Source: Candidatus Woesebacteria bacterium RIFCSPLOWO2_01_FULL_39_23 (GTDB lineage Bacteria > Patescibacteriota > Microgenomatia > UBA8517). From it: DNA of 64,000 bases. The stretch lies in assembly GCA_001793095.1 (NCBI GenBank), contig MGHG01000009.1:90391-154390 (forward strand), in the 5' to 3' direction. Both the position numbers and the translations under genes were made by a program. How positions within the stretch are numbered: position 1 is the stretch's first letter; each line of letters starts with the position of its first letter. This document shows positions 1 to 64,000 of this stretch, one piece after another. The notes under the pieces are model-generated. The model searched no databases, had not been told where the DNA came from, and saw nothing but the letters and a program-made list of their open reading frames with translations.

Positions 1-672
1 TGGAAACCAATAGACGACAATAAATTCCTGGAACTCATTTCTATTAGCGACCAACACATAGAGTTGCCATTAAATTATGATCTTAAAAAAGCCAAAGCAG
101 AAAACATTCCAATATTATTTACTACAGGTGGTGATGCTACCAACAAAGGCAGTCAAGAAATACTTCAGGCTTTGGCCTTAACCGATAAAAAAATTAAATG
201 GATTTACTTGATCAAGACATGGCCATCTCCCGGAAGCTTTCGAAGGGGAATTGAAGAGCTGAATTTGGCTATAAAAGAACATTTTTGGGAACGTATACGA
301 TACATCAGTGGTGAATTTTCCAGAGAATTTATGAGAAATTTAATGAATATCTGCGATATCTATATTGCTTGTTCTAGAACAGAAGGTTTTGGTTTGCCGT
401 TAGTTGAAGCCCAAATGTGCGGCAAACCAGTAATAACTATGAAGGCAACTTCTACCCAAGAAGTGGTTATAGATGGTGTTGGGGGATTAGTTTGCCCATC
501 AATTGAAACCGTTCAAGGACCTAGAGCAGATATTCATGGATTATCTGTTGTGTTAGAAAAGCTTTTACTTGACAGAGAACTAATAGTAAAATTGGGAACC
601 GGTGGTCAGCAATTTGCCAGAAACAATTTCTCACCGCAGGTAATAGCCAAAAAGTTTTTAAGTTCAATATGA
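1..672 (+). CDS. Glycosyltransferase family 1, C-terminal part; 5' end truncated by the window edge
   Basis: The reading frame is open from base 1. The EGFGLPLVEAQMCGKPVI motif is typical of the GT1/GT4 C-terminal domain. The stop overlaps the next start (ATGA). Confidence 0.6.
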   Translation, partial: WKPIDDNKFLELISISDQHIELPLNYDLKKAKAENIPILFTTGGDATNKGSQEILQALALTDKKIKWIYLIKTWPSPGSFRRGIEELNLAIKEHFWERIRYISGEFSREFMRNLMNICDIYIACSRTEGFGLPLVEAQMCGKPVITMKATSTQEVVIDGVGGLVCPSIETVQGPRADIHGLSVVLEKLLLDRELIVKLGTGGQQFARNNFSPQVIAKKFLSSI

Positions 673-1865
673 AGGATCTTGAACTGATTCTAGGAGTTAA
701 AAGAAGACCTATTCGGGTAATATATGTTTCTTCATATATTCCACGAAAGTGCGGAATTGCTACCTATACCAAGGATTTAACTAATGCCATCAATCTTTTG
801 AATCCATACGCTCTGGCAGAAATAATGGCCGTTAATCGACCGAGAGAAGATTTGAATTATCCGTGGGAAACAAAATTCAAAATTAATCAGGAAGAGTTAA
901 CTTCTTACCTTCAAGCGGCAGATTATATTAATCATTCGGGAGCGGATATAGTCTCTCTACAGCATGAATTCGGATTATTCGGTAGCCATTTAGGAGAAAA
1001 TATAATACCTTTTGTGGAATCTCTTAAACGCCCATTAGTCACGACGCTGCATACCGTGTTTGTTGAACCCAACAGTAGTGGTGGAGTTATCATTAAGAGA
1101 TTGATAGAAAAATCAAAAGTATCAATCGTTATGATGGAAAAAATTAAAAACGAACTTATTCAAAAATATCATGCATCGGCCGATAAAATTGTTACCATAC
1201 CTCACGGTACGCCGGACTTACCTTACGCTCCTACCGACGGATACAAGAAAAAGAAAAGACTATCAGACAGATTGGTTTTAGGAAATATCAATCTTTTAAC
1301 ACAAAATAAAGGAGTTGAATATATATTGGAGGCGGTTTCTCTAATTGCCAAAAGATATCCAACTGTATTATATTTTGTGATCGGCCAGACTCACCCAGTA
1401 GATTTGCAGTATAACGGGGAGACATACCGCAAGTCTTTAATAACAAGAGTTAAAAAGTTAAAGATTGAAAAGAATGTCAGGTTTATTAATAAATACATAT
1501 CTCTAGACGAACTAATTGACTGGCTTGGAGTAATGGACTTTTACATCACTTCCTATCTTGATCCTCAACAGGCATCTTCAGGGGCCTTAGCCTACGCAGT
1601 TGGTGCCGGTAAATGTTGTATTTCAAGTCCATATATTTATGCTCAAGAGGTTCTTTCGCATGGGAGGGGAATTATTGTTCCGTTCCGAGATGCAAAATCC
1701 ATTGCTTCAGCAGTAATTGATTTATGGGAAAATAAAGACAAAAAGATGAAAATAGAAAAAGACGCATACGAATACGGTAGATTGATGACGTGGTCAAGCG
1801 TTGCGCTTCAATATCTGGATCTATTTAGAACTATATTACACAACGGCAGTTACGTAAATCATTAA
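669..1865 (+). CDS. Glycosyltransferase group 1 (GT4-like)
   Basis: 398 aa. The N-terminal domain is GT-B like and the C-terminal region (VIGQTHP...GAGKCCISSPYIYAQE) resembles the GT1/GT4 nucleotide-sugar binding domain. It is translationally coupled to the upstream GT. Confidence 0.55.
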   Translation: MKDLELILGVKRRPIRVIYVSSYIPRKCGIATYTKDLTNAINLLNPYALAEIMAVNRPREDLNYPWETKFKINQEELTSYLQAADYINHSGADIVSLQHEFGLFGSHLGENIIPFVESLKRPLVTTLHTVFVEPNSSGGVIIKRLIEKSKVSIVMMEKIKNELIQKYHASADKIVTIPHGTPDLPYAPTDGYKKKKRLSDRLVLGNINLLTQNKGVEYILEAVSLIAKRYPTVLYFVIGQTHPVDLQYNGETYRKSLITRVKKLKIEKNVRFINKYISLDELIDWLGVMDFYITSYLDPQQASSGALAYAVGAGKCCISSPYIYAQEVLSHGRGIIVPFRDAKSIASAVIDLWENKDKKMKIEKDAYEYGRLMTWSSVALQYLDLFRTILHNGSYVNH

Positions 1866-1874
1866 AAAGGTATC

Positions 1875-2948
1875 GTGGTAAAACTTGAAGATTATTCACT
1901 TACCCACATTATACGTATGACAGATGATGTTGGTATCTTTGAACATTGCATTTTTGCAACCCCCGATAGATTAGAAGGTTACTGTACTGACGACAACGCA
2001 CGAGCTTTACAACTTGCACTTCGTGTGAAAAAAGAATCATTAGTAAACACGTATCTCAGATTTATAGTCTCAGCACGGACCCCTAAAGGTTTCCATCAGG
2101 ATTTAAAATCAGACTTTACATGGAGAGATGATGATGGGGTAAACGAAGGTTTTGGGCGAGCAATGGCAGCTTTAGGAGAAGCATCGATTAGTGCTCCGAC
2201 GGATGATCAAAAATTAACCGCGGTTTTTATTTTCGACAAACAAGCAATTTTAATAAAAGATGCAAGAGAACCTAGAACTATCGCTCAAGTAATAACCGGA
2301 ATTTTTCACAGAATGAAATTTGAAGCTGCAAACTCTAATTTAGTACCACTACTTGTCATGCGTAAAAAACTAGAGGGAAATACGTTAGTTGGGTTGTCAG
2401 GAAATTTAGAAATAGAATTGATCCGTCTTGCAGACAGATTAACAAAATTTTACCTTACTAATTCATCTTCTTCTTGGAAATGGTACGAAGATCTAATTAC
2501 TTATGATAATGGCAGACTCCCTTTAGCCTTGTTCTATGCTTACCAAACCACCGGAAATAAAAAATATCTCGAAGTTGCCAAAGAATCCTTAGATTTCCTG
2601 ATAGATAAAACTTACGATAACTCGAAGGACTACTTTTCCTTTCCAGGCTATAGAGGATGGTTTCCTAAAGACGGTGAAAAGGCCCTTTTTGGCCAACAGC
2701 CAATAGAAGCAGGAAGTATTGTTGAAGTTTGTTCTGAGGTTTTTAAGATCACAAAAGAACGTAAATATTTAGATTTTGCAAAAATCGCGTTATCCTGGTA
2801 CTCGGGCAAGAATATTTTAGGGATCTCGCTGATTGACAAAATAACTTGTGGAATATATGACGGTTTGGAACCCTGGGGTTTTAATCCTAACCAGGGTGCT
2901 GAGTCTACAATTTCCTACCTCTTGGCCCGCTCTTCTTTCGAGAGTTAA
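1875..2948 (+). CDS. Hypothetical protein, possibly glycosidase-like (alpha/alpha-toroid); function uncertain
   Basis: 357 aa ORF with a GTG start, co-directional and tightly linked to the two GT genes. No firm motif was recognised. Confidence 0.3.
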   Translation: MVKLEDYSLTHIIRMTDDVGIFEHCIFATPDRLEGYCTDDNARALQLALRVKKESLVNTYLRFIVSARTPKGFHQDLKSDFTWRDDDGVNEGFGRAMAALGEASISAPTDDQKLTAVFIFDKQAILIKDAREPRTIAQVITGIFHRMKFEAANSNLVPLLVMRKKLEGNTLVGLSGNLEIELIRLADRLTKFYLTNSSSSWKWYEDLITYDNGRLPLALFYAYQTTGNKKYLEVAKESLDFLIDKTYDNSKDYFSFPGYRGWFPKDGEKALFGQQPIEAGSIVEVCSEVFKITKERKYLDFAKIALSWYSGKNILGISLIDKITCGIYDGLEPWGFNPNQGAESTISYLLARSSFES

Positions 2949-3043
2949 AACTAGTATTTATTTTAAGCATTCGAGAATACCAGAGGCGTTAGCCTCAGTA
3001 TGAATCGAACGCGCAAAAACAAACTTGTTGAGCCTGAAAGGCG

Positions 3044-3075
3044 AAACTACTCATGTTTTTAGGCATGAGTAGTTT
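3044..3075 (+). terminator. Perfect 12-bp stem hairpin (AAACTACTCATG/CATGAGTAGTTT) downstream of the GT cluster; possible terminator
   Basis: Inverted repeat seen directly in the sequence. It is followed by TATATG rather than a clean U-run. Confidence 0.25.
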
Positions 3076-3498
3076 ATATGTTGACAAAAATCGCCTCTTG
3101 ATTCGGGTTTACTTCGGGATAATAATAGAGTGGAAGAGCGAGAGAGCAGGAGAGTTTAAGTTTTTAAATACCGATACTCTTACACTCTTTTACTCTTCTA
3201 CTCTAATGTCATGATTGAGAAAATCTCGACGCCAGTGTCCGTATCGATGACTTTTGACAGCACTAGTCGACGTGTCCAGCCTAAAATTGTGATTTGGCAT
3301 GGCCGCCTCTACCCTATCGTTAAGACTGGACTTCACCACACTTACAGGCAGGGGCGAACTCTTTTCCATGTTTTCTCCGTTGCCAGCAAGACGTTATTTT
3401 TTAGATTGGTTCTAGATACCGAAACCCTGTATTGGAGGTTGGAAGAGATTTCCGATGGAATGACAAATTAGCGCTTAAACTTATTATAATAAAAAAGT

Positions 3499-4134
3499 AT
3501 GGAATCTGATGAAAACATGTCGGCATACCCGTTTCGAGTTCAGCCGGGAGAAGAAATAGCGAGAGGATGGTCTGAATCGCGGGTGTACAGACACGAACCC
3601 GGTTGGGTTTTGAAAATTACTTATAGGAAATCCAGAAATAGTAAAGAGCAACTTGCAGAGAATAAAGCTGACTATGAATTTTTTAAAAGCAGACTTGGCG
3701 AATATGTACCTGAAACGCAATTTTTAATCGGACAGGATGAAAAAGGAAGAAGGGTTAATATTGTCAGACAAAAAGAAATTGCCGGCAGAACTTTATTATC
3801 TTTTACAGATGAGGAAATTAAGGAAAATATCCAACTGCAACGAAATTTAGTTGTGTTGTTTGAGAGAATAATTAAAATGTGGGAAGAGGATGGAAGAATT
3901 CCCGACCTCGTTGGACCCAGAAAGGGTGGTAGGTCATTTTTGACAAAATTTACTCCAGGTACCCATCCGGAACATACACCCAATATTATAGTTGAAGAAG
4001 GAACTAGTAAGCCTTATTTGGTTGACACCTCTGCTTCAGTAAGGTTTCAATCCAAGGATTCCCCTTTCCCCTACTTAAAGCTTAGCGAAATGATTGTAGC
4101 GAATATGCGAAGGTTTGTTAGTAAATATACTTAG
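3499..4134 (+). CDS. Hypothetical protein with weak protein-kinase-like features
   Basis: 211 aa. It has a glycine-loop-like GWSESRVY...VLKI segment, a catalytic-loop-like HTPNIIVEEG and a DFG-like LVDTS. The assignment is tentative. Confidence 0.3.
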   Translation: MESDENMSAYPFRVQPGEEIARGWSESRVYRHEPGWVLKITYRKSRNSKEQLAENKADYEFFKSRLGEYVPETQFLIGQDEKGRRVNIVRQKEIAGRTLLSFTDEEIKENIQLQRNLVVLFERIIKMWEEDGRIPDLVGPRKGGRSFLTKFTPGTHPEHTPNIIVEEGTSKPYLVDTSASVRFQSKDSPFPYLKLSEMIVANMRRFVSKYT

Positions 4135-4178
4135 CAATTATTATATACGGAGGTTGAGAAAAGTTTAGCAGAATAAAT

Positions 4179-4817
4179 ATGGCATACATTTTTTTGGACG
4201 AATCTGGTGATTTGGGTTTTGATCCTAAAAAGAAAAATTCAAAATTCTTTTTAATAACAATGGTCTTTGCTGCCGATAAAAAACCTCTGGAGAAAATTGT
4301 TAAAAAGGTACACAAAATGCTGAGAAAAAAAGTAAAAAGACTGAGTGGCGGTGTGTTGCATTGTGCTAAAGAGAAGCCAATAACAAGAAAACGTTTGTTA
4401 AATTTTTTAAAAGGACACGATTTCCCCGTGATGCTTATTTGTTTAAATAAGTCAAGGGTTCACACGAAGCTGCAGAATGAGAAACACGTGCTTTATAACT
4501 ATGTGGCTAATATATTAATTGACAGGATACTTACAAAGAGGTTAATTGACCCAGAGGGGAAGATAATTTTAATTGCGTCGAAAAGAGAGACTAACAAATT
4601 TTTAAATTTGAATTTTAAGAATTATCTTCAAAATCAAGTAAAAAATAGACACAGGCTTAATTTGGATATTGAAATCAAAACACCCGCTCAGGAAAAAACC
4701 CTTCAAGCTGTTGATTTTGTAAGTTGGTCAATTTTTCGTAAATATGAACATGGAGACCCAAGTTATTACCACCTTATTAAAGATCTTGTTGTTGAGGAAA
4801 ATAACTTGTTTAAGTAA
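4179..4817 (+). CDS. DUF3800 family protein
   Basis: The N-terminus MAYIFLDESGDLGF matches the DUF3800 hallmark (YIDESG). 212 aa. Confidence 0.45.
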   Translation: MAYIFLDESGDLGFDPKKKNSKFFLITMVFAADKKPLEKIVKKVHKMLRKKVKRLSGGVLHCAKEKPITRKRLLNFLKGHDFPVMLICLNKSRVHTKLQNEKHVLYNYVANILIDRILTKRLIDPEGKIILIASKRETNKFLNLNFKNYLQNQVKNRHRLNLDIEIKTPAQEKTLQAVDFVSWSIFRKYEHGDPSYYHLIKDLVVEENNLFK

Positions 4818-4946
4818 AACAAAACCCCGTGTGCTATTTACGAGCAACCATCCGGATGCCCACACACGAGGATTTACTTGCTAACTACATAGTACTAGAC
4901 GACTACTTTAATGTCAAGCATTACCGAATAATATACGAATACTGGT

Positions 4947-6305
4947 ATGGAAAATATTCTTAATTTTAATCCCAGGCCATCTACAATCCTACATATTGAT
5001 CTTAATTCCTGCTTTGCGACTATCGAACAGCAGGCAAACCCACATCTCCGGGGGAAACCCGTTGCTGTTGCGGCTTACACGAGCTCTAATGGCTGTATCC
5101 TTGCTCCCTCTATTGAGGCTAAGAAATATGGTGTAAAAACCGGAATGAGAGTAAAGGACGGGATGCTTTTGTGTCCTAATTTAATAATTTTACCTTCCGA
5201 TCCCTGGAAATACCGCAACGTCCATCTTAGCCTAAGGCAATTGCTTTCAAACTACACACCTGACGTTATGCCTAAGAGCATAGATGAGTTTGTATTAGAC
5301 TTTCAGAGAGTTGGAGGGATCAGAGGATCGGAAAACTCGGAGTATTCAGATGGTCAGATAGCCAGAGAGTCAGAATTCCGGAAATCTGGTGATCCGATGC
5401 TCGGGTCCCCTGAGTTTTCTGAGGGCTCCGGTTCTCCGTTATGTCGAGTTGCTCAAGAGATCAAGCAGCGTATCAAGCAAGAGGTTGGAGAGTGGCTGAC
5501 TGTTTCGATTGGAATTGCCCCGAATAGGTTTTTGGCAAAACTTGCGTCGGGTTTGCATAAACCGGACGGCCTCGATGAAATTAATAAAGGTAATTTCTTG
5601 GGAGTTTATTCTCAACTTGAACTTACTGATTTGCCTTATATTAAAATGCGTAACGCCATTAGGCTTAATCGTATGGAAATTTTTAGTGTTGTCGATTTTT
5701 ATCATGCACCGCTTTGGAAATTGAAAGCAGCTTTTGAGTCAGTTAATGGTTATTATTGGTATTTGAGGTTAAGGGGGCAGGAAATAGATGATGTCGCTTT
5801 CGGAAGACGAAGCTACGGCAATTCGTATGCGCTCCCCCGCCCTCTAGCCACACCGGAAGACTTGTCGCCTATTTTGACTAAGTTGGTAACTAAGACAGGT
5901 GCCCGTCTTAGGCATGCGGGGTATGCTGCCCGCGGAGTGCACGTTGCCGTAGGCTATAGGGACGGTAGTTTTTGGCATAAGGGTGTGACTTTCAGTAAAA
6001 ACTTATTTGAGTCACGAGAGATTTATAAGTGTTCACTTAGAATTCTTTGTCAGTCTCCGTATCGTAGGCCGGTCAGAGATTTGGCTATTTCGGTCTTCGA
6101 TTTGCGAAGAAAGGAGAGCCTTCAGCTTGAACTTTTTGAGGATGCTGTTGCTAAGGAGAATTTAGCTAAAGCGGTTGATCGGGTGAACGAGCGTTGGGGT
6201 GATTTTGTGGTTACACCGGCGCGCATGGTTAGTGCTTCGAGCGAAGTTCCAGACAGAATCGCGTTCGGCGGGATTAAGGAGCTAGAAGAATTTGCACTAA
6301 GCTAA
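4947..6305 (+). CDS. dinB: DNA polymerase IV (Y-family translesion polymerase) with a ~45 aa lineage-specific insertion
   Basis: Matches ILHIDLNSCFATIEQ..GKPVAV, SIDEFVLDF and SIGIAPNRFLAKLAS. 452 aa against the usual ~360; the extra segment is GIRGSENSEYSDGQIARESEFRKSGDPMLGSPEFSEGSGSP. Confidence 0.8.
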   Translation: MENILNFNPRPSTILHIDLNSCFATIEQQANPHLRGKPVAVAAYTSSNGCILAPSIEAKKYGVKTGMRVKDGMLLCPNLIILPSDPWKYRNVHLSLRQLLSNYTPDVMPKSIDEFVLDFQRVGGIRGSENSEYSDGQIARESEFRKSGDPMLGSPEFSEGSGSPLCRVAQEIKQRIKQEVGEWLTVSIGIAPNRFLAKLASGLHKPDGLDEINKGNFLGVYSQLELTDLPYIKMRNAIRLNRMEIFSVVDFYHAPLWKLKAAFESVNGYYWYLRLRGQEIDDVAFGRRSYGNSYALPRPLATPEDLSPILTKLVTKTGARLRHAGYAARGVHVAVGYRDGSFWHKGVTFSKNLFESREIYKCSLRILCQSPYRRPVRDLAISVFDLRRKESLQLELFEDAVAKENLAKAVDRVNERWGDFVVTPARMVSASSEVPDRIAFGGIKELEEFALS

Positions 6306-6328
6306 CAAAAACCCTTTGGTGATTACCG

Positions 6329-6925
6329 TTAAAGCTGTGACAAATCAACGCTGTCTCCTAGCTTTACTCCGTATTTATCGGAAAAGCCTGTATTGACTTC
6401 AAGAACATATCTAATAGGTTGCGTAGAAGAATATGTGGGTAGTTTTGAATTTGGAGTATCCAAAGATGGTTTGGGTACATTTTTATCAATATCAGCTATG
6501 ATTCCTTTGTTATCGATCCAAATCATGTCGAGCGGAAAAAGCATTTCTTTCATCCAGAAATGAGGTATGGAGTCTGAAGCGAAAATGAAAATCATTCCTT
6601 CTTCGTCGCTGATCGGTGCATGTCCCGAAAGACCCAATGTTTGTAATGCTGGAGTATCTGCCACTTCAACGGTAAGAGTTTTATCCGCAATTTTGATCTC
6701 CTTTTTCTTAGCTTTTTCTACAACGGTTTTTGTGTCTTCGGATGATATATCTTTACCCGCCTGCAACGCTTGAGGCGTCCCGCTCGCATCGCTACGCGAA
6801 ACGTTTCGGGTGAGAGCATCTGCGGGCAGGTATGTAACATTGGGGTTGCGAAATGCGAATTTATAGAAAACAGCAATCACGATAACGAGAGCTGCAATTG
6901 CTATCGAGATTTTATGTTTAGTCAT
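6329..6925 (-). CDS. DUF192 (COG1430) family protein with N-terminal TM; carries a 33-aa in-frame inserted element
   Basis: The C-terminal HFWMKEMLFPLDMIWID..G..RYVLEV pattern is typical of DUF192. It has an N-terminal hydrophobic helix. Confidence 0.5.
   Translation of the reverse strand: MTKHKISIAIAALVIVIAVFYKFAFRNPNVTYLPADALTRNVSRSDASGTPQALQAGKDISSEDTKTVVEKAKKKEIKIADKTLTVEVADTPALQTLGLSGHAPISDEEGMIFIFASDSIPHFWMKEMLFPLDMIWIDNKGIIADIDKNVPKPSLDTPNSKLPTYSSTQPIRYVLEVNTGFSDKYGVKLGDSVDLSQL
6742..6841. mobile_element. In-frame palindromic inserted element, copy 1 (~100 bp, 33 codons) inside the DUF192 gene
   Basis: About 94% identical to 28041-28140, which lies inside an unrelated gene. It contains nested inverted repeats (CGCCTGCAACGCTTGAGGCG and the perfect palindrome CGAAACGTTTCG). 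Confidence 0.6.
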
Positions 6926-6930
6926 TCAGA

Positions 6931-7194
6931 CTAGTATGAAGCATTAAGTTCTTTTTCAATAGCACTGATTTCTCTGTCAATTTCACTCAAATCGGTGTCA
7001 TTAATATCTTTTTCTATCGCTTCTACATCATCGGACTGTGATTGCGTTTGGATTTGACGGATTTCAGTAGAGGCTTTTTCAGGAGTAACAGGAGCTCTCT
7101 TTTGAGAAAAGAAAGAAAAAATAACTATACCCATTAATATTAATACGATAGATAAAGTTAAGAGAAAATTATTATTTTTATTTTTTAATATCAT
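6931..7194 (-). CDS. Small membrane protein (N-terminal TM, acidic C-terminus)
   Basis: 87 aa ORF tightly packed between neighbouring minus-strand genes. Confidence 0.35.
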   Translation of the reverse strand: MILKNKNNNFLLTLSIVLILMGIVIFSFFSQKRAPVTPEKASTEIRQIQTQSQSDDVEAIEKDINDTDLSEIDREISAIEKELNASY

Positions 7195-7196
7195 AA

Positions 7197-7877
7197 TTAA
7201 GGTGTTGGGACTGGCGTTTCACTTGGTTCGGGTGTCGGTGTATTAGTTGGTACCGGGGTCTCAGTGGGAGTAGGCGTTTCACTTGGTTCAACTATTGAGG
7301 TAGGAGCCGGCGTTGTATTGCCTACTCTTAACCCTTTTATTTGGCCGATAACTTGTACTAGAATTTTATGAACTTTTGTCAGATTATCCTTTATTTTTTT
7401 GATATTGTCTTTGACCTCTTTGAAGGCTGTTTTTGGATTTTCGGAAGCAAGAACTTCTTCTAATTTAGTTTTAGTATCTTGTAAAAGAAGTTGTGTGTCA
7501 GCTAATAACTTTTTAGCGTCAGCTATTTGGGTTTTTACAGATGGATCTACCGGAGTTCCAGAAGCTTCAATTTTGGCAACACGGGATTCAATTCTTCCAG
7601 CTAACTTATCAAGCCTTAATATAAGTGCCCCAATTCGTGTCACCATTTGATTGAAAAATGCTCTTACGTGTTCTTCTTTTGCTTGGCTGACACGAGCAGA
7701 GTTAGTAGCGCGTTTTTCTGCATTTTTTTCCTTTATTTCAGAGAGTTTAAGTTGCCTTTCTTCAGTACGCTCCTCTTTTGTTGGTTTAGATGAATCACTT
7801 GAAGTAGTTGCAAATACAAAACTTGGAGTAATTCCCAGAAGAATTATAGTTGCCAGGGCAGTAATAAATTTTGGCAT
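7197..7877 (-). CDS. Secreted coiled-coil protein with a C-terminal Pro/Thr-rich repeat linker
   Basis: It has a signal-peptide-like N-terminus and a long heptad-rich region. The 3' end encodes TPxPTETPVPT repeats from a tandem DNA repeat at about 7200-7300. Confidence 0.45.
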   Translation of the reverse strand: MPKFITALATIILLGITPSFVFATTSSDSSKPTKEERTEERQLKLSEIKEKNAEKRATNSARVSQAKEEHVRAFFNQMVTRIGALILRLDKLAGRIESRVAKIEASGTPVDPSVKTQIADAKKLLADTQLLLQDTKTKLEEVLASENPKTAFKEVKDNIKKIKDNLTKVHKILVQVIGQIKGLRVGNTTPAPTSIVEPSETPTPTETPVPTNTPTPEPSETPVPTP

Positions 7878-8105
7878 GAATATATTCTATGAAAAAAACT
7901 ATCGTTTTGTCAAGTTCGTTAAGTGCCTTAAAGATTATTGAAGAGTGTAGTGAAAATAAGGAGAGTGACGATAAAGACGATAAATGGGAAGAAGTATAAA
8001 AGTACGGCGATATTATTATAAGGATGCTTGGGGTAAATATGAATTTTATTATCCATTAAATAAAATTATAAATAATAATTCGGGGAATTGTAAGTTAGAG
8101 TTATG

Positions 8106-8188
8106 TGCCCTCGAGAGGATTTGAACCTCTACCCCTAAACGGGACAGGATCCTAAATCCTGCGCGTCTGCCAATTTCGCCACGAGGGC
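8106..8188 (-). tRNA. tRNA-Leu (anticodon TAG), type II
   Basis: Cloverleaf reconstructed by hand. It has a GCCCTCG/CGAGGGC acceptor stem, a long variable arm, a TTTAGGA anticodon loop and an A discriminator. Confidence 0.8.
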
Positions 8189-8225
8189 ATTACATATAAT
8201 TCGTAGTTTGGAAGTATTATAACAT

Positions 8226-8753
8226 TTATAAATCGAATTCGAGCGGTGTCGAATCAATTTTGCTCATGAAAAATTCGACTTTTCCACCCCAAGTTGAACT
8301 TGGAGGAGCATAGCGGCGTGCAATGCTTTTAATTGTTACTGCTCCCTTATCCTTATATTTAAGTCTTAAGGTTTTGGTAACATGTTCAATTGAATCCTCC
8401 CACGAACTAAAACGGTATTCTCCGTTCGCCCAACCATATGCATTAAATGAATTTTTGGGTATTCTTTTACCGAACGTAGATTCTACACCACTTATTGCCG
8501 GAATCAGCCTCCAGTCAATATTATAAACGTCAGCCCAATAAACAAAGTACTTTGCATAAGGAGTAAGGGGTGAATTATATTTTTTAAAGAATATTTTCAG
8601 TTTAAGTGTTCTATAATCCATCTCATAGTTACCAATATTGGTTATAGTATAGGAATCAGAATAATTAGGTACGCTAACAGCTGCCCTTGCGTTGGGTGTA
8701 AGTGTTGCATATAGAATAAACATCACAATTGAAAATACTTTTACATTTCTCAT
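8226..8753 (-). CDS. Membrane-anchored lysozyme-like / lytic-transglycosylase-like protein
   Basis: It has an N-terminal TM and the motif ISGVESTFG...YGW. The ORF-track start at 8798 is probably an N-terminal over-extension; the Met at 8753 is preferred. Confidence 0.4.
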   Translation of the reverse strand: MRNVKVFSIVMFILYATLTPNARAAVSVPNYSDSYTITNIGNYEMDYRTLKLKIFFKKYNSPLTPYAKYFVYWADVYNIDWRLIPAISGVESTFGKRIPKNSFNAYGWANGEYRFSSWEDSIEHVTKTLRLKYKDKGAVTIKSIARRYAPPSSTWGGKVEFFMSKIDSTPLEFDL

Positions 8754-8899
8754 ATAATCTTTCCAAAAAGAAGGGAGGTACCGTCTGGTACCTCCCATAA
8801 AAAATTCTGACGCTTTTCAAGACTATAAGTCTGAATTGCCTCAGAACATGATGCTAATATAGCATAATACTACAGGATTGTCAAGCTTGTGGGGGTTGA

Positions 8900-9688
8900 T
8901 TACGTCTTTTTTGCAAGTATGAAAATAGAAGGACCGAAATTGATTCTGGAGAATGGTTTCTGAAGCTGATTTTCCAAGAAAAGAAGAGTTTCTATAGTTA
9001 AAAGTTTTTTTATGAAGTTACTTCTTATATTAGAAACAGATCTTTGTTCTATTATTGTAAAGCCGCTATCTCTAAGCTTTTGTCTTATAATATCCGGGTG
9101 ATAGTTAAAAAACGGTAAAGTTTTTTCTTTTTTTGATTTACTACTTCGAACATCTTTAGGGTAGATATCCAGAAAAAAAGTTAAATTGCCTCTTAATAAT
9201 TCTGTAATAGCCGCCTTGAGGTGAATTTTATTTGGAAACTCAATGATTAAATAGCCATTTGGTTTTAATAGGTTGTGTATTATTCTTATTGATTTATCCA
9301 GATCTTTAATATGATGGAGAACTCTGACAATCAGGATTAAGTCGACTGAATTTTTTCTTATTTTTGACGGTAGTTTTTCTATCGGTGAGCGTATGAATTT
9401 TACGTTTTTTCTGTTAAATTCTTTTTTCGCTATCGCTAATAGTTTGGCCGATGGGTCTGTCAAAATGATATTCTTACCTCGAAAAATATATGTCGGTGTA
9501 AGGCGGCCAAAGCCGACCCCAATATCGAGTATTTTACCTATCTTTTTGATTTTAGAGAGAAAGCCGGAAATTGCGATTACTTCAGCCTTATGTTCGTATT
9601 CGCGTCCAACCCAATAATTCGGATAATCAAATGTGTCGTATGCTGCAGACATATATATTACACCACAAATTATACTTGGAATATGCAA
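8900..9688 (-). CDS. Class I SAM-dependent methyltransferase
   Basis: It has a glycine-rich SAM motif (ILDIGVGFGRL) and LKPNGYLIIEFPN. Confidence 0.65.
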   Translation of the reverse strand: MHIPSIICGVIYMSAAYDTFDYPNYWVGREYEHKAEVIAISGFLSKIKKIGKILDIGVGFGRLTPTYIFRGKNIILTDPSAKLLAIAKKEFNRKNVKFIRSPIEKLPSKIRKNSVDLILIVRVLHHIKDLDKSIRIIHNLLKPNGYLIIEFPNKIHLKAAITELLRGNLTFFLDIYPKDVRSSKSKKEKTLPFFNYHPDIIRQKLRDSGFTIIEQRSVSNIRSNFIKKLLTIETLLFLENQLQKPFSRINFGPSIFILAKKT

Positions 9689-9701
9689 ATTTGCAGAAAG
9701 A

Positions 9702-10316
9702 TCACTGCATTTCGGAGATAAACTTATTTACGCCTTCCGCCCAACTGCCGTTACTGGACGGAGTATATTTTGCCATAATTTCTTCAGGATTAGTGTAGCC
9801 TTTGTCGATATACTCTGTCTTTAACCCTTTTGTGACGGTTTCGATTCCCTCCTCAAATGAAGAGAAGCCCAAAGTACCCCTACTATGTATCCCCCACCCG
9901 TAGCAATTATAAGTTCCTTCTGGATAATTTTTACAAAGGTTTGATTCCTGTTGAGATATAGCAGTAAGCAGGCGAAAGTCAACCTTATATTTATCTGCTG
10001 TATTAACGATTAAATGTGCGTATGGAACTAACGGGGATTGATATTTTTCAAGATATAACTTGATAATCTCACCTCTTGCATCACCGGCTAAAATGTTTCC
10101 GGTTATACTCGGGTAGGAGCTTGGAACCGATGCAAATATTTGGGTACCCGTAGTTTCGTAAGAAAGTACTTTATTGTTAATTGGCCTGGATTCATTTTGA
10201 AGAGAGTTCGAATTCGTAAGCGTTAAATAAACAAAAACTGTCCCGATGACCAAGGGTGTAATTATAAAAAATAAAACTGTAAATGTAATTTTGTTGAAGA
10301 TCGAAAAGATATGCAT
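9702..10316 (-). CDS. Membrane-anchored lysozyme-like protein (paralog of 8226-8753)
   Basis: Its AISQQESNL...YGW region matches the other copy, and it has an N-terminal TM. Confidence 0.4.
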   Translation of the reverse strand: MHIFSIFNKITFTVLFFIITPLVIGTVFVYLTLTNSNSLQNESRPINNKVLSYETTGTQIFASVPSSYPSITGNILAGDARGEIIKLYLEKYQSPLVPYAHLIVNTADKYKVDFRLLTAISQQESNLCKNYPEGTYNCYGWGIHSRGTLGFSSFEEGIETVTKGLKTEYIDKGYTNPEEIMAKYTPSSNGSWAEGVNKFISEMQ

Positions 10317-10366
10317 ATCTAGCTATTGAGTATAACTTAAGCAAAGCATGACATAAATTCAGTTTA

Positions 10367-10936
10367 TTAGTCAAGATTCGGCTTCGTTTTTAAGAAAACT
10401 ACATACCCTGCGTATTCTTTTTTGTAATTTTTGTTATGTAATACTCTCCAATTATGGAAGTCCAAATTATGCTTATTTTTGTTCTTTAACCACTTATTAT
10501 AATCAGAGAAATATTCTTCTTCATTTCCGACTACATTGTAAGCAAAATTTGTTATTTTATTTACTTTTGAAAAATCTCCTGTATTTAGTGCAACTTTGTA
10601 GAGAACGGCATAAGAATCAGTATTATATTTTATTTGCGCTGTATTATTAGCGTTACATAATAGATCATAAAACCTTCTAGATATGGGTTTAATATTTTCT
10701 GCTACTTCGGTGGAAATCGTTCCATAAGCTAGCGAAACTATAAAATTAACATCGGAGAAATTTCCGGAATTATTAGCCTTATTCCACAAATCCAAAAAGG
10801 AATTTTCTTTAAAAAAGTTTTGTGTAAAGACGTCTACGCTTTGAACAAGCTTATGAAAAGCCAAGGTTTTCATATACGGGTGTTTATCAAGATCAGTGGT
10901 TATTTTTATGTGTTTACCTCGACGTTCCTTTGACAT
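10367..10936 (-). CDS. Hypothetical protein with an internal duplicated ~40-aa segment
   Basis: 189 aa. The repeat GNFSDVNFIVSLAYG / GDFSKVNKITNFAYN is visible. Confidence 0.3.
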   Translation of the reverse strand: MSKERRGKHIKITTDLDKHPYMKTLAFHKLVQSVDVFTQNFFKENSFLDLWNKANNSGNFSDVNFIVSLAYGTISTEVAENIKPISRRFYDLLCNANNTAQIKYNTDSYAVLYKVALNTGDFSKVNKITNFAYNVVGNEEEYFSDYNKWLKNKNKHNLDFHNWRVLHNKNYKKEYAGYVVFLKTKPNLD

Positions 10937-11017
10937 TTAAGAATGAAGGCAGATAAATCTTAACTATATTAATGCGACGTGGTGTAAAGTTAGGAAATTT
11001 CGTTTAAGTTTATATTG

Positions 11018-11089
11018 TGAGCCTGGAAGGACTCGAACCTTCAACCGTTACCTTAAGAGGGTACTGCTCTACCATTGAGCTACAGGCCC
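11018..11089 (-). tRNA. tRNA-Lys (anticodon CTT)
   Basis: Cloverleaf built by hand: GGGCCTG acceptor, CTCTTAA anticodon loop, GAAGG-TTCGAGT-CCTTC T-arm. The top pair of the anticodon stem is weak. Confidence 0.7.
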
Positions 11090-11236
11090 GCGGCGTCGGA
11101 ATGTGCTTCACTTTCGGTATACCGCAAAGCTTTACACCTATCGTTTCGCAATTCCTCCTTTCAATTCCTCGCCATGCTCGGAATTGATATTAGAACAGAT
11201 ATAATTTTATCAGATTCAGGTTCAAATTGCATTTAA

Positions 11237-12526
11237 TTATGAACCATCCTCCTTAAAGAGGTAACTACCAAGAATATTAGGAGCTATTTTATAGGAGTTT
11301 AGGGGATTGATTTCTCTTGTCAGTAATATCCCGGAGTGACCGGGTTCGATGTCAAAGAATAAAGGACCATTTGTCTCGATTTTGGTTCTGTCATCGAGGT
11401 TAATCTGATAACTTGATCCCTTTTGCCAGATCACCTGACCTGTGTTTTCAAGAATAGTGACGCCGTACATTTTACCGTCTTTTTTTATAAATTTCGGGAT
11501 TAACGTAGCTTCAAGTTTACCTTTGTCTAATCGGGCAGGCTCCCCTGTTTTTTTAGGCATGCTTTGAACTGTTTGATAAAATGGATAGAATCCGTCACTT
11601 CCTTTCCATGAAAATTTATTAAAGGGTACCTCTTGATAATTCAGGATAAACGGAGTTACGGCAACAATGTTTTGATCGTTGGACCAAAAGTCGTACGCTT
11701 TTATCCAATTTTCCTGAAGTTTTTCCATTTGAATAGTATCGTTAACCCACCCCGTTTCTGAAATAAATACCGGCAGGTCCTTTTTTATTTTCAAGCTTTT
11801 TAATAAAGTTAATTCCCAAAGATAGCTTTTAATTGTATTTGCTCCGGAAGCTTCGACAGATCCTGAAAAATTGGGATTGGGATAGGAATGTGAAGACCAA
11901 CCGTCTATAAAGTCAAAAATATCCGGTTCTTTATTGATCATTTTCTTGATAAAGAGAAACTCGCTCATATGAATCTTATTATTTGGTGCAGCTGAATCAA
12001 ATCCTGCTGGAATTATGAAAAAATCGTTAGATGAACTCTTTAGTTCGCTGGATATCGATTTTAAATATGAGGCATACTCCTCCGGGTTAACCTCTCCACC
12101 CCATTCGGCTGCATGATTTGGTTCGTTGCCTATTATGATGTAGCGATTTTCTACCACCCAATTTAATGAGTTTAAAAAATTCGTCCAATTTTCAATATCT
12201 TCAAATTTAGGTTTTGCCCAACCTCCATTTTTCTGGCGAGTAGCAAGCCTGATTATAGGTATAAGGTGCAATTTCCTCATCTTGTCAAAAGCATTTTGCC
12301 ACCTGGTTTTATCTCTCTCGTCTTCTCTTATTACGATAGTTACGTATCCCCAATCCCCATCAGCTGAATTGACCAATGCAGCCGCATCTTCGAGATCATT
12401 TTCGTCAAAAATATGGATTCCGAAAATATTATTGGCATTCAATCTCGGGTCGCTTAGTGCATACGATGCGTGGCTAGAAGAAGTTAGAAATAACACCGTA
12501 AGTATAAAGAGTAAATATTTTTTCAT
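11237..12526 (-). CDS. Secreted glycoside hydrolase, clan GH-A-like (GH5-type NEP motif)
   Basis: It has a signal peptide and IIGNEPNH with a catalytic-acid-type Glu in NEP. 429 aa. Confidence 0.4.
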   Translation of the reverse strand: MKKYLLFILTVLFLTSSSHASYALSDPRLNANNIFGIHIFDENDLEDAAALVNSADGDWGYVTIVIREDERDKTRWQNAFDKMRKLHLIPIIRLATRQKNGGWAKPKFEDIENWTNFLNSLNWVVENRYIIIGNEPNHAAEWGGEVNPEEYASYLKSISSELKSSSNDFFIIPAGFDSAAPNNKIHMSEFLFIKKMINKEPDIFDFIDGWSSHSYPNPNFSGSVEASGANTIKSYLWELTLLKSLKIKKDLPVFISETGWVNDTIQMEKLQENWIKAYDFWSNDQNIVAVTPFILNYQEVPFNKFSWKGSDGFYPFYQTVQSMPKKTGEPARLDKGKLEATLIPKFIKKDGKMYGVTILENTGQVIWQKGSSYQINLDDRTKIETNGPLFFDIEPGHSGILLTREINPLNSYKIAPNILGSYLFKEDGS

Positions 12527-12604
12527 GTCAGTTTACGATTGTAGTATTATTGTAGTTATTTTAATATTTGCTGGTTTAAAACGAATCATTATATAATTTA
12601 GTGC

Positions 12605-13696
12605 ATGTTTGGTAAAGAAGGTAGAGGATTTTACATAGCGTTATTGGTTATCTTTTTAGTACTTCTGACTGTATTAATATTTTTGATACGCAAGGGTAAG
12701 GTTCCAAATTATCAATTTAAAAATGAGGTATCCAGTAGTATTACGGAAAAACCGGAAATTATTTATAAGTCACCCCCGGAGATATCCGGTTGGATAGCCT
12801 GGTGGAAAGAGAAAGAAGCTTATGATTTGGTTGTTAAAGTCGGTGTAAAAAGTATTAGGTCAATATCACCCGTATGGTATATGGTATCCACTAATTTGGA
12901 GTTGCTCGAGGTGGGGCAAAATGATAAAAAAGAGGTAGTAAATAAATATAAAGATAAAGGAATTATAGTTTTGCCTACACTTGGGTCTGAATTAAGCGGT
13001 AAGAAGTTAACCCCTTTCTTTACAGATAACAAAAAGACAAAAACATTATCCGAAAAATTAACGACCGATATTATAGAACTTGGTGCCGACGGTCTCGACA
13101 TCGATCTTGAAGGCATTGAATTAGAAAATAAAGAACTATATGAAAGTTTTTTAGTCGGTCTTTCTGGAGCACTAAAATCAAATAATTTGTATTTATCGGT
13201 AACCATTCATGCTCAGACTTCAACACCGGACTGGGAAGGCGTATTGGGGCAAGATATTAAAAATATCTCGGAGATTGCGGATGAGGTACGTATTATGACG
13301 TACGATTACCACAGTGGGGATTCTGATGCGGGTCCCATTGCTCCTCTTTCTTGGTTAAGTGAAGTTGCGAAGCACAATCTTTCAATAGTTACCAACAAAA
13401 ATAAATTAGTTTTCGGAATTCCATCATACGGGTACGTTTGGGGTAATGCTGAGACAAAAGGACTTCAATATGATGAATTCGAAAGGTTTATTGATAATGT
13501 AAATTATACTTCGGAGCGTGATGCAGATTCGGGTGAATTAATTATTAAATCCCTTGGGTTTACTGGATACTTGTCAGATTCAGAAAGTATGATACGAAAG
13601 ATTGATCTACTGAGATCACTCGGAATTAATAAATTTGTTATTTGGCACCTTGGGGGGATGGACGAAAAATTCTTTGAAACGCAGTGGTCGAATTAA
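12605..13696 (+). CDS. Glycoside hydrolase family 18 (chitinase-like) with N-terminal TM anchor
   Basis: It has the catalytic DxxDxDxE motif DGLDIDLE and a TIM-barrel-like periodicity. Confidence 0.6.
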   Translation: MFGKEGRGFYIALLVIFLVLLTVLIFLIRKGKVPNYQFKNEVSSSITEKPEIIYKSPPEISGWIAWWKEKEAYDLVVKVGVKSIRSISPVWYMVSTNLELLEVGQNDKKEVVNKYKDKGIIVLPTLGSELSGKKLTPFFTDNKKTKTLSEKLTTDIIELGADGLDIDLEGIELENKELYESFLVGLSGALKSNNLYLSVTIHAQTSTPDWEGVLGQDIKNISEIADEVRIMTYDYHSGDSDAGPIAPLSWLSEVAKHNLSIVTNKNKLVFGIPSYGYVWGNAETKGLQYDEFERFIDNVNYTSERDADSGELIIKSLGFTGYLSDSESMIRKIDLLRSLGINKFVIWHLGGMDEKFFETQWSN

Positions 13697-13795
13697 TTAG
13701 TATACTGCCAACTTGCCTTTTTAAATAAAAAGTAAGGTTAATTAGAAGGCTTAAAATTAAAGATACGCCTCCTATTTGAGGTCCTGCCATTGCCA

Positions 13796-14881
13796 TTATT
13801 GACTTCCTCCTTCCGTTAAACTATAGCGATTGCTGTCCCAAACAAAGTCTTTCTGATTGCTTAAGAAACCTGCAAAATAGCATTTTAAAAATATCAGACT
13901 TGATAATAATCTTAGAAAATAAAAGTGCAGCACGTATCGTATTTTTGAATAATCCCTATCAGAAACAGAACTCCAAAGTATTGTGGGCAGGAAAAATGCA
14001 AAAAAGTCGATATATAACGGCGCCTTGAAAATAGTAATTTTTCCCAAGGATGCAATTGGAATTATCGACATCAGAAAAAATATAACTATTAAACCGTTAA
14101 ATATACCTTCCATTGCGAGTAATACTACGACAAGATCGAGGGTTTGTGCATGCCATGGTATCTCGTGTTTTTTAACAGACTGCCAAAATCCTGTATACCA
14201 TCTGGTAATTTGTTTTACGAAATCTTTTATATTTCTGGGGTCTTGTGTGTATACGACTGCTTTATCCTCAAAAATCATATTGTTATACCCCATCCTGTGA
14301 AGCAGGAAGGTAAAATCCATATCTTCTGTCATTGTACCGTAGGGAATTTTAACCTTATCAAAGATATAACTGCGGTAGATAGTAGCGCACCCAGGAACTA
14401 CCAATATACTTTTTAAATTAGCCTGTGCACGTTTATGGATAAAATGCGATATATAGTATTCCCATTGTCTGTATTTTGAAATCCAATTTACGCCAATTCC
14501 TTCCACCCGCCCGACAACGCAGACTATTTTTTTATGTCGATCATTTTGAAAGTGAAGTAATGCATATGTAAGAAAATTTTCATCAGGAGAGGTATCAGCA
14601 TCAACGAAAAAAATGTATTTATATTTTTTAGTCAGTTTGAATTTTTCTATAGCAGTGTTTAAGGCGTGTGCCTTGCCTTGATTGGGAAGAGTCAGAACAT
14701 GGTGTGTAAATTTTCTAGCAACTGTTGCTGTTTTATCTCGAGAGCCGTCATTGACGACATACAGATCCTTTTTCTTGATAATTTTTAATACTGCTTTAAG
14801 TGTCGTGCCGATTACTTTAGCCTCGTTGAAAGCTGGAATTATTACTGCGACTTCTTCCTTGTGTGTATAGTATTTTTTCAT
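13796..14881 (-). CDS. Family 2 glycosyltransferase with C-terminal TM helices (processive synthase-like)
   Basis: VAVIIPAFNE...NDGSRDKT...FFVDADT are GT2-A motifs. Several C-terminal hydrophobic segments are present. Confidence 0.7.
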   Translation of the reverse strand: MKKYYTHKEEVAVIIPAFNEAKVIGTTLKAVLKIIKKKDLYVVNDGSRDKTATVARKFTHHVLTLPNQGKAHALNTAIEKFKLTKKYKYIFFVDADTSPDENFLTYALLHFQNDRHKKIVCVVGRVEGIGVNWISKYRQWEYYISHFIHKRAQANLKSILVVPGCATIYRSYIFDKVKIPYGTMTEDMDFTFLLHRMGYNNMIFEDKAVVYTQDPRNIKDFVKQITRWYTGFWQSVKKHEIPWHAQTLDLVVVLLAMEGIFNGLIVIFFLMSIIPIASLGKITIFKAPLYIDFFAFFLPTILWSSVSDRDYSKIRYVLHFYFLRLLSSLIFLKCYFAGFLSNQKDFVWDSNRYSLTEGGSQ

Positions 14882-14882
14882 A

Positions 14883-15770
14883 TTATGATTTGTTAATTAT
14901 CTGACTTGGCGTAATTACAGTGATATTGTTTTCTTGAACATACTTAATAATGTCCTCAAAGTCATCTTTATTAATGTCGTAACGTTCACTGTTGACATCT
15001 TTAATTGGTTCGCCGACCTTATGGAATAAAAGGATCAACCATGCTTTATCCTTTTTAGTTTGGTCGATCCATAACTTTATATCATCAACCTTTGTATTAT
15101 TTTCGATATTTTTAACCTTCATGTTATAGGGATCTAGTGTATCTACAGGATTAAAACCGGGATCGACAGTACGATATCCTTGAAACAGTTTACTGGCTTC
15201 ACTGCGGAGCGTCGGACTGTCTACCCCACACGGTGTAACAAAGACAGTGGCGGATAATTTTTGACTCCAAAGTATATTCCTGGCGGTAGTTAAATCTGTT
15301 TTTATTTGATCTTCGCTTAATGACTGCATGTTGCAATCATGTTTCAAACTATGATTTGCTATTTCCCAGCCGTCGTCTTGGATAATTCTTAACTGTGCCC
15401 AATTCATGTAATCTTTTTGGCCGATTGCAACAACCGGGACTGCAATGGTTCCCTTTAACCCCGCTTCTTTCATTAATGGATAGGCAACCATGTATTGTGA
15501 CAGCCACGCATCGTCAAACCAAAAGGTTATGTAACCATCGGTATTATTTGGTAACGCGGCATAATCTTTAAAAAAAGGATTAGCAGGATTTGTCGTACTG
15601 TAATTTTGCACACTCCTCCAAATAGGAGTATCGGATACTGAACCGAAAACATAACCAATGACAAGCCAAAGGATTATTAATGGTACTACTAACCAAAACA
15701 GGAAAGAATGTTGGCCGTCTTTCGGGCTACCGATTTTTTGAACTAAATTATTTATTTTCTTGTTTTTCAT
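14883..15770 (-). CDS. Polysaccharide deacetylase (CE4, NodB homology) with N-terminal TM
   Basis: FWFDDAW...NHSLKHD motifs. The ORF-track start at 15869 reads into the intergenic repeat element; the Met at 15770 (MKNKKINN) is preferred. Confidence 0.65.
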   Translation of the reverse strand: MKNKKINNLVQKIGSPKDGQHSFLFWLVVPLIILWLVIGYVFGSVSDTPIWRSVQNYSTTNPANPFFKDYAALPNNTDGYITFWFDDAWLSQYMVAYPLMKEAGLKGTIAVPVVAIGQKDYMNWAQLRIIQDDGWEIANHSLKHDCNMQSLSEDQIKTDLTTARNILWSQKLSATVFVTPCGVDSPTLRSEASKLFQGYRTVDPGFNPVDTLDPYNMKVKNIENNTKVDDIKLWIDQTKKDKAWLILLFHKVGEPIKDVNSERYDINKDDFEDIIKYVQENNITVITPSQIINKS

Positions 15771-15960
15771 GACATCCTCCCTGCTCTTACAAGCAGGGTT
15801 TCCTTCTCTAAAGAAGGATGATACTTCGACAAGCTCAGTATCATGCTGAGTATCGTCGAAGCATGACATATCAGGCTCGATTCTCTACGAGTCAGAGACT
15901 CTTAGAGTCGGCGACATCCCCGAGCTAACGCTCGGAGTTTTCTCGAGATCTGCTATAAAC
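15771..15960 (+). repeat. Modular structured intergenic element, copy A (full length, ~190 nt)
   Basis: It shares a 5' hairpin module, a 45-nt palindromic module, a GCTCGATTC linker and a 3' GC-hairpin + TTTTCT + GCTGTTATAA tail with copies at 17504, 38557 (minus) and 61594. The stems co-vary between copies. Confidence 0.65.
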
Positions 15961-17418
15961 TTTAAAAAAACCTTCTTCATATATTAATTTGTATCTTCCG
16001 TCTATTTCTGTAAGAATTTTCATTGCCAGTTCTTTTTTCGCTTCGTTTTTATTATCTAGCTCTATGTAGTCGAAATACTTATCCCTTATTGCTTGGATAT
16101 AGGCTGTATCATCGCTCATGCCTGAATACTCGATCCAATCCAGAGTGAAGATATTACCCGGGGGATATGTTTTATTATATAAACTTAAAACAACGTCGGC
16201 GCCGGTTTCGGCAAGTACTTTGTCTCCCATTTGCACATTCGTACTTAAGAATTTTTTGAGATTTGCTGTATTTATCCAATCGTGTTCAAGTCGGTAAAGG
16301 TTTTTAGGTAATATAGCTAAGTAAATTATTGCAAGCACTAAAACGGATAATCTTATAACAAAAGCAATAATTTTGTTTTTGCTGTCCATTAGGTAAGCGA
16401 ATGTATAGCCAATAATTGGCGACAAGAAAATAATTGTCAGATAAATATGTTTGTTCAGCGTTGGATAGCGCATGAGAGATATATGAAAAATCGGAATTAT
16501 TAGCGCGAGTGCCAATAAACCCAAGACACTTTTAACTCTCCTGATTAGAAGAAGAATATAGAGCGAAATACAAGACATTATTAAAGTTACATACGAGTTT
16601 TCCCATATCACATGAATAATCGATTGAAGAAAGTCAGAATCTCTGGTTGTTTGGGATGATGCATAAATAAGTATGTCTCTACCAAAAAATAAGGCATAAA
16701 AAAGTATTCCGAGTACAAAGGGGACTAAACCGTACAAATACCATAATTTTTTATGGAAATTATTTCTTTTTCTAATTTCTATAACTGATAAAATGAATAG
16801 AACCGGAAAAAAAAGTGCAGTAACTATCTTCATTAAAAAAGCAGCCAATAAACTGACAGCTGCCAGAAAGTAATATTTTCCATTATTAAAGTAATTAGCT
16901 TTTATAAAAGAGTTGATTGAAAAGAGCATTAAAAAATAAGTTGGTATATCGTAGGTTGCAAGTTTTGAAACAAAAATTCCGACGTAGGAAAATGCAACGA
17001 TGAATGATGCAATTAAAGCCGCAGGAAGGTTGTATTTTTTGCTATTGAAAATATTAAGCATGCGGGTAAAGCGGTAAACTTCTTCTACAAGAAAAACTCC
17101 AAAGAACACGTTCAAAAGTCGGGATCCGATTATGCCTCCAACCTGATATGCCATTGCAGTTAAACTGGGATACAGATAAGGTAAACCCGCCATCCAAAGC
17201 CTGGCACCATAACTCCACCAGTCATTTGCAAATAACCCCATTTTCCCTACAACGACATATATTGCCTCGTCATTAAAAGGTGTATTGTAATTCAAATTAA
17301 TGATGCGGACTATTAAAGCTGGAAATATTATCAGGTAGAACAGAAATTTCTCCTTGTTAACTTTTCTAAAGTATTTGTTTTTAAGTAACTTTATAGTTTT
17401 TAGCATGCACGATATCAA
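15925..17418 (-). CDS. GT-C fold membrane glycosyltransferase (GT39/GT83-like; PMT/ArnT-type)
   Basis: About 12 TM helices and a first-loop DE motif (NTPFNDEAIYVV). The last ~10 codons overlap the repeat element. Confidence 0.55.
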   Translation of the reverse strand: MISCMLKTIKLLKNKYFRKVNKEKFLFYLIIFPALIVRIINLNYNTPFNDEAIYVVVGKMGLFANDWWSYGARLWMAGLPYLYPSLTAMAYQVGGIIGSRLLNVFFGVFLVEEVYRFTRMLNIFNSKKYNLPAALIASFIVAFSYVGIFVSKLATYDIPTYFLMLFSINSFIKANYFNNGKYYFLAAVSLLAAFLMKIVTALFFPVLFILSVIEIRKRNNFHKKLWYLYGLVPFVLGILFYALFFGRDILIYASSQTTRDSDFLQSIIHVIWENSYVTLIMSCISLYILLLIRRVKSVLGLLALALIIPIFHISLMRYPTLNKHIYLTIIFLSPIIGYTFAYLMDSKNKIIAFVIRLSVLVLAIIYLAILPKNLYRLEHDWINTANLKKFLSTNVQMGDKVLAETGADVVLSLYNKTYPPGNIFTLDWIEYSGMSDDTAYIQAIRDKYFDYIELDNKNEAKKELAMKILTEIDGRYKLIYEEGFFKVYSRSRENSER

Positions 17419-17503
17419 TATAGGTCATGTATTATACATTATTAGGGATAATTATAAACATAATATGGGATATTAATTAAATATGTACTAACTTAAATGT
17501 TAT

Positions 17504-17661
17504 GACATCCTCCCCGCCTTGAAAGGCGGGGTTTCCTTCAAAGGAGGATGATACTTCGACAGGCTCAGTATCATGCTGAGTATTATCGAAGCATGACATA
17601 TCAGCGTTCAATTCATCCCCGGGCTGAAAGCCCGGAGTTTTCTTGAATGCTGTTATAAGCC
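17504..17661 (+). repeat. Modular structured intergenic element, copy B
   Basis: Same module order as copy A, with compensatory stem changes (CCCCGCC-TTGAAA-GGCGGGG against CCCTGCT-CTTACA-AGCAGGG). Confidence 0.65.
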
Positions 17662-17716
17662 TTGCTTCACTTTATTATACAATTTAATGAAGCAGTAATT
17701 TTTCGTACAATATTAT

Positions 17717-18037
17717 TTGGGTGTAAAGCAATATTCCCCCACTTCAATCAAACATGTTAATAATTTATTAGAAATTTTAAAAGGCGTAAGGGATGTTTAT
17801 GCAAAATGTATTAAAATAAAGTTAGAGTATTTTATGAATCAAAGTTCTGTTCAATGCCCTTTTTGTAAGGGTAAGAATATTGGTGATGCTTTACCGAGCT
17901 GGAAGCGTAGGTTGTTTTATATATTTATTGCAACAGCAAAAAGATATACACCTGATAATGAAAGATTGAAATATTGTTATAAATGTAGGGATTGTGGATT
18001 TACATGGGAAAACAAAAAAGCTAATTTCCCTATGTAA
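17717..18037 (+). CDS. Small zinc-ribbon protein (2x CxxC)
   Basis: CPFCKGK...CYKCRDCGF. 106 aa. Confidence 0.35.
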   Translation: MGVKQYSPTSIKHVNNLLEILKGVRDVYAKCIKIKLEYFMNQSSVQCPFCKGKNIGDALPSWKRRLFYIFIATAKRYTPDNERLKYCYKCRDCGFTWENKKANFPM

Positions 18038-18112
18038 TTATGTAATATAGTTAATGATTAGCTAATTTAATAATTCGTGGCCCAAGATTCCTCTGCTTCA
18101 AACGGAAATTTG

Positions 18113-18185
18113 TGACCCAGGGTAGAGTCGAACTACCAACCTACTCGTTAGAAGCGAGTTGCTCTGTCCATTGAGCTACTGGGCC
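18113..18185 (-). tRNA. tRNA-Arg (anticodon TCT)
   Basis: Cloverleaf built by hand: GGCCCAG acceptor, CTTCTAA anticodon loop, GGTAG-TTCGACT-CTACC T-arm. Confidence 0.8.
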
Positions 18186-18299
18186 TCGTCAAAACAAATT
18201 ACGCTTTCAGCAAATCGCAAAGCTTTTTGCTTTACGCTACATTGTTTTCCTCTCAAAATTGCATGCAATTTTGTTAATAACTATTATTTTACTAAATTA

Positions 18300-18614
18300 G
18301 AAGTAATAAAGAAAATTTAATATTATTACAGGGTAGTTGAGTCTGACTCGCTTGACTTTAATTTATATAAGGTCATATAATTCAGAAAGTCGAAATAAAC
18401 TAAAAGCGTTTGAACTTGGCTAACACCGAGTGAGCTTAAGGAAGAAATCCATATTTGGAAATTAGAACCTTGCGGGAAGTGCCCGTTACAGCACAAAGGG
18501 TTTGCTGCCTGAATAAGTCGATAACCTAAAGAGAAAATAAGGGTGGTACCGCGGGTTTAGAAGACTCGCCCCTTTTCCGAATGAATTTGTTTCGGAGTGG
18601 AGGCGAGTTTTTTT
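18300..18614 (+). promoter_or_regulatory. T-box riboswitch leader (transcription attenuation) upstream of the aminotransferase
   Basis: Canonical T-box sequence AAGGGTGGTACCGCGGG at 18539-18555. A terminator follows (CTCGCCCC...GGAGGCGAG + T7 at 18565-18614). The Stem-I-like hairpin 18349-18408 has a 3'-side internal loop ...AAAC CUA A|AGCG. Confidence 0.65.
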
Positions 18615-19769
18615 ATGGTTACAAAAAATATTGGTAAAATAGAACCTTCACCCACTTTAGAACTAGCTGCAAAAGCAAAACAACTTCAATCGGCCGGTGT
18701 TTCCGTGATAGATCTATCTCTTGGTGAACCAGATACTATTACTCCCGAACATATAAGAAGAGCAGCGATACTTTCTATAAAAAAAGGCTTTACTCACTAC
18801 ACCAATACAGCTGGAGTTCTTGAATTGAGGGAAGCAATTACTAAAAAATTATTGACTGAAAACAAAGTTAAATATACACCTAAAGAAGTAGTTATTGGAG
18901 TAGGAAGTAAGCAACTTCTCTATCATGCCTTTCAGGTGTTATGCGAAAAGGGTGATGAAGTTTTATTGCCCGTTCCCACATGGAGTACTTACTTTGAGCA
19001 GATTAAGCTTTCTAAAGCGACACCTGTCTTAGTACGACTAAAACCACCATTTAAATTAAAAGCATCAGATTTGCTCGAAAAAACCACTTCAAAAACTAAA
19101 GTTATACTATTAAATACCCCTTCAAATCCCACAGGTGCAGTTATAGAAAAGAAAGAGTTGGAAAAGATCGCAGACATTGCTGTTAAGAAAAATATTTTTG
19201 TAATTTCCGATGAAATTTATGAGAAAATTCTCTACTCTGGGAAGCACTATTCTATTGTTTCGTTTGGGCATGATATTAAACAACAAACAATTACAATTAA
19301 CGGATTTTCAAAGGCGTATGCTATGACTGGTTGGAGAGTGGGGTATGCTGCGGGTCCAGAAGAAATCATTGAATCCATGGTTGCTTTGCAAAGTCAGACG
19401 ACTTCTAATACCTCATCGATAAGTCAGATGGCAGCTCTTGCTGCCATCAATGGACCTCAAAAATCTGTGCATTTAATGTTAAAAGATCTCAAAAGGCGAC
19501 GTGACATTATCTTGAAACTTCTTTTTGAAATTGATGGTTTATTTATTACGCGGCCTGAAGGGGCATTCTATTTATTTGTGGGTATAGAGAAGCTACTTAA
19601 TAAGAAATATCCGACATCATCTATTTGGTGTACTAAGCTATTAGAAGAAAAGGGTGTGGCACTTGTTCCCGGTGAAGCATTTTTATATCCTAGATATTTC
19701 CGCCTCAGTTTTACTAATTCTATAACTAATATTTCTGAAGCGGTGAGTCGCATAAAAAGTTTTATTTGA
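18615..19769 (+). CDS. Class I (fold-type I) aminotransferase, aspartate/aromatic family
   Basis: NTPSNPTG, SDEIYE and a GFSKAYAMTGWRVGY-type PLP-lysine region. The ATG at 18615 sits right after the leader terminator; the ORF-track start at 18597 lies inside the terminator. Confidence 0.8.
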   Translation: MVTKNIGKIEPSPTLELAAKAKQLQSAGVSVIDLSLGEPDTITPEHIRRAAILSIKKGFTHYTNTAGVLELREAITKKLLTENKVKYTPKEVVIGVGSKQLLYHAFQVLCEKGDEVLLPVPTWSTYFEQIKLSKATPVLVRLKPPFKLKASDLLEKTTSKTKVILLNTPSNPTGAVIEKKELEKIADIAVKKNIFVISDEIYEKILYSGKHYSIVSFGHDIKQQTITINGFSKAYAMTGWRVGYAAGPEEIIESMVALQSQTTSNTSSISQMAALAAINGPQKSVHLMLKDLKRRRDIILKLLFEIDGLFITRPEGAFYLFVGIEKLLNKKYPTSSIWCTKLLEEKGVALVPGEAFLYPRYFRLSFTNSITNISEAVSRIKSFI

Positions 19770-19773
19770 AGCT

Positions 19774-21282
19774 ATGACAAGAAAAATACCGTCAACTATG
19801 ATTTCTCAACACCCAGATCATGCAAGTAAACCTTATTGGCTGGAAGAAGAGTTTATTGGAACTCACAACGAATCTAAAGAGTGTTTTTTATCTTTTTCTG
19901 AGCTGGGTTCCTCTGAATATAAATGGGACTGGGAAGGAAAACTTGTCGATGAGTCAGTTGTAGAAAGGCTATTCATGGATCATTATGACTATTTTCAAAA
20001 ATATCAATTAGGTAAAGAAAAGTTTCTTACATTTCGTTTGCCTAACCCAAGAGTAGAAAGCGAATACAGACTGGGTCGAGCGTTTATGGGTCTACTCAGC
20101 GCTGCCGGTTTAGCTAAAGGAGTGGGTTTACACACACCTCCTTTATTTGAGGCTATACTACCAATGACAGAATCTGCAAAAGAGATAATTGAAATACAAG
20201 AAGCGTTTGCAGAAATATCTTCACTTAAACACCGTTTAAATAGTTCTAAAAACGGTTCATTGAAGCATGTTGAGTTAATACCTCTTTTTGAAAAAGTAGA
20301 CACGATTATAAGATCAGATGAAATTTTGAATGAGTATATTGATATACACAAGAAAAAGTTTGGAAGACAGCCTGATTATATAAGACCTTATATTGCGAGG
20401 TCTGATCCGGCTCTAAATTCAGGATTAATTCCGACAGTATTAGCAATTAAAATGGCTCTCTCCCGCTATAGACGATTCGAATCGGTTAAAAACATTAAGC
20501 TATATCCAATAATCGGTTCTGCTTCGCTACCTTTTCGGGGTGGGCTTACCCCAGAAACAATAGGTAATTTTACAAGGGAATATGGGGGTGTAAGAACGGC
20601 ACTACTGCAAAGTGCTTTTCGATATGACTATGATAAGGACAAAGTAATAAAAGCCATAAAAGAATTGGAGTCTATCCTCCCTTATACAAAAGCGGTAGAG
20701 ATATCAAAAGTTGAGGAAACAAAATTAATGAAAACAATTTCTCTCTTAGAGAAGGATTATAAAGAGACCGTTGAAGAAATAGCTACCATTATTAACGATA
20801 TTGCATCGAAACTACCTAAAAGAAGAGAACGCGTCCAACATATAGGACTATTTGGCTACTCAAGAGGCGTTGGTAGAGTGAAGTTGCCAAGAGCAATTGG
20901 CTTTACTGGTGCTTTATATTCTTTAGGTGTTCCTCCTGAAATTATTGGGACAGGGCGAGGTCTTAAGAAAGCTGAGGAATTAACACTTTTGAAATATATT
21001 GAACAGCATTATCTTAACCTAAAGCAGGATCTTATTAAAGCAGGTTTGTACTTGAATAAGGATAACTTATATAAGTTATCCTGTTCAAACCCAATATGGA
21101 CTGGGGTAATGGAAGATGTAAAGTATATTGAGCAATTTTTGGGTAAAGAACTGGGGCCTCAAAACACAGATCATGTAGAACACTGTAAAATAACTGGTAA
21201 AATATTTAAGTTACTCGTTGCAGGAAAGGATTTCAGCCAGGAATTATCACAGGCGGCGGTATTGCGAAAAAGTATAGGTTAA
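19774..21282 (+). CDS. Phosphoenolpyruvate carboxylase, archaeal type (PepcA)
   Basis: N-terminal ...STMISQHPD, FRLPNP, IELIPLFEKVDT, YPIIGSASLPFRGGL and LLQSAFRYDYD match archaeal-type PEPC signatures. About 500 aa. Confidence 0.8.
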   Translation: MTRKIPSTMISQHPDHASKPYWLEEEFIGTHNESKECFLSFSELGSSEYKWDWEGKLVDESVVERLFMDHYDYFQKYQLGKEKFLTFRLPNPRVESEYRLGRAFMGLLSAAGLAKGVGLHTPPLFEAILPMTESAKEIIEIQEAFAEISSLKHRLNSSKNGSLKHVELIPLFEKVDTIIRSDEILNEYIDIHKKKFGRQPDYIRPYIARSDPALNSGLIPTVLAIKMALSRYRRFESVKNIKLYPIIGSASLPFRGGLTPETIGNFTREYGGVRTALLQSAFRYDYDKDKVIKAIKELESILPYTKAVEISKVEETKLMKTISLLEKDYKETVEEIATIINDIASKLPKRRERVQHIGLFGYSRGVGRVKLPRAIGFTGALYSLGVPPEIIGTGRGLKKAEELTLLKYIEQHYLNLKQDLIKAGLYLNKDNLYKLSCSNPIWTGVMEDVKYIEQFLGKELGPQNTDHVEHCKITGKIFKLLVAGKDFSQELSQAAVLRKSIG

Positions 21283-21414
21283 CCTATGGAATATTACGCA
21301 GTTAGTCAAGAAATCGAAAATCTATAAAGGGAAAATTATTACACTGACATAATAGGGTTATAACTTCATCATTGACATTTGAGGTAAATAGTTTTTAATT
21401 GTAAATGAATTCAA

Positions 21415-22488
21415 GTGCAAAATATTACGGTTAGTCCATCAACAAAAAACGGTTATGAATTCCCCAAAAAGGTAGGGATTGTCTATAGCGATGTTAAAAG
21501 AGAATATTTTCCTACGGAAGCTCAATACCTAACTGAAAAAGATGCCGATAAAGATGCCAAAACAATTGCTTCATATTTAGATAAATTAAATATTGAAGTA
21601 TACCTTTATGCAGGGAATTCTCGCTTGACAAAATTTCTCAAGAAAGCTAAACCGGACATGGTGATAAATCTTGTCGATTCTGTAAAGGGTTTTGAAAGTT
21701 TAGCGTCTTCAATTCCGGGGGTTTTGGAGCTTCTGGATTTTCCTTATACAGGAGCAGACATCTTGGGCATGTCTTTGGATACAAATAAATTTTTAATAAA
21801 AAAAATTCTCCAGCAAAACGGCGTACCGGTTCCCCATTATCAACTTATTACTAGCCCAAATGACTTTATCGATCCGACTCTACGTTATCCGTTAATCTCG
21901 AAATTAAACGAAATTCACGGCGCGGTTGAGATAACAGAAAATTCAGTATCAGATACTGAGAAACATTTAAAAGAGAGACTGAAGTTTTTAATTAATACTT
22001 ATAAGCAGGGTGTTTTAATAGAGGAGTTTATTGTTGGTCGTGAGGTTACTGCAATACTATTGGAGGGGCTCAATAAAAAGGTTTATCTTGCTGAGAAGGT
22101 TTTTAAAAAAACTGATGGGAAATATATTTTTTCAACTTTCGAAGACCAGTGGCTTAAAAAAGGTTCTGAGACGTTTGTTTACGAAAAATATGAAGACCCG
22201 ATATTAAGGGAGTATGTTAAACGGGCTTTTGATGTAGCCAAGATGTATGATTACGGAAAATTTGATGTAAGAATTGACCAATCCGGTCGTTATTTTTTCA
22301 TCGATTCAAACTGCAATCCGGCATTCGGGCCGAAAGAACTCGACGTTGCGATGTCAACAATTCTTGACATGTATGGAGTAAATTTCCAGGAAATTTTAAA
22401 AAGACTACTCTTGAATACCATGCGAGATGCCGCTGGTAAAGAAAGGCTGCCATATACTACAAGTGAGAAAGATATTTCCTCGAATTAG
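21415..22488 (+). CDS. ATP-grasp domain protein (D-Ala-D-Ala ligase-like fold)
   Basis: EEFIVGREVTAILL and GKFDVRIDQSGRYFFIDSNCNPAFG resemble ATP-grasp C-terminal motifs. Confidence 0.5.
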   Translation: MQNITVSPSTKNGYEFPKKVGIVYSDVKREYFPTEAQYLTEKDADKDAKTIASYLDKLNIEVYLYAGNSRLTKFLKKAKPDMVINLVDSVKGFESLASSIPGVLELLDFPYTGADILGMSLDTNKFLIKKILQQNGVPVPHYQLITSPNDFIDPTLRYPLISKLNEIHGAVEITENSVSDTEKHLKERLKFLINTYKQGVLIEEFIVGREVTAILLEGLNKKVYLAEKVFKKTDGKYIFSTFEDQWLKKGSETFVYEKYEDPILREYVKRAFDVAKMYDYGKFDVRIDQSGRYFFIDSNCNPAFGPKELDVAMSTILDMYGVNFQEILKRLLLNTMRDAAGKERLPYTTSEKDISSN

Positions 22489-22508
22489 GAATAAAAGTTT
22501 TTCTAAGC

Positions 22509-22760
22509 TTATTTAAGAGCTTCATCAACTAATTTATTTACTTCTTCTTTACTTAACAGTTGTGGTGGTCTGTGTCTTCCTATGAATGGCCAATGAGAAA
22601 CAACTTTCATTGGCTTACCATGTTTTACCTTTACCAGCTTTCTTCGCTCATTAATCCGCATTTCACGAATAGATTCGATTATATCTCCAACTTGCCTTTC
22701 AATTGCAAGTTCAAATTCAGTTTTTGCTTCATTGTTAGGAATTGGTTGGCCTTCTTTCAT
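22509..22760 (-). CDS. Hypothetical small protein
   Basis: 83 aa ORF convergent with the ATP-grasp gene. Confidence 0.3.
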   Translation of the reverse strand: MKEGQPIPNNEAKTEFELAIERQVGDIIESIREMRINERRKLVKVKHGKPMKVVSHWPFIGRHRPPQLLSKEEVNKLVDEALK

Positions 22761-22914
22761 CTTTTTATATTGTTACTATTCTGTTATTTTATGTAATTTC
22801 CTAGTAACTTTCTATCCATTTCTGTCACTTCTTGAGCGGTGGACCGGATTTGTGCGCACAACTTCTTCAATTCTTGGCGCTTTCAAAGCATTCAACCTGC
22901 TCGAGGGAACCGAG

Positions 22915-22986
22915 AGCGGTGGACCGGATTTGAACCGGCGACCTTCTCCTTGGCAAGGAGACATTCTACCGCTGAACTACCACCGC
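22915..22986 (-). tRNA. tRNA-Gly (anticodon GCC)
   Basis: Cloverleaf built by hand: GCGGTGG acceptor, TTGCCAA anticodon loop, U73 discriminator. Confidence 0.85.
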
Positions 22987-23004
22987 ATTTCGGAGATAAA
23001 CTCC

Positions 23005-23253
23005 TCAATGTAAACTATTAATCAAATTTTGCTTTTTAAGTCTACTCCAACCTTTGATCTCTTTTTCTCTTCGAGCGGCTTTATACCTATCTGTTAGCTT
23101 TTCCCAATAAACTAATTTGACCGGTATCTTACTTAATTGTAAGCAAGACTTGATTCTTAAGTTGTGCTCTTTGATACGTTTCTTGAGATTCCAACTAATT
23201 CCCGTATAGTAGGAATTATCTTTGCACTTAAGTATATAGACAAACCAAGACAT
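23005..23253 (-). CDS. Stand-alone GIY-YIG nuclease family protein
   Basis: FVYILKC.DNSYYTGIS.NLKKRIKEHN is the GIY-YIG signature. 82 aa; starts 18 bp from the tRNA-Gly 5' end. Confidence 0.6.
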   Translation of the reverse strand: MSWFVYILKCKDNSYYTGISWNLKKRIKEHNLRIKSCLQLSKIPVKLVYWEKLTDRYKAARREKEIKGWSRLKKQNLINSLH

Positions 23254-23307
23254 TGCAATGTTAAACCCTAAATAGTTTACATTGAGCCTCAGCTAAGAGG
23301 CGAAATG

Positions 23308-23380
23308 TGCCGAGGTGAGGAGTCGAACCTCAATCTCATGTTCTTCAGACACGCGCCGTGACCACCTTGGCTACCTCGGC
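23308..23380 (-). tRNA. tRNA-Phe (anticodon GAA)
   Basis: Cloverleaf built by hand: GCCGAGG acceptor, CTGAAGA anticodon loop. Confidence 0.75.
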
Positions 23381-23511
23381 AAGGAAATCATTCCCCACGG
23401 AACATTATCTTGCGTCATATTATAGCAAATTTGTCAGAAGAGATAACAGATAAATTCCGATTCTATTTAATCTGAGGTTTAAGGAGGTTTATTTTATTTT
23501 AAATAGTGAAG

Positions 23512-23820
23512 CTATTCTTCTTCATTAGGAATTTCTTCTAAGAAATCGGCAAACTGTCTGCGAACAGCAAAGGCATCTTCCCTATGCCGAGCATACATAA
23601 CCTTTCCACCATAATTACCTTGCGACACTTGATAAGATTTTAAAGGAATACCAACAGGTTTGTTAGCAATTTCCCAAACACTTGAAACACCTAAATGTAA
23701 TCCTCCTTCGTGTCTTGGTAATTTAATACCTTCGTCCTTTAATTTTTTAACCAATTCTGGAATTTTGTCTTCTTTAACTCTTACTTTTCTATCTAACGGT
23801 ATTGGATTTTCTACTGGCAT
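23512..23820 (-). CDS. Hypothetical protein
   Basis: 102 aa. A promoter-like TCTCAA-N18-TATAAT with a palindromic spacer lies upstream at about 24010-24040 on the minus strand. Confidence 0.35.
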   Translation of the reverse strand: MPVENPIPLDRKVRVKEDKIPELVKKLKDEGIKLPRHEGGLHLGVSSVWEIANKPVGIPLKSYQVSQGNYGGKVMYARHREDAFAVRRQFADFLEEIPNEEE

Positions 23821-24112
23821 ATTTTGTCGTGTTTTGAATTATACTTTTTACAAAATTAAATGGCAAATAATATAAAGGAGAGTGAACTTAAACTAACAAT
23901 CCTGACTACCTCGGCTTGTCGAAATGGACTTCGCTTTCTGTAAAACGCTAACGCTTTTTACTTAACGCTTCGTCATTTCTCCACTCAAAATCTCAAAGAG
24001 ATTTTGTTTATACATTATACAAGATTGCATTGCAATCTTGAGAGGAAGAGCCAACTAGTAAGCGAGGTTTCAATATAATTGAAACAAAGCGGTAAAGTTG
24101 ATCTCTGATGAG

Positions 24113-24186
24113 TGGTCGCTGAGGGATTCGAACCCCCGACCTTCTCGATGTAAACGAGACGCTCTAACCAACTGAGCCAAGCGACC
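24113..24186 (-). tRNA. tRNA-Val (anticodon TAC)
   Basis: Cloverleaf built by hand: GGTCGCT/AGCGACC acceptor, TTTACAT anticodon loop. Confidence 0.8.
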
Positions 24187-24427
24187 CAAAGTGCGAGGAA
24201 GTTTCCTAAGATTGAACCAATATTAAGAAATTTCCAGCAGCTTATTTTAGCATATCCCAACTTTGAATCACAGTTTTATTATGCCTAAATCACTCTATAG
24301 GGAATCTTCGTGATGAAGAGAAATACATGGATAATGATTTGTTATGTAGGGATTTAAACAAATATAGAGCAATTCAGAGTTAATAGTTTAAAAATAAAAA
24401 AGCTTAATTACGGAAGATGAATAGGAT

Positions 24428-24697
24428 TTATAGTTCTATTTTTGTCTCAGAACCAGCACAAAACATACGATAAAATACACAAACATTATTAACACAAGTA
24501 GTATACCCTATTACTGTTTTTTTATCTGATTGAAGAATCTTTTGAATACCCATTTCGATATTAATGTTTGTATCAGCATTACCATCTCTAGGGTCATAGT
24601 CAGTACATAAAATTTCATCCTTTCGACTTGTAAGTCTTACTTTAGGTGCTTCACCAGAAATGTTACTTTTATCGCATCGGTATATTTCTAAATTCAT
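24428..24697 (-). CDS. Hypothetical Cys-rich small protein
   Basis: 89 aa ORF between tRNA genes. Confidence 0.25.
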   Translation of the reverse strand: MNLEIYRCDKSNISGEAPKVRLTSRKDEILCTDYDPRDGNADTNINIEMGIQKILQSDKKTVIGYTTCVNNVCVFYRMFCAGSETKIEL

Positions 24698-24803
24698 TAG
24701 ATGAAATTATATTATTATAGGGTTCTATTGTCAATATTGAATCATAAGATTGAAACAAGACTTTGAGCAATTCGGGACTTAATAACCCCATGTCAACGTT
24801 AGT

Positions 24804-24885
24804 GCGGGGAAGAGGACTTGAACCTCCACGGATTACTCCACAGCCTCCTCAAGACTGCGCGTCTGCCAATTTCGCCATCCCCGCG
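24804..24885 (-). tRNA. tRNA-Leu (anticodon GAG), type II
   Basis: Cloverleaf built by hand: GCGGGGA acceptor, TTGAGGA anticodon loop, long variable arm. Confidence 0.8.
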
Positions 24886-25095
24886 CGTCGTAACACGACA
24901 CGCTAAATTTCATTCTGCTTTTGCAGAACTCCATCCGCTTATCTGTTGCTCCCTTTCAATACTTTGACTTCACTCACGATTGTCTTTATATTCTAACAAA
25001 ATTTGTTTATACAAATTTTGAGAGGAGAAGCAAACGTAAGCTAAAGTTTTGAGCAAAAGCTCAAAACAAAAGCTGCAAGTTTAGATTCGACTTGG

Positions 25096-25179
25096 TGCCC
25101 TCGAGAGGATTTGAACCCCTACGAGCTAAAGCTCATAGCGTCCTGAACGCTACGCGTCTGCCAATTTCGCCACGAGGGC
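25096..25179 (-). tRNA. tRNA-Leu (anticodon CAG), type II
   Basis: Cloverleaf built by hand. Near-identical acceptor/D-arm to tRNA-Leu(TAG); TTCAGGA anticodon loop. Confidence 0.8.
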
Positions 25180-25301
25180 AATATTATATTTAAAAGGACG
25201 GTTAATATTATATCAGATTTTTACTAAAACAGCCTTATTTGTAATTATTTTTACCGATTAAAAATATTATATATTTCAAAATTAATGTATTCTTAGATAT
25301 A

Positions 25302-25928
25302 TTGAAAAGTATGAATTATAACGACTTAGCCAGTGACATTTCTGTAAATAAAGTAACCAAGGCGCTTCAAAGAATTGGTTACATCGTTTACAGGGTTGAA
25401 GAAGGCTCTGAAGCTTTAAATAAGATTAAGAAAATAATTACGCGAGGTTCATCCGTAATGAACGGAAGCTCGGTTACATTGGAGCAGATTGGGTACATTG
25501 ATTATCTTAAATCCGGTAAACACGGCTGGATTGATTTACACGCAAGGGTTAACGCAGAAAACGATAAAGAAAAAAGGGCTAAACTACGAAAAGAATCAAC
25601 TTTATCCGATTATTATTTAGGAAGTGTTCACGCACTAACAGAAGATGGTGAATTTGTAATAGCGAGTAATACCAGTAGTCAGCTTCCGCACGTTGTTTAC
25701 AACTCCCCAAATTTAATTTTTGTAGTCAGTACTAAAAAGATCGTTCCCGCTCTTGAAATAGCTATGAGGCGTTTGGAGGATTATGTTTATCCCCTAGAGG
25801 ATAAAGCGTCAATGGCGAAGTATAATAGCCACACAGGTCTGAATAAAGTTTTAATTTTTAAAGGCGAGGTGACATCGAGTACCAGAAAGATTAATTTTAT
25901 TCTTGTAAATGAAAATTTGGGCTTCTGA
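25302..25928 (+). CDS. LUD-domain (LutC/YkgG-like, DUF162) protein
   Basis: Central ...ALTEDGEFVIASN...VVYNSPNLIFVVSTKKIV... pattern. Moderate resemblance only. Confidence 0.35.
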   Translation: MKSMNYNDLASDISVNKVTKALQRIGYIVYRVEEGSEALNKIKKIITRGSSVMNGSSVTLEQIGYIDYLKSGKHGWIDLHARVNAENDKEKRAKLRKESTLSDYYLGSVHALTEDGEFVIASNTSSQLPHVVYNSPNLIFVVSTKKIVPALEIAMRRLEDYVYPLEDKASMAKYNSHTGLNKVLIFKGEVTSSTRKINFILVNENLGF

Positions 25929-25967
25929 AAATTATATTTATTTTCCTGCGATTTTTATTTAGGCATA

Positions 25968-27737
25968 ATGAAAAGTATATATAAGATCATAAAACTAGCG
26001 AAACCGCAACATAAGTTAATTATTGTTGCGTGTGTATTGATTACAATCCAGGCGATTCTGCAGCAATTAACTCCAATCACACTAAAATATGTTGTTGATG
26101 AATTATCAAAGCAAATTAGCCAAGGTAATGGCAATTTCCAGAAATTAACATATTTATTTGTTCTTATTCTTTCAATCAATATTGCAATTGTAATTATTAA
26201 TGCTGTCAGTCAGCGTTTGGGCGACTACATATCCTCCCGACTAGCCAGACATCTTACCGAAATTTACTACCGTAAAATCTTTACCTTATCTCAGGTATAT
26301 TTTGATTCGGAAATCTCGGGGAAAATCGTTAATCAACTTAATCGGGGAATTCTGTCAATCCGTGAATTTGTCGGGACGTCGACAAATTTTATTTTGCCTG
26401 CCTTGCTCCAGGCAATATTCGGAATAGCAGTTCTTTCCTATTTTGACTTAGGTATTGCTGTTATGGCGCTTGCTGTATTTCCTGTCTACATAGCTATTTC
26501 AAGTTACTCGACACGTAAATGGGGTGAAATTCAAAAAGAGAAAAATATTCACGAGGATGCGACCCGGGGACGTATCCAAGAGGTGATAAGCAATATTAAA
26601 TTGGTAAAAACTTACAATACCCAGGGGCACGAGTGGAAGTATGTTTCAGATGAATATCAAACTATTAATAACCTATACGATAAACAGTCGCTCCAGTATC
26701 ATATTCTAAACTTCATTCGTGAGTTTGGTTTGGAAATTACATTCGTAATCATCCTTTATATAATATTCCGCAAAACTTTCTTGGGGGATCTGACACTCGG
26801 AGAAATGGTTTTAATTATTCAAATTCTAAATCAACTGCGCTGGCCGCTTTTTGGCATGAGTTATATTTTAGAGCAGATTCAGCGGGCAGGGTCTGATTCT
26901 AAAGAGTTTTTTGAAGTTTTGGATCTTCCGAGTCGTGAAGTTTTTCATACAAAAAAACTTTCTCCATTAATAAAAAATCCTGAAATTAATCTAGAGAAGG
27001 TAAAATTTGCTTACGAGGACGGTTCGCCCGTTTTGTCAGGTGTCTCACTTGATCTGAAAAATCACGAAACCGTCGCATTTGTCGGACATTCCGGTGCCGG
27101 TAAAACAACTTTGGTTAATTTAATTTTAAAGCTGTATGAACCGACGAGTGGAAAAATGATGCTGTCCTCAAAGGATTACTCGAAAGTAAGTCACGCCTGG
27201 ATACGTGACCACATCGCACTGGTTTTCCAAGACAATGAGTTGTTTTCTTCAACAGTCCGGGAAAACGTTACCTATGGAGCCAATAAAGTAACAGATACGC
27301 AGATTATTACTGCTCTTAAACAGGCAAATGCTTATGATTTTGTCATGAAATTCAAAGACGGACTTGACGCAAAGATTGGTGAGCGGGGAGTTAAACTTTC
27401 GGGAGGACAAAAACAACGAATACAAATTGCCAGAGCAATTTTGCATAATAAGCCTATATTAATTATGGATGAGGCAACGAGTAGCTTAGATTCTAAATCC
27501 GAAAGACTTGTTCAGGATGCGCTACAAAAATTATTCCAAAAAAGACTTGTAATTATTATAGCCCACCGCTTCTCAACCATCCAAGACGCTGACCGAATTG
27601 TTGTTATCGATAAAGGTAAAATTGCCGATATCGGAAGACCAAGCGAGCTTGCTAAGAGAAAAGGCGTATATTCTGAACTCCTCCAGTACCAAATAGAAGG
27701 AAATAAAAAACTTCTAAGCGAATATGAACTGCAGTAA
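25968..27737 (+). CDS. ABC exporter, fused permease + ATPase (MsbA/type I exporter-like)
   Basis: Six N-terminal TM helices. Walker A GHSGAGKTT, ABC signature LSGGQKQRIQIARAIL and Walker B ILIMDEATSSLD. Confidence 0.85.
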   Translation: MKSIYKIIKLAKPQHKLIIVACVLITIQAILQQLTPITLKYVVDELSKQISQGNGNFQKLTYLFVLILSINIAIVIINAVSQRLGDYISSRLARHLTEIYYRKIFTLSQVYFDSEISGKIVNQLNRGILSIREFVGTSTNFILPALLQAIFGIAVLSYFDLGIAVMALAVFPVYIAISSYSTRKWGEIQKEKNIHEDATRGRIQEVISNIKLVKTYNTQGHEWKYVSDEYQTINNLYDKQSLQYHILNFIREFGLEITFVIILYIIFRKTFLGDLTLGEMVLIIQILNQLRWPLFGMSYILEQIQRAGSDSKEFFEVLDLPSREVFHTKKLSPLIKNPEINLEKVKFAYEDGSPVLSGVSLDLKNHETVAFVGHSGAGKTTLVNLILKLYEPTSGKMMLSSKDYSKVSHAWIRDHIALVFQDNELFSSTVRENVTYGANKVTDTQIITALKQANAYDFVMKFKDGLDAKIGERGVKLSGGQKQRIQIARAILHNKPILIMDEATSSLDSKSERLVQDALQKLFQKRLVIIIAHRFSTIQDADRIVVIDKGKIADIGRPSELAKRKGVYSELLQYQIEGNKKLLSEYELQ

Positions 27738-27750
27738 ATTTTCTTTCATA

Positions 27751-28941
27751 TTAAATAAATCTAACCTGCATGCCGTCAAGAGCCTGTAAGGATAGGGAGA
27801 CTTCTTGGCCGGGGAATTTTGAACCGATAGCCCAGATTTTTGCGTGCGTTCTTTCTTCTGCGAAATCAGGCCCAATTTTTTGTGCAACTTCGAATAAACT
27901 TGCCCCTTTTTTCATAACGATAGGGCTATTAAAATTCGGCTCTTCATCGAGGCGAACAAGATAAACATTGATAAAACCAAGAGTTTCCCAAATCCTTTCT
28001 TTTAAATGGTCTAGTCCGTAATCTTTTACTGCACTTATGTATGATATATCATTACCCGCCTGCAACGCTTGATGCGTCCCGCTCGCATCGCTACGCGAAA
28101 CGTCTCGGGCGAGAGCATCCGCGGGTAGGTATGTAACATTATCATTCGGCTGCATAATAATTTCTTTGTTTAACATGTCCGATTTATTTATAACAGAAAT
28201 TGAGGGGGTGTAAACGCGATTTAGTGATAATGCATCGATTAATCTTTCCAAACTTAAGTTTTCATTGATTGTTATTTCCGCGTTTTTTATTCCAAGTTCA
28301 CTAATAACACTTTTAAAAGTTTCTCTCGTGAGGTCTTGTTTAATATTGGAGTGAATGATAAGTCCTCCAGAAACTTTTTTGTCCACTATTATATTTGGTC
28401 GCACAATATCAAGTCTAATTCCGTTTCTTTCGAGTGCAGCCTTAATTCTTTCAATAGCCTCAGGTCTGTCGATGTCCGTCATTAGAATTATCAGGTCAGC
28501 CCCTCGAGCTACCGACAAAACTTCACGTCCTCTTCCCTTCCCTTCTTCTGCACCCTCAATTAGACCAGGAACATCCAAGATTTGGATTCTGGCATTTTTA
28601 TACTCCATCATGCCCGGAATAACTGATACGGTTGTAAAAGAATAGGGAGCCACTCTGCTTCTTGCGTTTGTAAGTCTATTCAGAAGAGTTGATTTTCCGG
28701 CTGACGGTGGACCTATTAATATTACAGTTGCATCTCCCTGGTGCTTTACTGCATAGCCTTGACCTCCTCCACCTCTTGATTTTGAGGATGTTTCTATTTG
28801 TTTATCTTTCAGCCTTGCAATTCTAGCCCTGAGCCTTCCGATATGGTGCTCGGTACCTTTATGGTAAGGTGTGTCGCGTATTTCTTTTTGAATGGCTGAA
28901 ATTTGTTCACCTATATGATCAATATCGGAAAAATCACTCAT
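27751..28941 (-). CDS. DRG/Obg-family GTPase with C-terminal TGS domain; carries a 33-aa in-frame inserted element
   Basis: G1 GPPSAGKSTLLN, DVPGLIEGA and a C-terminal TGS-like ...QVRFI. The N-terminal helix region resembles eukaryotic/archaeal DRG. The ORF-track start at 28998 overlaps tRNA-Arg(TCG); the Met at 28941 is preferred. Confidence 0.65.
   Translation of the reverse strand: MSDFSDIDHIGEQISAIQKEIRDTPYHKGTEHHIGRLRARIARLKDKQIETSSKSRGGGGQGYAVKHQGDATVILIGPPSAGKSTLLNRLTNARSRVAPYSFTTVSVIPGMMEYKNARIQILDVPGLIEGAEEGKGRGREVLSVARGADLIILMTDIDRPEAIERIKAALERNGIRLDIVRPNIIVDKKVSGGLIIHSNIKQDLTRETFKSVISELGIKNAEITINENLSLERLIDALSLNRVYTPSISVINKSDMLNKEIIMQPNDNVTYLPADALARDVSRSDASGTHQALQAGNDISYISAVKDYGLDHLKERIWETLGFINVYLVRLDEEPNFNSPIVMKKGASLFEVAQKIGPDFAEERTHAKIWAIGSKFPGQEVSLSLQALDGMQVRFI
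28041..28140. mobile_element. In-frame palindromic inserted element, copy 2 (~100 bp, 33 codons) inside the DRG GTPase gene
   Basis: About 94% identical to 6742-6841. It encodes DNVTYLPADALARDVSRSDASGTHQALQAGNDIS between conserved GTPase and TGS segments. Confidence 0.6.
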
Positions 28942-28983
28942 TTGAGGTATAATTATACAGGTTTTGAGCTTTGCCTGTATTAA

Positions 28984-29059
28984 GCGCCTGTAGTTCAATG
29001 GATAGAACGGCGGTCTTCGGAACCGACAATTGGAGGTTCGACTCCTCCCAGGCGCACCA
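28984..29059 (+). tRNA. tRNA-Arg (anticodon TCG) with encoded 3' CCA
   Basis: Cloverleaf built by hand: GCGCCTG acceptor, CTTCGGA anticodon loop, GGAGG-TTCGACT-CCTCC T-arm, A73 + CCA. Confidence 0.7.
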
Positions 29060-29106
29060 CGTCAAATAATGTGCTATATTTGAGGGTGTGAAGTTTACAT
29101 CGTGAG

Positions 29107-30810
29107 ATGAAATTTATAATAGTTTCCGGTGGCGTTTTATCCGGTCTTGGTAAAGGAGTTACGGCAGCTTCAATAGGACTTCTTCTTAAATCCTACGGAA
29201 TAAAGGTTACAGCGATGAAGTGTGATATGTATCTCAATATTGATGCAGGGACAATGAACCCGATTGAGCACGGTGAGGTGTTTGTCACCCACGACGGCGT
29301 GGAAACAGATCAAGACTTGGGCCACTACGAGAGATTTATTAATGTTACTCTGACTCGGGAGAATTATTTAACAAACGGATTAATATATAAGATCGTGTTG
29401 GATAAAGAGCGTGCACTAGAGTACGACGGTAAATGTGTAGAACCATATCATCATCTCCCCCCAGAAATAATATCCCGCTGGTATGAGGCCGGTAAAGTAC
29501 ATAATGCTGATGTTGTTATTGTTGAGCTTGGTGGTACTGTCGGCGAATATGAAGGTCTGCTTTTTTTTGAATCGGTGAGGAGGCTAAAACTTCAGAAACC
29601 CGGTGATGTGATTCTTGTACATGTGGGGTATCTACCTCTACCGCCATCGATAGGTGAACTAAAATCTAAACCGCTTCAGCAATCAATTCAACAACTGAAT
29701 TCGTTAGGGCTGCATCCAGACATTATTGTTGGCAGGGCTGAGAGAGAAATTGACAGTAAGAGAAGAGAAAAAATTGCTTTAGCCTCAGGGGTTCCAGTAG
29801 AAGATATCGTTTCGGCTCCTGACGTTAAAAGCATTTATTTAGTTCCGGAAGTGCTAAAAAAACAAAAAGTTGACAAACGGATTATGACTAAACTTGGGTT
29901 GAAAGCTACCAATAAGGATTTTGAAGAATGGCATATGATGACAAAAAGTATACTGGCAGCAAAGGGGCAAGTTAACATTGCGATTGTAGGCAAGTATCAA
30001 AAAACCGGAGATTATACACTTGAAGACAGTTATGTTTGTGTTGTAGAAGCGCTTAAGCACTCCTCATGGAGGAGTGGTGTAAATCCACACACAGTGTGGA
30101 TAGATTCAGAGATCTTAGAAGCTAAAAGCGATAAAGAAGTTACTGATGTATTTTCTGGGATAGATGGAATTATCGTACCTCAGGGTTGGGGAACTCGGGG
30201 AACAGAAGGAAAAATTAGAGCCGCAAAATTTGCAAGAGAGAATAACATACCCTATTTGGGCTTATGTTTTGGCATGCAGATGGCTTCAATTGAATTTGGC
30301 AGAAATGTAGTTAGGTTGAAGGGTGCAAATACCGAAGAGGTTGATTCCAAAACGGCATATCCGGTTATCCATATTATGCCGAATCAGGTTGAGTATCTTA
30401 AAAATAAACAATATGGCGGGACGATTCGACTCGGTGCGTGGCCGTGCGTAATAAAAAAGGGAACTCTACTTGAAAAAACCTATCGTGATAATAGTAATGG
30501 TCGGACTGCTCCTTGGTACCAACCGAATCCCTTATCTAAAATAAACCCCAATGATACATCAAACAAACTTATTATTTATGAACGCCATAGGCATAGATAT
30601 GAATTTAATAATAAATACAAAGATATGTTTGAGAAGTCCGGTTTTATTATTTCGGGTGTATCCCCCGATGGTGAATTGGTTGAAGCGATAGAGCTTAAAG
30701 GTCACCCGTTTTTTATCGGTACCCAGTTTCACCCGGAATATCTTAGCCGTCCACTAACCCCACATCCGATATTTTTAGCTTTTATCGATACCATAATTCA
30801 CAAATTGTAA
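29107..30810 (+). CDS. pyrG: CTP synthase
   Basis: N-terminal ...SGGVLSGLGKGVTAASIGLLLKS... plus a C-terminal glutamine amidotransferase domain (GLCFGMQ). 567 aa. Confidence 0.9.
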   Translation: MKFIIVSGGVLSGLGKGVTAASIGLLLKSYGIKVTAMKCDMYLNIDAGTMNPIEHGEVFVTHDGVETDQDLGHYERFINVTLTRENYLTNGLIYKIVLDKERALEYDGKCVEPYHHLPPEIISRWYEAGKVHNADVVIVELGGTVGEYEGLLFFESVRRLKLQKPGDVILVHVGYLPLPPSIGELKSKPLQQSIQQLNSLGLHPDIIVGRAEREIDSKRREKIALASGVPVEDIVSAPDVKSIYLVPEVLKKQKVDKRIMTKLGLKATNKDFEEWHMMTKSILAAKGQVNIAIVGKYQKTGDYTLEDSYVCVVEALKHSSWRSGVNPHTVWIDSEILEAKSDKEVTDVFSGIDGIIVPQGWGTRGTEGKIRAAKFARENNIPYLGLCFGMQMASIEFGRNVVRLKGANTEEVDSKTAYPVIHIMPNQVEYLKNKQYGGTIRLGAWPCVIKKGTLLEKTYRDNSNGRTAPWYQPNPLSKINPNDTSNKLIIYERHRHRYEFNNKYKDMFEKSGFIISGVSPDGELVEAIELKGHPFFIGTQFHPEYLSRPLTPHPIFLAFIDTIIHKL

Positions 30811-30855
30811 TTACTTCTATTTAACTTTAATATTAACTATGCGGGGCGGATTAAT

Positions 30856-33402
30856 ATGGAGAAATTGTGGAATTTAAACGGTGACAGGGTTTTAGAATTA
30901 CTTCAAACAAGTGATGATGGTTTAAGCACCGAGGAAGCTATAAAACGCTTCGAAAAATATGGTGACAATATAATCGGCGAGAAAAAACCTCCAAGCGCAA
31001 TAAAAATTTTTTTCAACCAATTTAAAAGTTGGCTCATATTAATTTTGTTATCTGCTTCAATCCTCTCCTTCTACTTAGGTGAACATATCGATGCCCTTGT
31101 AATTATATTTTTAGTTTTACTAAGCGTCACCTTCGGTTTTTTACAGGAATACAAGGCCAATAAGACAATTTTTGATCTTAAAAAATTCATTACTAATAAA
31201 TGCAGAGTATTAAGAGACCATAGGTGGGTATTAATTGACAGCAGAACCGTTGTTCCGGGAGATATAGTTGAGGTTCGTATCGGGGATAAAATTCCGGCTG
31301 ATATACGGATTCTTTCCGCTGATTCATTGCTGATAGATGAATCTATCTTAACGGGAGAGTCTTTACCTGTTAATAAAACTGATAGTACATTGACTGAGGT
31401 TTCCGAGAATCCATCGAAGCTTAAAAACATAGTTTTTATGGGTTCGACCGTATCTTCCGGAAAAGCTACAGGTGTGGTTATCGCCACAGGGAATAAAACT
31501 TTTTTTGGCAAAACTGCTCAAATATTAGAGAAGAGCGAACCTGAAACAGATTTTCAACAACAAATAAAAGCCTTCAGCGCCTTTCTTTTTAAAGTCATAA
31601 TTATTATGACCGTATTCATATTTATAAGTAACTCTTTACTTAAAAAGGAAATACTCGAATCTTTTCTTTTTGCACTTGCACTTGCAGTCGGGATAACTCC
31701 TGAAATGCTGCCTGCAATAATTACTGTGACGCTTTCACAGGGGGCCATTAAAATGGCTAAGAGAAAAGTTATAGTTAAAAGATTGATTTCTGTTGAAGAC
31801 TTCGGGAATATTGACACTCTTTGCATGGACAAAACGGGCACACTTACTGAAGGAAAATTCTCGCTTGATAATTATCAGGATTTGGAAGGAAAGAAGTCAG
31901 AAGAAATAATACTTTTTGGACTATTGTGTACCCGCGGTTTAGGAGAGAGATTACAGGGTGTAATTTCGGATCCTATTGATCGTGCAATTTGGCAAAGCGT
32001 TCAATCACATAGGCTTAAAGCTAAGCTGGCAACATATAAGTTTATTGATGGAAATGAGTTTGATTACGAAAGAAGAAGGATGAGCGTTCTGGTAAAATCC
32101 GGCGCCGAAAGTTCGTTAATTTCGAAAGGTGCGCCAGAGTCTATATTATCAATATCGACTCACGCAAACATTAACGGTAAAAACGTGAGACTTACTCCGG
32201 AGATTAATAAAAGAATCGAACAAGACCTAAATAAGATGGAAAAAGATGGTTTTAGAGTAATTGCTATTTCTAAAAAAGATCTGGCATCACGTACTTCGAG
32301 TAAAAACGATGAAAAAGATATGGTATTTATGGGATATTTACTTTTTAGTGATCCTGTTAAAATTTCTGTCAAAGAAGCAATCGAGCGTTTTACTAATTTG
32401 GGAGTTTCTTTAAAAGTACTTAGTGGTGACAGCCTTATAATAACGAAAAATATTGCATTTGAAGCTGGATTAAACTTTAAAAATAATGAAATGATAAGCG
32501 GTGATGAACTTGAAGGTATGAGCCAAGAGAAGTTTTCAGAAACAGTAAGAAGGGTAAAAATTTTTGCGCGTGTAACTCCGGAGCATAAATATAAAATAAT
32601 CAAAAGTTTGAATTATGAAGGTCATATTGTCGGATTTTTAGGGGACGGGGTCAACGACGCTCCCGCGTTGAGGGAGGCAGATGTTGGTATTTCTGTAGAT
32701 TCAGGAGTCGATATTGCCAAAGATGCATCAGACATTATTCTACTTAAAAAAGACTTAAAAGTACTTTCTGAAGGTATCGAGGCCGGTAGAAAAACCTTCG
32801 GTAATATTATGAAGTACATTCTGAATACGATATCTGCGAATTACGGTAACATGTTTACAGTTGCCCTTTCATCTTTGTTTCTGAAATTTATACCCCTCCT
32901 GCCTTCACAAATACTTTTAAATAATTTTATCAGTGATGTTCCCCTATTCGCTGTAGCCACGGATAATGTAGATCCCGATTTTGTCAAAAAACCCAAGCGA
33001 TGGAACATTTCTTTTATTAAGAATTTTATGGTTTCGTACGGATTTGTAAGCTCCGCTTTTGACTTGGTTTTAATTCTTCCGATGATATTTTTCTTTAACG
33101 TAAGTGTTGACGTATTCAGGACGGCCTGGTTCGTTGAGTCGAGTCTATCCGAAATGTTAGTAACTTTTACCATCAGAACAAAACTCCCCTTCTATAAAAG
33201 TAGGCCAAGTAAGTGGTTAATTGGGTTGAGCATGGGTTCTGCAGCAATAGTTCTAGCTCTATCATTTTTAGAGGTAAATATTTTTAAATTTGTGCGGTTG
33301 CCGATGTATGTTTGGGGGCTAATTATCGTTGACCTTGTTTCATATTTTATTGTTACGGAAATCTTCAAGAAGAAATTCTTTACAAAACTCGAAGAGAAGT
33401 AA
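30856..33402 (+). CDS. P-type cation-transporting ATPase (type II/IIIB, Mg2+/Ca2+-type)
   Basis: CMDKTGTLTEG phosphorylation motif, TGES-like TGESLPV and GDGVNDAPAL hinge. 848 aa with N-terminal cation-ATPase-N and 10 TM helices. Confidence 0.85.
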   Translation: MEKLWNLNGDRVLELLQTSDDGLSTEEAIKRFEKYGDNIIGEKKPPSAIKIFFNQFKSWLILILLSASILSFYLGEHIDALVIIFLVLLSVTFGFLQEYKANKTIFDLKKFITNKCRVLRDHRWVLIDSRTVVPGDIVEVRIGDKIPADIRILSADSLLIDESILTGESLPVNKTDSTLTEVSENPSKLKNIVFMGSTVSSGKATGVVIATGNKTFFGKTAQILEKSEPETDFQQQIKAFSAFLFKVIIIMTVFIFISNSLLKKEILESFLFALALAVGITPEMLPAIITVTLSQGAIKMAKRKVIVKRLISVEDFGNIDTLCMDKTGTLTEGKFSLDNYQDLEGKKSEEIILFGLLCTRGLGERLQGVISDPIDRAIWQSVQSHRLKAKLATYKFIDGNEFDYERRRMSVLVKSGAESSLISKGAPESILSISTHANINGKNVRLTPEINKRIEQDLNKMEKDGFRVIAISKKDLASRTSSKNDEKDMVFMGYLLFSDPVKISVKEAIERFTNLGVSLKVLSGDSLIITKNIAFEAGLNFKNNEMISGDELEGMSQEKFSETVRRVKIFARVTPEHKYKIIKSLNYEGHIVGFLGDGVNDAPALREADVGISVDSGVDIAKDASDIILLKKDLKVLSEGIEAGRKTFGNIMKYILNTISANYGNMFTVALSSLFLKFIPLLPSQILLNNFISDVPLFAVATDNVDPDFVKKPKRWNISFIKNFMVSYGFVSSAFDLVLILPMIFFFNVSVDVFRTAWFVESSLSEMLVTFTIRTKLPFYKSRPSKWLIGLSMGSAAIVLALSFLEVNIFKFVRLPMYVWGLIIVDLVSYFIVTEIFKKKFFTKLEEK

Positions 33403-33446
33403 TTTGTTTCGACACGCTCCCGCGAATGTTGAGCTTGTCGAAACAG

Positions 33447-33517
33447 AGCGGGTAGGGGGAATCGAACCCCCATAAAGAGATTGGAAATCTCTTGTTCTAC
33501 CATTGAACCATACCCGC
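33447..33517 (-). tRNA. tRNA-Gly (anticodon TCC)
   Basis: Cloverleaf built by hand: GCGGGTA acceptor, AGAGA/TCTCT anticodon stem, TTTCCAA loop, U73. Confidence 0.75.
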
Positions 33518-33538
33518 ATATGTTACATATTTTCAATG

Positions 33539-33670
33539 GCCAAGCTCCGCTTACAGCGCGTAGCGATGCCAAGCTTTGCTTACAGCGCGTAGCGATGCCA
33601 AGCTTTGCTTACAGCGCGTAGCGATGCCAAGCTTTGCTTACAGCGCGTAGCGATGCCAAGCTCCGCTTAC
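33539..33670. repeat. Tandem minisatellite, 29-bp unit x ~4.5 (GCCAAGCTYYGCTTACAGCGCGTAGCGAT)
   Basis: Directly adjacent repeats with no spacers. It sits between tRNA-Gly(TCC) and a duplicated 20-nt copy of the tRNA 5' end (33668-33687). Confidence 0.8.
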
Positions 33671-33816
33671 CATTGAACCATACCCGCGCGTCGTAACACG
33701 ACGCACTAATCGTATCACAATGCCTTTGCGTAGGATACTAACGCTAGTCGGTTACTCCTTTCAATCCTTCTGCTTTGCTCAGGATTGGTTTCTAACAATC
33801 AAATAATATGTTTTTG

Positions 33817-33888
33817 TCGGGGACCCGGGAATTGGACCCGGTGCCTCTCGCTCCCAAAGCGAGCATTCTACCGTCGAACTCGTCCCCG
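33817..33888 (-). tRNA. tRNA-Pro (anticodon TGG)
   Basis: Cloverleaf built by hand: C1-G72 acceptor, TTTGGGA anticodon loop. Confidence 0.8.
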
Positions 33889-33894
33889 GATCGG

Positions 33895-33980
33895 TGTCGG
33901 GAGGGAGACTCGAACTCCCACGAGACTAATGTCTCATCAGCTCTTAAGGCTGAGGCGTCTGCCAATTCCGCCATCCCGAC
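33895..33980 (-). tRNA. tRNA-Leu (anticodon TAA), type II
   Basis: Cloverleaf built by hand: GTCGGGA acceptor, CTTAAGA anticodon loop, hairpin variable arm. Confidence 0.8.
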
Positions 33981-34040
33981 TCGTCGAAAGGAACAAAGAT
34001 AGTATATTTTACTATTGAGACGTGTAAAGAGGCAAATATA

Positions 34041-34910
34041 TTATTTTTTTGTGCCGACGATTATAATTACGTCATAAGAAGAGCTGGAAGCGACTTTAGT
34101 GTCAGATTTGGCCACGGAGTATGTAGACTTAAGTAGTTCTTCGATTTTATCGTATACTTTTGATGGCGTATTTTCTTTGAGCTTAACCTCGGTATCTTCA
34201 TAGTCATAATTGTCAGCATTAGCAGTATCAGTCTTTTTAAATTTAGCTGAAGCTAAAAGATCCTTTACCTTTCCAGCTTCTCCTGGAATACCTGAGCCGT
34301 TAAGTATTTGAATGCTGTAGTCAGAAAATTTAACTTCACCCGATTCGGTGGCTCCCGGAGTTGTAGTAGGGGTAATGGTAATAGTAGGCGTACTTGTGGG
34401 TTCTGTATCTCCTTCGTCCCCCGTCTTTTTAGTCATATTCTTTTGGTAGTAAAGGAAACCGCCAGTGATAATTGCCAAGAGTGATAAAACCAAGAGTATT
34501 ATTAAAAATATTTTGAAAAAACTTTTTCCTTCTTTTTTCTCCGGAGTTTTATTTGTTTCGTCGTAATTTTCTATCCATTTATTCACACTGTCTTTTGAAA
34601 AGTCAGTCGACATGATATCTTTTTCAGGAACACTTCCGGTATCAGCTTGGGCTATTGTTGGAACCTTTGATTTTGCAGATGCATCCTCTGCCGGTTTATC
34701 TGAATCAATGAGACCAAAAGATGTCACCTTTGGAGCGTCCTCTGCAGCAGGCTCGGCTTTTAAATCAGGAACGAAACTCTTTTTTGGGGGGTCTGCCGGA
34801 TCCGGATCGTCATTTTTGGCTAGTTCCGCCGATTTCAGAGTATCCCCTGTTTTTACGGTAATGACTTCCTCCTCCTCGTTGTCGCTTGTCTTTTTACTAT
34901 CGGCAGCCAT
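34041..34910 (-). CDS. Hypothetical membrane protein with acidic low-complexity N-terminal region
   Basis: 289 aa with a single central TM helix and Pro/Thr-rich linkers. Confidence 0.35.
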   Translation of the reverse strand: MAADSKKTSDNEEEEVITVKTGDTLKSAELAKNDDPDPADPPKKSFVPDLKAEPAAEDAPKVTSFGLIDSDKPAEDASAKSKVPTIAQADTGSVPEKDIMSTDFSKDSVNKWIENYDETNKTPEKKEGKSFFKIFLIILLVLSLLAIITGGFLYYQKNMTKKTGDEGDTEPTSTPTITITPTTTPGATESGEVKFSDYSIQILNGSGIPGEAGKVKDLLASAKFKKTDTANADNYDYEDTEVKLKENTPSKVYDKIEELLKSTYSVAKSDTKVASSSSYDVIIIVGTKK

Positions 34911-34939
34911 ATATTAAACTAATATACATTTTTATGCAT

Positions 34940-34969
34940 AAAAGAATCTTTGTCAACACCCTATCAAAT
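34940..34969 (+). promoter_or_regulatory. Sigma70-like promoter for tRNA-His (TTGTCA-N18-TAAAAT)
   Basis: Hexamers read directly from the sequence about 20 bp upstream of the tRNA 5' end. Confidence 0.4.
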
Positions 34970-34990
34970 TTGGTAAAATACGATATACCT

Positions 34991-35064
34991 GGTGGGCATA
35001 GCTCAACGGTTAGAGCGCTTCCCTGTGGAGGAAGAGGTTGCGCGTTCGAATCGCGTTGCCTACC
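34991..35064 (+). tRNA. tRNA-His (anticodon GTG) with genomically encoded G-1
   Basis: G-1 followed by GTGGGCA...TGCCTAC acceptor, C73 discriminator, CTGTGGA anticodon loop. Confidence 0.85.
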
Positions 35065-35137
35065 CCCGAGTCAAACTCGGTTCCCCCGAATTTGAGGAGG
35101 TGTCGCGTTTGACGCGACCAATCAAATATATAGTTAA

Positions 35138-35425
35138 ATGAAGGAAACGTCTGACGTTTCCAAAATGAGATTTTATGTTTATATACCCTACTCCTTAAGA
35201 GATAATGGATTTTATATTAGTCTTACTTATAATTTAAAACGAAGACTTCTTGAACACTCGCATAGAATGGTGGACGCAACAAAAACTGGGGTTCCTTTAA
35301 AGCTTATCCATTACGAATATTTTATTAATCTGGAAGATGCGAAAGCACGAGAAAGATTTTTAAAAAGCGGTTATGGTCGTAAACAGCTTAAGGAAATTTT
35401 AAAAAGAACACTTCAAAAAATATAA
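35138..35425 (+). CDS. Stand-alone GIY-YIG nuclease family protein
   Basis: FYVYI..S..DNGFYISLTYNLKRRLLEH is the GIY-YIG signature. It lies 74 bp downstream of tRNA-His. Confidence 0.55.
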   Translation: MKETSDVSKMRFYVYIPYSLRDNGFYISLTYNLKRRLLEHSHRMVDATKTGVPLKLIHYEYFINLEDAKARERFLKSGYGRKQLKEILKRTLQKI

Positions 35426-35479
35426 GTCTTTCGAACTGTCCTATCGGCCACCCAACAGGAGAAAAGTGTCGGTTTATAA

Positions 35480-35686
35480 TTATTCATCACCTAGTCTGTT
35501 AATTATCTCGTCGTAAGGATTTTTTGCTTTTCTAGTATCATCATCGGAGTATTTGACTCGAACACCTTCAGGTAAATTTACAGCATCCCAGGTCAACATA
35601 GGTCTTTTGCCTTTTGCTCGAGCTTTATCAAACCTTTCTGCCGCTTCAAACAAATCTTTTGTTGGTGCTTGCGGAACATCTTTCAT
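35480..35686 (-). CDS. Hypothetical small protein
   Basis: 68 aa ORF in the AT-rich islet. Confidence 0.25.
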   Translation of the reverse strand: MKDVPQAPTKDLFEAAERFDKARAKGKRPMLTWDAVNLPEGVRVKYSDDDTRKAKNPYDEIINRLGDE

Positions 35687-35796
35687 AGAGTTAGTTTTAT
35701 TGTCATACCCGTTTTATTCTTCAATATCTCTAGGTATGTAAATTTACTTTTAGTATATTCCTCAAAATATATTTTTTCGTATCTTCTTAAGTAATA

Positions 35797-36060
35797 TTAT
35801 GATAAGGAATGCATTCCATTCGGATGAATTTTTTCTAGAGCTTCAATTTGATCACTATGCTTTGATTGTCTTTCTGATACTATGTCCATAGACCCTTCGA
35901 GATTGTCAAGTTTTTTTAGTATTTTTACGGTTTGTTCATAAAAGTCATCTTTAGTAGGAAGGTATTTTAGGTCGTCTTTTCTAACAAGTGTTTCGTCTTC
36001 GCTAATTGTTACTTTTATTAAATCCTTTATATTGTTTAGATCTTTATTTGTAAGACTCAT
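35797..36060 (-). CDS. Small coiled-coil protein (paralog of 37104-37313)
   Basis: Shared TxxDLxxIxxxI...TKDDF...LxKLDxI pattern with the plus-strand ORF at 37104. Confidence 0.35.
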   Translation of the reverse strand: MSLTNKDLNNIKDLIKVTISEDETLVRKDDLKYLPTKDDFYEQTVKILKKLDNLEGSMDIVSERQSKHSDQIEALEKIHPNGMHSLS

Positions 36061-36233
36061 GTTTTAATTTATGACATTTTATCTTTTTCGTCAATGATTA
36101 GTTCGGAATAATTTGATATTCAAAAGTTATAAAATCGTCCCCCACCAGAGGCGGGTGGGCACCACGCACCCCGATAAAATTAAACTTCTAACATTTGTGT
36201 ATACCCTTGATGTAGAGATATAATACCCCAAAT

Positions 36234-36536
36234 ATGCTAGAACGTACGCGTATTCCTCAACCCAAGGAACCAATTAAGAGAGTGAAAGGATTACCAGAAG
36301 ATAGACAGTGTTTAAAATTTCCAGGGTATCTGTGTAATTGTGTAATGTCGGATACCGATTTAAGAAAAAAAATACTTAGAGAACTTAGACAGGAATTAGG
36401 TGTTTATTCATTTATAAATTTGCTTGATACGGGTGTTGCAGAAATGTATGAAGATAGAAGAAAAAAACTATGCGAAGGTGAACCCCCAAAACTTATACAG
36501 AGAATTAAAAACTTTTTAACTATACGAATTGTTTAG
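36234..36536 (+). CDS. Hypothetical protein
   Basis: 100 aa ORF in the islet. Confidence 0.25.
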   Translation: MLERTRIPQPKEPIKRVKGLPEDRQCLKFPGYLCNCVMSDTDLRKKILRELRQELGVYSFINLLDTGVAEMYEDRRKKLCEGEPPKLIQRIKNFLTIRIV

Positions 36537-36715
36537 GAATAATTTGTAAATTTATTAGTTTCCCAATATCTTCAAAAGAAATAACAAATTCAACTTCTCT
36601 GGTTCTAAATAAGTCTGTTAAGCGACCTCAATCTATTTAATTTATAGTAAATCAATTGGAAAAATAGAGTTTCTGTGATATGATGTAGTCTAAAATTAGA
36701 ACTCGAAGAGAAAGA

Positions 36716-36922
36716 ATGGAAGAGATATCGGGAGATGCTGTTAGTAAACTAACTAATGACCCTGATGTTAAGGCTGACGCAATAAACTTATTTATGAGTT
36801 ATGTAGGTGTAAGAAGTTATCAACATGCTGTGGAAATTGCAATAGAAAGAAAAAATGTAGCTACTGGTGGAACACCTACTTTGCATAAACAATTATTCCC
36901 AGGATTAGATATACCCCGTTAA
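36716..36922 (+). CDS. Hypothetical small protein
   Basis: 68 aa ORF. Confidence 0.2.
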   Translation: MEEISGDAVSKLTNDPDVKADAINLFMSYVGVRSYQHAVEIAIERKNVATGGTPTLHKQLFPGLDIPR

Positions 36923-37103
36923 ATTATTAGAATTTTCTGAAAGAAGTTAAGCCCTTAATATCTCCTATTCTTTCGAATCTGCGGCTAAATTAGTTCGAAC
37001 GTCGATTAATGGACGACTAAAGGTTTCTATCTTTAAACAACAAGACTAGTTATGTCATTTTAACATTCTTGACTTTGTTTAAATAAAACGCTTTAATCTA
37101 ACC

Positions 37104-37313
37104 ATGGCAATAACTCAAAGAGATTTAGACGAAATTGAAAATAGATTAAGTGAAACGTTTGTTACAAAAGATGACTTCACTGAATATAAAAGTGAATTAT
37201 TTAATAAATTAGATGAGATTGTAAAGAATACTTCAGATACTAACCGAGAAGTTGAATTAATTGAAAATAGAGTAACTAATATTGAAACGAAACTTCAGGT
37301 TACAGCAGAATAG
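37104..37313 (+). CDS. Small coiled-coil protein (paralog of 35797-36060, opposite strand)
   Basis: A paralogous pair in inverted orientation. Confidence 0.35.
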   Translation: MAITQRDLDEIENRLSETFVTKDDFTEYKSELFNKLDEIVKNTSDTNREVELIENRVTNIETKLQVTAE

Positions 37314-37452
37314 AAAGTTTTAAAATCGTAGTTCGGTTTTACTCACCATTGTAATCCCCCCTCGATTCCTTTGACTGAGCACAAGATCAAGATTCGTTCA
37401 GCATATTTGGCGTGGGGGTAAGTTACCAGGCAGTAGGTTAAGTCTTTTGAGC

Positions 37453-37776
37453 TTAGTTTTTACGAACGATGATTCTTTTCCAGTCAGAGAAGGATAACCC
37501 TTGGAGAATTCCACCCACTAAATAACCTTTTGCAAAAATATTATCGAGAAAATTGATGTTGAAAGTTAAAGTAATAACCAGAACAATAGTAAAATAAAGC
37601 CAATGGTGCAGGTGCAGTGTTTTGTTTTTAAAATGTATGTGAATTTCCGGGCTGAATTGAAAAAACTTTATTTTCATGAGCGGAAGTTTTTTATTAATAA
37701 TGTCTCCTTCCTTTGATATCAATTTGCTTAGAATATACCCCAGCATCAGTGCAAATATGAAGATAATAATATTCAT
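37453..37776 (-). CDS. Small membrane protein (3 TM)
   Basis: 107 aa hydrophobic ORF. Confidence 0.3.
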   Translation of the reverse strand: MNIIIFIFALMLGYILSKLISKEGDIINKKLPLMKIKFFQFSPEIHIHFKNKTLHLHHWLYFTIVLVITLTFNINFLDNIFAKGYLVGGILQGLSFSDWKRIIVRKN

Positions 37777-38168
37777 TAGATGTGTTTAATAGTACCATAT
37801 AATAAAAAGATTTAATTAATATATTCGCTAATTAATAAAATTTCAATTCATACTTTCAATATCATGAAAGTTGCAATAATATTTCCTCACGTATTAAATA
37901 AGCAAGATATCAATTAAAATAAGCATGTATTGCTCTATTGTTATATAGCAATAGAGCAATGTAACTTAACAAATTTGAATTAGCTGAATGCTTTAAAGTT
38001 TTACTTTAGTGAGTTTTGTGGGGTCTTTGTAGAATGTTACTGTCCTAATTTCATTACAATATTGTCGTCTAATCTTTCGGCGAGGCTTCCGAAAATACCG
38101 GGACTTTTTCTTAAAACAATGGCGGTATTTCCCAAATTAAAATAAGAATGTATTTTATCTTTATCTCC

Positions 38169-38381
38169 TTATGAACTGTAAAGTATATTTGTTATCAAGC
38201 CGTTGGAACACTGATTTACTATTGCTTCATCTTGCATACTTGACAGTACATCTTTAGCATCTTCCTGGTCAATTCGACTATCAGCTGCTGCATTTCTAAT
38301 TTGCAAAACTTTTTTGGGTCCTGTGCAAATGCTGTTTTCATTCATAAAACAACGTTTATTACAATATTCCTTATCTGACAT
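38169..38381 (-). CDS. Hypothetical Cys-containing small protein
   Basis: 70 aa. Copy D of the structured element lies just upstream, co-oriented. Confidence 0.25.
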   Translation of the reverse strand: MSDKEYCNKRCFMNENSICTGPKKVLQIRNAAADSRIDQEDAKDVLSSMQDEAIVNQCSNGLITNILYSS

Positions 38382-38556
38382 AATGCTATATTGCTACACC
38401 TATAGAAGAAGTTCAAGTAGTTTAATTATTGACTCGGTAGGTTAAGTAAACGGTGATGAAAAGGTGCATTATTAAAAAAATTAGAGCGGGAGATCTTCTG
38501 ACAAGCTCCTTCTTTACTACTCTTTTATCAAAATAATCCATTAACTTTAGTGCTGA

Positions 38557-38667
38557 GGTTATAACAGCGTTCAAGAAAACTCCGCTCTTCAGGGCGGAGA
38601 TGAATTGAACTCTGATATATCGTCCTCCTTAGAGAAACCCCGCCCTTGAGGGCGGGGAGGACGTCAT
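38557..38667 (-). repeat. Modular structured intergenic element, copy D (minus orientation, lacks the central palindromic module)
   Basis: The reverse complement reads GACGTCCTCCCCGCCCTCAAGGGCGGGGTTTCTCTAAGGAGGACG ATATATCAG AGTTCAATTCATCTCCGCCCTGAAGAGCGGAGTTTCTTGAACGCTGTTATAACC. This aligns module-by-module with copy B. Confidence 0.6.
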
Positions 38668-38993
38668 TTAGAATCCTGCCAGAGACAATACATCGCAACA
38701 ACCCATATTCTCTCCTCAGGATGGCTCCAAGAACCATTTCCTCCTTCTACAAAATATTTATAAGTGCCGCCTTCTTTATCTCTTTTAATTTTCATCAATC
38801 GGCCTCCCCGATCAATTCCTTGAACCGTCTCTGCTCCCCTTACAAAACGCCTTCTTAAGGCCTGTGACGCACGCTCATAGGCGTTCATATCGTCCATTAG
38901 CCTCTTTGCGGTTTTATCTAAACTATCAGCGCTGGTGATGTCTAGTGAGTTTAAATAATTCGAGGTTTTAGGAAATGTTTTATGTAAATCCAT
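38664..38993 (-). CDS. Hypothetical protein
   Basis: 109 aa ORF. Confidence 0.3.
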   Translation of the reverse strand: MDLHKTFPKTSNYLNSLDITSADSLDKTAKRLMDDMNAYERASQALRRRFVRGAETVQGIDRGGRLMKIKRDKEGGTYKYFVEGGNGSWSHPEERIWVVAMYCLWQDSK

Positions 38994-39008
38994 ATTCAGG
39001 CGATTATA

Positions 39009-40328
39009 TCACTTTCTTTCAAGATTATACCAGTTTGGATGATATAAAAAGATTGCCGGTGCATCTTCCAAGAGGTATTTTTGAAAGTCCAAATATATTC
39101 GTTTTCTTTCTTCGAAATTTTCTTGTGTACGGCCATCTTCCAGAAGTTTGTCAATTCGTGGATTTTTATATTTTGTAATGTTCGTATCGATTTGTGTTGA
39201 ATGCCAAAGAGTGTATTGATCTGGGTCGGTTGGTATATCGAAAATAGTAAGATAAGCCTGATAGTCGGTGGGAATAACCGAACTGACTAAGGCTTGGCCG
39301 TCAACCCCGACATCCTTCCAGTCTTTAACAATTTTTTCTGCGATGCCGATTAACGATGGAGTGCTCACGAGCTTAACATTTAGTTTGCTTCTTACTTCTT
39401 TTGGGAGAGCGGTGATGATTTCTCTTGAACGAGCTGGGTCATAGTCGTAGAGTTTCACCTGGGGATTGAAAGCAAACGAATTTGGGTCAATAGGACTTAT
39501 TGCACGCTCAGATGAAAGAATGTCTTTATTGATAGCGTAACTTAAAGCTTGTCTTATGTTTTTTTCCGAAAGTACTGGGTCTTGAGTATTGAAAAATATT
39601 ACTACGGCTTCATGTTTATTTACGATATTTGTGACTTTAGAGTTAATCCATTTGTCAAAAGGTTGCGGATTTAAAACGTTAACCATTTTGTTTATCTCAC
39701 CCATTTTATATGCGAACTTAACTTGATCTTCGGATGGATAGAATTTATATATAATTTTGGATTTACCTTTTATTAATATAATTTTTTGTATATATTCCCC
39801 CGTAACCGTAATTTTATCTACTTTCCACGATCCCGTACCCAATAAACCCTTTTTAAAAACAGGACGCGAAACGACTGATGGAAATGCAATGTAGGGCTCT
39901 TTCAAGTTAAAAATTATAGTGTCCGAGGAGGGATATGTAACATTGACTTCAGAAAAATTATATTTAATGTCTTGACTTTGTAAGGGTTTGCCATCGTGCC
40001 AATAGACGCTTTCATTTAATTTAAATTTCCATGTTTTACCCTTATCATCAGTTCCCCACGATATCGCAAGTCCCGGCTGAGGAATGCCTTTATCATCTAT
40101 TTTAGTTAACCCCAATCCTATCGTGTTTAAGATGTCATCTGGAAGCGTATTTACATGAAATCTGCCTGTAATACCGATAACCTCGGTTTTTGTACTTATT
40201 ACAAGTGGGGAAATAAAGATATATAAAAATAGAATGATAATTCCAGCGAAGGAGCTTAACAAAATTATACCCTTATACCTACTTAAAAACGCCAATAATA
40301 ATCTTAAATAGTAACGAAGTATATGCAT
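39009..40328 (-). CDS. ABC-transporter solute-binding protein, family 5 (peptide/nickel type), short form
   Basis: N-terminal TM/signal, then ...ISWGTDDKGKTWKFKLNESVYWHDGKPL... typical of SBP_bac_5. Confidence 0.5.
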   Translation of the reverse strand: MHILRYYLRLLLAFLSRYKGIILLSSFAGIIILFLYIFISPLVISTKTEVIGITGRFHVNTLPDDILNTIGLGLTKIDDKGIPQPGLAISWGTDDKGKTWKFKLNESVYWHDGKPLQSQDIKYNFSEVNVTYPSSDTIIFNLKEPYIAFPSVVSRPVFKKGLLGTGSWKVDKITVTGEYIQKIILIKGKSKIIYKFYPSEDQVKFAYKMGEINKMVNVLNPQPFDKWINSKVTNIVNKHEAVVIFFNTQDPVLSEKNIRQALSYAINKDILSSERAISPIDPNSFAFNPQVKLYDYDPARSREIITALPKEVRSKLNVKLVSTPSLIGIAEKIVKDWKDVGVDGQALVSSVIPTDYQAYLTIFDIPTDPDQYTLWHSTQIDTNITKYKNPRIDKLLEDGRTQENFEERKRIYLDFQKYLLEDAPAIFLYHPNWYNLERK

Positions 40329-40350
40329 TTAAATAAAGGCTTATTAATAT

Positions 40351-40563
40351 TTAAAGGGTTGTTTGCAGGATTGAAATGATTATAAATAAGCCTACAGTAA
40401 TAAATGTAAATTTGAATAAGGCTTTTTCTAATCCCCGCCTTGAAAATGAAACGCTGCTTCCTCCCCAAACCCGACCTAATCCTGTACCTTTGTTTTGAAT
40501 TAAAATAAAAATTATTAAAAGAATAGAAATTATTATTTGTATTGCAATAATTATGTTTTGCAT
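40351..40563 (-). CDS. secG: Preprotein translocase subunit SecG
   Basis: 70 aa with two TM helices and a central glycine-rich loop (KGTGLGRVWGGSS). Confidence 0.6.
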   Translation of the reverse strand: MQNIIIAIQIIISILLIIFILIQNKGTGLGRVWGGSSVSFSRRGLEKALFKFTFITVGLFIIISILQTTL

Positions 40564-40582
40564 ATTCGAATTATATACCTTT

Positions 40583-40984
40583 TCATTTTATTAGCCAATA
40601 AATTGCTGAGCTGGTTAAAGAAAGTAAAAATGAAAAACCGATAAACGCGCCGATGCCTTGTAGATTAATTTGAGGAATGTCGATCCATTTTGTTGATAAT
40701 GCTGAAAAGTAAAAGGCTATTACTTTAAAACCGGGTACGAGAAGAGTTGCAAGGTATATTACAACAGATGACGCGACCCATCTGAAAAGTCCGAAAGTAA
40801 CTAAATTAATAGGTAATAAAAGTATGTTAATTATTGGTTTTGCGATCAAAGAAACGGTCGTAATTGCTATGCCAGTAAGTAGGAATGTTTTTGCTCCGCC
40901 GGCAAATTCAAGACCAGTTGCAAGTTGGGAGACGAGATATAGACAAAATGTGTCGATAACAAAATGCCTTAATATTCTTTTCAC
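40583..40984 (-). CDS. Four-TM membrane protein (phage-holin-4_2/DUF-like)
   Basis: 133 aa with a hydrophobic periodicity. The assignment is tentative. Confidence 0.3.
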   Translation of the reverse strand: MKRILRHFVIDTFCLYLVSQLATGLEFAGGAKTFLLTGIAITTVSLIAKPIINILLLPINLVTFGLFRWVASSVVIYLATLLVPGFKVIAFYFSALSTKWIDIPQINLQGIGAFIGFSFLLSLTSSAIYWLIK

Positions 40985-41038
40985 TAATACATTATCAGGC
41001 TTTTTTTTTAAAAAAGAAAGTCGGGCAAAGAAAATTAT

Positions 41039-42364
41039 TTAATTTTGTAATAAAGCTTTCGATAATAATAAATGGTGATATCTTCGTGCGAAACGGTGAG
41101 CTTCGTTTCTAATTCTTTGGACGAGATATTTTGCCGGCGGAGATGCTTTTATCAGCTGGAATCTGTATTTATCGAAAGATTTTATCGGTATAACGAGCAT
41201 TTCTTCTCTTTTGGCGATACCGAAAACAGGTATGGCGTACTCAGAAAAAATGGTGTTCATCGCAGACGCTTGAGATTTTCCTCCATCGACCAACACTAAA
41301 TCAGGCTTACCCCACTTTTTAAAATATTTCAGTCTTCTACCGGCAACTTCACTTAAAGAACTAATGTCGTTATCACCACGGTTTCGTCTTATTTTAAAGT
41401 GCCTGTATAGTTTTTTTTCCGGAACCCCCCCAATAAAAGTAACCATTGAAGCCGCAGGGTAGGAGGAAGCAAGGTGTGCAACATCGTAACATTCAATTCG
41501 ATTAATTTTATCGACTTTAATGTAATTATGTAATATCCGATGTAAATGCTCTAATTCGAAGTTAATAATATCTTCCGCAAAGTTAGGGTTTTTTATAAAT
41601 TCATCGATTTGATTTATCGGCTGGGTAAGGTAATCCAATCTTTTTATTTTTTCTCTGACCCGTATGGCATTCTCATAATCGTTTAAAGTAGAATACTCGT
41701 CCATTTCGGATTTTAGATCTTTTATAACTCTTGAAAATTTACCCGATAAAATAGTTTTTACAGATTTGATATTAGTCAAATATAACCTTTTCTGAAATAA
41801 TATTTCTTCACCATTTTCCAAATTTTCTATATCATTTGGACACGGATTACAAAGTTTTATTTGCTTATACAGGCATGCTTTATGTCCTATTGTATGTTGA
41901 GAAAAAGGAAATATTTTTCTCAACATTTTAAGTGTGGAATAAATTGCGGTGGAGTTAGGAAACGGTCCGAAGAGTGCGAGAGACGGTAGTGTATCGTTTT
42001 TTCGAACGGTTAATATTCTCGGGTATTTTTCTTTCGTAATTTTTATATAAAGAGGGTGTTTGTCGTCTTTGAGGGCTGAGTTGTAAAAAGGGTCCAATTT
42101 TCTTACCATTTTTGCTTCTAATAAAAGTGACTCAAGTTCACTCATGACTTGTATTATGGATAGATGGTCTGCTTTGGATATCATTTCTTTTGTTTTAGGT
42201 AATAGTTTATTTCCGTAGTATGATCGGAGTCTGGCTTTGAGGTTTTTTGCTTTGCCAACATATAAAGCAACATGTTTTTTATCTGAAAATATATATATTC
42301 CGGGACCTTCCGGGAGGGTAGAAAGATTAATTTCAGATAAATTAATATTAATGAATCCTCGCAT
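41039..42364 (-). CDS. uvrC: Excinuclease ABC subunit C, short form lacking the C-terminal (HhH)2
   Basis: GIY-YIG (GIYIFSDKKHVALYVGKAKNLKARL), Cys-rich CLYKQIKLCNPC and RNase-H-like DLVLVDGGKSQ. 441 aa. Its stop overlaps the start of the upstream operon gene. Confidence 0.7.
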   Translation of the reverse strand: MRGFININLSEINLSTLPEGPGIYIFSDKKHVALYVGKAKNLKARLRSYYGNKLLPKTKEMISKADHLSIIQVMSELESLLLEAKMVRKLDPFYNSALKDDKHPLYIKITKEKYPRILTVRKNDTLPSLALFGPFPNSTAIYSTLKMLRKIFPFSQHTIGHKACLYKQIKLCNPCPNDIENLENGEEILFQKRLYLTNIKSVKTILSGKFSRVIKDLKSEMDEYSTLNDYENAIRVREKIKRLDYLTQPINQIDEFIKNPNFAEDIINFELEHLHRILHNYIKVDKINRIECYDVAHLASSYPAASMVTFIGGVPEKKLYRHFKIRRNRGDNDISSLSEVAGRRLKYFKKWGKPDLVLVDGGKSQASAMNTIFSEYAIPVFGIAKREEMLVIPIKSFDKYRFQLIKASPPAKYLVQRIRNEAHRFARRYHHLLLSKALLQN

Positions 42365-44225
42365 GCTTTTTTTTGTTAATTTTAACTAAAGATGTAAAAA
42401 TAACTACGATAAAGAACAAAAACATGCTTATAATTTGAAAGAGTAAGTCCTGATTGTGTAGAGTTGGAATTTCGATGGATTTATTATACGCTTCGACTTT
42501 AATTACTTTAGGTGTTTTTTTTGCTAACAATGAAAAAGGAATGGTTAAATTTTTTTGATAATTGCCAAAAGGCGGTAGTGTTTCAATACCGATGTCTTCA
42601 AAGTGATTATTATCAAAATATATTTTTATAGACGTATTATAAACAGTAACTGAGCCGGTATTCTCTAATTTTAGATTTACCTTTCGGTCAACGAAAAACG
42701 TTTTACTGTAAGATCCCGTAACGGTGATATCTTCATGTCTGTCCGTGGGCAGTTGACTGAATCCTACAAAAACATCCTTTTGTGGGTTACTGCCAAGTTT
42801 ATATGAGCCTGCAGATACAGGACTTTCTGAACTTACGCCATGAATAACAAAAGCGAAGTGCCTTAAATCAAATTTATTAAAGTAATCTATCCCGCTTGTT
42901 GATCCCCAAGTTGGATCGACAGGGACCCAGGCTTTTAGTTCATCGTTCCAGTATTCGGGCCATGAATGCAGAACATCGTTAACAAGTGATAAGGGTTGTA
43001 TTTGCGGATTTTCAGTATAAGCGTAACCGTTTATCTCTCTCGCTGGAATACCAGCTGCTCGTGATAAGGTTATAAAAAGATCGGTAAATTCCATACATAT
43101 AGCGTTTTGTTTGTCAAAGAGAACTGCTTTCGCCCCCAATCTTTGAGTTTTTTCACTTATTTTTGCGGAATTGTACTTTAAATTTTGCGTCACAAAGTTG
43201 TAGATTGCTTCAGGGGTTTTAAGCTCTTTTGCGAGGTTTTGAATATTCGTATCGTCTACCTCCCAGTATTTTTGAGGTTTCAAATTTGCAAAAAGTTCAA
43301 TCGGCATCGGGGTTAAATATTTTCTCGGATTTGCAAACACTTGAACGTCACCACTAACCTCAACATCTATTCTCTCTTTGGGCTTAAGGTTATAAATGGC
43401 TATCCAATTTCCGTCTTTATCGGTAACAATATTTACGGGTTTTGGAGAAATGTTTGTGTAGTACATCCTTTGGTATGACGTGTCAGGCGGTATGCTAATT
43501 TCAACAGGATCATATTTATTTTTAGTGTTTTCTAAATGGTATCCCAACTTGAAAGAAAATACCTGAAATGTACCAAAGCCTGCAACTATCCCTGAGGTTT
43601 CCATATTTTTTTTGTTATACACATAAGTTAAGCTATTTTCTGTTTCAGATACTGTACCTGGATTAGGTGAAATATATGCTTCGTTGCCGAAAGACTTAGG
43701 AACGATAATCGATATTGAATAGTCTCTATAAGAGCCAGCATCACCCACCTTAGGAATCGAAATTTCCCAAACCTCCCCGGATTTCCGGGCGAAATTGTTT
43801 GATGTATAAATAATTTCAAGAAGTCTTTTTTTTCCTTTACCCACGACTTTATCATCGAAGTTAATCGTGAGCGTTAAATTATCCCCGTCTTTATTTTGTA
43901 TTACATTTAGTTCATGACCGTTTTCTATAGCCTTTAAGTCGCTTAGATTTATATTATTTAAATTGAGATTATATTGCAGCGAATACTTTTCTGTAACTTT
44001 ATTTTCTATTGTAATCTCATTTGTAACGCTAGTTTTTCCGTCGCCATTAATGGAATAAGAAATATGCAAATCAGCGTCAAAGTAATCATCGGCTAAGGCA
44101 ACGCTGGTAAATATAAAAAAATTAAATAAAAGAAATATTACTAAAGTTATTATTTTCTTATACATGTTAAAGTGTATTTGAGAGGAACTTTGCAGTGTGC
44201 GAACCTTTAATTTTTTTGATGTCAT
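42348..44225 (-). CDS. Transglutaminase-like (Cys-His-Asp) domain protein with N- and C-terminal TM
   Basis: Core CMEFTDLF..L.RAAGIPAR..NGY. 625 aa. Embedded in the uvrBA-uvrC operon. Confidence 0.55.
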   Translation of the reverse strand: MTSKKLKVRTLQSSSQIHFNMYKKIITLVIFLLFNFFIFTSVALADDYFDADLHISYSINGDGKTSVTNEITIENKVTEKYSLQYNLNLNNINLSDLKAIENGHELNVIQNKDGDNLTLTINFDDKVVGKGKKRLLEIIYTSNNFARKSGEVWEISIPKVGDAGSYRDYSISIIVPKSFGNEAYISPNPGTVSETENSLTYVYNKKNMETSGIVAGFGTFQVFSFKLGYHLENTKNKYDPVEISIPPDTSYQRMYYTNISPKPVNIVTDKDGNWIAIYNLKPKERIDVEVSGDVQVFANPRKYLTPMPIELFANLKPQKYWEVDDTNIQNLAKELKTPEAIYNFVTQNLKYNSAKISEKTQRLGAKAVLFDKQNAICMEFTDLFITLSRAAGIPAREINGYAYTENPQIQPLSLVNDVLHSWPEYWNDELKAWVPVDPTWGSTSGIDYFNKFDLRHFAFVIHGVSSESPVSAGSYKLGSNPQKDVFVGFSQLPTDRHEDITVTGSYSKTFFVDRKVNLKLENTGSVTVYNTSIKIYFDNNHFEDIGIETLPPFGNYQKNLTIPFSLLAKKTPKVIKVEAYNKSIEIPTLHNQDLLFQIISMFLFFIVVIFTSLVKINKKKHARIH

Positions 44226-47169
44226 TAGGAGTACCTTGTGCGATAATTTCTCCTCCTTTTTCTCCTCCTTCAGGGCCTAAATCTATAATCCAGTCGGCAT
44301 TTTTTATGACATCAAGATTGTGTTCAATAACATAAACACTGTTTCCTTTTGATACTAATCTTTTTAATACTCTCAGAAGCTTTTCAACGTCTGAGAAATG
44401 AAGTCCTGTTGTCGGCTCATCAAGTATATAAGCCGTTCTCCCCGTCGCCTTTTTTGTCAGTTCGGATGATAATTTAACCCTTTGTGCTTCACCACCTGAT
44501 AAAGTCGTCGCCGACTGGCCAAGTTCAATGTACCCCAAACCCACCTCTTGTAGCGTTGACAACTTGGATACAATTTTGGGATGGTTGTGAAAAAATTCTA
44601 AGGATTCGTCAACCGACATTTTTAACACGTCGGCAATGTTTTTACCTTTATAACCTATCTCCAAAGTTTGTGTATTATAACGAGTCCCTTTGCATATATC
44701 GCACGTAATCCAAATGTCACTCATAAATTGCATTTCAAATCTCTCTTGACCTTGGCCTTCGCATGCTTCGCAGCGACCACCCTTCATATTAAATGAAAAT
44801 CGGCTCTTTTTAAATCCTGCAGCACGTGCCTCGTGAGTAAAACTGAAAACGTCTCTAATGCTATCGAAAACTTTTGTGTATGTTGCGGGGTTACTTCGGG
44901 GAGTTCTGCCTATTGGAGATTGGTCGATTAAGATTACTTTATCTATTTTTTCCAAGCCTTCAATTGTTTTATATGTACCAACATCTCCCCTAAATCTGGA
45001 GTTAAATTCACGCTCCATCGCAGCATACAGAGTTTCAACAAGAAGGGTGGATTTGCCGGAACCGGAAACTCCGGTGATTACAACTAATTTACTTAATGGG
45101 AAAGTAACATTAATGTTTTTTAGATTATACTGTGAGCAACCAAAGATTGTAAGTGACTGGTGATTGGTGGATTTTGAAAGGTGATTGGTGATATGTGATT
45201 GGTTGCTTGCAGTACTTGTGCTACTTGTTATACCTGCGCTACTTTTTGATATATCAATTTTTTTCTTCCCGCTCAAATACAGTCCGGTAATGGATTTTGC
45301 GTTAGTGGATATTTCAAAAGGAGTTCCTGCAGCAATTACGGAGCCGCCGAGCTTGCCTGCTCCCGGACCGAAGTCAAAAATATAATCTGATTGAGTCATC
45401 ATTTCTCTGTCGTGTTCGACAACGATTATTGAATTACCTAAATCCCTTAATTTTTTAAGGGTATCTATTAATTTTTGGTTATCCTTTTGGTGTAGACCAA
45501 CTGTTGGTTCATCGAGTACATAAAGAACGCCAGTTAAGCCAGATCCAATTTGACTAGCTAAACGGATTCTTTGGGCTTCGCCTCCAGAAAGCGATCCTGC
45601 GTTTCTGTCAAGCGTCAAATAATTCAAACCGACTGAAATTAAGAAACTCAGTCTCAATAATATTTCCTTTAAAATTTCATTTGATATATTTATTTCCCGG
45701 GAATTAAGTGGCGACGTACCATTTGTAAGAAGTATGTTAATCCACGAGTAAGCACCCCCGATGGTGAAAGAACTAACTTTGGCGATTGAGAGTTTATTAA
45801 TTGTTACGCTTAGCGACTCCTTTTTGAGTCGAGTACCATGACAATCCGGGCAAATATTTTCGCGCATATATTTTTCAATTTCCGATCTAACCCAATCCGA
45901 AGTACTATCCTTGTGCTTTCTTTCAAGCTCAGGCATTATGCCCGAAAACGCTTCATAAATTTTAGTTACTCTCCCGAATCTATTCGTTCCTTCAACTTCG
46001 TACACTTTATCTGCGGTTCCGGCTAGCAGAAGATTTTTTGCATCACTACTCAGTAATTTAATAGGCAGTCTTGTATCAATATCATAATCGAGGCAGACTT
46101 TATTAATTAGTCTTGAGTACCAGGTGTCGTGTTCAAACATATTAGAAAACGGTAATATTCCACCTTCGCGTATACTAATTTCAGGCGAAAAAACGAGGTT
46201 ACTGTCAATCTTAAGAATTTTCCCTATCCCCGAGCAGGTAGCACATGCTCCGTGAGGAGAATTAAAAGAGAATGATCTGGGTTCGATTTCTGTAATTTGA
46301 ATATTGTCATTTGGGCAAGCAAACTTTTCAGAAAAGAGATGATCGTCGAATTTTTTTGGAAACTCGGGCATAACCAGTGCGTCATCATTGACCTCAGTCG
46401 CAATAATTTTACCGTCAGACAATTTTAATGCCTGTTCAATCGAATCTGTAAGCCGTGCTTTTAAATTATCGGCAAATATTTTGTTTTTTAAATCTTTGAA
46501 AGAAAATGAGATTTTATCAATAACTGCCTCTATTGTGTGTTTATTGGTTTTAATAAGAAAAAAATCCTCGCCAGTATTTTTAATGATATTATCAACCCTA
46601 AGTTGTTTGTAGCCTTTTGATTTAAGGTTGACGAAAAGTGAACTAAACTCACCCTTTTTGTCGCTTATGACGGGAGATAAAATTAAAATCCTGACGATCC
46701 TTTTGTCTTTAGCTTTATCCAATAATAATTTTAGTAATGAGCTTACAATTTCATCGACCGTCTGGCTGGCTATTTCTCTTCCGCAGATAGGACAATGGGG
46801 GTGACCGATGCGCGAAAATAAAAGCCTTAAATAATCGTAAATCTCGGTAACTGTACCTACGGTTGAGCGAGGATTGCGTGAAGTTGTTTTTTGATCAATT
46901 GAAATTGCCGGAGATAAACCTTCTATTAAATCGATATCCGGTTTTTCCATAATCCCTAAGAACTGCCTTGCATACGTCGAGAGACTTTCGACGTAGCGTC
47001 TTTGACCCTCGGCGTATATGGTGTCAAATGCAAGCGAACTTTTTCCACTTCCCGAGACACCCGTAAAAACGACAATTTTATTTTTGGGTATATCCAGATC
47101 GATATTTTTTAGATTATGCTGTCTCGCACCTCTTATACGTATTGTATTTTCCATATCATCGGACGCCAC
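44167..47169 (-). CDS. uvrA: Excinuclease ABC subunit A with a ~35-aa low-complexity insertion in the inter-domain linker
   Basis: Two ABC modules (GVSGSGKSSLA / GVSGSGKSTLL; LSGGEAQR x2) and zinc-finger CxxC pairs. 1000 aa. Confidence 0.9.
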   Translation of the reverse strand: MASDDMENTIRIRGARQHNLKNIDLDIPKNKIVVFTGVSGSGKSSLAFDTIYAEGQRRYVESLSTYARQFLGIMEKPDIDLIEGLSPAISIDQKTTSRNPRSTVGTVTEIYDYLRLLFSRIGHPHCPICGREIASQTVDEIVSSLLKLLLDKAKDKRIVRILILSPVISDKKGEFSSLFVNLKSKGYKQLRVDNIIKNTGEDFFLIKTNKHTIEAVIDKISFSFKDLKNKIFADNLKARLTDSIEQALKLSDGKIIATEVNDDALVMPEFPKKFDDHLFSEKFACPNDNIQITEIEPRSFSFNSPHGACATCSGIGKILKIDSNLVFSPEISIREGGILPFSNMFEHDTWYSRLINKVCLDYDIDTRLPIKLLSSDAKNLLLAGTADKVYEVEGTNRFGRVTKIYEAFSGIMPELERKHKDSTSDWVRSEIEKYMRENICPDCHGTRLKKESLSVTINKLSIAKVSSFTIGGAYSWINILLTNGTSPLNSREINISNEILKEILLRLSFLISVGLNYLTLDRNAGSLSGGEAQRIRLASQIGSGLTGVLYVLDEPTVGLHQKDNQKLIDTLKKLRDLGNSIIVVEHDREMMTQSDYIFDFGPGAGKLGGSVIAAGTPFEISTNAKSITGLYLSGKKKIDISKSSAGITSSTSTASNQSHITNHLSKSTNHQSLTIFGCSQYNLKNINVTFPLSKLVVITGVSGSGKSTLLVETLYAAMEREFNSRFRGDVGTYKTIEGLEKIDKVILIDQSPIGRTPRSNPATYTKVFDSIRDVFSFTHEARAAGFKKSRFSFNMKGGRCEACEGQGQERFEMQFMSDIWITCDICKGTRYNTQTLEIGYKGKNIADVLKMSVDESLEFFHNHPKIVSKLSTLQEVGLGYIELGQSATTLSGGEAQRVKLSSELTKKATGRTAYILDEPTTGLHFSDVEKLLRVLKRLVSKGNSVYVIEHNLDVIKNADWIIDLGPEGGEKGGEIIAQGTPNDIKKIKGSHTAKFLSNTL

Positions 47170-47218
47170 GCAAGATCCGGAGCGGTTTCCCGGAGCGTTC
47201 TTAATTATACACGCTTAA

Positions 47219-49306
47219 TCAAAGTTCCAGTTCTTTTATTTTGTCTCTTATCACGGCCGCGAGTTCGAAGTTCAAATCTTGTGCCGCTATTTTCATTTCT
47301 CTTCTTAACCTGGTGATTAACCTTTGTTTATCAATCGGCGCTAAACTTTCCGTGTCAATATCAGGCAGTGTTTCGAAATGTGATAAGTCACGCTTGAAAA
47401 GTTTCTCGACATCGCTGTCTTCTTCTTCGTCAACAAGTCTTTCACGGATAGGTTTTTCTATTGATTTCGGTACAATACCGTATTTTTTGTTCATTTCTCT
47501 TTGGAATTTTCTTCTTCTGTCAATTTCATCCAAGGCTCTTTTCATGGAATCGGTTTTCTTATCGGCATATAAAATTACTTTTCCATTTACGTGTCGTGCG
47601 GCGCGCCCCATCGTTTGTGTTAAAGATACTTCGCTTCTTAAGAAGCCTTCTTTATCTGCGTCAAGAATAGCGACTAAAGACACCTCAGGTAAATCTAGCC
47701 CTTCGCGCAGAAGATTAACTCCGACAATACAATCGTAATTTCCCTTTCTTAAATCCTCCAGTATATTAGTACGCTCGAGAGTTGCGATATCGCTATGTAA
47801 ATAATGGACATGTATGCCTTGTTCTTTCAGGAAATTTGATAAATCTTCAGCTGTCTTTTTAGTCAAAGTTGTAATAAGGGCGCGTTCCTTATTTTTATCC
47901 TTTGGCGGGTTAGCGCGAATTTTTATTTCCTCGATAACGTCTTTTACCTGGGTTGCGGTTGGTCTTATATCGACTTTAGGGTCAGGAATACCTGTCGGTC
48001 TTAAGAGTTGTTGCACTACTCCAATGTTTTTGTTATTTAGCCTCTTAGTTTTTGAGTTTTTTAATTTTAAAGCATCATCATTAGCCATATTAATTTCCCA
48101 AGGTGAGGGTGTTGCTGAGGTTGCAATAAAACCCGGAATTTTTCGTACAAATTCTTCAAACATCAAAGGGCGGTTGTCTAATGCAGCTGGAAGCCTGAAA
48201 CCATAATCGATCAGTGTTTTTTTGCGTGATACATCACCGATGTACATACCCCTGATTTGAGGAAAAGTTATGTGACTTTCATCGATGAAAAGTAGCCAGT
48301 CGTTTTTATATGGTTCACTGAAATAATCTAATAGCGTGAAGGGGGGATCGCCCGGATTTCTTCCGTCGAAATAGCGTGAATAGTTTTCAATGCCTTTAAC
48401 GTAACCCACCTCTTTGATCATTTCCAGATCGTACGTAACCCTTTGTTTAAGACGGTATGCTTCTAGTATTTTTCCGATTTTTGTTAATTCATGACATCTT
48501 TTATTAAGATCCGACTCGATCATGTTAAAAGTGTCCTTATTTTTCGCGGGATCGGTAATGTAATGTTTTGCTGGGTATAGTACGTATTTGTCAATATTTT
48601 CTGAAGGTTGAATATTATCTCCGGTAACTGTGTTAATGATATCAATATTTAATATTTTATCGGTATCAAGGATAATTCTTAAACCTTCGTCTTTATAGGC
48701 AGGATAGATGTCTATCGTATCCCCTCGTACTCTGAAAGTTCCTCTCCTGAAGCCGAAATCACCCCTTTCATATTGAAGATCAATCAGTCTGTCGATTATT
48801 TGTAAGCGATTGATTTTCATGCCTTTAACAAATTCAAAAATGAATTTGCCGTATTCACGAGGGGAACCGATATTATAGATACAGGATACTGAAGCAACGA
48901 CGATAGTATCGGATCTTGTTAACAAATTTGAAGTTGCAGCAAGTCGTAATTTATCAATTAACTCATTAATATCAGCGTCTTTTTCGATATACGTATCGGT
49001 TGACGGTATATACGCTTCGGGTTGGTAAAAATCATAGTATGAAACAAAATATGAGACCGCATTATTCGGAAAAAAGTCCCGAAACTCCTGATAAAGTTGT
49101 GCTGCCAACGTTTTATTATGAGAAAGGATCAGGGCGGGTTTTTGTAAACGCTCGATAACATTGGCAACGGTAAATGTTTTTCCGGAGCCTGTAACTCCTA
49201 GAAGTACCTGACGGTTAATTCCTTGAAGATGGCGTTCAACTAGAGAATTAATTGCTTTTTCCTGATCCGGTATCGGTTTATAGTTCGTTTGAAGTTTAAA
49301 TTGCAT
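47219..49306 (-). CDS. uvrB: Excinuclease ABC subunit B
   Basis: Helicase motifs GVTGSGKT and DESH, a beta-hairpin region and a C-terminal UVR coiled coil (KIKELEL). 695 aa. Confidence 0.9.
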   Translation of the reverse strand: MQFKLQTNYKPIPDQEKAINSLVERHLQGINRQVLLGVTGSGKTFTVANVIERLQKPALILSHNKTLAAQLYQEFRDFFPNNAVSYFVSYYDFYQPEAYIPSTDTYIEKDADINELIDKLRLAATSNLLTRSDTIVVASVSCIYNIGSPREYGKFIFEFVKGMKINRLQIIDRLIDLQYERGDFGFRRGTFRVRGDTIDIYPAYKDEGLRIILDTDKILNIDIINTVTGDNIQPSENIDKYVLYPAKHYITDPAKNKDTFNMIESDLNKRCHELTKIGKILEAYRLKQRVTYDLEMIKEVGYVKGIENYSRYFDGRNPGDPPFTLLDYFSEPYKNDWLLFIDESHITFPQIRGMYIGDVSRKKTLIDYGFRLPAALDNRPLMFEEFVRKIPGFIATSATPSPWEINMANDDALKLKNSKTKRLNNKNIGVVQQLLRPTGIPDPKVDIRPTATQVKDVIEEIKIRANPPKDKNKERALITTLTKKTAEDLSNFLKEQGIHVHYLHSDIATLERTNILEDLRKGNYDCIVGVNLLREGLDLPEVSLVAILDADKEGFLRSEVSLTQTMGRAARHVNGKVILYADKKTDSMKRALDEIDRRRKFQREMNKKYGIVPKSIEKPIRERLVDEEEDSDVEKLFKRDLSHFETLPDIDTESLAPIDKQRLITRLRREMKIAAQDLNFELAAVIRDKIKELEL

Positions 49307-49417
49307 ATTATTATCCCGAAACTATACCGAAAATTATACCATATGGTTGTTATCTACTTTCTTTGAGCGGTTGCAAACATATTTATCATGGGTATAACAT
49401 GTAAACGAAAGAAAAAC

Positions 49418-50680
49418 ATGGACAGCAAAATTAGATCTATTAAAGCGAGAGAAATATTAAGCTCAAACGGTTTACCGACACTTGAAACAACTGTCTTGTG
49501 CGCTAATGGTACAAATTCTTCTGTTTCTATTCCCTATGGAGAATCTGCCGGTAAATACGAGGCTGTGACGATTTTTGATGAAGATAAGTCAAGATATGAA
49601 GGCTACGGCATGCTTAAGGCAGTCAAAATTGTAGACGAAATTATATCCCCTCAACTTGCGGGAGTTGATGTAACCGATCAAAAACAGATTGATCAGAAAC
49701 TTTTTGATTTAGACCCAACACCACAAAAAACTAATTTGGGCGGTAATAGTCTGTTGAGTGTTTCTCTTGCGTGTGCTAAAACTGCCAGCGTTATCGAAAA
49801 GCTGCCTCTTTATATTTATATTCAAAAAACTTACGGATTCGATGGTGGTATTACTAACATGCCTAAACCAAACATGGTCGTGTTAGAAGGAGGAAAACAT
49901 GCTGATAATTCAACAGATTTTCAGGAATATTCTGTTTCAGTAATCGGAAAATTTAACTGTTCTGATTCTGTGAGAGCCGGTATAGAAATATACAGATCTT
50001 TAGGGCGTGAGCTAAAGCTTAACGGTTTCAATATTAATGTCGGAGCAGAGGGTGCGTATGCGGCGGTCTCAATGAAATCGAACATTGACCCTTTGCTATA
50101 TATAAAAAATGCAATAGAAAAAACTAAATATATTCCCGAAAAAGACGTAGGAATTTCACTCGATCCTGCCGCTTCTGAATTTTACGAATCGGGTTTTTAT
50201 AATTTGTCTAAAGATCAGAAAAAATTTAATTCATCGGAGATGATTACTTATTACGAAAATCTTTTAGATAATTATCCGATAATTTCGATAGAAGACGGAT
50301 TGGCAGAGGAGGATTGGGACAACTGGAAGCCTTTATTTACGAAACTCAGTGAAAAAATAATGATCGTAGGTGATGATCTAACGGTAACCCAGGAAAAAAG
50401 ATTAAAAAGAGCGATCGACGAAAAGACGATAAATTCAATAATAATTAAGCCTAATCAGGCGGGAACCTTAACTGAGACTATGGCGACAGTCATGTTGGCT
50501 AAAGATAATAATATTAAAACAATAGTTTCGCACCGCGGAGGTGGCGAAACGACTGATACTTTTATTATAGATTTAGCTGTAGCAATAGGAGCGGAATATG
50601 TTAAGGTCGGTCCAACCAGGGGCGAACGAACGCAAAAATATAATCGATTGATGGAAATAGCCGCCGAATTAAATCTGTAA
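49418..50680 (+). CDS. eno: Enolase (paralog 1, more divergent)
   Basis: IKAREILSSNGLPTLE..., KPNQAGTLTET, SHRGGGETTD. The start is moved to the Met at 49418 (MDSKIRSIKAREIL). Confidence 0.75.
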   Translation: MDSKIRSIKAREILSSNGLPTLETTVLCANGTNSSVSIPYGESAGKYEAVTIFDEDKSRYEGYGMLKAVKIVDEIISPQLAGVDVTDQKQIDQKLFDLDPTPQKTNLGGNSLLSVSLACAKTASVIEKLPLYIYIQKTYGFDGGITNMPKPNMVVLEGGKHADNSTDFQEYSVSVIGKFNCSDSVRAGIEIYRSLGRELKLNGFNINVGAEGAYAAVSMKSNIDPLLYIKNAIEKTKYIPEKDVGISLDPAASEFYESGFYNLSKDQKKFNSSEMITYYENLLDNYPIISIEDGLAEEDWDNWKPLFTKLSEKIMIVGDDLTVTQEKRLKRAIDEKTINSIIIKPNQAGTLTETMATVMLAKDNNIKTIVSHRGGGETTDTFIIDLAVAIGAEYVKVGPTRGERTQKYNRLMEIAAELNL

Positions 50681-50701
50681 TTTTCTTCTTATATTTCCCA
50701 C

Positions 50702-50730
50702 TTGACATATTCGGGTTTTGTTAGTATATT
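50702..50730 (+). promoter_or_regulatory. lexA promoter (TTGACA-N17-TATATT)
   Basis: Near-consensus hexamers about 80 bp upstream of the lexA ATG. Confidence 0.5.
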
Positions 50731-50742
50731 GATTTAACTCAT

Positions 50743-50792
50743 AACTTAGAACTCAAATGTTAAAACTAAAATACAATTTTGAGTTATAAGTT
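50743..50792. promoter_or_regulatory. 15-bp inverted repeat AACTTAGAACTCAAA ... TTTGAGTTATAAGTT (20-bp spacer) between the lexA promoter and start; candidate LexA operator
   Basis: 14 of 15 positions are complementary. The repeat lies in the promoter-proximal leader of the autoregulated repressor gene. Confidence 0.4.
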
Positions 50793-50811
50793 TCTAGTTT
50801 TGTGTTGACTT

Positions 50812-51435
50812 ATGGCACCAGTAATTTACAAACGCCAAGGACAGATATTAGATTTTATCAGACAACATATTCAATCTACCGGTTCAGCCCCCACATTAAA
50901 GCAAATAGCAGAGGCAATCGGGGTTTCTTCACTCGCTACAGTACACGAGCATTTAACCACGCTTGAAGAAAAAGGTTTAATTAAACGAAAATACGGAAAA
51001 AATAGATCTATAAAACTAGCCGATAATGATATTAATTTTTCACCCGAGGGTATTGCTGTCCCAATTCTTGGATATATTGCAGCGGGGACGCCCATCGAGC
51101 CCTATACTGATCCAAATGCGAGCATGGCAATACCCTACTCTTTCGTTACAGGAACAAAACGCACATTTCTTCTTCAGGTAAAAGGCGAGTCTATGATTGA
51201 AGAACAGATTCGGGATGGCGATTATGTGGTAATTGAGCAGTCTGAGATTGCCAATAATGGAGACATTGTTGTAGCGCTACTTGATAATGGTATGGCAACA
51301 TTGAAACGATTTTTTAAAGAAGCTACACGCATACGACTTGAGCCGGCAAATGCTAAAATGAGTCCTATATTTGTTAAAAATGTAAGAATACAGGGAAAGG
51401 TCGTAGGGCTTATAAGGAAGTACACTAGGAATTGA
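50812..51435 (+). CDS. lexA: LexA repressor (S24 peptidase)
   Basis: N-terminal wHTH (LTTLEEKGLIKRK) and C-terminal S24 with VKGESM and a catalytic K. 207 aa. Confidence 0.85.
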   Translation: MAPVIYKRQGQILDFIRQHIQSTGSAPTLKQIAEAIGVSSLATVHEHLTTLEEKGLIKRKYGKNRSIKLADNDINFSPEGIAVPILGYIAAGTPIEPYTDPNASMAIPYSFVTGTKRTFLLQVKGESMIEEQIRDGDYVVIEQSEIANNGDIVVALLDNGMATLKRFFKEATRIRLEPANAKMSPIFVKNVRIQGKVVGLIRKYTRN

Positions 51436-52075
51436 CTTCCCCTTTTTTTCTTTTAGATTTAGCAACCTCTAGTAAAATTGGAAATAGTGAAATAATTATT
51501 ATTACGCCAATAACTATTTCGAAATTATTCTTAACAAAAGCTATATTACCGAAATAATAACCTCCAAAGACAAAAATGGAAGTCCACAGAAATCCGCCAA
51601 CGATATTGAATATTATAAATTTTGTGTACTGCATGATGCCAACGCCGGCCACAAAAGGTGCAAATGTTCGGATTATCGGAACAAAGCGTGCAAGAATAAT
51701 TGTTTTTCCTCCGTGCTTAGTGTAAAATGCCTTAGTCTTATCTAAATAATCTTTTTTTATAAATTTAGGGTCTTTTTTAAATACGGCCGGACCTATTTTG
51801 TAACCGATCCAATAATTTACTGTATCTCCAAGAACAGCAGCAATAAAAAGCACGAGAAATAAAAGATAGATATTCATCGAGCCGAGTGCTGCTAAGGTAC
51901 CTGCTGCAAAAAGTATCGAATCTCCCGGAAGAAAGGGCGTAATAACAAAACCGGTTTCCATAAAAATTACAAAAAATAAAACGACATATACTCCTACCCC
52001 GACATGTGAAATTAATATCGATAAATAGTTATCAAGATGAAGTAAGATGTCGACAAGATAGGAAAAATTTATCAT
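51425..52075 (-). CDS. DedA family membrane protein
   Basis: The VTPFLPGDSILFAAG motif is a DedA/SNARE-associated signature. About 6 TM helices. Confidence 0.7.
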   Translation of the reverse strand: MINFSYLVDILLHLDNYLSILISHVGVGVYVVLFFVIFMETGFVITPFLPGDSILFAAGTLAALGSMNIYLLFLVLFIAAVLGDTVNYWIGYKIGPAVFKKDPKFIKKDYLDKTKAFYTKHGGKTIILARFVPIIRTFAPFVAGVGIMQYTKFIIFNIVGGFLWTSIFVFGGYYFGNIAFVKNNFEIVIGVIIIISLFPILLEVAKSKRKKGEVNS

Positions 52076-52079
52076 GAAG

Positions 52080-53351
52080 TTACATCCGACCGCTTAGAAG
52101 TTCAACTTCGATTGCAGATAAGCGATTATATTTAGCGACCCTTTCTCCCCGCGACGGAGCACCAAATTTGACAAAATCCGCTCCAATACCTACAGCGAAA
52201 TCTGCTATAAACCATTCGTTAGTTTCTCCGGAACGATGAGAGACAATTATTTTCCACGAAGACGCAAGTGCTTTTGAGATAACCCTTAACGTTTCCGTAA
52301 TTGTTCCTAATTGATTTGGTTTGACAAGTATTGCATTACAGGCTTTCTCTTTAATCGCTTTGACTACTCTTTCCGGATTTGTCGCGAGCAGGTCATCACC
52401 GACAACGGTTAGTTGCTCAGACATCTCAGTATAAAGCTTTTTCCAGCTATTCCAGGCATCTTCCTGAAAAGCGTCTTCGAGTATTGCTAGATGATACTGA
52501 TTATTTAAGGTTTTATAGTATTCAAGCAAATCATCATCAGTCAAAGGAGACGATTTATCCCTTATTGAGTAATTACCATTTTTATAGAAGACAGATGCGG
52601 CAGCATCAAGACCGAGAAAGACATCGCGACCCAATTGATATGGGGTTTCTTTAATTGATTCAACGAGTATTTCGAAAGCGTCAGCATTAGTAAAAAGATT
52701 GGGGGCATATCCGCCCTCGTCACCAACAGAATGAATTGCTCCCCGTCTCTTAAGGTTGTCGCCGATAGTCATGTAAGTTTCGACGCCCATTCTGAGTCCT
52801 TCGCTGAATTTTTTGGAGGTTGCTGGTATTACATGGAATTCCTGAAAATCCAGATTACCAGCACCATGTAATCCGCCATTTATCATGTTAAAAATAGGAG
52901 TTGGTATGTGTTCTTTTGCTTTGATACCGAATTTAGCAGCCATTTGGTTAATGTAGGAGTATAAGGTTTTACCAGCAGAAAGTGATCCAGCCTTTGCGGT
53001 AGCTATCGAGACTGCGAGGATTGCGTTAGCACCGTATTTTGATTTATTTTTTGTTCCGTCGGTATCGATGAGTTTTTTGTCTATTACTTCCTGGTCGATT
53101 GGATCCATGCCTATAAGCACCTGACCTAAGATATTATTTACATTGTTAACCGCTTTTAATACACCCTTACCGTGATATCTTGAAGTGTCCTGATCTCTAA
53201 GCTCAAGAGAATCGTATTTTCCGGTCGGTGTAGCTGACGGTACTGAGGCAATAGCCACTTGTCCGGTATCTAAAAGACAAGACGCTTCAACAGTAGGAAT
53301 GGCTCGCGAATCCAAAATTTCTCTTGCCCATATTTTTGATATTTTTGACAT
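52080..53351 (-). CDS. eno: Enolase (paralog 2, canonical)
   Basis: SKIWAREILDSR, KPNQLGTITET, SHRSGETNEWFIADFAVG. 423 aa. Confidence 0.85.
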   Translation of the reverse strand: MSKISKIWAREILDSRAIPTVEASCLLDTGQVAIASVPSATPTGKYDSLELRDQDTSRYHGKGVLKAVNNVNNILGQVLIGMDPIDQEVIDKKLIDTDGTKNKSKYGANAILAVSIATAKAGSLSAGKTLYSYINQMAAKFGIKAKEHIPTPIFNMINGGLHGAGNLDFQEFHVIPATSKKFSEGLRMGVETYMTIGDNLKRRGAIHSVGDEGGYAPNLFTNADAFEILVESIKETPYQLGRDVFLGLDAAASVFYKNGNYSIRDKSSPLTDDDLLEYYKTLNNQYHLAILEDAFQEDAWNSWKKLYTEMSEQLTVVGDDLLATNPERVVKAIKEKACNAILVKPNQLGTITETLRVISKALASSWKIIVSHRSGETNEWFIADFAVGIGADFVKFGAPSRGERVAKYNRLSAIEVELLSGRM

Positions 53352-53353
53352 AG

Positions 53354-55639
53354 TTACTTGTGCGAATTTAATGCAATTGCTTTTTCTGATTCATATATTA
53401 CACTTCTAACACGATCAATAGCATCAGGATTTACGGAAATGCTTGTTACTCCATATTTTATCAGTTTTTTAACAAAGTCTTCATAAACCGAGGGTGCCTG
53501 TCCGCAAATTGACGAGGTGACATTGGCGGCATTACAGTGTTTAATTACGCGCCGTAATGACCATAAAACAGCTGGAGATCTCTCATTAAATGATTCAGCA
53601 ACTTCGGCGTTATCTCTATCGGTTCCTGTTATAAGCATCGTGAGGTCATTCGATCCTATCGATACCCCATCAATGCCGACTTTTAAAAACTCGTCAATTA
53701 AAATAACATTTATCGGTATTTCAACCATCATCCAAAATTTAAATGTAGGACTGTCGAAAAGTCCAACCGAAGTGACAATTCTTCTGACCCTAGAAAGCTC
53801 CTCTGGCGATCTGACAAATGGAACCATTAGCCACAAATTTTTATATTTTTCGCGAACAATTTTTATTGCCTGTAGCTCTAGGTTAAATACTTCCGGATTT
53901 GAAATATAGCGAAATGCACCCCTAAAACCTAACATTGGATTTGCTTCCTTCGGCTCCCAGGCCTCTCCTCCCGGAAGCGAGCGATATTCATTAGTTTTAA
54001 AGTCTGTCGTCCGATATACAACAGGTCGGGGATCGAACGCCTTACAAAAAGTAATCATATCCGAAGCAAGTTTTTGAATAAAATGCTCTTGTTTTTTCTC
54101 TTTAATGGCTTCTTTTGGATGAATTCCTATATTTGCTATCATAAATTCAGCTCGCAATAGCCCGACGCCATCGATATTAAACTTTGATACCTCAAGTGCT
54201 CTTTCGGGTTCGGCTAAATTAACATACAAACGCGTGGCAGTCTTTAATTTTTTAAGTTTTAATTTTTTATGAGGTTTTACATTAATTTCTTTGACAATAT
54301 TGCTTCCTTCATAAATAAAACCCTTACTACCGTCAACAGTTACGATCGTATTTTCTTTTAATTTTTTAGTAGCCTCTTTTGTGCCTACGACACAAGGTAC
54401 GCCCAGCTCCCTACTGACAATCGCTGCATGCGAAGTTAAACCGCCTTCATCTGTTACAATTCCTGCGGCCTTTTTCATCGCCGGAACATAATCGGGAGAG
54501 GTCATTTTAGCTACGAGTATATCGCCCTGTTTTACTTTTTCAATTTCTTTAGGACTCTTTAACACCTTAACGATTCCTGTTCCGATACCTGGACTTGCAG
54601 CGGTACCAACAAGTATCGGTATTGCCGCCCCCATCATGGTCTCCTTTTTGATTTTACTTATTTTTTTGACATCACCTATTGTTGTTACCGGGCGTGTTTG
54701 GACTATATAGATTTTGCCTTTTTCCTTAGCCCACTCGGTATCTTGAGGGAAGTAATAATGTTTCTGAAGTTTATCGGATATTTTTGCTAATTCAATTATG
54801 TCGCTATCACTAATTTTTTGCTTTGTTTGTAATTTCGAAGGGACTTTTGCTTCTTTAGTCACTAACCCTTTTCGTATATAAGCCACTTTTTGGTCGGCAA
54901 TTTCTTTTGAAAGTACTGAATAGGTATCTTTTTGAACAACAAACTTATCCGGAACAACCGATCCCTGAACAATATATTCTCCCAGTCCCCAGATTGCTTC
55001 GATAATGATTTTATCTTTTTCATTTGTAACTGGATCGATTGAAAACATAACACCCGACGCTTCGGACTGAATCATTTTTTGAATAATGACCGAGATCTTT
55101 ACTTTATCGTGATCAATTTTATTCTGTACTCGATAAAATATTGCTCTGGCTGTAAAAAGAGAAGCCCAACATTCTCTTACGGCCATAAGTAAGTTATTGA
55201 AGCCTTTGATATTTAGGAAGGTTGCCTGTTGTCCGGCGAATGAGGCACCGGGTAAATCTTCAGCTGTAGCGGATGACCTGACAGCGACAAACGCCTGTTT
55301 GAAAGTTCCGGACAATTTTTTGTAAGCAGATGTAATTTCGCGGGCAACATCATCAGGTATTTGTGAATTATTAACAATTTTTTGTATTTTTTTGGAAGCT
55401 AGATCAAGTTGTTCGGCGTCATTAACATCAACTTGTTTAAGGAGGTCATTTATTTGTTCTGTAATCCGGTTAAAATCCAAAAACTTTTGGTATGAAGCGA
55501 CGGTTATTGCAAAGCCGCCGGGCACCGGAAAACCAGCTTTTGCCATTTCTCCGAGGTTCGCACCCTTTCCTCCTACAAGAGCAAGGTCATTTTTATCGAT
55601 ATCTTTAAAGAATAAAATTAGGTCAGTATTTAATGTCAT
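53354..55639 (-). CDS. ppsA: Phosphoenolpyruvate synthase (pyruvate, water dikinase)
   Basis: N-terminal ATP-grasp-like ...GGKGANLGEM..., phospho-His domain GGLTSHAAIVSRELGVPCVVG and a C-terminal PEP-utilising TIM barrel. 761 aa. Confidence 0.8.
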   Translation of the reverse strand: MTLNTDLILFFKDIDKNDLALVGGKGANLGEMAKAGFPVPGGFAITVASYQKFLDFNRITEQINDLLKQVDVNDAEQLDLASKKIQKIVNNSQIPDDVAREITSAYKKLSGTFKQAFVAVRSSATAEDLPGASFAGQQATFLNIKGFNNLLMAVRECWASLFTARAIFYRVQNKIDHDKVKISVIIQKMIQSEASGVMFSIDPVTNEKDKIIIEAIWGLGEYIVQGSVVPDKFVVQKDTYSVLSKEIADQKVAYIRKGLVTKEAKVPSKLQTKQKISDSDIIELAKISDKLQKHYYFPQDTEWAKEKGKIYIVQTRPVTTIGDVKKISKIKKETMMGAAIPILVGTAASPGIGTGIVKVLKSPKEIEKVKQGDILVAKMTSPDYVPAMKKAAGIVTDEGGLTSHAAIVSRELGVPCVVGTKEATKKLKENTIVTVDGSKGFIYEGSNIVKEINVKPHKKLKLKKLKTATRLYVNLAEPERALEVSKFNIDGVGLLRAEFMIANIGIHPKEAIKEKKQEHFIQKLASDMITFCKAFDPRPVVYRTTDFKTNEYRSLPGGEAWEPKEANPMLGFRGAFRYISNPEVFNLELQAIKIVREKYKNLWLMVPFVRSPEELSRVRRIVTSVGLFDSPTFKFWMMVEIPINVILIDEFLKVGIDGVSIGSNDLTMLITGTDRDNAEVAESFNERSPAVLWSLRRVIKHCNAANVTSSICGQAPSVYEDFVKKLIKYGVTSISVNPDAIDRVRSVIYESEKAIALNSHK

Positions 55640-55700
55640 ATCCAGCTTATATCATAGTGGCAGATAATTATTTCTTTTTCAACTACATTCTTTTGCTTAA

Positions 55701-56789
55701 TTATTTACCGAGGGGTTGGCCAAGTTGTTCTTTGAAGTAGTCAACCCAGGGAATTGGAGCCGGATCGGTGTCATAGAGCATGGACAAGTAAAAATTCGTA
55801 TATGCTCCAAATTGAATAAGTTCGAACGATTGTGTAAGTTTATTTATAGAATTCAAAGTATATTCAAAATAACCAATATTATTTTTTTCAACAACTTCCT
55901 TTGTAATAGTAAACCTCTTTTTAATCCTTTCCGGATAAAGATTCGAGTCGGCGAAAATGAAAAAAAGGTTTTGGGGGTTCATTTCCGGATGTTTTAATCC
56001 CTCCATAAGATGATGATTAAGTTCAGGAATAAAAACATCCGTAGACATATTTTTTGTATTTTCATTCAACTGATTATTTACAGTATGCATTGCTCCGATT
56101 AGGTGACCGGAAGAGACGTAGATAATAACTTTTCCATACATGCTTCTTGCAAGTTGTTTGGCGGGATTATCGTTTTCAGTTATTTCAGAATGGCTTTTTG
56201 TTTGAATAGTTTTCATGATTTCTGCAGACTCATCAATGTCGCTTTTTTGGAGTTTGAAAAGACCAACTTTTGAGGCTAAAACCAATTGACCGACAATTGA
56301 ATAGCCGATGGCCATTCTAGGCTGATTTGATGGATTATATTTTGCATCAATTATATAACATGGAACACCTTTCTCTTGAGCTAGCTTTATAAGACTATTA
56401 CCACTCCCGATAGCCATCCATTTGCATTTCCTATCTATTGCTTCTTTGGCATTTTGCAACGTTTCCTCGGTTTCTCCAGAATAACTCGAACATATAACTA
56501 GCGTATGAATGTCACTAAAACCAGGTAAGTTATAGTCATTCACTCTAACTAAAGGCAATCTTAGGTCACTTCCATATACAGATTCAATTACTCGTGCACC
56601 CAAACCGCTGCCTCCCATACCACACATAACAACATTTTGGATATCTTTGTAAAAGTCGGGTACGTCAACCTTCTCTGCTTCCTCCCACGCATGGAGACAT
56701 TGGTCAGGTAGCTCGTCAATAGATCCCAACACATTCTGGCTATCGAGTTTTTTAATGTCTTCACTTGCATCAATATTTACCATCTTCAT
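55701..56789 (-). CDS. SIS-domain bifunctional phosphoglucose/phosphomannose isomerase (archaeal-type)
   Basis: Two SIS-like halves (MCGMGGSGLGARV; ICSSYSGETEET). 362 aa. Confidence 0.55.
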   Translation of the reverse strand: MKMVNIDASEDIKKLDSQNVLGSIDELPDQCLHAWEEAEKVDVPDFYKDIQNVVMCGMGGSGLGARVIESVYGSDLRLPLVRVNDYNLPGFSDIHTLVICSSYSGETEETLQNAKEAIDRKCKWMAIGSGNSLIKLAQEKGVPCYIIDAKYNPSNQPRMAIGYSIVGQLVLASKVGLFKLQKSDIDESAEIMKTIQTKSHSEITENDNPAKQLARSMYGKVIIYVSSGHLIGAMHTVNNQLNENTKNMSTDVFIPELNHHLMEGLKHPEMNPQNLFFIFADSNLYPERIKKRFTITKEVVEKNNIGYFEYTLNSINKLTQSFELIQFGAYTNFYLSMLYDTDPAPIPWVDYFKEQLGQPLGK

Positions 56790-56820
56790 ATGACAAGGTC
56801 CGACCTTGTCAATAGTTTAT

Positions 56821-58254
56821 TTATTTTACAAAATCTATATTCACACAAAGGGGATCATCCCAAATAACTTCTTTGTAACTATGTAGTATATCTTTAATAT
56901 ATTGCCTCCTTTTTTCAAAAACATCCTGTGTCTTAGCCTCAAACTTGACTGTAATATATGGTCCATTTTGTGAATATCGTATAACTAACATTCCATCTTC
57001 AAAATCTGCACGTATACCATCATCACCAGGAATTACATTTTCGTCAGTAATTTCCGCCCCAGAAAAATCTTTTTTAAACTTTACTGATAAGTCTTTTATT
57101 ACAGCTTTCTTTTTACCGTCCGGGCATCCAACTTTTATTTCAGGAGAAGATATAAATTGAGGAAAAGTTTCGTAAAGTTGACTTAGAGTCATATTTTTTT
57201 CTGATAAATATTCAAGAACTCTCAATGTTGCATATGTGCCATCGTCGTGCCCATATGCATTATCGGCGAAAAAGAAGTGTCCTGAAAGTTCTCCACCAAA
57301 AGCTGCACCCACTTCAGCTATCTTAGCCTTTATAAAAGCATGTCCAGTAAGCCACATAACGGGAGTACCTCCATTTGCTTTAATAACTTCTCTTACAACT
57401 TGAGAGCAAAGTGTATTGTATACAATTTTGGAATTAGGGAATCTTTCGAGAATGTCTTTTGAAAAAATTGCGACGGCTACATCGTTCCAAAGTACGCGAC
57501 CCTTCTCATCAACAAAACCAATTCTATCGCCATCTCCATCGTATGCCAATCCTATATCTGCTTTATTCTCTAGAACTACCTTCGACAAACTTTCCATTAA
57601 TTTTGCGTCAGTCGGATCTGGTGTTCCTGCGGGGAAAGAACCGTCTACTCCGGAATTAATTTCTATTACTTCACAACCTGTTTTTCTAGCAATTTCAGGA
57701 TTGAAGAGAGTTGTAGTACCTTTATGAGTATCCATAACAATTCTGTATGACTTTTTTATTTCAATTCGTTTTAAAACATCATTAATATAATCTTCTTTTA
57801 TATCTGCATTCGTAACATTACCCACCCTTTCAGATTGAAAAAAGTTTTCAGTTTCAACAATACGTTTTAATTCTTGAACCTCTTCCGGACCGGTAGTCAA
57901 AGAGAATCCTATTGCTAATTTAAAACCATTATAATTCCATGGATTATGAGAGGCGGTTATCATAACTCCGCCGTTAGTTTGAAAACGATATTGCCCATAA
58001 TAAACCATTTGAGTCATAACCATTCCCAAATCTATAAGATCGATTCCACAACTCGCTAGACCTTTTATAAATGATTCATGATATGAAGGTCCGCTTAATC
58101 TGCAGTCATAACCAATAACAGCTTGTTTTATCTTTCGCTTTCTAAGGAATGTTCCGTAAGCTTTTGCAATTGCTTCGACTTTAACTGGATCCAGATCGAC
58201 GTCAACAATTCCTCTTATGTCATAATTTCTAAATATTAAAGGATTTATTTGCAT
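56821..58254 (-). CDS. Phosphoglucomutase/phosphomannomutase (alpha-D-phosphohexomutase)
   Basis: Active-site ITASHNPWNYNGFK, Mg site DGDGDR and a sugar-binding GELSGH. 477 aa. Confidence 0.85.
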   Translation of the reverse strand: MQINPLIFRNYDIRGIVDVDLDPVKVEAIAKAYGTFLRKRKIKQAVIGYDCRLSGPSYHESFIKGLASCGIDLIDLGMVMTQMVYYGQYRFQTNGGVMITASHNPWNYNGFKLAIGFSLTTGPEEVQELKRIVETENFFQSERVGNVTNADIKEDYINDVLKRIEIKKSYRIVMDTHKGTTTLFNPEIARKTGCEVIEINSGVDGSFPAGTPDPTDAKLMESLSKVVLENKADIGLAYDGDGDRIGFVDEKGRVLWNDVAVAIFSKDILERFPNSKIVYNTLCSQVVREVIKANGGTPVMWLTGHAFIKAKIAEVGAAFGGELSGHFFFADNAYGHDDGTYATLRVLEYLSEKNMTLSQLYETFPQFISSPEIKVGCPDGKKKAVIKDLSVKFKKDFSGAEITDENVIPGDDGIRADFEDGMLVIRYSQNGPYITVKFEAKTQDVFEKRRQYIKDILHSYKEVIWDDPLCVNIDFVK

Positions 58255-58261
58255 ATCATAA

Positions 58262-58936
58262 TCATTCTAAGTATTTTATTATTAGTAAATCAAGAGACGG
58301 AAGAAGTTCGGCTTCGGATTTTTTAACTTTGACGTCTATTTTGGCTAATTTTGAAATAATTTCAGTTATTTTTTTGACTGAAAACTTTGATGCCTGATTT
58401 TTTAATTTACTTACCCTCCAATCTTGATAAGGAATAGAAGAAGGCTCCAATTTTACCCAGTAAAAATCTCGCATGAGTTTGGCTAGTAGACTGAAGATAA
58501 ATTCAATAGGCATATTACTTACTGAACTATGCAGTAGTTTGAGAATATTTAACGAATTTCCGGGGTAGAAAGAGTCCAGTAATCTCCAAATATATACGGG
58601 AAGCTTGAATTCTTCGACCTTAGAACCTTCGGGGAACGAATTCAGTACAGTTTTTGTAATAGGTGAATCCGAATAGATTAGAAGCATTCTTTCCTCCAAA
58701 TCTTTATTCTTTTTTACCCAAATAACATCATCCTTATTAATAAGCGAAGACGATTCAACCAAAACTAATCTTTTTGTATTAAAAAGTCCTTGTGATACAA
58801 GAGCTTCTTTTACGTTTTGGTTTTTATTGTCGATCTTTTCGATTTCCCACCCTTTGTCCTTGGCTTTTCCTAATAAAGTTTGAAGTCTAGTATAACTCTC
58901 TATCGTATTATCACCGTGAATTAGAATAATGTGCAT
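58262..58936 (-). CDS. Possible DNA polymerase III delta subunit (HolA-like), short
   Basis: N-terminal ILIHGDN...E.L.S..LF..KRLVLV pattern. Weak. Confidence 0.3.
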   Translation of the reverse strand: MHIILIHGDNTIESYTRLQTLLGKAKDKGWEIEKIDNKNQNVKEALVSQGLFNTKRLVLVESSSLINKDDVIWVKKNKDLEERMLLIYSDSPITKTVLNSFPEGSKVEEFKLPVYIWRLLDSFYPGNSLNILKLLHSSVSNMPIEFIFSLLAKLMRDFYWVKLEPSSIPYQDWRVSKLKNQASKFSVKKITEIISKLAKIDVKVKKSEAELLPSLDLLIIKYLE

Positions 58937-58937
58937 T

Positions 58938-59348
58938 TTAATATTTTATATTTTTCAGATACTGAGCGAACAATTCATCTACCCTATCGTGGAAATTTCT
59001 TTTACCGCGGGAACGTGTATGAGGAAGCAAACTCCCAGAAAAGTTTTTTGGAATATGGGCTAATTCATGGAGCAGAACCTTGTCCTGTTCTTTTATAGGT
59101 AATTTATCAAATCTTTGTGAGATAACTTCAACGATATATGAGGGATTAGTTTTTAGTGCTAATTGCCAAACCCTCGATAGGCCCCAGATCCTTGCATAAG
59201 CGCGTGTTGAGGAAGTGGTCGATCTGAACGTATAAATATCTGAAGATTTTAACCAACTTAAATCCAACGACGATATTAATATTTTGACTCTTTTTTTAAT
59301 ATCAGGAGCATGCTTCCAGTCAACACTAACCCATTTCTTTTTTCGCAT
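58938..59348 (-). CDS. SprT/DUF45-like putative zinc metalloprotease
   Basis: HELAHI (HExxH). 136 aa. Confidence 0.35.
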   Translation of the reverse strand: MRKKKWVSVDWKHAPDIKKRVKILISSLDLSWLKSSDIYTFRSTTSSTRAYARIWGLSRVWQLALKTNPSYIVEVISQRFDKLPIKEQDKVLLHELAHIPKNFSGSLLPHTRSRGKRNFHDRVDELFAQYLKNIKY

Positions 59349-59507
59349 TAAGTTATAATACTAATCTACTAATATATGCGAATGCAACTAATTCCTAATA
59401 ATAGTGATGATCAAAGAACATTCTCTAAAGTCAAGGTAATTAGTATTCTTATACCAGACTGCCAACGATCGCGGTCAGGTAGCTTAAGTACAGATATATA
59501 ATTAGTA

Positions 59508-59762
59508 TTATGAAACTTTGTAAACCTCAGCCCCCTCTTTTAATTCATTACTAACTTTTAGACCGACTATATCTCCTTTACTTGCCGATTGAATATTATT
59601 GTGTTCAACCTGCATTGAATCGACGTTTTCTTCAAACAGATCTTCTCCACCTCTAACAAATTTAACTTTGTCACCGACAGCTAAATTACCATCCAACTCA
59701 ACTATCGCAACTTTGATTTTATCGTAATAATGAGTAACTACACCGACTTTAAAATCTGCCAT
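59508..59762 (-). CDS. Small beta-barrel protein, EF-Tu-domain-2-like (hypothetical)
   Basis: 84 aa with a G..V..G.I..G..V...GD pattern and a strong GGAGGTGA RBS. Confidence 0.3.
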   Translation of the reverse strand: MADFKVGVVTHYYDKIKVAIVELDGNLAVGDKVKFVRGGEDLFEENVDSMQVEHNNIQSASKGDIVGLKVSNELKEGAEVYKVS

Positions 59763-59835
59763 TTATATCACCTCCCCCTGTGAGATAGTCACGTACGTGA
59801 CATCTCACGGGGTCCCGTTAGATGTCGCAGACTAT

Positions 59836-60339
59836 CTAACTGGGACCTTTCCTACTCTGAAATACATGTGTCAGGGCTACCGCCAATGCATCGGCAGCAT
59901 TATCAAAATGGGTTTTCTTGTGTGCTTTACTTTTAATATTATTACCTAATATTTTTCTTATAGATCTTTGAACATCTTTCTTATTGGCTCGACCACTACC
60001 GGTTATCATCTTTTTAATTGTTCCGGGTGCGTATTCAACTACTTCTACTTTTGTCTTTGAAGCTGCCAATAAAAGTACACCTTGTGCCTGGCCAACTGCA
60101 ATGGCTGTTTTTGCGTTTGTAGCAAAGAAGATTTTCTCAAACGCAAAGACATGTGGATTATAACTTTTTATAATAGCTAATATTTCTTTATAAATTATTT
60201 CCAGTCGGTTTTCTTTGAAGCCGTTTTTATCAGTTTCTATTAACCCCCAATTAATTACTTTAAAGTCGCCTTTGCCGTTCGTTTCAATTACTCCGTATCC
60301 TGTAGTAGCAGTACCGGGGTCGATACCTAAAATTATCAT
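59836..60339 (-). CDS. ruvC: Holliday junction resolvase RuvC
   Basis: MIILGIDPGTATTGYGVIE... catalytic-Asp N-terminus. 167 aa. Confidence 0.85.
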   Translation of the reverse strand: MIILGIDPGTATTGYGVIETNGKGDFKVINWGLIETDKNGFKENRLEIIYKEILAIIKSYNPHVFAFEKIFFATNAKTAIAVGQAQGVLLLAASKTKVEVVEYAPGTIKKMITGSGRANKKDVQRSIRKILGNNIKSKAHKKTHFDNAADALAVALTHVFQSRKGPS

Positions 60340-60656
60340 TAATCAATTATACCCTTTTTTGTTTTCTTTAGGGATGTCTTAGATTCTTCAAGATTTAAAT
60401 TTTTCTGAAAGAACTTAAGGTATACCAATTCAAAAATACCCAAAGTATTTAACAAAAGCAAAATAATAAACCAATATCTCTGGTTATTTCTGGAAGCTTT
60501 CCAAAGTGTATAACCTTTAATAAATAAAGACCAGGCAACAAGCAGTAAAGCAAAAAATTTATTATTAACGGGCAAGTAACTAAAGTTCTGTAAAAACTGA
60601 GACATGATTACATGAAGTACTTCACTTTTAAGTTGGTACGTTTTTCTTCGATCCAA
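60339..60656 (-). CDS. Small membrane protein (3 TM)
   Basis: 105 aa. Its stop overlaps the ruvC start. Confidence 0.35.
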   Translation of the reverse strand: MDRRKTYQLKSEVLHVIMSQFLQNFSYLPVNNKFFALLLVAWSLFIKGYTLWKASRNNQRYWFIILLLLNTLGIFELVYLKFFQKNLNLEESKTSLKKTKKGIID

Positions 60657-61294
60657 CTCCTGTATAAATCGGATAATTTCTCCTGAAATATCTGAGCTTT
60701 TAGCGATTCTTTTACGTCATCATATTTAGTTTCAGGAGAGTATGAACTTTTATTATCGTCAAACCGTTGTTGAATTTCTTCATCAGAGATACTTATTTTA
60801 TGCTGAAGTAATTTTTCCAATATTTTTTGAATTTCTATATTTTCTCTGAGTTCTTCAAGAGTCATGCCTTGTAGTGCAAGAACGTCGTTAAGGTTGCTTC
60901 CCTGTTGATTAATGCTTTCGGAAATTTTTGCCAACTCACTAGTTATTTCGTCTCGAGATATTTTAATATTATTGTTTTTGGCTTCCTGAAAAATAATTTC
61001 TTTTGTAATAATATCTTCAAGAACTTTGCCTTTATCTTTTTTTTCTAGTTCACTGTAAAGTTGGTGTCTGGCTATCAATCTACCGTTCACTGACGCGATG
61101 AAGTATCTTCTGAATAGTGCGTTTAAAACAATAACAAGAAGTATTGCAACAGATGCAAGAATTATTATTCGATTACTTTTAATTTGAGGAAATAAAGCGT
61201 TTTTATTGTTGTTACTTTTTTTGGCCAAAGACTTTTTAGTACCAGCAGAACTTACTTGTTTTTTATTTTTGGATTTAATTGCTTTTTTTGCCAT
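60608..61294 (-). CDS. SurA-N-terminal-domain-like periplasmic chaperone (no PPIase domain)
   Basis: TM anchor followed by a SurA_N-like helical region. The start is placed at MAKKAIKS (61294) rather than the ORF-track 61360. Confidence 0.35.
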   Translation of the reverse strand: MAKKAIKSKNKKQVSSAGTKKSLAKKSNNNKNALFPQIKSNRIIILASVAILLVIVLNALFRRYFIASVNGRLIARHQLYSELEKKDKGKVLEDIITKEIIFQEAKNNNIKISRDEITSELAKISESINQQGSNLNDVLALQGMTLEELRENIEIQKILEKLLQHKISISDEEIQQRFDDNKSSYSPETKYDDVKESLKAQIFQEKLSDLYRSWIEEKRTNLKVKYFM

Positions 61295-61331
61295 GCGCAA
61301 ATAGTAACACAAAAAAATATAAATTACACAG

Positions 61332-61550
61332 TTAAAATAATTTAAACAGAAACTTAACAATAATAAAAAGGACTATGGCTAGATAAAAAGATGTTCCGGT
61401 CGGTATGTAAAGAACTTTAGACATTTTTCTAATATAAATATCTCCCGGCAAAACCATTGGATTTCCAGGTTTAGAAAACTGGAAATACGCGATAGCAGCT
61501 GAAATTGCCCAAAGCAGAAAAAATAATTTAATACCTCCTAATTGCGCCAT
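61332..61550 (-). CDS. Small two-TM membrane protein
   Basis: 72 aa. Confidence 0.3.
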   Translation of the reverse strand: MAQLGGIKLFFLLWAISAAIAYFQFSKPGNPMVLPGDIYIRKMSKVLYIPTGTSFYLAIVLFIIVKFLFKLF

Positions 61551-61593
61551 TTCTTAATAATAATAGTTTAATAGACTATTGACAAGAAGATAT

Positions 61594-61685
61594 GACATAC
61601 TCGCCTCGCCGTGGCTTGAGCGAAGCGGGTCAGGGCTCGATTCATCCCCGAGCGTAAGCTCGGGGTTTTCTCGAAACTGCTATAC
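61594..61685 (+). repeat. Modular structured intergenic element, copy C (short form)
   Basis: Shares TATGACAT 5' context, a 5' hairpin (CGCCTCGCC...GCGAAGCGG), the GCTCGATTCATCC linker and the CCCGAGC-GTAA-GCTCGGG TTTTCTCGAAA CTGCTATAC tail. It ends 8 nt before the ATG of the next gene. Confidence 0.6.
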
Positions 61686-61692
61686 TTAGCGA

Positions 61693-62472
61693 ATGAAAAG
61701 ACGACTTTTATTGTTAATATTTTTAGTAATATTTATTTATTTATTTTTTCAGAAACACATTGTTAATGACAGCTCAAATCTCGTCCAGAAATCGGATCAA
61801 ATTGCATCTCCTACTCCAGTTATAAATCAGGCTCAGAATGAGATATCGAAAGAAAACATTACTTATTTTATTAATTGGTTTCGTGTTGAAGACACCAAAA
61901 ATTTCTTTTTAATACCTAATTTCCAGGAAAAATTAAGTTCCGAAGAAATTATAAAGAATAAGTCATGTAAATATTTGTCTAGTGCGGGTTTTTACACAAC
62001 AGACAACAAACCCATTGGCCTGTTTTATACAAATAACAAAAAATATTCTCAAGACACAGAAAACACAATATTTAATGGTTTTTTTTATGTTTCTGGCGAC
62101 GGATCTATTTTTATTGATCAAAAAGCACCTACAGAAAGTTATCGCATGGCAATACAAACGGGTCCGCTTATTAAATTTAAATCTAACTATCTTGATTTAT
62201 CTAACCTAAATAACGATTCTGCACGAAGAAATGTACTAGCCCTAAGTAATGATGGAAAAATTATTATTCTCAGTATTTATAAAACCAACTCTTTCTTTGA
62301 CGGGCCGAGATTACAAGATTTACCAGAAATATTAACTAAATATGAAAAAGAAAATCATTTTATATTAAGTGACGTTATTAATTTAGACGGTGGCTCCGCT
62401 TCGGTTTTTAAAAACGACTATGCATATTTAACTGAGTTAACAGTTGTTGGAAGTTTCTTGTGCTACATTTAG
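61693..62472 (+). CDS. Secreted protein, possibly phosphodiester-glycosidase-like (DUF2233-like)
   Basis: Signal peptide and a C-terminal NLDGGSAS motif. Weak. Confidence 0.3.
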   Translation: MKRRLLLLIFLVIFIYLFFQKHIVNDSSNLVQKSDQIASPTPVINQAQNEISKENITYFINWFRVEDTKNFFLIPNFQEKLSSEEIIKNKSCKYLSSAGFYTTDNKPIGLFYTNNKKYSQDTENTIFNGFFYVSGDGSIFIDQKAPTESYRMAIQTGPLIKFKSNYLDLSNLNNDSARRNVLALSNDGKIIILSIYKTNSFFDGPRLQDLPEILTKYEKENHFILSDVINLDGGSASVFKNDYAYLTELTVVGSFLCYI

Positions 62473-62852
62473 TCATACCTTATAATTTTACTTGAAGTTA
62501 TAATTCCTGCATCAGCTTCTAATGCAACTATTTCTATTTTATAATTTTTTATATTTTTTAAATTATGCATTAACAGATAATAATCAATAGTTTTCTTAAT
62601 TTTTCTAATTTTATTCGGTGTTATTGATTCCTCTGGTTTTCCGTATTTCTTAGACCAACGTGTTTTTACTTCCAAAAATGATAATGTATTTCCATCTTGT
62701 GCAATAATATCTATTTCGCCGAACTTTGAATGAAAATTCCGTTCTATCAAATTGTAACCTAAGTTACTAAGAAGCCGAATCGCAAATAATTCGCCGATGT
62801 CACCTTTAGAGCGCTTACTAAGCATTAAATCACTTTTGGCGTTTAGAAGCAC
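62469..62852 (-). CDS. YraN/UPF0102 family endonuclease
   Basis: GELFAIRLLSNLGY.LIERN......GEIDIIAQDGNTLSFLEVKTR. Confidence 0.65.
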   Translation of the reverse strand: MLLNAKSDLMLSKRSKGDIGELFAIRLLSNLGYNLIERNFHSKFGEIDIIAQDGNTLSFLEVKTRWSKKYGKPEESITPNKIRKIKKTIDYYLLMHNLKNIKNYKIEIVALEADAGIITSSKIIRYD

Positions 62853-63177
62853 GCGAATATATTAAATCAATCTCCTTTTTGGATTTGTTCCGTATGAAAT
62901 AAAGTTTTGCTTTTCTGACACCCTTTACTCCCATTTTAGTAACTTCTACATTCGTTAAAGTTGGAGATTTTGCAGGAAATATCCTCTCAATGCCTATCTG
63001 ATTAGCGCCAAGTCTACGAACGGTAAAACTTTTATTGTCAACGTCTCCCTTTATTTTAATAACGATACCGGCGAATATTTGAGTACGTTCTTTATTTGCT
63101 TCTTTAATCCGTTGATATACTTTAACTTTATCGCCGACTCCGAACATATTTTCACCGAACTTTAGTGTTAACGACAT
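62830..63177 (-). CDS. rplS: 50S ribosomal protein L19
   Basis: FGVGDKVKV...RIQIFAGIVIKIKG...FTVRRL...GIERIFP is the L19 signature. Confidence 0.85.
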   Translation of the reverse strand: MSLTLKFGENMFGVGDKVKVYQRIKEANKERTQIFAGIVIKIKGDVDNKSFTVRRLGANQIGIERIFPAKSPTLTNVEVTKMGVKGVRKAKLYFIRNKSKKEIDLIYSRASKRQK

Positions 63178-63210
63178 AATATGATATTTTAGCTTAAACC
63201 TAGCTACTTC

Positions 63211-64000
63211 TCAAGAAGAAATCGTATTCCTTTGTAAAATTAAATCGATCTCATGTGCAAGATTTTCGCTCCATGTAATTTTTATCGGAAGATCTAAGCT
63301 GTTTTTCTTGGGCGTCATGAATACCAAACTTACTTTTTGGCTGCCTGGATTATTAATTAAAATCCGCTTCAGTTTATCCAAACTGGTCTTATTTGTATTT
63401 TCGGGGATTTTTATATATAAATGGTCAGACCCCTTAACAGAATCTTTTGTGTAAATATTTTCGACAATTATCGACGGAGTCTCGTCCCTAATATCTATTT
63501 TTCCACTTACCAAAATTGCAGTGTTGTCGATAAGTGTATTTCTGATTTTTTCAAAAAGTCTCGGAAAAACGACTAAATCGATGCTCCCCGTTTCATCTTC
63601 TGCTTTTACAAATGCCATTTCCTGTCCCGTTCTTTTTGTTACTATAATACGGACATCCACAATAACGGCGGCAATTTTAATATTGTCTTTGATCTCATCT
63701 TCAGTCGTAATTTCAAAGATTTTATGAGTTGCGGAATTTTGTAAATTACCGATTACAATATTTAGAGGTTTTGCTGAAAGAGAAAAACCCAGGAGCTGTC
63801 TCTCAAGTAAATTTATTTCATCGTCATTAAACTCCTCACCTTCCAAAGACACATCTTGTATCATTGTTACTTTTTTAACATCCTCCGAACTGAAAAGACC
63901 TTGTTGATTATTTACCAAGCTTTTGGGAGAAATTCTGCTTCTAATTTCGTCCAATTTTGCAAGAAGAGAGGCTCGTTTTCCAAAATCAGAAAATACCCCG
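63211..64000 (-). CDS. dnaE: DNA polymerase III alpha subunit, C-terminal part (OB-fold region); 5' end beyond the window
   Basis: The frame is open to the window edge. The C-terminal OB-fold-like segment is ...IAAVIVDVRIIVTKRTGQEMAFVKAEDETGSIDLVVFPRLFE... Confidence 0.5.
   Translation of the reverse strand, partial: GVFSDFGKRASLLAKLDEIRSRISPKSLVNNQQGLFSSEDVKKVTMIQDVSLEGEEFNDDEINLLERQLLGFSLSAKPLNIVIGNLQNSATHKIFEITTEDEIKDNIKIAAVIVDVRIIVTKRTGQEMAFVKAEDETGSIDLVVFPRLFEKIRNTLIDNTAILVSGKIDIRDETPSIIVENIYTKDSVKGSDHLYIKIPENTNKTSLDKLKRILINNPGSQKVSLVFMTPKKNSLDLPIKITWSENLAHEIDLILQRNTISS

Follow-up and report, generated by a model that had tools for sequence, protein, structure and literature searches.

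Retrons, Cas12a2/a3 loci, Cas13 loci and eleven orphan RNA motifs all have DUF3800 genes as neighbors, but neither the protein family nor these RNAs have an assigned role. The locus studied here raises the question of what such a gene is coupled to. The window, by which we mean the whole 64,000-nt stretch of DNA that was analyzed and to which all coordinates refer, carries a DUF3800 gene (ORF2) 44 nt downstream of a kinase-like gene (ORF1), and the initial annotation had read the two as a candidate functional cassette, possibly of the defence type, inserted ahead of dinB. Both ORFs were found, co-directional, at exactly the positions that the initial annotation had given (Table 1), and dinB does follow them.

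Table 1. Coordinates of the features at the locus
Feature	Position	Strand	Remarks
86-aa protein gene	3211..3471	+	left border of hotspot, outside module; 325 homologues
ORF1, 211-aa minimal atypical kinase-fold protein	3499..4134	+	rare family, independent accessory gene
ORF2, 212-aa DUF3800 protein, RNase H2-like fold	4179..4817	+	acidic motifs D7-E8 (LDESGD), E137 and Q176xxD179 intact
Structured small RNA gene, 67 nt	4817..4883	-	convergent with ORF2, 3′ end touching ORF2 stop codon
RNA helix P1	4883-4877 with 4823-4817	-	
RNA conserved unpaired UAAAU	4876-4872	-	
RNA helix P2	4871-4862 with 4834-4825	-	
RNA helix P3	4861-4854 with 4849-4842	-	
RNA loop	4853-4850	-	
RNA conserved unpaired GUAAAUA	4841-4835	-	
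Sigma-70-type promoter of RNA gene	4889..4917	-	-35 TTGACA 4917-4912, 17-nt spacer, -10 TACTAT 4894-4889
dinB (Y-family polymerase)	4947..6305	+	PF00817 and PF11799; right border of hotspot, outside module

The two ORFs occupy an insertion hotspot beside dinB

The gene immediately to the left of ORF1 encodes an 86-aa protein whose 325 homologues occur in Woesebacteria at about 70–79% identity. It has no call in the public assemblies of the same genome. This region had been described as some 550 bp of GC-rich, non-coding leader, and the higher GC content stands (0.452, compared with 0.366 for the window), but it is accounted for by the 86-aa coding gene, so the region is not non-coding throughout.

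To judge whether the locus is inserted DNA, as the initial annotation had suspected, both base composition and synteny with sister genomes were considered. Base composition was not decisive (GC 0.39 for ORF1 and 0.32 for ORF2), and it was synteny that decided in favor of insertion. In the sister Woesebacteria L106, L108 and L109, the 86-aa gene lies directly 5′ of dinB, while other cargo occupies the same interval elsewhere: DUF3800 without ORF1 in L074, and a type ISP restriction enzyme together with DUF3800 in L110–L112. The surrounding order of dinB, the 86-aa gene and DUF192 is kept in L074, L106, L108 and L112. We conclude that Woesebacteria have a variable insertion hotspot between the 86-aa gene and dinB, and that in the present genome it carries two unrelated accessory units, ORF1 on the one hand and DUF3800 with an RNA gene (see below) on the other. 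The annotation of this genome thereby gains two genes that it had lacked, one for a protein and one for an RNA, as well as an insertion hotspot beside dinB. PADLOC defence models gave zero matches for ORF1, ORF2 and the 86-aa protein.

ORF1 has a kinase fold and no conserved tie to DUF3800

The proposal that ORF1 is kinase-like was borne out at the level of the fold, which is the bilobal fold of protein kinases. Across 60 members of the ORF1 family, conservation reaches at least 90% at K39, N162 and D176, and in alignment with CK2, N162 and D176 fall on the HNV...IDWG segment, so that N162 takes the position of the catalytic-loop Asn and D176 that of the DFG Asp. The segment HTPNIIV had been singled out as a catalytic loop, and these two aligned residues uphold that part of the claim, but the HRD motif is absent because an invariant proline, Pro157, stands five positions ahead of N162. 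ORF1 has its conserved acidic residue elsewhere, at D136 in GRIPDL, with an insert of 9–20 residues between it and N162, and, judged from sequence, D136 may serve as the catalytic base.

ORF1 matched no kinase family profile in Pfam or NCBIfam, and its best PDB profile match was SteC at an E value of 0.02, which is below significance. No significant sequence similarity thus connects it to the minimal or atypical kinases OspG/NleH, HopBF1, SteC, RIO and Bud32, from which it also differs in having Pro157 at the position of the canonical HRD Asp and in the insert between D136 and N162.

The claim that ORF1 and DUF3800 form a functional cassette fared worse. A tblastn search with ORF1 of 80 related DUF3800 loci gave 0 matches, and in the five other contexts in which ORF1 homologues (about 60% identity) were found, the adjoining genes were NUDIX, Trp-repressor-like, NADAR, APH or GNAT genes and never DUF3800. 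The sole clues to what ORF1 acts on are the NUDIX and Trp-repressor-like neighbors, which recur, and rare fusions to GT2. We have accordingly discarded the kinase-plus-DUF3800 pair as a conserved unit, and on this evidence of gene neighborhoods the two genes are chance neighbors in the hotspot.

ORF2 looks like an active nuclease and has no constant protein partner

The assignment of ORF2 to DUF3800 holds, with a match to PF12686 (E = 2.1e-12, 48.4 bits with a cut-off of 21) that spans profile positions 1–149 of 149. The fold is that of RNase HII, thus RNase H2-like, and D7-E8 in LDESGD and Q176 and D179 in LQAVDF are invariant across 24 sequences, as is E137. With this fold and these five invariant residues, ORF2 looks like an active nuclease.

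The survey of DUF3800 neighborhoods for recurring partners, which the initial annotation had recommended, returned no protein. All-against-all clustering of 889 neighboring ORFs from the 80 loci gave no recurring protein partner for DUF3800, the largest neighbor family being N6 methylases at 14 of the 80 loci. Genes around this DUF3800 subfamily include those of type I and type IIG restriction-modification systems, Fic and recombinases, and the defence flavor that had been suspected is plausible because restriction-modification genes so often surround the subfamily. No shared leader or promoter upstream of DUF3800 was common to the loci. In many of them a -10-like box lies 6–9 nt 5′ of the DUF3800 ATG, which suggests that the mRNA is leaderless. 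A search of plasmids with the ORF2 protein alone yielded a single weak DUF3800 match at 30% identity.

A structured RNA gene converges on the DUF3800 stop codon

The hairpin that had been noted after ORF2 is real, but it is not a simple terminator: it is a conserved 67-nt RNA gene on the opposite strand with a promoter of its own. The covariance model of this RNA (R1) scores 87.6 bits at the locus (E = 2e-20), and this is the sole copy in the window. In the alignment, 15 of 25 pairs have changed on both sides and 89% of cells are paired, a result matched by 0 of 500 shuffles. Read as the minus strand, the alignment contains 289 G-U cells and 16 A-C cells, and this excess favors the minus strand as the functional one. 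The minus-strand RNA has a minimum free energy of -25.1 kcal/mol (z = -3.9). We also considered the plus strand and rejected it, since it pairs 73.8% of cells as opposed to 89%, exchanges the 289 G-U for 16 A-C cells and folds more weakly (-13.1 kcal/mol). Sixteen columns of the RNA are invariant, several of them in unpaired positions, which suggests recognition by a protein over mere antisense pairing, and internal loops and tandem U-U pairs are conserved across phyla.

Within positions 2900–5000, no promoter-like site scores higher than the promoter of the RNA gene, which matches at 10 of 12 positions and whose -10 element stops 5 nt before the first position of the model, 4883. Among 78 loci, the TT of the -35 element and the TA...T of the -10 element are at least 90% conserved, and matches at 9 or more of 12 positions occur at 78% of loci compared with 5.5% of shuffles. 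A U-run follows the closing helix of the RNA.

Is this RNA already known? No family in Rfam 15 matched the window or locus L012, where only chance hairpin and miRNA matches were obtained, and none of the DUF3800-associated models held by Rfam 15 matched positions 4780–4950 of the window or positions 6600–6780 of L012 at E values up to 10. Elsewhere in L009, L001 and L076, the same library does pick up DUF3800-V and DUF3800-IX. The RNA is thus probably a new member alongside the DUF3800-associated motifs, of which DUF3800-I, -V and -IX were seen in Rfam; there is a small chance that it equals a motif from 2017 that was not deposited there.

The RNA gene lies directly 3′ of the DUF3800 stop codon, on the opposite strand, in 80/80 loci. 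These were the 80 best among at least 519 relatives, and more distant DUF3800 genes may differ. Record titles place the 80 loci in Patescibacteria groups, Omnitrophota, Nitrospirae, Bacteroidota/Ignavibacteria, Deltaproteobacteria, Elusimicrobia and others. DUF3800 was never without the RNA among these loci, and a second, tandem copy of the RNA was seen in L231 only. At L112, where a type ISP enzyme and DUF3800 share the same hotspot, no such RNA was found. From these loci, we conclude that the constant partner of this DUF3800 subfamily is a structured RNA gene and not a protein, and that DUF3800 and its convergent RNA gene make up a compact, self-contained module of about 0.8 kb whose parts travel together across many phyla.

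The RNA gene also occurs without DUF3800

At six loci (L116, L205, L198, L193, L123 and L227) the RNA and its intact promoter persist although only the last DUF3800 codons remain. One of these RNA-only loci, L116, sits in a YoeB/HepT/HicA island. A tyrosine integrase adjoins the 3′ side of four RNA-only loci, and at these four the RNA gene may be a site of integration, in which case DUF3800 would have been displaced and not lost.

The RNA is also carried without DUF3800 by at least five bona fide phage contigs (L101, L097, L099, L095 and L087), in which the copies are full-length, preserve the structure (63–78 bits) and adjoin portal, terminase, capsid or endolysin genes, with no integrase nearby in 5/5. 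L097 and a Saccharibacteria locus have 125 nt in common at 98.4% identity, and beyond the promoter and the RNA this stretch takes in no more than 12 nt, from the 3′ end of DUF3800. A search of 50,697 records of cultured phages with the RNA consensus gave no match. The metagenome pattern scan was noisy, and about 51 of 119 pattern matches are true RNAs by the covariance model.

What the RNA may do for the DUF3800 protein

We propose, with a probability of about 0.4, that the RNA restrains the DUF3800 nuclease in the manner of an antitoxin, so that the two form a module of the toxin-antitoxin or abortive-infection type, and that the phage copies of the RNA are decoys. According to this proposal, the RNA would be abundantly transcribed and would bind the DUF3800 nuclease and hold it inactive, the RNA being antitoxin-like and the protein toxin-like. 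If the supply of RNA dropped or the complex were disturbed, for example by phage infection, the nuclease would be freed to cut nucleic acid, and growth would stop, as in a defence of the toxin-antitoxin or abortive-infection type. In phages, an RNA gene carried alone would supply a decoy antitoxin. The broader claim would be that this is a new anti-phage system, composed of an RNA antitoxin and an RNase H-fold toxin, spread horizontally over many phyla, especially common in Patescibacteria and countered by RNA-alone genes of phages; we put it forward tentatively, as possible but doubtful. To our knowledge, Patescibacteria have few known defences.

An RNA that served DUF3800 as an obligatory cofactor would show the same constant co-occurrence. 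It would then be the scaffold, activator or guide of the DUF3800 nuclease, much as a tracrRNA or omega RNA is, and the pair would act as a ribonucleoprotein enzyme on a nucleic-acid target. We consider this unlikely, since the RNA has no variable single-stranded segment fit to be a guide, its variation being compensatory within helices, and a cofactor would account less readily for the conserved RNA-only copies in phages and beside decayed DUF3800 genes. An arrangement without any contact between RNA and protein is also conceivable, in which pairing over the 3′ overlap, or collision of transcription, lowers DUF3800 expression in cis as in a type I-like antisense system. It would suit the convergent genes, the RNA 3′ end at the DUF3800 stop codon, the want of an evident plus-strand intrinsic terminator (given the weak fold there) and the fact that RNA-only remnants always keep the last DUF3800 codons. 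However, 16 invariant columns, internal loops and tandem U-U pairs kept across phyla are more than antisense action needs, and pairing would require the DUF3800 mRNA to read through into the RNA gene, so that we regard such regulation as quite improbable.

Two further readings set the RNA aside, and we give each of them very little credence. If the element acted as DNA, as a recombination or attachment site of the integron attC or phage att kind that moves the DUF3800 gene or receives integrating elements, then the integrase beside four RNA-only loci, the 125-nt block common to phage L097 and a host locus, and the imperfect palindrome directly 3′ of an ORF would all be in keeping with it; yet the G-U excess is specific to one strand, a conserved -35/-10 promoter stands at a fixed distance with a U-run after the element, the phage loci have no integrase near the element (0/5), and cassette arrays are absent. 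A role in attachment is in any case compatible with an RNA gene, as it is for tRNA genes. The other is the cassette of kinase-like ORF1 and DUF3800 itself, perhaps akin to the Cas13-associated kinase (CASK) system with its Csx33 kinase and Csx32 DUF3800 protein. The two genes are indeed co-directional and close together, and an operon of kinase and DUF3800 genes does exist in CASK loci (preprint 10.64898/2026.08.25.746378), but besides the mutual absence described above (0/80 and 0/5), ORF1 is missing from L074 although the 86-aa gene, DUF3800 and dinB are all there, there is no TPR domain in ORF1 and no cas13 or Csx34-like gene nearby, and Csx32 is no substrate of the CASK kinase.

Comparison with known systems

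DUF3800 has been associated with CRISPR loci (PMC10910872, PMC13594972), and in the CASK operon csx32-csx33-csx34, the DUF3800 gene csx32 adjoins a gene for a PknG-like TPR kinase and is linked to cas13 and to the HTH substrate Csx34, Csx32 not being phosphorylated by the kinase (preprint 10.64898/2026.08.25.746378). The present locus resembles CASK in placing a DUF3800 gene beside a protein-kinase-like gene, and it differs in that ORF1 is a minimal kinase fold of 211 aa with neither TPR nor a conserved link to DUF3800. No cas13 or Csx34-like gene was found within positions 1–9000, where no ORF exceeds 452 aa and the neighbors are glycosyltransferases, the 86-aa gene, dinB and DUF192.

Type VII retrons combine a reverse transcriptase and an ncRNA with DUF3800, which is present as a separate RNase H2-like partner or as a fusion and has an N-terminal DE motif; the retron clade is reported to lack the Q of the QxxD motif (Mestre et al. 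2020, PMC7736814). The likeness lies in an RNase H2-like DUF3800 protein with a DE motif coupled to a structured non-coding nucleic acid, and in a probable role in defence. However, ORF2 keeps QxxD (Q176, D179), and neither an RT-sized ORF nor an RT domain was found beside it, and Rfam motifs associated with retrons or RTs are absent.

In type III toxin-antitoxin systems (ToxIN, CptIN, TenpIN), the RNA is an array of tandem repeats that lies 5′ of the toxin gene in the same orientation and is processed by the toxin, and the toxins are not of the RNase H fold. In a Pectobacterium phage, a phage-borne RNA copy, pseudo-ToxI, is reported to serve as an escape route. By analogy, the logic proposed here, of a nuclease checked by an adjacent small structured RNA, would be that of type III systems, and both have a defence or mobile context and phage-borne RNA copies. 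In contrast, the RNA gene here is single, without tandem repeats, and lies downstream in convergent orientation.

The closest comparison is with the 11 other RNA motifs linked to DUF3800, DUF3800-I to -XI (Weinberg et al. 2017, PMC5737381; Rfam RF02964, RF02968, RF02969 and others), which stand beside the DUF3800 gene in either orientation, often with a terminator and recurrent UAA trinucleotides (PMC5737381). Like them, the present RNA is a covarying structured RNA beside DUF3800, and it has two unpaired UAAs; unlike them, it is limited to one subfamily of 212-aa DUF3800 proteins, comes with a promoter of its own and always converges on the stop codon. In a few loci known motifs also occur near it, with DUF3800-V immediately 5′ of the present RNA in L009 and DUF3800-IX upstream in L001 and L076. 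The locus is a very clean case of this association, with a short conserved RNA, its own promoter, 80/80 loci and intact copies alone in phages. A vague association thus becomes a testable model, that of an RNA-held nuclease and a phage decoy, with two parts, a 212-aa protein and a 67-nt RNA, and if the broader anti-phage claim is true, the DUF3800-associated RNAs, long unexplained, would as a class have a candidate function.

The DUF3800 gene and the RNA gene that follows it

The initial annotation placed two plus-strand ORFs, a kinase-like gene (ORF1) and a DUF3800 gene (ORF2), ahead of a hairpin and the Y-family polymerase gene dinB, and the coordinates of both ORFs are exact (see the table). 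ORF2 does belong to DUF3800, since it matches the whole Pfam profile (E 2.1e-12; 48.4 bits, cut-off 21); it matched none of the PADLOC models. The dinB gene also lies where it was placed, whereas the hairpin before it is a structured RNA gene. From the invariance of D7-E8 (in LDESGD), E137, Q176 and D179 in the ORF2 family, we predict that the protein likely has an active nuclease site. The LDESGD motif is similar to the DEAG motif found in RNase HII.

A search of the protein database gave over 3,000 homologues of ORF2, with identities of 61-70% among the top 120. We compared 80 loci of close relatives (54-70% identity, one genome per GTDB species, the best 80 of at least 519 ORF2 relatives), whose record titles name many Patescibacteria groups, Omnitrophota, Nitrospirae, Bacteroidota/Ignavibacteria, Deltaproteobacteria, Elusimicrobia and others, a breadth of phyla that points to horizontal spread of ORF2-type DUF3800. 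The proposed survey for recurring gene partners found no protein neighbour that recurs among the 80 loci; N6-methylase or restriction-modification genes are present in at least 14 of them, and the Pfam-confirmed neighbours are HsdR, HsdS, HsdM, Eco57I/MmeI-type enzymes, Fic and recombinases. Sequence 5′ of the DUF3800 ATG is unconserved among the 80 loci. In many of them (e.g., L003, L006, L007, L011, L050, L056 and L077), a -10-like (TATAAT-like) box lies 6-9 nt before the ATG with no Shine-Dalgarno sequence, and this spacing suggests that DUF3800 mRNAs may be leaderless at many loci.

On the other side of the gene, the spacer after the DUF3800 stop nearly always measures 100 nt or more in the 80 loci, and its first 70 nt or so are highly conserved. 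The minus-strand consensus of 78 loci reads TTGACA, 17 nt, TATAAT, about 5 nt, ACAAGUAAnUCCUCGUGCGUGGGCUUCCGGAUGGUUGCUCGUAAAUAGCGnACGGGGUUUUGU and a U-run reaching the stop codon. When a hairpin model with three helices (P1, P2 and P3) was tested on 72 distinct sequences, standard pairs filled 89% of cells, two-sided changes occurred at 15 of the 25 pairs (246 cells vs 81 expected), and 0 of 500 shuffles reached any of five measures. Sliding the 3′ partners by 1-3 columns drops pairing to 26-50%, and helix P2 is 99.3% paired with covariation at 7 of its 10 pairs. The functional strand appears to be the minus strand because of its excess of G-U over A-C cells (289 vs 16), its higher pairing (89% vs 73.8% with a plus-strand reading) and its stronger fold (MFE -25.1 kcal/mol, z -3.9, vs -13.1, z -1.8). 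In the promoter, the -35 TT and -10 TA...T are at least 90% conserved in the 78 loci, and at least 9 of 12 consensus positions match at the expected distance in 78% of loci vs 5.5% of shuffles.

Our covariance model of the RNA, R1, finds it at the equivalent position in 80/80 DUF3800 loci (again the best 80 of at least 519 relatives), a count that includes several loci left out of model building. R1 finds no such RNA in two DUF3800-free sister loci, L106 and L108, or beside the 241-aa DUF3800 of sister locus L112. As far as these comparisons go, the constant partner of ORF2-type DUF3800 is the RNA gene.

Variants of the arrangement were seen. The first 400 nt after the DUF3800 stop contain a DnaA-box-like 9-mer (TTATCCACA / TGTGGATAA, either orientation) in 18/80 loci against about 0.5 by chance (L012, L014, L016, L020, L021, L027, L029, L032, L035, L039, L048, L049, L059, L061, L070, L075, L078 and others); where inspected, the 9-mer immediately precedes the RNA promoter, about 20 nt or less from the -35, and it may couple RNA expression to DnaA. 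The 9-mer is absent from the window. The extra hairpin in L021 would make the 3′ internal loop of the RNA a tolerated expansion site.

Features of the window and of comparison loci
Locus	Feature	Position	Strand	Detail
Window	Inverted repeat	3044-3075		perfect 12 bp (AAACTACTCATG, 8 nt, CATGAGTAGTTT), in spacer after glycoside-hydrolase-like gene
Window	86-aa ORF	3211-3471		325 homologues
Window	ORF1	3499-4134	+	211 aa
Window	ORF2	4179-4817	+	212 aa, Pfam DUF3800
Window	RNA gene	4817-4883	-	R1 87.6 bits, single copy in window
Window	RNA promoter	-35 TTGACA 4917-4912; -10 TACTAT 4894-4889	-	17-nt spacer; best promoter-like site in 2900-5000
Window	dinB	4947-6305	+	IMS and IMS_C domains
L001	DUF3800-IX (Rfam)	4867-4935	-	upstream of DUF3800 gene
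L009	DUF3800-V (Rfam)	6725-6824	-	directly 5′ of RNA gene, usual promoter missing
L021	RNA gene	6642-6728	-	extra 20-nt hairpin within 3′ internal loop
L046	Group I intron	7189-7480	-	Rfam RF00028, 51 bits vs gathering score 50
L076	DUF3800-IX (Rfam)	3047-3115	-	upstream of DUF3800 gene
L076	Second RNA copy	2898-2963		weak
L231	Two tandem RNA genes	861-933, 1074-1140	-	after divergent DUF3800

The kinase-fold gene and the insertion hotspot

A protein identical to ORF1, annotated as hypothetical, is already listed for Candidatus Woesebacteria bacterium RIFCSPLOWO2_01_FULL_39_23, and ORF1 has no significant match in Pfam, NCBIfam or PADLOC. Only 12 close homologues occur among 5.8 billion clustered proteins, and a profile search of 1.84 billion representatives gave 130 at E up to 0.001. 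The AlphaFold model built from the 12-sequence alignment is confident (pLDDT 87, pTM 0.84), and a profile search of PDB sequences aligned the G-loop and VLK region with SteC and CK2, and N162...D176 with the kinase HNV...IDWG segment (E 0.02 or weaker in each case). Conservation among 60 family members is at least 90% at K39, Q91, G96, D136, N162 and D176. The kinase landmarks initially named are broadly right, except that the canonical HRD aspartate position holds an invariant proline, P157, and the conserved acidic residue is D136, upstream of a variable insert. ORF1 is a kinase-fold protein of a rare, separate family. Among remote relatives, two (P0165 and P0200) carry a GT2 glycosyltransferase fusion and one an alpha/beta hydrolase fusion, so a small molecule or glycan is as plausible a substrate as protein.

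The initial annotation proposed that ORF1 and the DUF3800 gene form one functional cassette, for which CASK (Cas13-associated) operons, where a kinase gene lies next to a DUF3800 gene, offer a precedent (preprint 10.64898/2026.08.25.746378). By tblastn, however, ORF1 is found in 0/80 DUF3800 loci (the best 80 of at least 519 relatives). In the reverse comparison, ORF1 homologues at about 60% identity occupy five other contexts, none with DUF3800: after a ribosomal-protein operon and a NUDIX gene, with a next ORF that is GNAT-like by eye (L081); beside APH, NADAR, cupin and Gp49 genes (L082-L084); beside a Trp-repressor-like gene (Trp_repressor, PF01371; L085 and L237); and beside NUDIX (L238). 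NUDIX hydrolase and the Trp-repressor-like protein thereby recur as neighbours, in two loci each. The CASK precedent does not transfer to the window because ORF1 lacks a TPR domain, the locus lacks a cas13 or HTH partner, and the kinase-DUF3800 linkage is conserved in neither direction; a joint cassette is essentially excluded.

The proposal that accessory DNA was inserted beside dinB is supported by synteny, since gene content after the 86-aa gene differs among sister loci. The 86-aa gene leads directly to dinB in L106 (gap 116 nt) and L108/L109 (gap 44 nt), with DUF192 nearby on the opposite strand; to DUF3800, dinB and DUF192 in L074; to a 1042-aa type ISP restriction-modification enzyme, a 241-aa DUF3800, dinB and DUF192 in L110-L112; and to ORF1, DUF3800, dinB and DUF192 in the window. 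The interval is an insertion hotspot, variable among sister genomes; base composition alone (GC 0.39 in ORF1, 0.32 in ORF2, 0.366 in the window) would not reveal insertion. We conclude that ORF1 and DUF3800 are two unrelated accessory genes in one hotspot, which is ordinary in itself.

The upstream 550 bp described as non-coding and GC-rich is not all non-coding, as it contains the 86-aa ORF, which is uncalled in public assemblies of the RIFCSPLOWO2_01_FULL_39_23 genome. Its product has no known domain, and its homologues (about 70-79% identity) are essentially all from Woesebacteria. The gene is upstream of and co-directional with dinB in all Woesebacteria loci examined (the window, L106, L108, L109, L074 and L112), and the protein may be a functional partner of the polymerase. 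DinB of the window has 452 aa vs 415-431 aa in called dinB genes of sister loci, with a low-complexity Gly/Ser/Glu-rich insert (GGIRGSENSEYSDGQ...SGSPL) at residues ~120-165, within the catalytic domain. The inverted repeat preceding the 86-aa ORF has a T-run on neither strand.

RNA genes without the protein

IMG/VR was scanned by pattern and then with R1, which placed the RNA on eight viral contigs at E below 1e-6; of these, only L100 also has DUF3800 (tblastn; profile HMM, E up to 10). Five contigs that are clearly phage (L101, L097, L099, L095 and L087; portal, terminase, major head protein, endolysin, Erf or methyltransferase genes) carry the RNA without DUF3800, and no integrase-like ORF was seen in their ORF lists, read by eye and partly profile-scanned. 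Phage L097 and Saccharibacteria locus L071 have a single common block of 125 nt (98.4% identity), limited to the RNA with its promoter plus 12 nt from the 3′ end of DUF3800.

In metagenomes, an RNA-first scan gave 119 pattern matches, about 51 of them model-confirmed; 38 of the 119 adjoin a convergent DUF3800, and the DUF3800 genes of L180 and L231 are divergent. At least six loci (L116, L205, L198, L193, L123 and L227) keep the RNA and promoter with only the last few DUF3800 codons. The remnant RNA of L116 lies within a YoeB/HepT/HicA toxin island. A Pfam-confirmed tyrosine integrase gene abuts the 3′ side of the RNA in L205, and L198 has an integrase-like fragment nearby (a by-eye call); L193 and L123 are grouped with these two solely by similar flanks around the RNA. 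At such loci the RNA gene may double as an integration target, with DUF3800 displaced rather than lost.

Rfam 15 includes at least DUF3800-I, -V and -IX, two of which occur in our loci (see the table). None of its families matched the new RNA, even at E up to 10, in short stretches of the window and L012. In L046, a Yanofskybacteria contig, some 0.5 kb separates the DUF3800-RNA module from the group I intron on its downstream side.

Discussion

The gene for the RNase H2-like protein and the small RNA gene, which is convergent with it and has a strong promoter of its own, make up a two-part, self-contained, horizontally mobile module. The point worth attention is the RNA gene behind the "hairpin" of the initial annotation, not the kinase-DUF3800 pair: by our comparisons, this RNA is uncatalogued, is strictly linked to an RNase H-like protein of wide distribution and is also borne by phages alone.

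We tentatively favour, with a probability of about 0.4, an antitoxin-like RNA that would bind and restrain the DUF3800 nuclease, a mechanism that we infer because the protein always comes with the RNA (80/80 loci), yet the RNA persists without the protein; because phages bear the RNA alone; because the RNA promoter is near-consensus while the protein-gene signals are weak or leaderless; and because the context is one of defence and toxin-antitoxin islands. The main rival, an RNP in which DUF3800 depends on the RNA as its cofactor, strikes us as rather unlikely. Control of DUF3800 by the RNA as a cis-antisense transcript is more doubtful than the RNP, as the conserved unpaired nucleotides of the RNA argue for recognition by a protein over plain antisense. 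The integrase abutting the RNA in L205 would fit a purely DNA-level site serving as an integration target, which we regard as very improbable and well behind the RNP.

The RNA belongs to a known, unexplained class, the DUF3800-associated RNAs. According to Weinberg et al. (PMC5737381), eleven unrelated motifs, DUF3800-I to -XI, adjoin DUF3800 genes, UAA trinucleotides and terminators are frequent among them, and the authors were unable to suggest a function. Because it has no Rfam match, we treat the new RNA as a further uncatalogued member, as judged against Rfam 15, and the antitoxin-like model is a simple testable proposal for the whole class. Retrons also have DUF3800 accompanying a structured nucleic acid (PMC7736814), and this coupling, common to both systems, is a further reason for favouring the antitoxin-like reading.

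What the first reader, a model, noticed from the sequence alone, without database searches (positions are those of the whole stretch)
6742..6841. A ~100-bp palindromic element inserted in frame (33 codons) in two unrelated conserved genes
The same ~100-nt sequence occurs inside the DUF192 gene (6742-6841) and inside the DRG/TGS GTPase gene (28041-28140) with ~94% nucleotide identity. Its shared core reads ATGATATATC-TTACCCGCCTGCAACGCTTGAGGCGTCCCGCTCGCATCGCTACGCGAAACGTTTCGGGTGAGAGCATCTGCGGGCAGGTATGTAACATT. Both copies are exactly 33 codons and keep the host frame. Each adds a NVTYLPADAL.R.VSRSDASGT.QALQAG.DIS peptide between otherwise conserved segments. The element is strongly self-complementary: it contains CGCCTGCAACGCTTGAGGCG, the perfect palindrome CGAAACGTTTCG and outer CCCGCCTGC/GCGGGCAGG arms. 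This is the pattern described for Rickettsia palindromic elements (selfish MITE-like sequences that insert in frame into ORFs) and has not, to my knowledge, been described in this kind of genome. The mobilisation mechanism and any effect on protein function are unknown.
Basis: seen in the sequence. Interest (0 to 1): 0.8.

Follow-up and report, generated by a model that had tools for sequence, protein, structure and literature searches.

The report
In-frame hairpin repeat in CPR genes
Two unrelated genes of this Woesebacteria (CPR) genome each carry a 100-bp copy of a small GC-rich hairpin repeat that is translated as part of the protein, and the repeat belongs to an apparently undescribed, widespread family resembling the palindromic elements of Rickettsia.

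Summary
Windows 6742-6841 and 28041-28140 are 94/100 identical with unrelated flanks. Each lies in frame in a minus-strand gene (DUF192; DRG/Rbg-type GTPase), and 150 and 119 homologues respectively lack the segment.

The 100-mer is a composite, not the basic unit. It has AT-rich arms, a 39-nt hairpin core (CCTGCCCGCAGATGCTACGCATCAAGCGTTGCAGGCGGG) and a related 36-nt hairpin nested in the core's apical loop.

The core occurs in at least 41 distinct contexts in Microgenomates/Woesebacteria contigs from many sites. About 20 unrelated host protein families carry it in frame (EF-Ts, YqeY, TsaD, MnmA, Fmt, RsmH, RuvX, RecR, DinB and others), and it also lies after stop codons.

Filled-versus-empty orthologue pairs show a precise 39-nt insertion with no target duplication. 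Element lengths are all multiples of three. Coding copies are almost all sense, while intergenic copies run both ways, which points to selection.

The element stays 96-98% identical where flanks are about 65% identical, and it recurs at one EF-Ts codon boundary.

Best reading: a REP/RPE-like non-autonomous mobile hairpin. It is not a member of the tagged REP or RPE families. The mobilising enzyme is unknown.

The parts
6742..6841 (-). Copy A of the composite element (100 nt). It is translated on the minus strand as aa 28-60 of the DUF192 protein.
6815..6830 (-). Copy A, 5' half of the 39-nt core (sense strand CCTGCCCGCAGATGCT).
6779..6814 (-). Copy A, nested 36-nt hairpin (sense CTCACCCGAAACGTTTCGCGTAGCGATGCGAGCGGG). 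It sits in the apical loop of the core and is itself related to the core family.
   Evidence: comparison with 39-nt copies lacking it
6755..6778 (-). Copy A, 3' half of the core (sense ACGCCTCAAGCGTTGCAGGCGGGT).
6831..6841 (-). Copy A, AT-rich arm AATGTTACATA on the sense-strand 5' side. It is shared with copy B, and similar AAATGTTA(CATA) modules sit next to cores in L016 and L056.
6742..6754 (-). Copy A, AT-rich arm AAAGATATATCAT on the sense-strand 3' side. It is shared with copy B. AAGATAT-like modules also flank cores in L007 and L033.
28041..28140 (-). Copy B of the composite element (100 nt). It is translated as aa 287-319 of the DRG-type GTPase, between the G4 motif (NKSD) and the G5 motif (ISA).
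28078..28113 (-). Copy B, nested 36-nt hairpin.
28054..28077 (-). Copy B, 3' half of the core.
28114..28129 (-). Copy B, 5' half of the core (sense CCTACCCGCGGATGCT).
6329..6925 (-). Host gene 1: DUF192 protein with an N-terminal hydrophobic anchor. The insert lies in the linker before the domain.
27751..28998 (-). Host gene 2: DRG/Rbg-type GTPase. The likely true start is the ATG at 28941. The protein is 100% identical over 301 aa to a partial protein of Candidatus Woesebacteria RIFCSPHIGHO2_12_FULL.
6267..6272 (+). Empty site in the window's DinB-like gene: GGC|GGG, with the junction at 6269|6270. Orthologues L057 and L022 carry the 39-nt element exactly here (AFG|QPADATHQALQAG|GVKELEEF).

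Best explanation
The two 100-bp repeats are copies of a non-autonomous, DNA-level mobile hairpin element of the REP/RPE kind that lives in Microgenomates/Woesebacteria (CPR) genomes.

The basic unit is a GC-rich imperfect hairpin of 36-39 nt: CCTGCCCGC-(A)GATGC-TAC-GCATC(AA)-GCG-TTGCAGGCGGG. It is inserted precisely and without target-site duplication, into intergenic DNA and into genes.

CPR genomes are almost wholly coding. A small element can therefore persist mainly if it does not break genes. The family has lengths of 33, 36 and 39 nt (and sums of these), and the canonical 39-mer has no stop codon in any of its three sense frames. Selection then keeps the copies that sit in tolerant loops or linkers and that encode the bland peptide LPADATHQALQAG.

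In the lineage of this window a related 36-nt hairpin inserted into the single-stranded apical loop of a core. This composite then spread to at least three genes: YqeY, DRG and DUF192. The last two copies also carry AT-rich arms.

Mobilisation is most likely by a trans-acting enzyme that recognises the folded single-stranded hairpin, as the HUH/Y1 transposases of the IS200/IS605-RAYT type do.

Shown: repetition, precise insertion polymorphism, absence of a target duplication, nesting, in-frame translation potential, loop location, orientation and frame statistics.
Inferred: the selfish nature, the selection filter, and above all the enzyme.
For: - Same sequence in unrelated hosts. There are 41 unique contexts. 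Host families confirmed by Pfam are DUF192, DRG, RsmH, TsaD, MnmA, RuvX, AsnB, Mur_ligase_C, Wzy_C, LytR_C, HD and VWA and YqeY. EF-Ts was identified by homology search. Fmt, DinB, RecR and a glycosyltransferase were identified by eye from the sequence.
- Precise presence/absence. EF-Ts is empty in L060 and L061 (GAC|GAA, GAT|GAG) and filled in L017 and L010, with exactly 39 nt added and no duplication. DinB is empty in the window at 6269|6270 and filled in L057.
- Sporadic distribution. 119 of the 120 nearest EF-Ts homologues lack the insert. Filled L017 is 89% identical in amino acids to an empty homologue but only 80% to filled L010.
- DNA-level identity. Elements are 96-98% identical where flanks are 65-68% identical, and this includes 18 nt that were not part of the search pattern. 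24 of 37 distinct 39-nt contexts carry the identical 39-mer.
- All three sense frames are used, and one antisense coding copy exists. Intergenic copies occur in both orientations, some 5-25 nt after a stop codon and followed by a T-run. The near-exclusive sense orientation inside ORFs is therefore a selection filter.
- Three independent nested insertions all sit in the apical loop.
- The hairpin is significant as single-stranded DNA: z = -2.8 to -4.2.
- The insert is in a loop. AlphaFold2 pLDDT is below 50 for residues 268-296, between confident strands. The alignment to Rbg1/Rbg2 skips it. The same DRG loop independently carries a 36-nt family member in another frame in P0132/L062, and a different palindrome in P0129/L063.
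- Side effects typical of a repeat: one chimeric contig (P0002, YqeY N-terminus joined to DRG C-terminus across the element) and one contig that ends inside the element (P0124).
Against: - No transposase or other mobilising gene was identified. Whole genomes could not be inspected.
- The collection scans required an exact 20- or 21-mer. The extreme conservation is therefore partly an ascertainment effect.
- Near-identity across lineages whose flanks have diverged by about 35%, together with reuse of the same codon boundary in EF-Ts and YqeY, goes beyond what a decaying selfish repeat such as the RPEs shows. It could instead indicate a nucleotide-level function.
- The ends are variable and the centre is conserved, which is the reverse of a classical MITE.
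- No transcript or protein data show that the insert is actually translated.
Confidence: 0.72

Rival explanations
1. The core is a functional cis-element kept by selection rather than selfish DNA. It could be a binding or recognition site for a conserved protein (nucleoid, repair, uptake or restriction-related), or an RNA hairpin that modulates mRNA stability, termination or translation pausing at domain boundaries. Mobility would only be the way it is distributed.
For: - 24 of 37 contexts carry an identical 39-mer, and elements are 96-98% identical where flanks are about 65% identical.
- The same codon boundary is used in EF-Ts and YqeY in divergent lineages.
- Intergenic copies sit directly after stop codons and are followed by T-runs, like terminators or REP-type mRNA stabilisers.
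- Insert positions are often at domain linkers.
Against: - 119 of 120 close EF-Ts homologues, and all DRG and DUF192 homologues examined, do without the element. It is therefore dispensable at every site examined.
- It occurs in about 20 unrelated genes with no common function.
- Both orientations and all frames occur.
- The exact-match search inflates the apparent conservation. Degenerate 36-nt variants exist.
- There is no Rfam match.
Confidence: 0.15
2. The segment is an ancestral or convergently evolved protein motif (a linker or peptide module) and not inserted DNA.
For: The same frame (LPADATHQALQAG) is used in about 16 of about 23 independent coding events.
Against: - Orthologues lack it.
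- Identity is at the nucleotide level, synonymous positions included, in unrelated genes.
- The same DNA is read in other frames (PCPQMLRIKRCRRV, PARRCYASSVAGGS), read antisense, and found in intergenic DNA.
Confidence: 0.02
3. It is an assembly or sequencing artefact, or contaminating synthetic sequence that was incorporated into MAG contigs.
For: The repeat does cause assembly errors: the chimeric contig P0002 and the contig break in P0124.
Against: - The element is found in independent projects and with different assemblers: JGI Ga-series metagenome contigs, ENA Hainich groundwater contigs, SPRUCE-labelled and TPA MAGs, and NCBI RIFCS genomes.
- It is always flanked on both sides by the two halves of the same gene, and always a multiple of 3 in length.
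- Lineage-specific variants and nested forms exist.
Confidence: 0.02
4. The hairpin is removed after transcription (an intron-like or processed element), so the proteins are not altered.
For: A stable hairpin with conserved sequence could in principle be a processing signal. Patescibacteria are known for unusual introns (paper listed; not read).
Against: - All lengths are multiples of three (33, 36, 39, 72, 75, 99-100 nt), and coding copies have no stops in the frame used. Neither would be required if the segment were spliced out.
- At 36-39 nt it is far too small for a self-splicing intron.
- No Rfam family matches.
Confidence: 0.04

Closest known systems
Rickettsia palindromic elements (RPE-1 to RPE-10; Ogata et al. 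2000/2002, as summarised in PMC10969869 and PMC3733652)
   Same: - Small palindromic repeats inserted in frame into many unrelated, apparently functional genes of a small, reduced genome.
- They encode a conserved peptide located in tolerant parts of the protein.
- They also occur in non-coding DNA.
- The mobilising enzyme is unknown.
   Different: - Different phylum (CPR/Microgenomates rather than Alphaproteobacteria), and no sequence relationship was shown.
- The unit is much smaller: 36-39 nt against about 100-150 bp for RPE-1.
- Copies are near-identical across deeply divergent lineages, whereas RPE copies are decayed (the RPE decay is from my own knowledge, not tested here).
- The same codon boundary is reused.
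- Insertions nest into the hairpin loop.
REP / BIME elements, including intragenic GTAG- and CGTC-tagged REPs (PMC3733652; RAYT association, PMC2817692)
   Same: - GC-rich imperfect palindrome in or just beyond the 20-40 nt range given for REPs.
- Frequent position just downstream of ORFs.
- Mosaic association with other short modules, as in BIMEs.
- Occasional location inside genes, where they add 20-30 amino acids. R. conorii RPE-4 and RPE-6 are CGTC REPs according to PMC3733652.
- Hypothesised mobilisation as single-stranded hairpins by IS200/IS605-like tyrosine transposases.
   Different: - There is no GTAG or CGTC tag at either end; GTAG occurs only in the apical loop of the reverse strand.
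- In the sample recovered here, the majority of copies are intragenic.
- No RAYT has been identified.
- The family is shared by many divergent lineages instead of being species-specific.
IS200/IS605-derived palindrome-associated elements and classical MITEs (Correia/NEMIS, ERIC, RUP and others)
   Same: - Non-autonomous, hairpin-forming and multicopy.
- IS200/IS605-type insertion leaves no target duplication and acts on single-stranded DNA (established knowledge of that family).
   Different: - A classical MITE has conserved terminal inverted repeats, a variable centre and target-site duplications. Here the centre is conserved, the flanking arms vary, and no duplication is seen at the three empty/filled pairs.
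- IS200/IS605 derivatives carry two different subterminal hairpins and insert next to a fixed tetra- or pentanucleotide. Here there is a single hairpin and only a weak left-flank preference: RGA(C/T), or a pyrimidine-rich TC.

Membership tests
Rickettsia palindromic elements (RPE) | Palindromic repeat present in many copies per genome | tested here: inconclusive
   Repetition and palindromy are shown: 2 copies in 64 kb, 4 copies in the 14-kb locus L016, 2 in L032, and significant hairpins. A whole-genome copy number could not be obtained.
Rickettsia palindromic elements (RPE) | Inserted in frame in unrelated protein-coding genes, and absent from orthologues | tested here: met
   About 20 host families. 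Empty orthologues are documented.
Rickettsia palindromic elements (RPE) | Sequence similarity to one of the RPE consensus families, and occurrence in Rickettsia/Rickettsiales | not tested
   No RPE consensus sequences were available in the tools. The host is Woesebacteria/Microgenomates and the unit length is 36-39 nt against about 100-150 bp. Membership is implausible, but sequence similarity was not computed.
REP (GTAG/CGTC-tagged superfamilies, PMC3733652) | Imperfect palindrome of 20-40 bp | tested here: met
   The unit is 36-39 nt. Stems are of about 5+3+5 bp with bulges. Single-stranded DNA folding gives z = -2.8 to -4.2.
REP (GTAG/CGTC-tagged superfamilies, PMC3733652) | Unpaired GTAG or CGTC motif at one end of the stem-loop | tested here: not met
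   The ends are CCTGCCC... and ...GGCGGG(T) in all 41 contexts. GTAG occurs only inside the apical loop on the reverse strand.
REP (GTAG/CGTC-tagged superfamilies, PMC3733652) | Predominantly extragenic, downstream of ORFs | tested here: not met
   At least 25 of the 41 unique contexts are inside ORFs. Seven are intergenic, several of them directly after stop codons.
REP (GTAG/CGTC-tagged superfamilies, PMC3733652) | Cognate RAYT (IS200/IS605-like tyrosine transposase) gene flanked by the repeats | not testable with these tools
   Only loci of 20 kb or less and the 64-kb window were accessible. No Y1_Tnp annotation appeared among the Pfam-annotated neighbours in L001, L061 and L063.
Classical MITE | Conserved terminal inverted repeats and a target-site duplication | tested here: not met
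   There is no duplication at the EF-Ts and DinB empty/filled pairs. The termini (AT-rich arms) vary between subfamilies while the centre is invariant. The 100-mer has only a 7/10 imperfect inverted repeat (ATGWTAYATM), read directly from the sequence.
Any Rfam RNA family | Covariance-model match | tested here: not met
   Only tRNAs pass the gathering threshold in the window. No relevant hit at E<=10 on 6700-6880.

The most novel reading that the evidence does not exclude
The 39-mer is not merely a tolerated parasite. It would be the recognition module of a site-specific, sequence-guided insertion system that is still active and moves horizontally among CPR lineages. Such a system would repeatedly target defined codon boundaries of essential genes (EF-Ts GD|EKK, YqeY D|MGK) and single-stranded hairpin loops. 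This would explain both its perfect conservation across lineages whose flanks differ by about 35% and its same-site recurrence.
Probability: 0.2. Interest if true: 0.85.

Novelty: new variant of a known kind. Interest (0 to 1): 0.66.

Why it matters
In-frame palindromic repeats have been a curiosity mainly of Rickettsia, plus a few REP-rich bacteria. Finding an abundant, highly conserved family in the Candidate Phyla Radiation matters for four reasons.

1. It shows that the same solution arose independently in another lineage of tiny, gene-dense genomes: a selfish hairpin whose length is a multiple of three and whose sense frames are open.

2. The clean empty/filled pairs, the same-site recurrences and the loop-nested copies give an unusually good data set for working out how REP-like hairpins actually move. 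That question is still open.

3. The element adds 12-33 residues to core translation and tRNA-modification proteins. This matters for annotation, structure prediction and phylogenomic alignments of CPR.

4. It breaks and chimerises assemblies (P0002, P0124), which is relevant to MAG quality.

Tried and rejected
A concatenated query of four frames worked but found only 3 proteins, because the word index is limited to 100 candidates.
- The genome-contig scan with a 20-mer gave 7 loci, of which 3 (L002, L005, L006) are not element copies. L002 and L006 match inside a conserved coding sequence that reads ...ITRLQRLKTG... and looks like a polyprenyl-synthase gene by eye. I excluded such hits from the metagenome scan by adding KG to the pattern.
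- Viral contigs and GenBank phages gave no match, so there is no evidence for a phage vector.
- Rfam gave nothing. This rejects the idea that the 39-mer is a fragment of a conserved structural RNA used as filler DNA.
- I looked for stand-alone copies of the three nested pieces in the roughly 470 kb of sequence then held. None was found.
- Covariation analysis of the hairpin was not informative. The 3' half was fixed by the search pattern and the 5' half has only 11 variable positions, mostly singletons.
- I considered an orientation bias caused by the insertion mechanism (transcription- or replication-coupled). I rejected it as the main cause, because intergenic copies occur in both orientations and one antisense coding copy exists.
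- A sortase or sorting-signal reading of LPADA was rejected, because the hosts include cytoplasmic housekeeping proteins.
- A fuzzy-regex scan timed out and was replaced by blastn.

Full report
**1.

Windows 6742-6841 and 28041-28140 align without gaps at 94/100 identity, and the similarity stops abruptly at both ends. A 50-nt core pattern with up to three mismatches occurs only at these two places, against 0 expected in 100 dinucleotide shuffles. A word-7 blastn finds no third copy in the window. The repeat is 54-55% G+C in a 36.6% G+C window.

Both copies lie in minus-strand ORFs, in the same orientation and frame.
- ORF 6329-6925 is a 198-aa DUF192 protein. Its Pfam domain covers residues 85-194 and the insert covers residues 28-60, between the N-terminal hydrophobic segment and the domain.
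- ORF 27751-28998 is a DRG-type GTPase with MMR_HSR1, MMR_HSR1_Xtn and TGS domains. The insert covers residues 287-319.

The 100-mer folds at -38 kcal/mol as RNA, with z = -2.5 and -3.1.

**2. The segment is an insertion, not part of the host families**

DRG:
- Among the 120 best homologues (at most 67% identical to the window protein), only P0124 has the motif. P0124 is a 100%-identical partial protein from a Candidatus Woesebacteria MAG.
- The other 119 have a short, hypervariable stretch between the G4 motif NKxD and the G5 motif SA.
- Yeast Rbg1 and Rbg2 structures align on both sides and skip the insert.
- An AlphaFold2 model (mean pLDDT 82) gives pLDDT below 50 for residues 262-266 and 268-296, between confident strands. 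Residues 268-300 of that model are the insert.

DUF192:
- None of the 150 best representatives carries the motif. Their median length is 169 aa against 198 aa for the window protein.
- A 97%-identical relative (P0001) has the same insert.

**3. The 100-mer is a composite of a much more widespread unit**

A six-frame peptide query found the same peptide in a YqeY protein of Woesebacteria RIFCSPLOWO2_01_FULL_39_23 (P0003). It also found a 146-aa protein from an 895-bp ENA contig (P0002) that is YqeY at its N-terminus and the window's DRG at its C-terminus, that is, an assembly chimera across the repeat. The YqeY locus (L001) shares only the central 78 nt of the 100-mer.

Exact-pattern scans were then run.
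- GTDB genomes: 4 real copies and 3 matches that are not element copies, out of 7 loci.
- JGI/ENA metagenomes: 51 loci.
- These copies show that the basic unit is 39 nt, CCTGCCCGCAGATGCTACGCATCAAGCGTTGCAGGCGGG, with boundaries ambiguous by one base.

The window copies and the YqeY copy carry an extra 36 nt (CTCGCCCGAGACGTTTCGCGTAGCGATGCGAGCGGG) inserted in the apical loop (GATGCT|...|ACGCATC). By eye, this piece has the same architecture as the core and shares the GCTACGC loop region when read on the opposite strand.

Two other nested inserts, of 33 nt in an EF-Ts gene (L004) and 36 nt in L016, sit in the same loop.

The window copies also share AT-rich arms: AATGTTACATA and AAWGATATATCAT. Similar AT-rich modules accompany cores elsewhere (TCAAATC repeats, AAATGTTA, AAGATAT), so the elements are mosaics.

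36-nt core variants also exist.

**4. Contexts**

Fifty-eight hits collapse to 41 unique contexts.

Coding hosts:
- Confirmed by Pfam: RsmH, TsaD, MnmA, RuvX, asparagine synthase, Mur-ligase C domain, Wzy_C, LytR_C, HD and VWA; YqeY; DRG and DUF192.
- Identified by homology search: EF-Ts.
- Recognised by eye from the sequence: Fmt, DinB, RecR, a glycosyltransferase and a membrane protein.

Frames and orientation, counting independent events:
- About 16 use the frame giving LPADATHQALQAG.
- Four use PAR(R)CYASSVAGG-type.
- Two use PCPQMLRIKRCRRV.
- One 36-nt variant is read antisense as SPPATLYVAMRAG.
- The canonical 39-mer has no stop in any sense frame, but has stops in two of the three antisense frames.
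- Seven intergenic copies are split 4:3 in orientation relative to the neighbouring genes. Several lie 5-25 nt after a stop codon and are followed by a T-run.

I conclude that insertion itself is not orientation-restricted and that the sense and frame bias inside ORFs is a survival filter.

All element lengths are multiples of three: 33, 36, 39, 72 and 75 nt, and 99 nt plus one shared base.

**5. Precise insertion polymorphism**

- EF-Ts genes L060 and L061 read ...GGTGAC|GAAAAA... and ...GGCGAT|GAGAAA.... L017 and L010 carry exactly 39 extra nt at that junction, with no duplication.
- The window's own DinB-like gene is an empty site (GGC|GGG at 6269|6270) for the insertion seen in L057 and L022.
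- 119 of the 120 nearest EF-Ts homologues of L017 are empty.
- Filled L017 is 89% identical to an empty homologue but 80% identical to filled L010. Other filled EF-Ts genes are only 57-65% identical to these two.

Hence either the same codon boundary was hit several times or the element was lost precisely many times.

**6. Conservation**

Between orthologous filled genes the 90-nt flanks are 65-68% identical. The element is 96-98% identical, and this includes the 18 nt that were not in the search pattern. 24 of 37 distinct 39-nt contexts carry the identical 39-mer. The exact-match scans bias this upward. Even so, an nhmmer search of all fetched DNA (455 kb) found only a handful of more diverged copies.

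**7. What it is not**

- There is no Rfam family match, and no match in viral contigs or phage genomes.
- There is no GTAG or CGTC end tag of the REP superfamilies described in PMC3733652.
- There are no conserved terminal inverted repeats and no target duplication as in MITEs.
- Full-text searches combining CPR/Patescibacteria terms with palindromic element, MITE, REP, or the peptide itself found nothing.
- In-frame RPEs and intragenic REPs are documented for Rickettsia, Opitutus, Thauera and others.

**8. Interpretation**

The best-supported reading is a non-autonomous mobile hairpin of the REP/RPE kind, adapted to an almost fully coding genome. The window copies represent a lineage-specific composite that spread after a nesting event.

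An enzyme acting on single-stranded hairpins (HUH/Y1, RAYT-like) is my preferred mechanism. The reasons are the single imperfect hairpin, the absence of a target duplication and the three insertions into a hairpin loop. This step is inference only, and no such gene was seen.

The main rival is a nucleotide-level function of the hairpin, suggested by its extreme conservation and site reuse.

**9. Verdict**

The element is a new variant of a known kind, not a member of the RPE or tagged-REP families.

Noticed in passing
window 33518-33690: A 29-nt tandem repeat (GCCAAGCTTTGCTTACAGCGCGTAGCGAT, about 5 copies, 33539-33683) lies between tRNA-Gly(tcc) (33446-33517, minus strand) and a second copy of that tRNA's 5' part (CTTACCATTGAACCATACCCGC at 33497-33518 and 33668-33689). 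The unit shares the 13-mer CGCGTAGCGATGC with the nested piece of the element. Related GCCAAGCT... sequences occur in Woesebacteria locus L063 (982-1021, 7896-7913).
   Followed up: partly
window 15746-15961, 17479-17658, 38556-38667 (inverted), 61592-61674: A second repeat family of about 110-220 nt has several GC-rich hairpins that show compensatory changes between copies (CCCCGAGC/GCTCGGGG, CCCCGGGC/GCCCGGAG, CTCCGCCC/GAGCGGAG) and ends in GGAGTTTTCTYGA. It looks like a structured small RNA or a terminator-bearing intergenic element. No Rfam family matches.
   Followed up: partly
window 5391-5439 (inside the DinB-like ORF 4947-6305): A GC-rich palindromic stretch (CCCCTGAGTTTTCTGAGGGC) encodes ...SGDPMLGSPEFSEGSGSP.... 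The window protein is about 17 aa longer here than its orthologue in L057. This may be an in-frame palindromic insert of a different family.
   Followed up: no
L063 2302-2374 (DRG orthologue P0129) and L062 (DRG orthologue P0132): The same G4-G5 loop of the DRG GTPase carries other in-frame palindromes in other Woesebacteria. One is a 73-nt hairpin of a different family (-32.7 kcal/mol; peptide KLIHPAFPTGRPPGVFEAATV). The other is a 36-nt member of the present family in another frame (SPARYATHSVAGGP). This loop is a hot spot for such inserts.
   Followed up: yes
L016 12355-12617 and 5568-5603: One 14-kb contig holds four family members. Three are in a row inside an O-antigen-ligase-like (Wzy_C) gene: a nested composite, a 36-nt variant and a canonical 39-mer, each in a different frame. 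The fourth is an antisense copy in another membrane protein.
   Followed up: partly
P0002 (ENA 895-bp contig) and P0124 (NCBI partial protein): The repeat causes assembly errors. One contig fuses the YqeY N-terminus to the DRG C-terminus across the element. The NCBI Woesebacteria contig carrying the same DRG gene ends inside the element.
   Followed up: yes
L003 and L004 (GTDB genome contigs): Two contigs labelled 'uncultured Gammaproteobacteria' MAGs (38-39% GC) carry this CPR element. One of them has a CPR-type short EF-Ts. L003's flanks resemble those of Patescibacteria locus L007. These are probably mis-binned or mislabelled CPR contigs.
   Followed up: no
window 1-64000: Thirteen tRNA genes lie in 64 kb, mostly on the minus strand. 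Cumulative GC skew rises to about 50-52 kb and then falls, which suggests a replication origin or terminus near there.
   Followed up: no

Follow-up and report, generated by a model that had tools for sequence, protein, structure and literature searches.

Hairpin-rich intergenic repeats in a Candidatus Woesebacteria genome, very probably gene-less miniature elements of the IS200/IS605 type

Insertion sequences of the IS200/IS605 type, such as IS608 of Helicobacter pylori and ISDra2, and the palindrome-associated transposable elements (PATEs) are the described mobile DNA elements that are closest to the repeats discussed here. IS608 inserts 3' of the tetranucleotide TTAC, its left cleavage site, C_L, being located 19 nt 5' of the left hairpin (PMC3201880, PMC5934647) and its right cleavage site, C_R (TCAA), 10 nt 3' of the right hairpin (PMC3201880). 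The sites are matched by guide tetranucleotides situated directly 5' of the hairpins, that is, G_L AAAG for C_L TTAC and G_R GAAT for C_R TCAA (PMC3201880, PMC5934647), and the pairing rule joins C1 with G2, C2 with G1 and C4 with G4 (PMC5934647). A PATE is a left end joined to a right end, lacks a transposase gene and can be transcribed, and the RNA HgcC of the Rfam database contains an "RE-like tetraloop" of IS200/IS605 right ends, as described in a paper on IS1341-type transposases (PMC4615843).

This report discusses hairpin-rich repeats found in the window, which means the whole stretch of 64,000 nucleotides from Candidatus Woesebacteria that was analysed. The repeats are very probably non-autonomous, gene-less miniature elements of the IS200/IS605 type (PATE/MITE) with a left end fused to a right end; on this reading the window copies are derivatives of the IS200 group from which the transposase gene tnpA has been deleted, so that the left end (LE) is joined to the right end (RE). 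The class is a known kind of mobile DNA, and the family itself is unannotated and common in ultra-small bacteria of groundwater. A literature search on IS200 MITEs in Patescibacteria gave nothing specific.

Copies in the window and their anatomy

Four copies, A to D, had been recognized in a sequence-only reading of the window, and all four are present at the places given there when the DNA is read directly. The tail pattern GTTTTCTYGARN{1,3}CTGYTATA matches exactly these four sites and none in 100 shuffles. The palindrome of 44-45 nt occurs in A and B only, as had been proposed, within a 65-nt stretch that is 94% identical, and the stem sequences listed for the copies are correct and do pair. 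Other parts of that description are valid for some of the copies: the 5' motif ATGACRTCCTCCCYGC is exact in A, B and D and has three mismatches in C, the nested 5' hairpin ascribed to every copy is present in A, B and D and lacking in C, and the linker pattern matches B and D. The limits of the elements are near those first proposed and slightly shifted (Table 1). A covariance model built from related copies recovers all four sites and adds a fifth, degenerate copy. The strand had to be reversed: taken from its left end towards its right end, which is also the direction of tnpA in the autonomous relatives and of the HgcC match, the element lies on the strand opposite to the one on which the copies were first read.

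Table 1. Positions of the repeat copies and of their parts in the window
Feature	Position	Strand	Remarks
Copy A, element proper, 186 nt	15769..15954	-	Direct reading, covariance model, in-silico excision
Copy A, TTAT target and left cleavage site (C_L)	15955..15958	-	Kept 5' of the element
Copy A, left-end hairpin (hp1, IP_L)	15919..15936	-	Guide AAAA just before
Copy A, extra internal hairpin module	15883..15914	-	Sited after GGGGATG
Copy A, 44-nt palindromic internal module	15821..15864	.	Between left-end and right-end cores
Copy A, right-end hairpin (hp2, IP_R)	15779..15798	-	Guide GAAA before, AGGATG-TCAT after
Copy B, element proper, 153 nt	17502..17654	-	Canonical element plus 44-nt palindrome; evidence includes HgcC, 33.2 bits
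Copy B, TTAT target site	17655..17658	-	
Copy B, left-end hairpin (hp1)	17618..17636	-	
Copy B, 44-nt palindromic internal module	17551..17594	.	
Copy B, right-end hairpin (hp2)	17512..17531	-	UUUCAA loop
Copy D, canonical 105-nt element	38563..38667	+	Left-end and right-end domains; top family-model score, 117 bits
Copy D, TTAT target site	38559..38562	+	
Copy D, left-end hairpin (hp1)	38581..38599	+	
Copy D, right-end hairpin (hp2)	38638..38657	+	
Copy C, truncated derivative, 90 nt	61592..61681	-	Covariance model, 45.9 bits
Probable fifth copy, decayed	2961..3079	+	Covariance model, 31.9 bits, E 3e-5

On the top strand, the element is preceded by TTAT, the target and left cleavage site that stays in the flank, and begins with AACAGCATTCAAG and the left guide AAAA, followed by a GC hairpin (IP_L) and GATGAATTGAACGCTG. 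Since the segments around IP_L pair with each other, the whole left end forms a single long, interrupted hairpin. Next come variable internal modules, then ATGTCATCCTCC, a small hairpin and the right guide GAAA, and the right end is composed of a GC hairpin (IP_R) with an 8-bp stem and the loop UUYA, AGGAYG and the right cleavage site TCAT, which is the end of the element. Canonical copies terminate in ...GGAGGAYG-TCAT, with TTAT as the preceding target and without target duplication. A T stands before TATA in 83 of 85 unique copies (the search pattern itself fixed TATA, and only the first T of the target is an independent observation), and the flanks farther out look random; in the same 85 copies the element ends sharply after GTCAT and the flanking bases show no duplication. 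Furthermore, 48 copies have subterminal imperfect palindromes near both ends rather than terminal inverted repeats.

Longer copies carry additional modules at a few fixed points, namely within the first hairpin's loop, 3' of GGGGATGA, and before or after an internal TGTCAT. The last two points correspond to the interior between the LE and RE cores, which is where an autonomous element has tnpA. One such inserted module is the palindrome of 44 nt in A and B, and a module resembling it is also present in a further locus (L126). In copy A, the left-end domain is followed by an extra hairpin module of 32 nt, the 44-nt palindrome and the right-end domain, and the copy terminates in ...GGGAGGATGTCAT at 15769; at the insertion point of its extra hairpin, other family members have different modules. 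Copy C has a canonical left-end domain followed by a different GC hairpin, and it stops, without a right-end hairpin, at the internal TATGTCAT, which is what had been read as its "ATGACATAC..."; its target position is GTAT, not TTAT. In the probable fifth copy, AGCATTCGAGAATAC-hairpin-TATGAATCGAACGC resembles a left end, and the second hairpin is AT-rich and divergent. Differences among the four window copies are substantial, neither their hairpin stems nor their internal modules being alike, and these copies may be old, immobile insertions.

Relatives carrying tnpA and the pairing of guides with cleavage sites

By tblastn, tnpA is absent from the 64-kb window, and no tnpA-like match was obtained in any of the fetched metagenome loci. 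Autonomous relatives came from a scan of genome-collection contigs with a 16-mer right-end pattern, which gave mostly chance matches in GC-rich genomes; the informative matches, with the motif in a hairpin followed by AGGAYGTCAT, were in CPR and DPANN loci only. The right end (GAAA, CCCCGC...GCGGGG, AGGAYG-TCAT) is found directly 3' of tnpA genes in L059, L061 and L041, and the same right end is present in the further tnpA loci L242, L248, L254, L255, L261 and L263. In L059, from Zambryskibacteria, it comes directly after a 143-aa ORF that is a Y1_Tnp protein (Pfam E 2.7e-29) homologous to the TnpA structures of ISHp608 and ISDra2, and L061, from Berkelbacteria, is arranged likewise. In L041, from Aenigmatarchaeota, both the left end (TCAAGAAAC, hairpin, GATGAATTGATCGC) and the right end match the window element. 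Matching left ends (..CAAGAAAY, hairpin, GATGAATTG.., with the same long-range helix) occur in L041, L254, L255 and L261, and the right-end design in the tnpA loci is GAAA, an 8-bp stem, a UUYA loop, a 6-nt linker and TCAT. With additional loci fetched through protein homologues, the Y1 HUH tnpA loci with homologous ends comprise L041, L059, L061, L242-L253 and L254-L263.

One of these tnpA genes, P0159, is present at several unrelated genomic sites (L242-L247), so the tnpA-bearing relatives are mobile insertion sequences. In addition, a Woesebacteria locus (L001) contains a form of about 210 nt which keeps the last tnpA codons, ATTCTCATGA, and which is a candidate intermediate toward the miniature element. 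Judged by the left end, the closest autonomous relatives carry annotations mostly from DPANN archaea, and the host of the window is bacterial. The insertion sequences with P0159 or P0134 insert after the T-runs of terminators; a target of this terminator type was also considered for the MITE and rejected, the composition of its left flank showing no T-run.

These relatives bear on two other origins that might be proposed for the repeats. The first is that they are REP or REPIN sequences maintained by a domesticated RAYT transposase and not MITEs derived from insertion sequences: they are GC-rich extragenic palindromes within an AT-rich genome, RAYTs are related to IS200/IS605 TnpA (PMC2817692), and PATEs have been equated with bacterial REPINs (PMC4615843). 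A very unlikely origin is nevertheless what this appears to be, for the elements have two distinct hairpin domains in direct order, IS-type cleavage sites and a fixed target, and the related tnpA genes, which are bounded by these ends, occur at several unrelated sites, as P0159 does, which is the behaviour of an insertion sequence and not of a single-copy RAYT. The second, that the repeats are remnants of TnpB guide RNAs (omega or reRNA scaffolds of IS605/IS1341 right ends) with the flank as guide, is hardly credible: the autonomous relatives recovered all have tnpA alone, as in the IS200 group, an unrelated gene comes after their right end and no tnpB relative adjoins any copy, even though the right end stops exactly at the flank and HgcC has been linked to IS1341-type tnpB sense-overlapping transcripts (PMC4615843).

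A miniature IS200/IS605-type element should have guides that fit its cleavage sites. In the MITE, the guide and site are AAAA/TTAT on the left and GAAA/TCAT on the right, and all three pairs of the IS608 rule are Watson-Crick at both ends; simple parallel or antiparallel guide pairing had also been considered and was dropped in favour of the published IS608 pairs (PMC3201880, PMC5934647). C_R is 10 nt from the foot of the hairpin (6-nt linker plus TCAT) in the MITE and in nine autonomous relatives, and C_L of the MITE is 16-17 nt 5' of the foot of the left hairpin, compared with 19 in IS608. Moreover, the left guide and the flanking tetranucleotide co-vary, with AAAA/TTAT in the MITE, AAAT/TTAA in L254, L255 and L261, and AAAC/TTAG in L041. 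This co-variation is the strongest evidence for the elements as probable substrates of TnpA, and with the targets TTAT, TTAA and TTAG the family offers a natural counterpart to the retargeting of guide and target that has been engineered in IS608. In the P0159/P0134 lineage, which shares the right end, the TC?T target that the left guide GAAA would predict was not obvious.

From the analogy with IS608 and ISDra2, we infer the chemistry of transposition and mobilisation in trans in the Woesebacteria host genome. A Y1 HUH transposase (TnpA), acting in trans, would bind both hairpins on single-stranded DNA, locate the cleavage sites by base pairing of guides with cleavage sites and excise the top strand as a circle, and the circle would be inserted again 3' of a different TTAT, leaving no target duplication ("peel and paste"). 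The stems would co-vary because TnpA would read the shape of the hairpins and not the sequence of their stems, and lineages which keep the pairing would keep transposing.

Folding, transcription signals and the resemblance to HgcC

Covariation was computed on 48 canonical copies, with shuffles and slid partners as controls. Four helices are supported, that is, the long-range helix of the left end, the left hairpin, the outer helix of the right end (including the terminal CAT) and the right hairpin, and covariation is strong in all four. Pairing cells make up 95.5%, compared with 83.9% in shuffles and about 40% with slid partners, double-change cells number 193 against 53.5 in shuffles, and 17 pairs have double changes. 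The suggestions of the sequence-only reading that the elements are "MITE-like" and that there is "selection on structure ... as a recombination substrate" are both supported. Its other suggestion, that the covariation is a sign of selection at the RNA level, is not supported. Among non-Watson-Crick cells there are 31 G·T and 19 A·C (p = 0.12), so that the assignment of a strand is not significant, and the DNA folds with z = -6.4 to -6.9, both strands equally well; from this balance and the equal folding of the strands, there is no sign of selection on RNA over DNA hairpins.

On the + strand, both hairpins of A and B fit a terminator consensus and have T-rich runs on their 3' side. Hairpins like intrinsic terminators, as suggested in the sequence-only reading, are thus present on that strand. 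The bottom strand of the element has two such terminator-like hairpins in every copy, and their T-runs are the complements of the invariant guide regions. When copies A and B were scanned, there were 8 promoter-like matches against 9.3 in shuffles, and the sole match inside an element, TTGAAC...GATAAT in copy B, depends on the insertion of the palindrome. A consensus sigma-70-type promoter is absent from the canonical element, as judged by reading of its consensus.

At gathering thresholds, the Rfam search gave only tRNAs in the window. In a permissive scan, RF00062 (HgcC) matched copy B over the whole model with 33.2 bits (E 3e-6; gathering score 50), and 5 of the 10 metagenome loci searched matched with 26.9-30.4 bits, so that all scores fall below the gathering score by which HgcC membership is assigned. 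The matches are full-length and always in the left-to-right orientation, opposite to the strand first read. The sequence-only reading had named a match to a known Rfam family or REP element as an outcome that would refute it; the Rfam search gave a resemblance to HgcC only, and in a broader sense the elements do fall into a known class, that of the IS200/IS605 PATEs and MITEs. The results favour the view that the long-unexplained Rfam family HgcC consists of a left end joined to a right end of IS200/IS605-type elements.

The same matches allow the copies to be seen as structured small RNA genes, a bacterial counterpart of HgcC transcribed from left to right with selection on RNA structure, possibly as a TnpA decoy or as a regulator, and this would be compatible with a transposon origin. 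Agreement with a full-length model in one orientation only at 27-33 bits, the strong covariation, and the sRNA-seq signal of the PATE-derived VNG_R0052 in Halobacterium, whose over-expression altered growth (PMC4615843), are what such genes would explain; that the copies are such genes is quite improbable, as the HgcC scores are under the threshold of 50, neither the G·T and A·C counts nor folding favours a strand, the canonical element lacks a sigma-70-type promoter by reading of its consensus, the orientation to neighbouring genes is random, and many copies are truncated or have large inserts. A broader version regards the family as the CPR branch of a lineage common to DPANN and other archaea, HgcC as transcribed PATEs, and the CPR copies as expressed structured RNAs with a function for host or transposon. 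This is unlikely as a whole; if it were true, candidate roles would be titration of TnpA, or transcription termination or insulation in very compact genomes, and one IS200 lineage would have spread across domains in groundwater consortia.

Spread, neighbouring genes and comparison with known systems

A metagenome scan with the left-end motif gave at least 120 matches in at least 118 loci, largely from groundwater samples, and in about 90 of the matches listed the right end is 49-197 nt downstream, with modes of 108 and 111 nt. Copies at least 95% identical are present in unrelated flanks, including one cluster of six, and near-identical copies in such different surroundings indicate that the family has spread recently.

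Concerning the neighbouring genes, about 88 elements were compared. On the left-end side, the nearest long ORF presents its end in 31 cases and its start in 27, and on the right-end side there are 32 starts and 26 ends; orientation to flanking genes is random, with no preferred relation. The sequence-only reading had placed every copy just before the start of a co-oriented gene. This is right for B, C and D and wrong for A, whose tail lies inside the 3' end of a minus-strand GT39 gene, and as a feature of the family it is not borne out, since flanking genes point both ways about equally. A bias toward one replication strand was also considered in the window, where the GC skew changes sign near 44-52 kb; two of the four copies fit, which is uninformative.

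The gene context likewise weighs on the suggestion that each element acts on the gene beyond its tail, either as a mobile promoter that fires outward or as a cis-regulatory 5' leader. A co-oriented ORF does begin 56 nt (B), 8 nt (C) and about 176 nt (D) beyond the tail, and a TTGAAY hexamer about 10 nt from the left terminus faces outward. But copy A has no co-oriented gene downstream, the adjoining gene presents its 3' end as often as its start across the family (31 vs 27), promoter-like matches do not exceed those in shuffles (8 vs 9.3), and the invariant tail bases are explained by the left guide, spacer and target that make up a TnpA substrate. A role as promoter or leader is highly improbable.

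The effect of the insertions on adjacent genes can be followed by in-silico excision. Copy A is located between two minus-strand, co-directional genes and overlaps the 3' end of the GT39 gene. When 15769-15954 is excised and TTAT is kept, the GT39 end ...KVYSRSRENSER becomes ...FFKVYEKQENK, and YE[KR] is found within the last 9 residues in 24 of 52 full-length GT39 homologues. The next gene does not lose its ATG in this excision, since TTAT|G yields an ATG just as TCAT|G does, and when TTAT is excised too, the GT39 ORF reads through and is fused to the next gene. The insertion of copy A would have swapped the last 6 codons of GT39 for 9 codons encoded by the element and, in turning TTAT|G into TCAT|G, formed the ATG of the deacetylase gene downstream anew. 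A 109-aa ORF takes its stop codon from copy D, whose excision leaves the stop of the neighbouring ORF unmoved (ATAA vs ATGA). BLAST of joined flanks against all fetched loci gave no real empty site and only sites occupied by the short form. Look-ups with the flanking proteins led to contigs with the same flanking genes at the protein level, the nearest GT39 homologues being at most 49% identical; in view of these homologues and the lack of an empty site, precise insertion at copy A rests on reconstruction. The insertions would, in this way, rewrite gene ends, giving GT39 a new C-terminus and re-creating the deacetylase start and the stop of the 109-aa ORF out of element ends.

As to the meaning of these results, the four to five intergenic repeats in Ca. 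Woesebacteria and at least 100 similar sites in groundwater metagenomes gain a concrete annotation, where they would otherwise invite interpretation as RNA genes or riboswitches. IS200-type single-strand transposons and their miniature derivatives would be active colonisers of very small CPR genomes. What is new is modest, that is, an unannotated family with many members in CPR and groundwater genomes and with insertion sequences of DPANN archaea as close relatives, its natural guide/target variation, and a clear architectural link to Rfam HgcC below the score threshold.

Compared with known systems, the window family resembles IS200/IS605 elements such as IS608 and ISDra2 in its subterminal imperfect hairpins, the lack of terminal inverted repeats and of target duplication, insertion 3' of a fixed tetranucleotide kept in the left flank, and ends that also occur on elements encoding a Y1 HUH TnpA. 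With IS608 it also has in common the guide tetranucleotides 5' of the hairpins, complementary to the cleavage sites, and a C_R 10 nt 3' of the hairpin, and with the haloarchaeal PATEs the fusion of a left end to a right end. Unlike IS608, its target is TTAT instead of TTAC and its C_L is at 16-17 nt, not 19; the target of ISDra2 is TTGAT. It differs from these paradigms further in that its left hairpin is situated inside a longer co-varying helix, in the variable hairpin modules at fixed internal points, and in its CPR hosts (Ca. Woesebacteria) with close relatives in DPANN archaea. REP sequences and REPINs are likewise abundant extragenic GC-rich palindromes, presumably handled by Y1 HUH enzymes, but in a REPIN the same short REP is present twice, in inverted orientation, around a single-copy RAYT. 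HgcC has the same architecture (a 5' GC hairpin, GAUGA..UGAAC, a variable middle, a small hairpin, a CCCCGC hairpin with a UUNA loop, and GAGGAKGUCA), and the 3' end of its consensus is almost the same as the right end of L263. It comprises high-GC RNAs of AT-rich archaea such as Methanocaldococcus and Archaeoglobus, while the window host is bacterial, and Rfam lists it as an RNA gene whose function is unexplained and not as the end of a transposon.

Element termini, a decayed copy and size variants

Two copies of the miniature element re-create signals of neighbouring genes at their ends. The ATG of the deacetylase gene consists of the terminal CAT of the element together with a flanking G, and the element's GGAGGA, which resembles a Shine-Dalgarno sequence, lies 5 nt upstream of this ATG. 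The 109-aa ORF takes its TGA stop codon from the complement of the element's TCAT. A fifth, degenerate copy, the stems of which have decayed towards AT, was detected solely by the covariance model.

Among the metagenome copies, sites in the contigs L135 and L219 have apparently orthologous flanks and hold forms of different length, 111 nt and 51 nt. The 51-nt version has its left hairpin merged with the right one, which suggests that it arose by deletion between these two similar hairpins. The 196-nt copies of L151 and L184 (also L122) are near-identical and have a common left flank and differing right flanks, a pattern that could stem from copies having recombined with each other or from a chimeric assembly.

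Coordinates of the features described
Feature	Location	Strand	Remark
Fifth copy of the element, degenerate	window 2961-3079	+	covariance model, 31.9 bits
Terminus at deacetylase ATG	window 15769-15772		gene signal re-created
Terminus at stop of 109-aa ORF	window 38664-38667		gene signal re-created
Sites with apparently orthologous flanks	L135 243-354; L219 ~871-921		compared
Tandem array	window 33539-33683		29-nt unit GCCAAGCTTTGCTTACAGCGCGTAGCGAT, about five copies
tRNA associated with array	window 33447-33517; 33662-33696
GC-rich repeat	window 6742-6841; 28041-28140		100 nt, two copies, 94% identical
Apparent tnpA interruption, Aenigmatarchaeota IS	L041 7321-7365		~45 nt

Other repeats in the window

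The tandem array is flanked by a tRNA gene and by a partial duplicate of the end of the same tRNA, CCATTGAACCATACCCGC. A sub-motif of its unit, CAAGCTTTGCTTA, recurs as an internal module in several metagenome copies of the element (L122, L134, L151 and L176), immediately 5' of TATGTCAT. The window (1-64000) contains 13 tRNA genes, singly scattered, and its GC skew changes sign at about 44-52 kb, possibly at an origin or a terminus of replication. The GC-rich repeat is internally complementary (ACCCGCCTGC...GCGGGCAGGT) and unrelated in sequence to the element.

Relatives bearing tnpA

In the Aenigmatarchaeota IS, tnpA seems to be interrupted near its 5' end by a stretch that is made up of GAGAAAACTGATGTTTTCTC and AGAAAACCTTTGGTTTTCT, each a small hairpin, brings in a stop codon and may be another tiny inserted palindrome. 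The IS200 lineages of CPR bacteria with the transposases P0159 and P0134 both lie directly 3' of a hairpin and T-run upstream of tnpA (L242-L251). This intrinsic-terminator-like arrangement is seen at several unrelated loci and suggests that these lineages target terminators for insertion.
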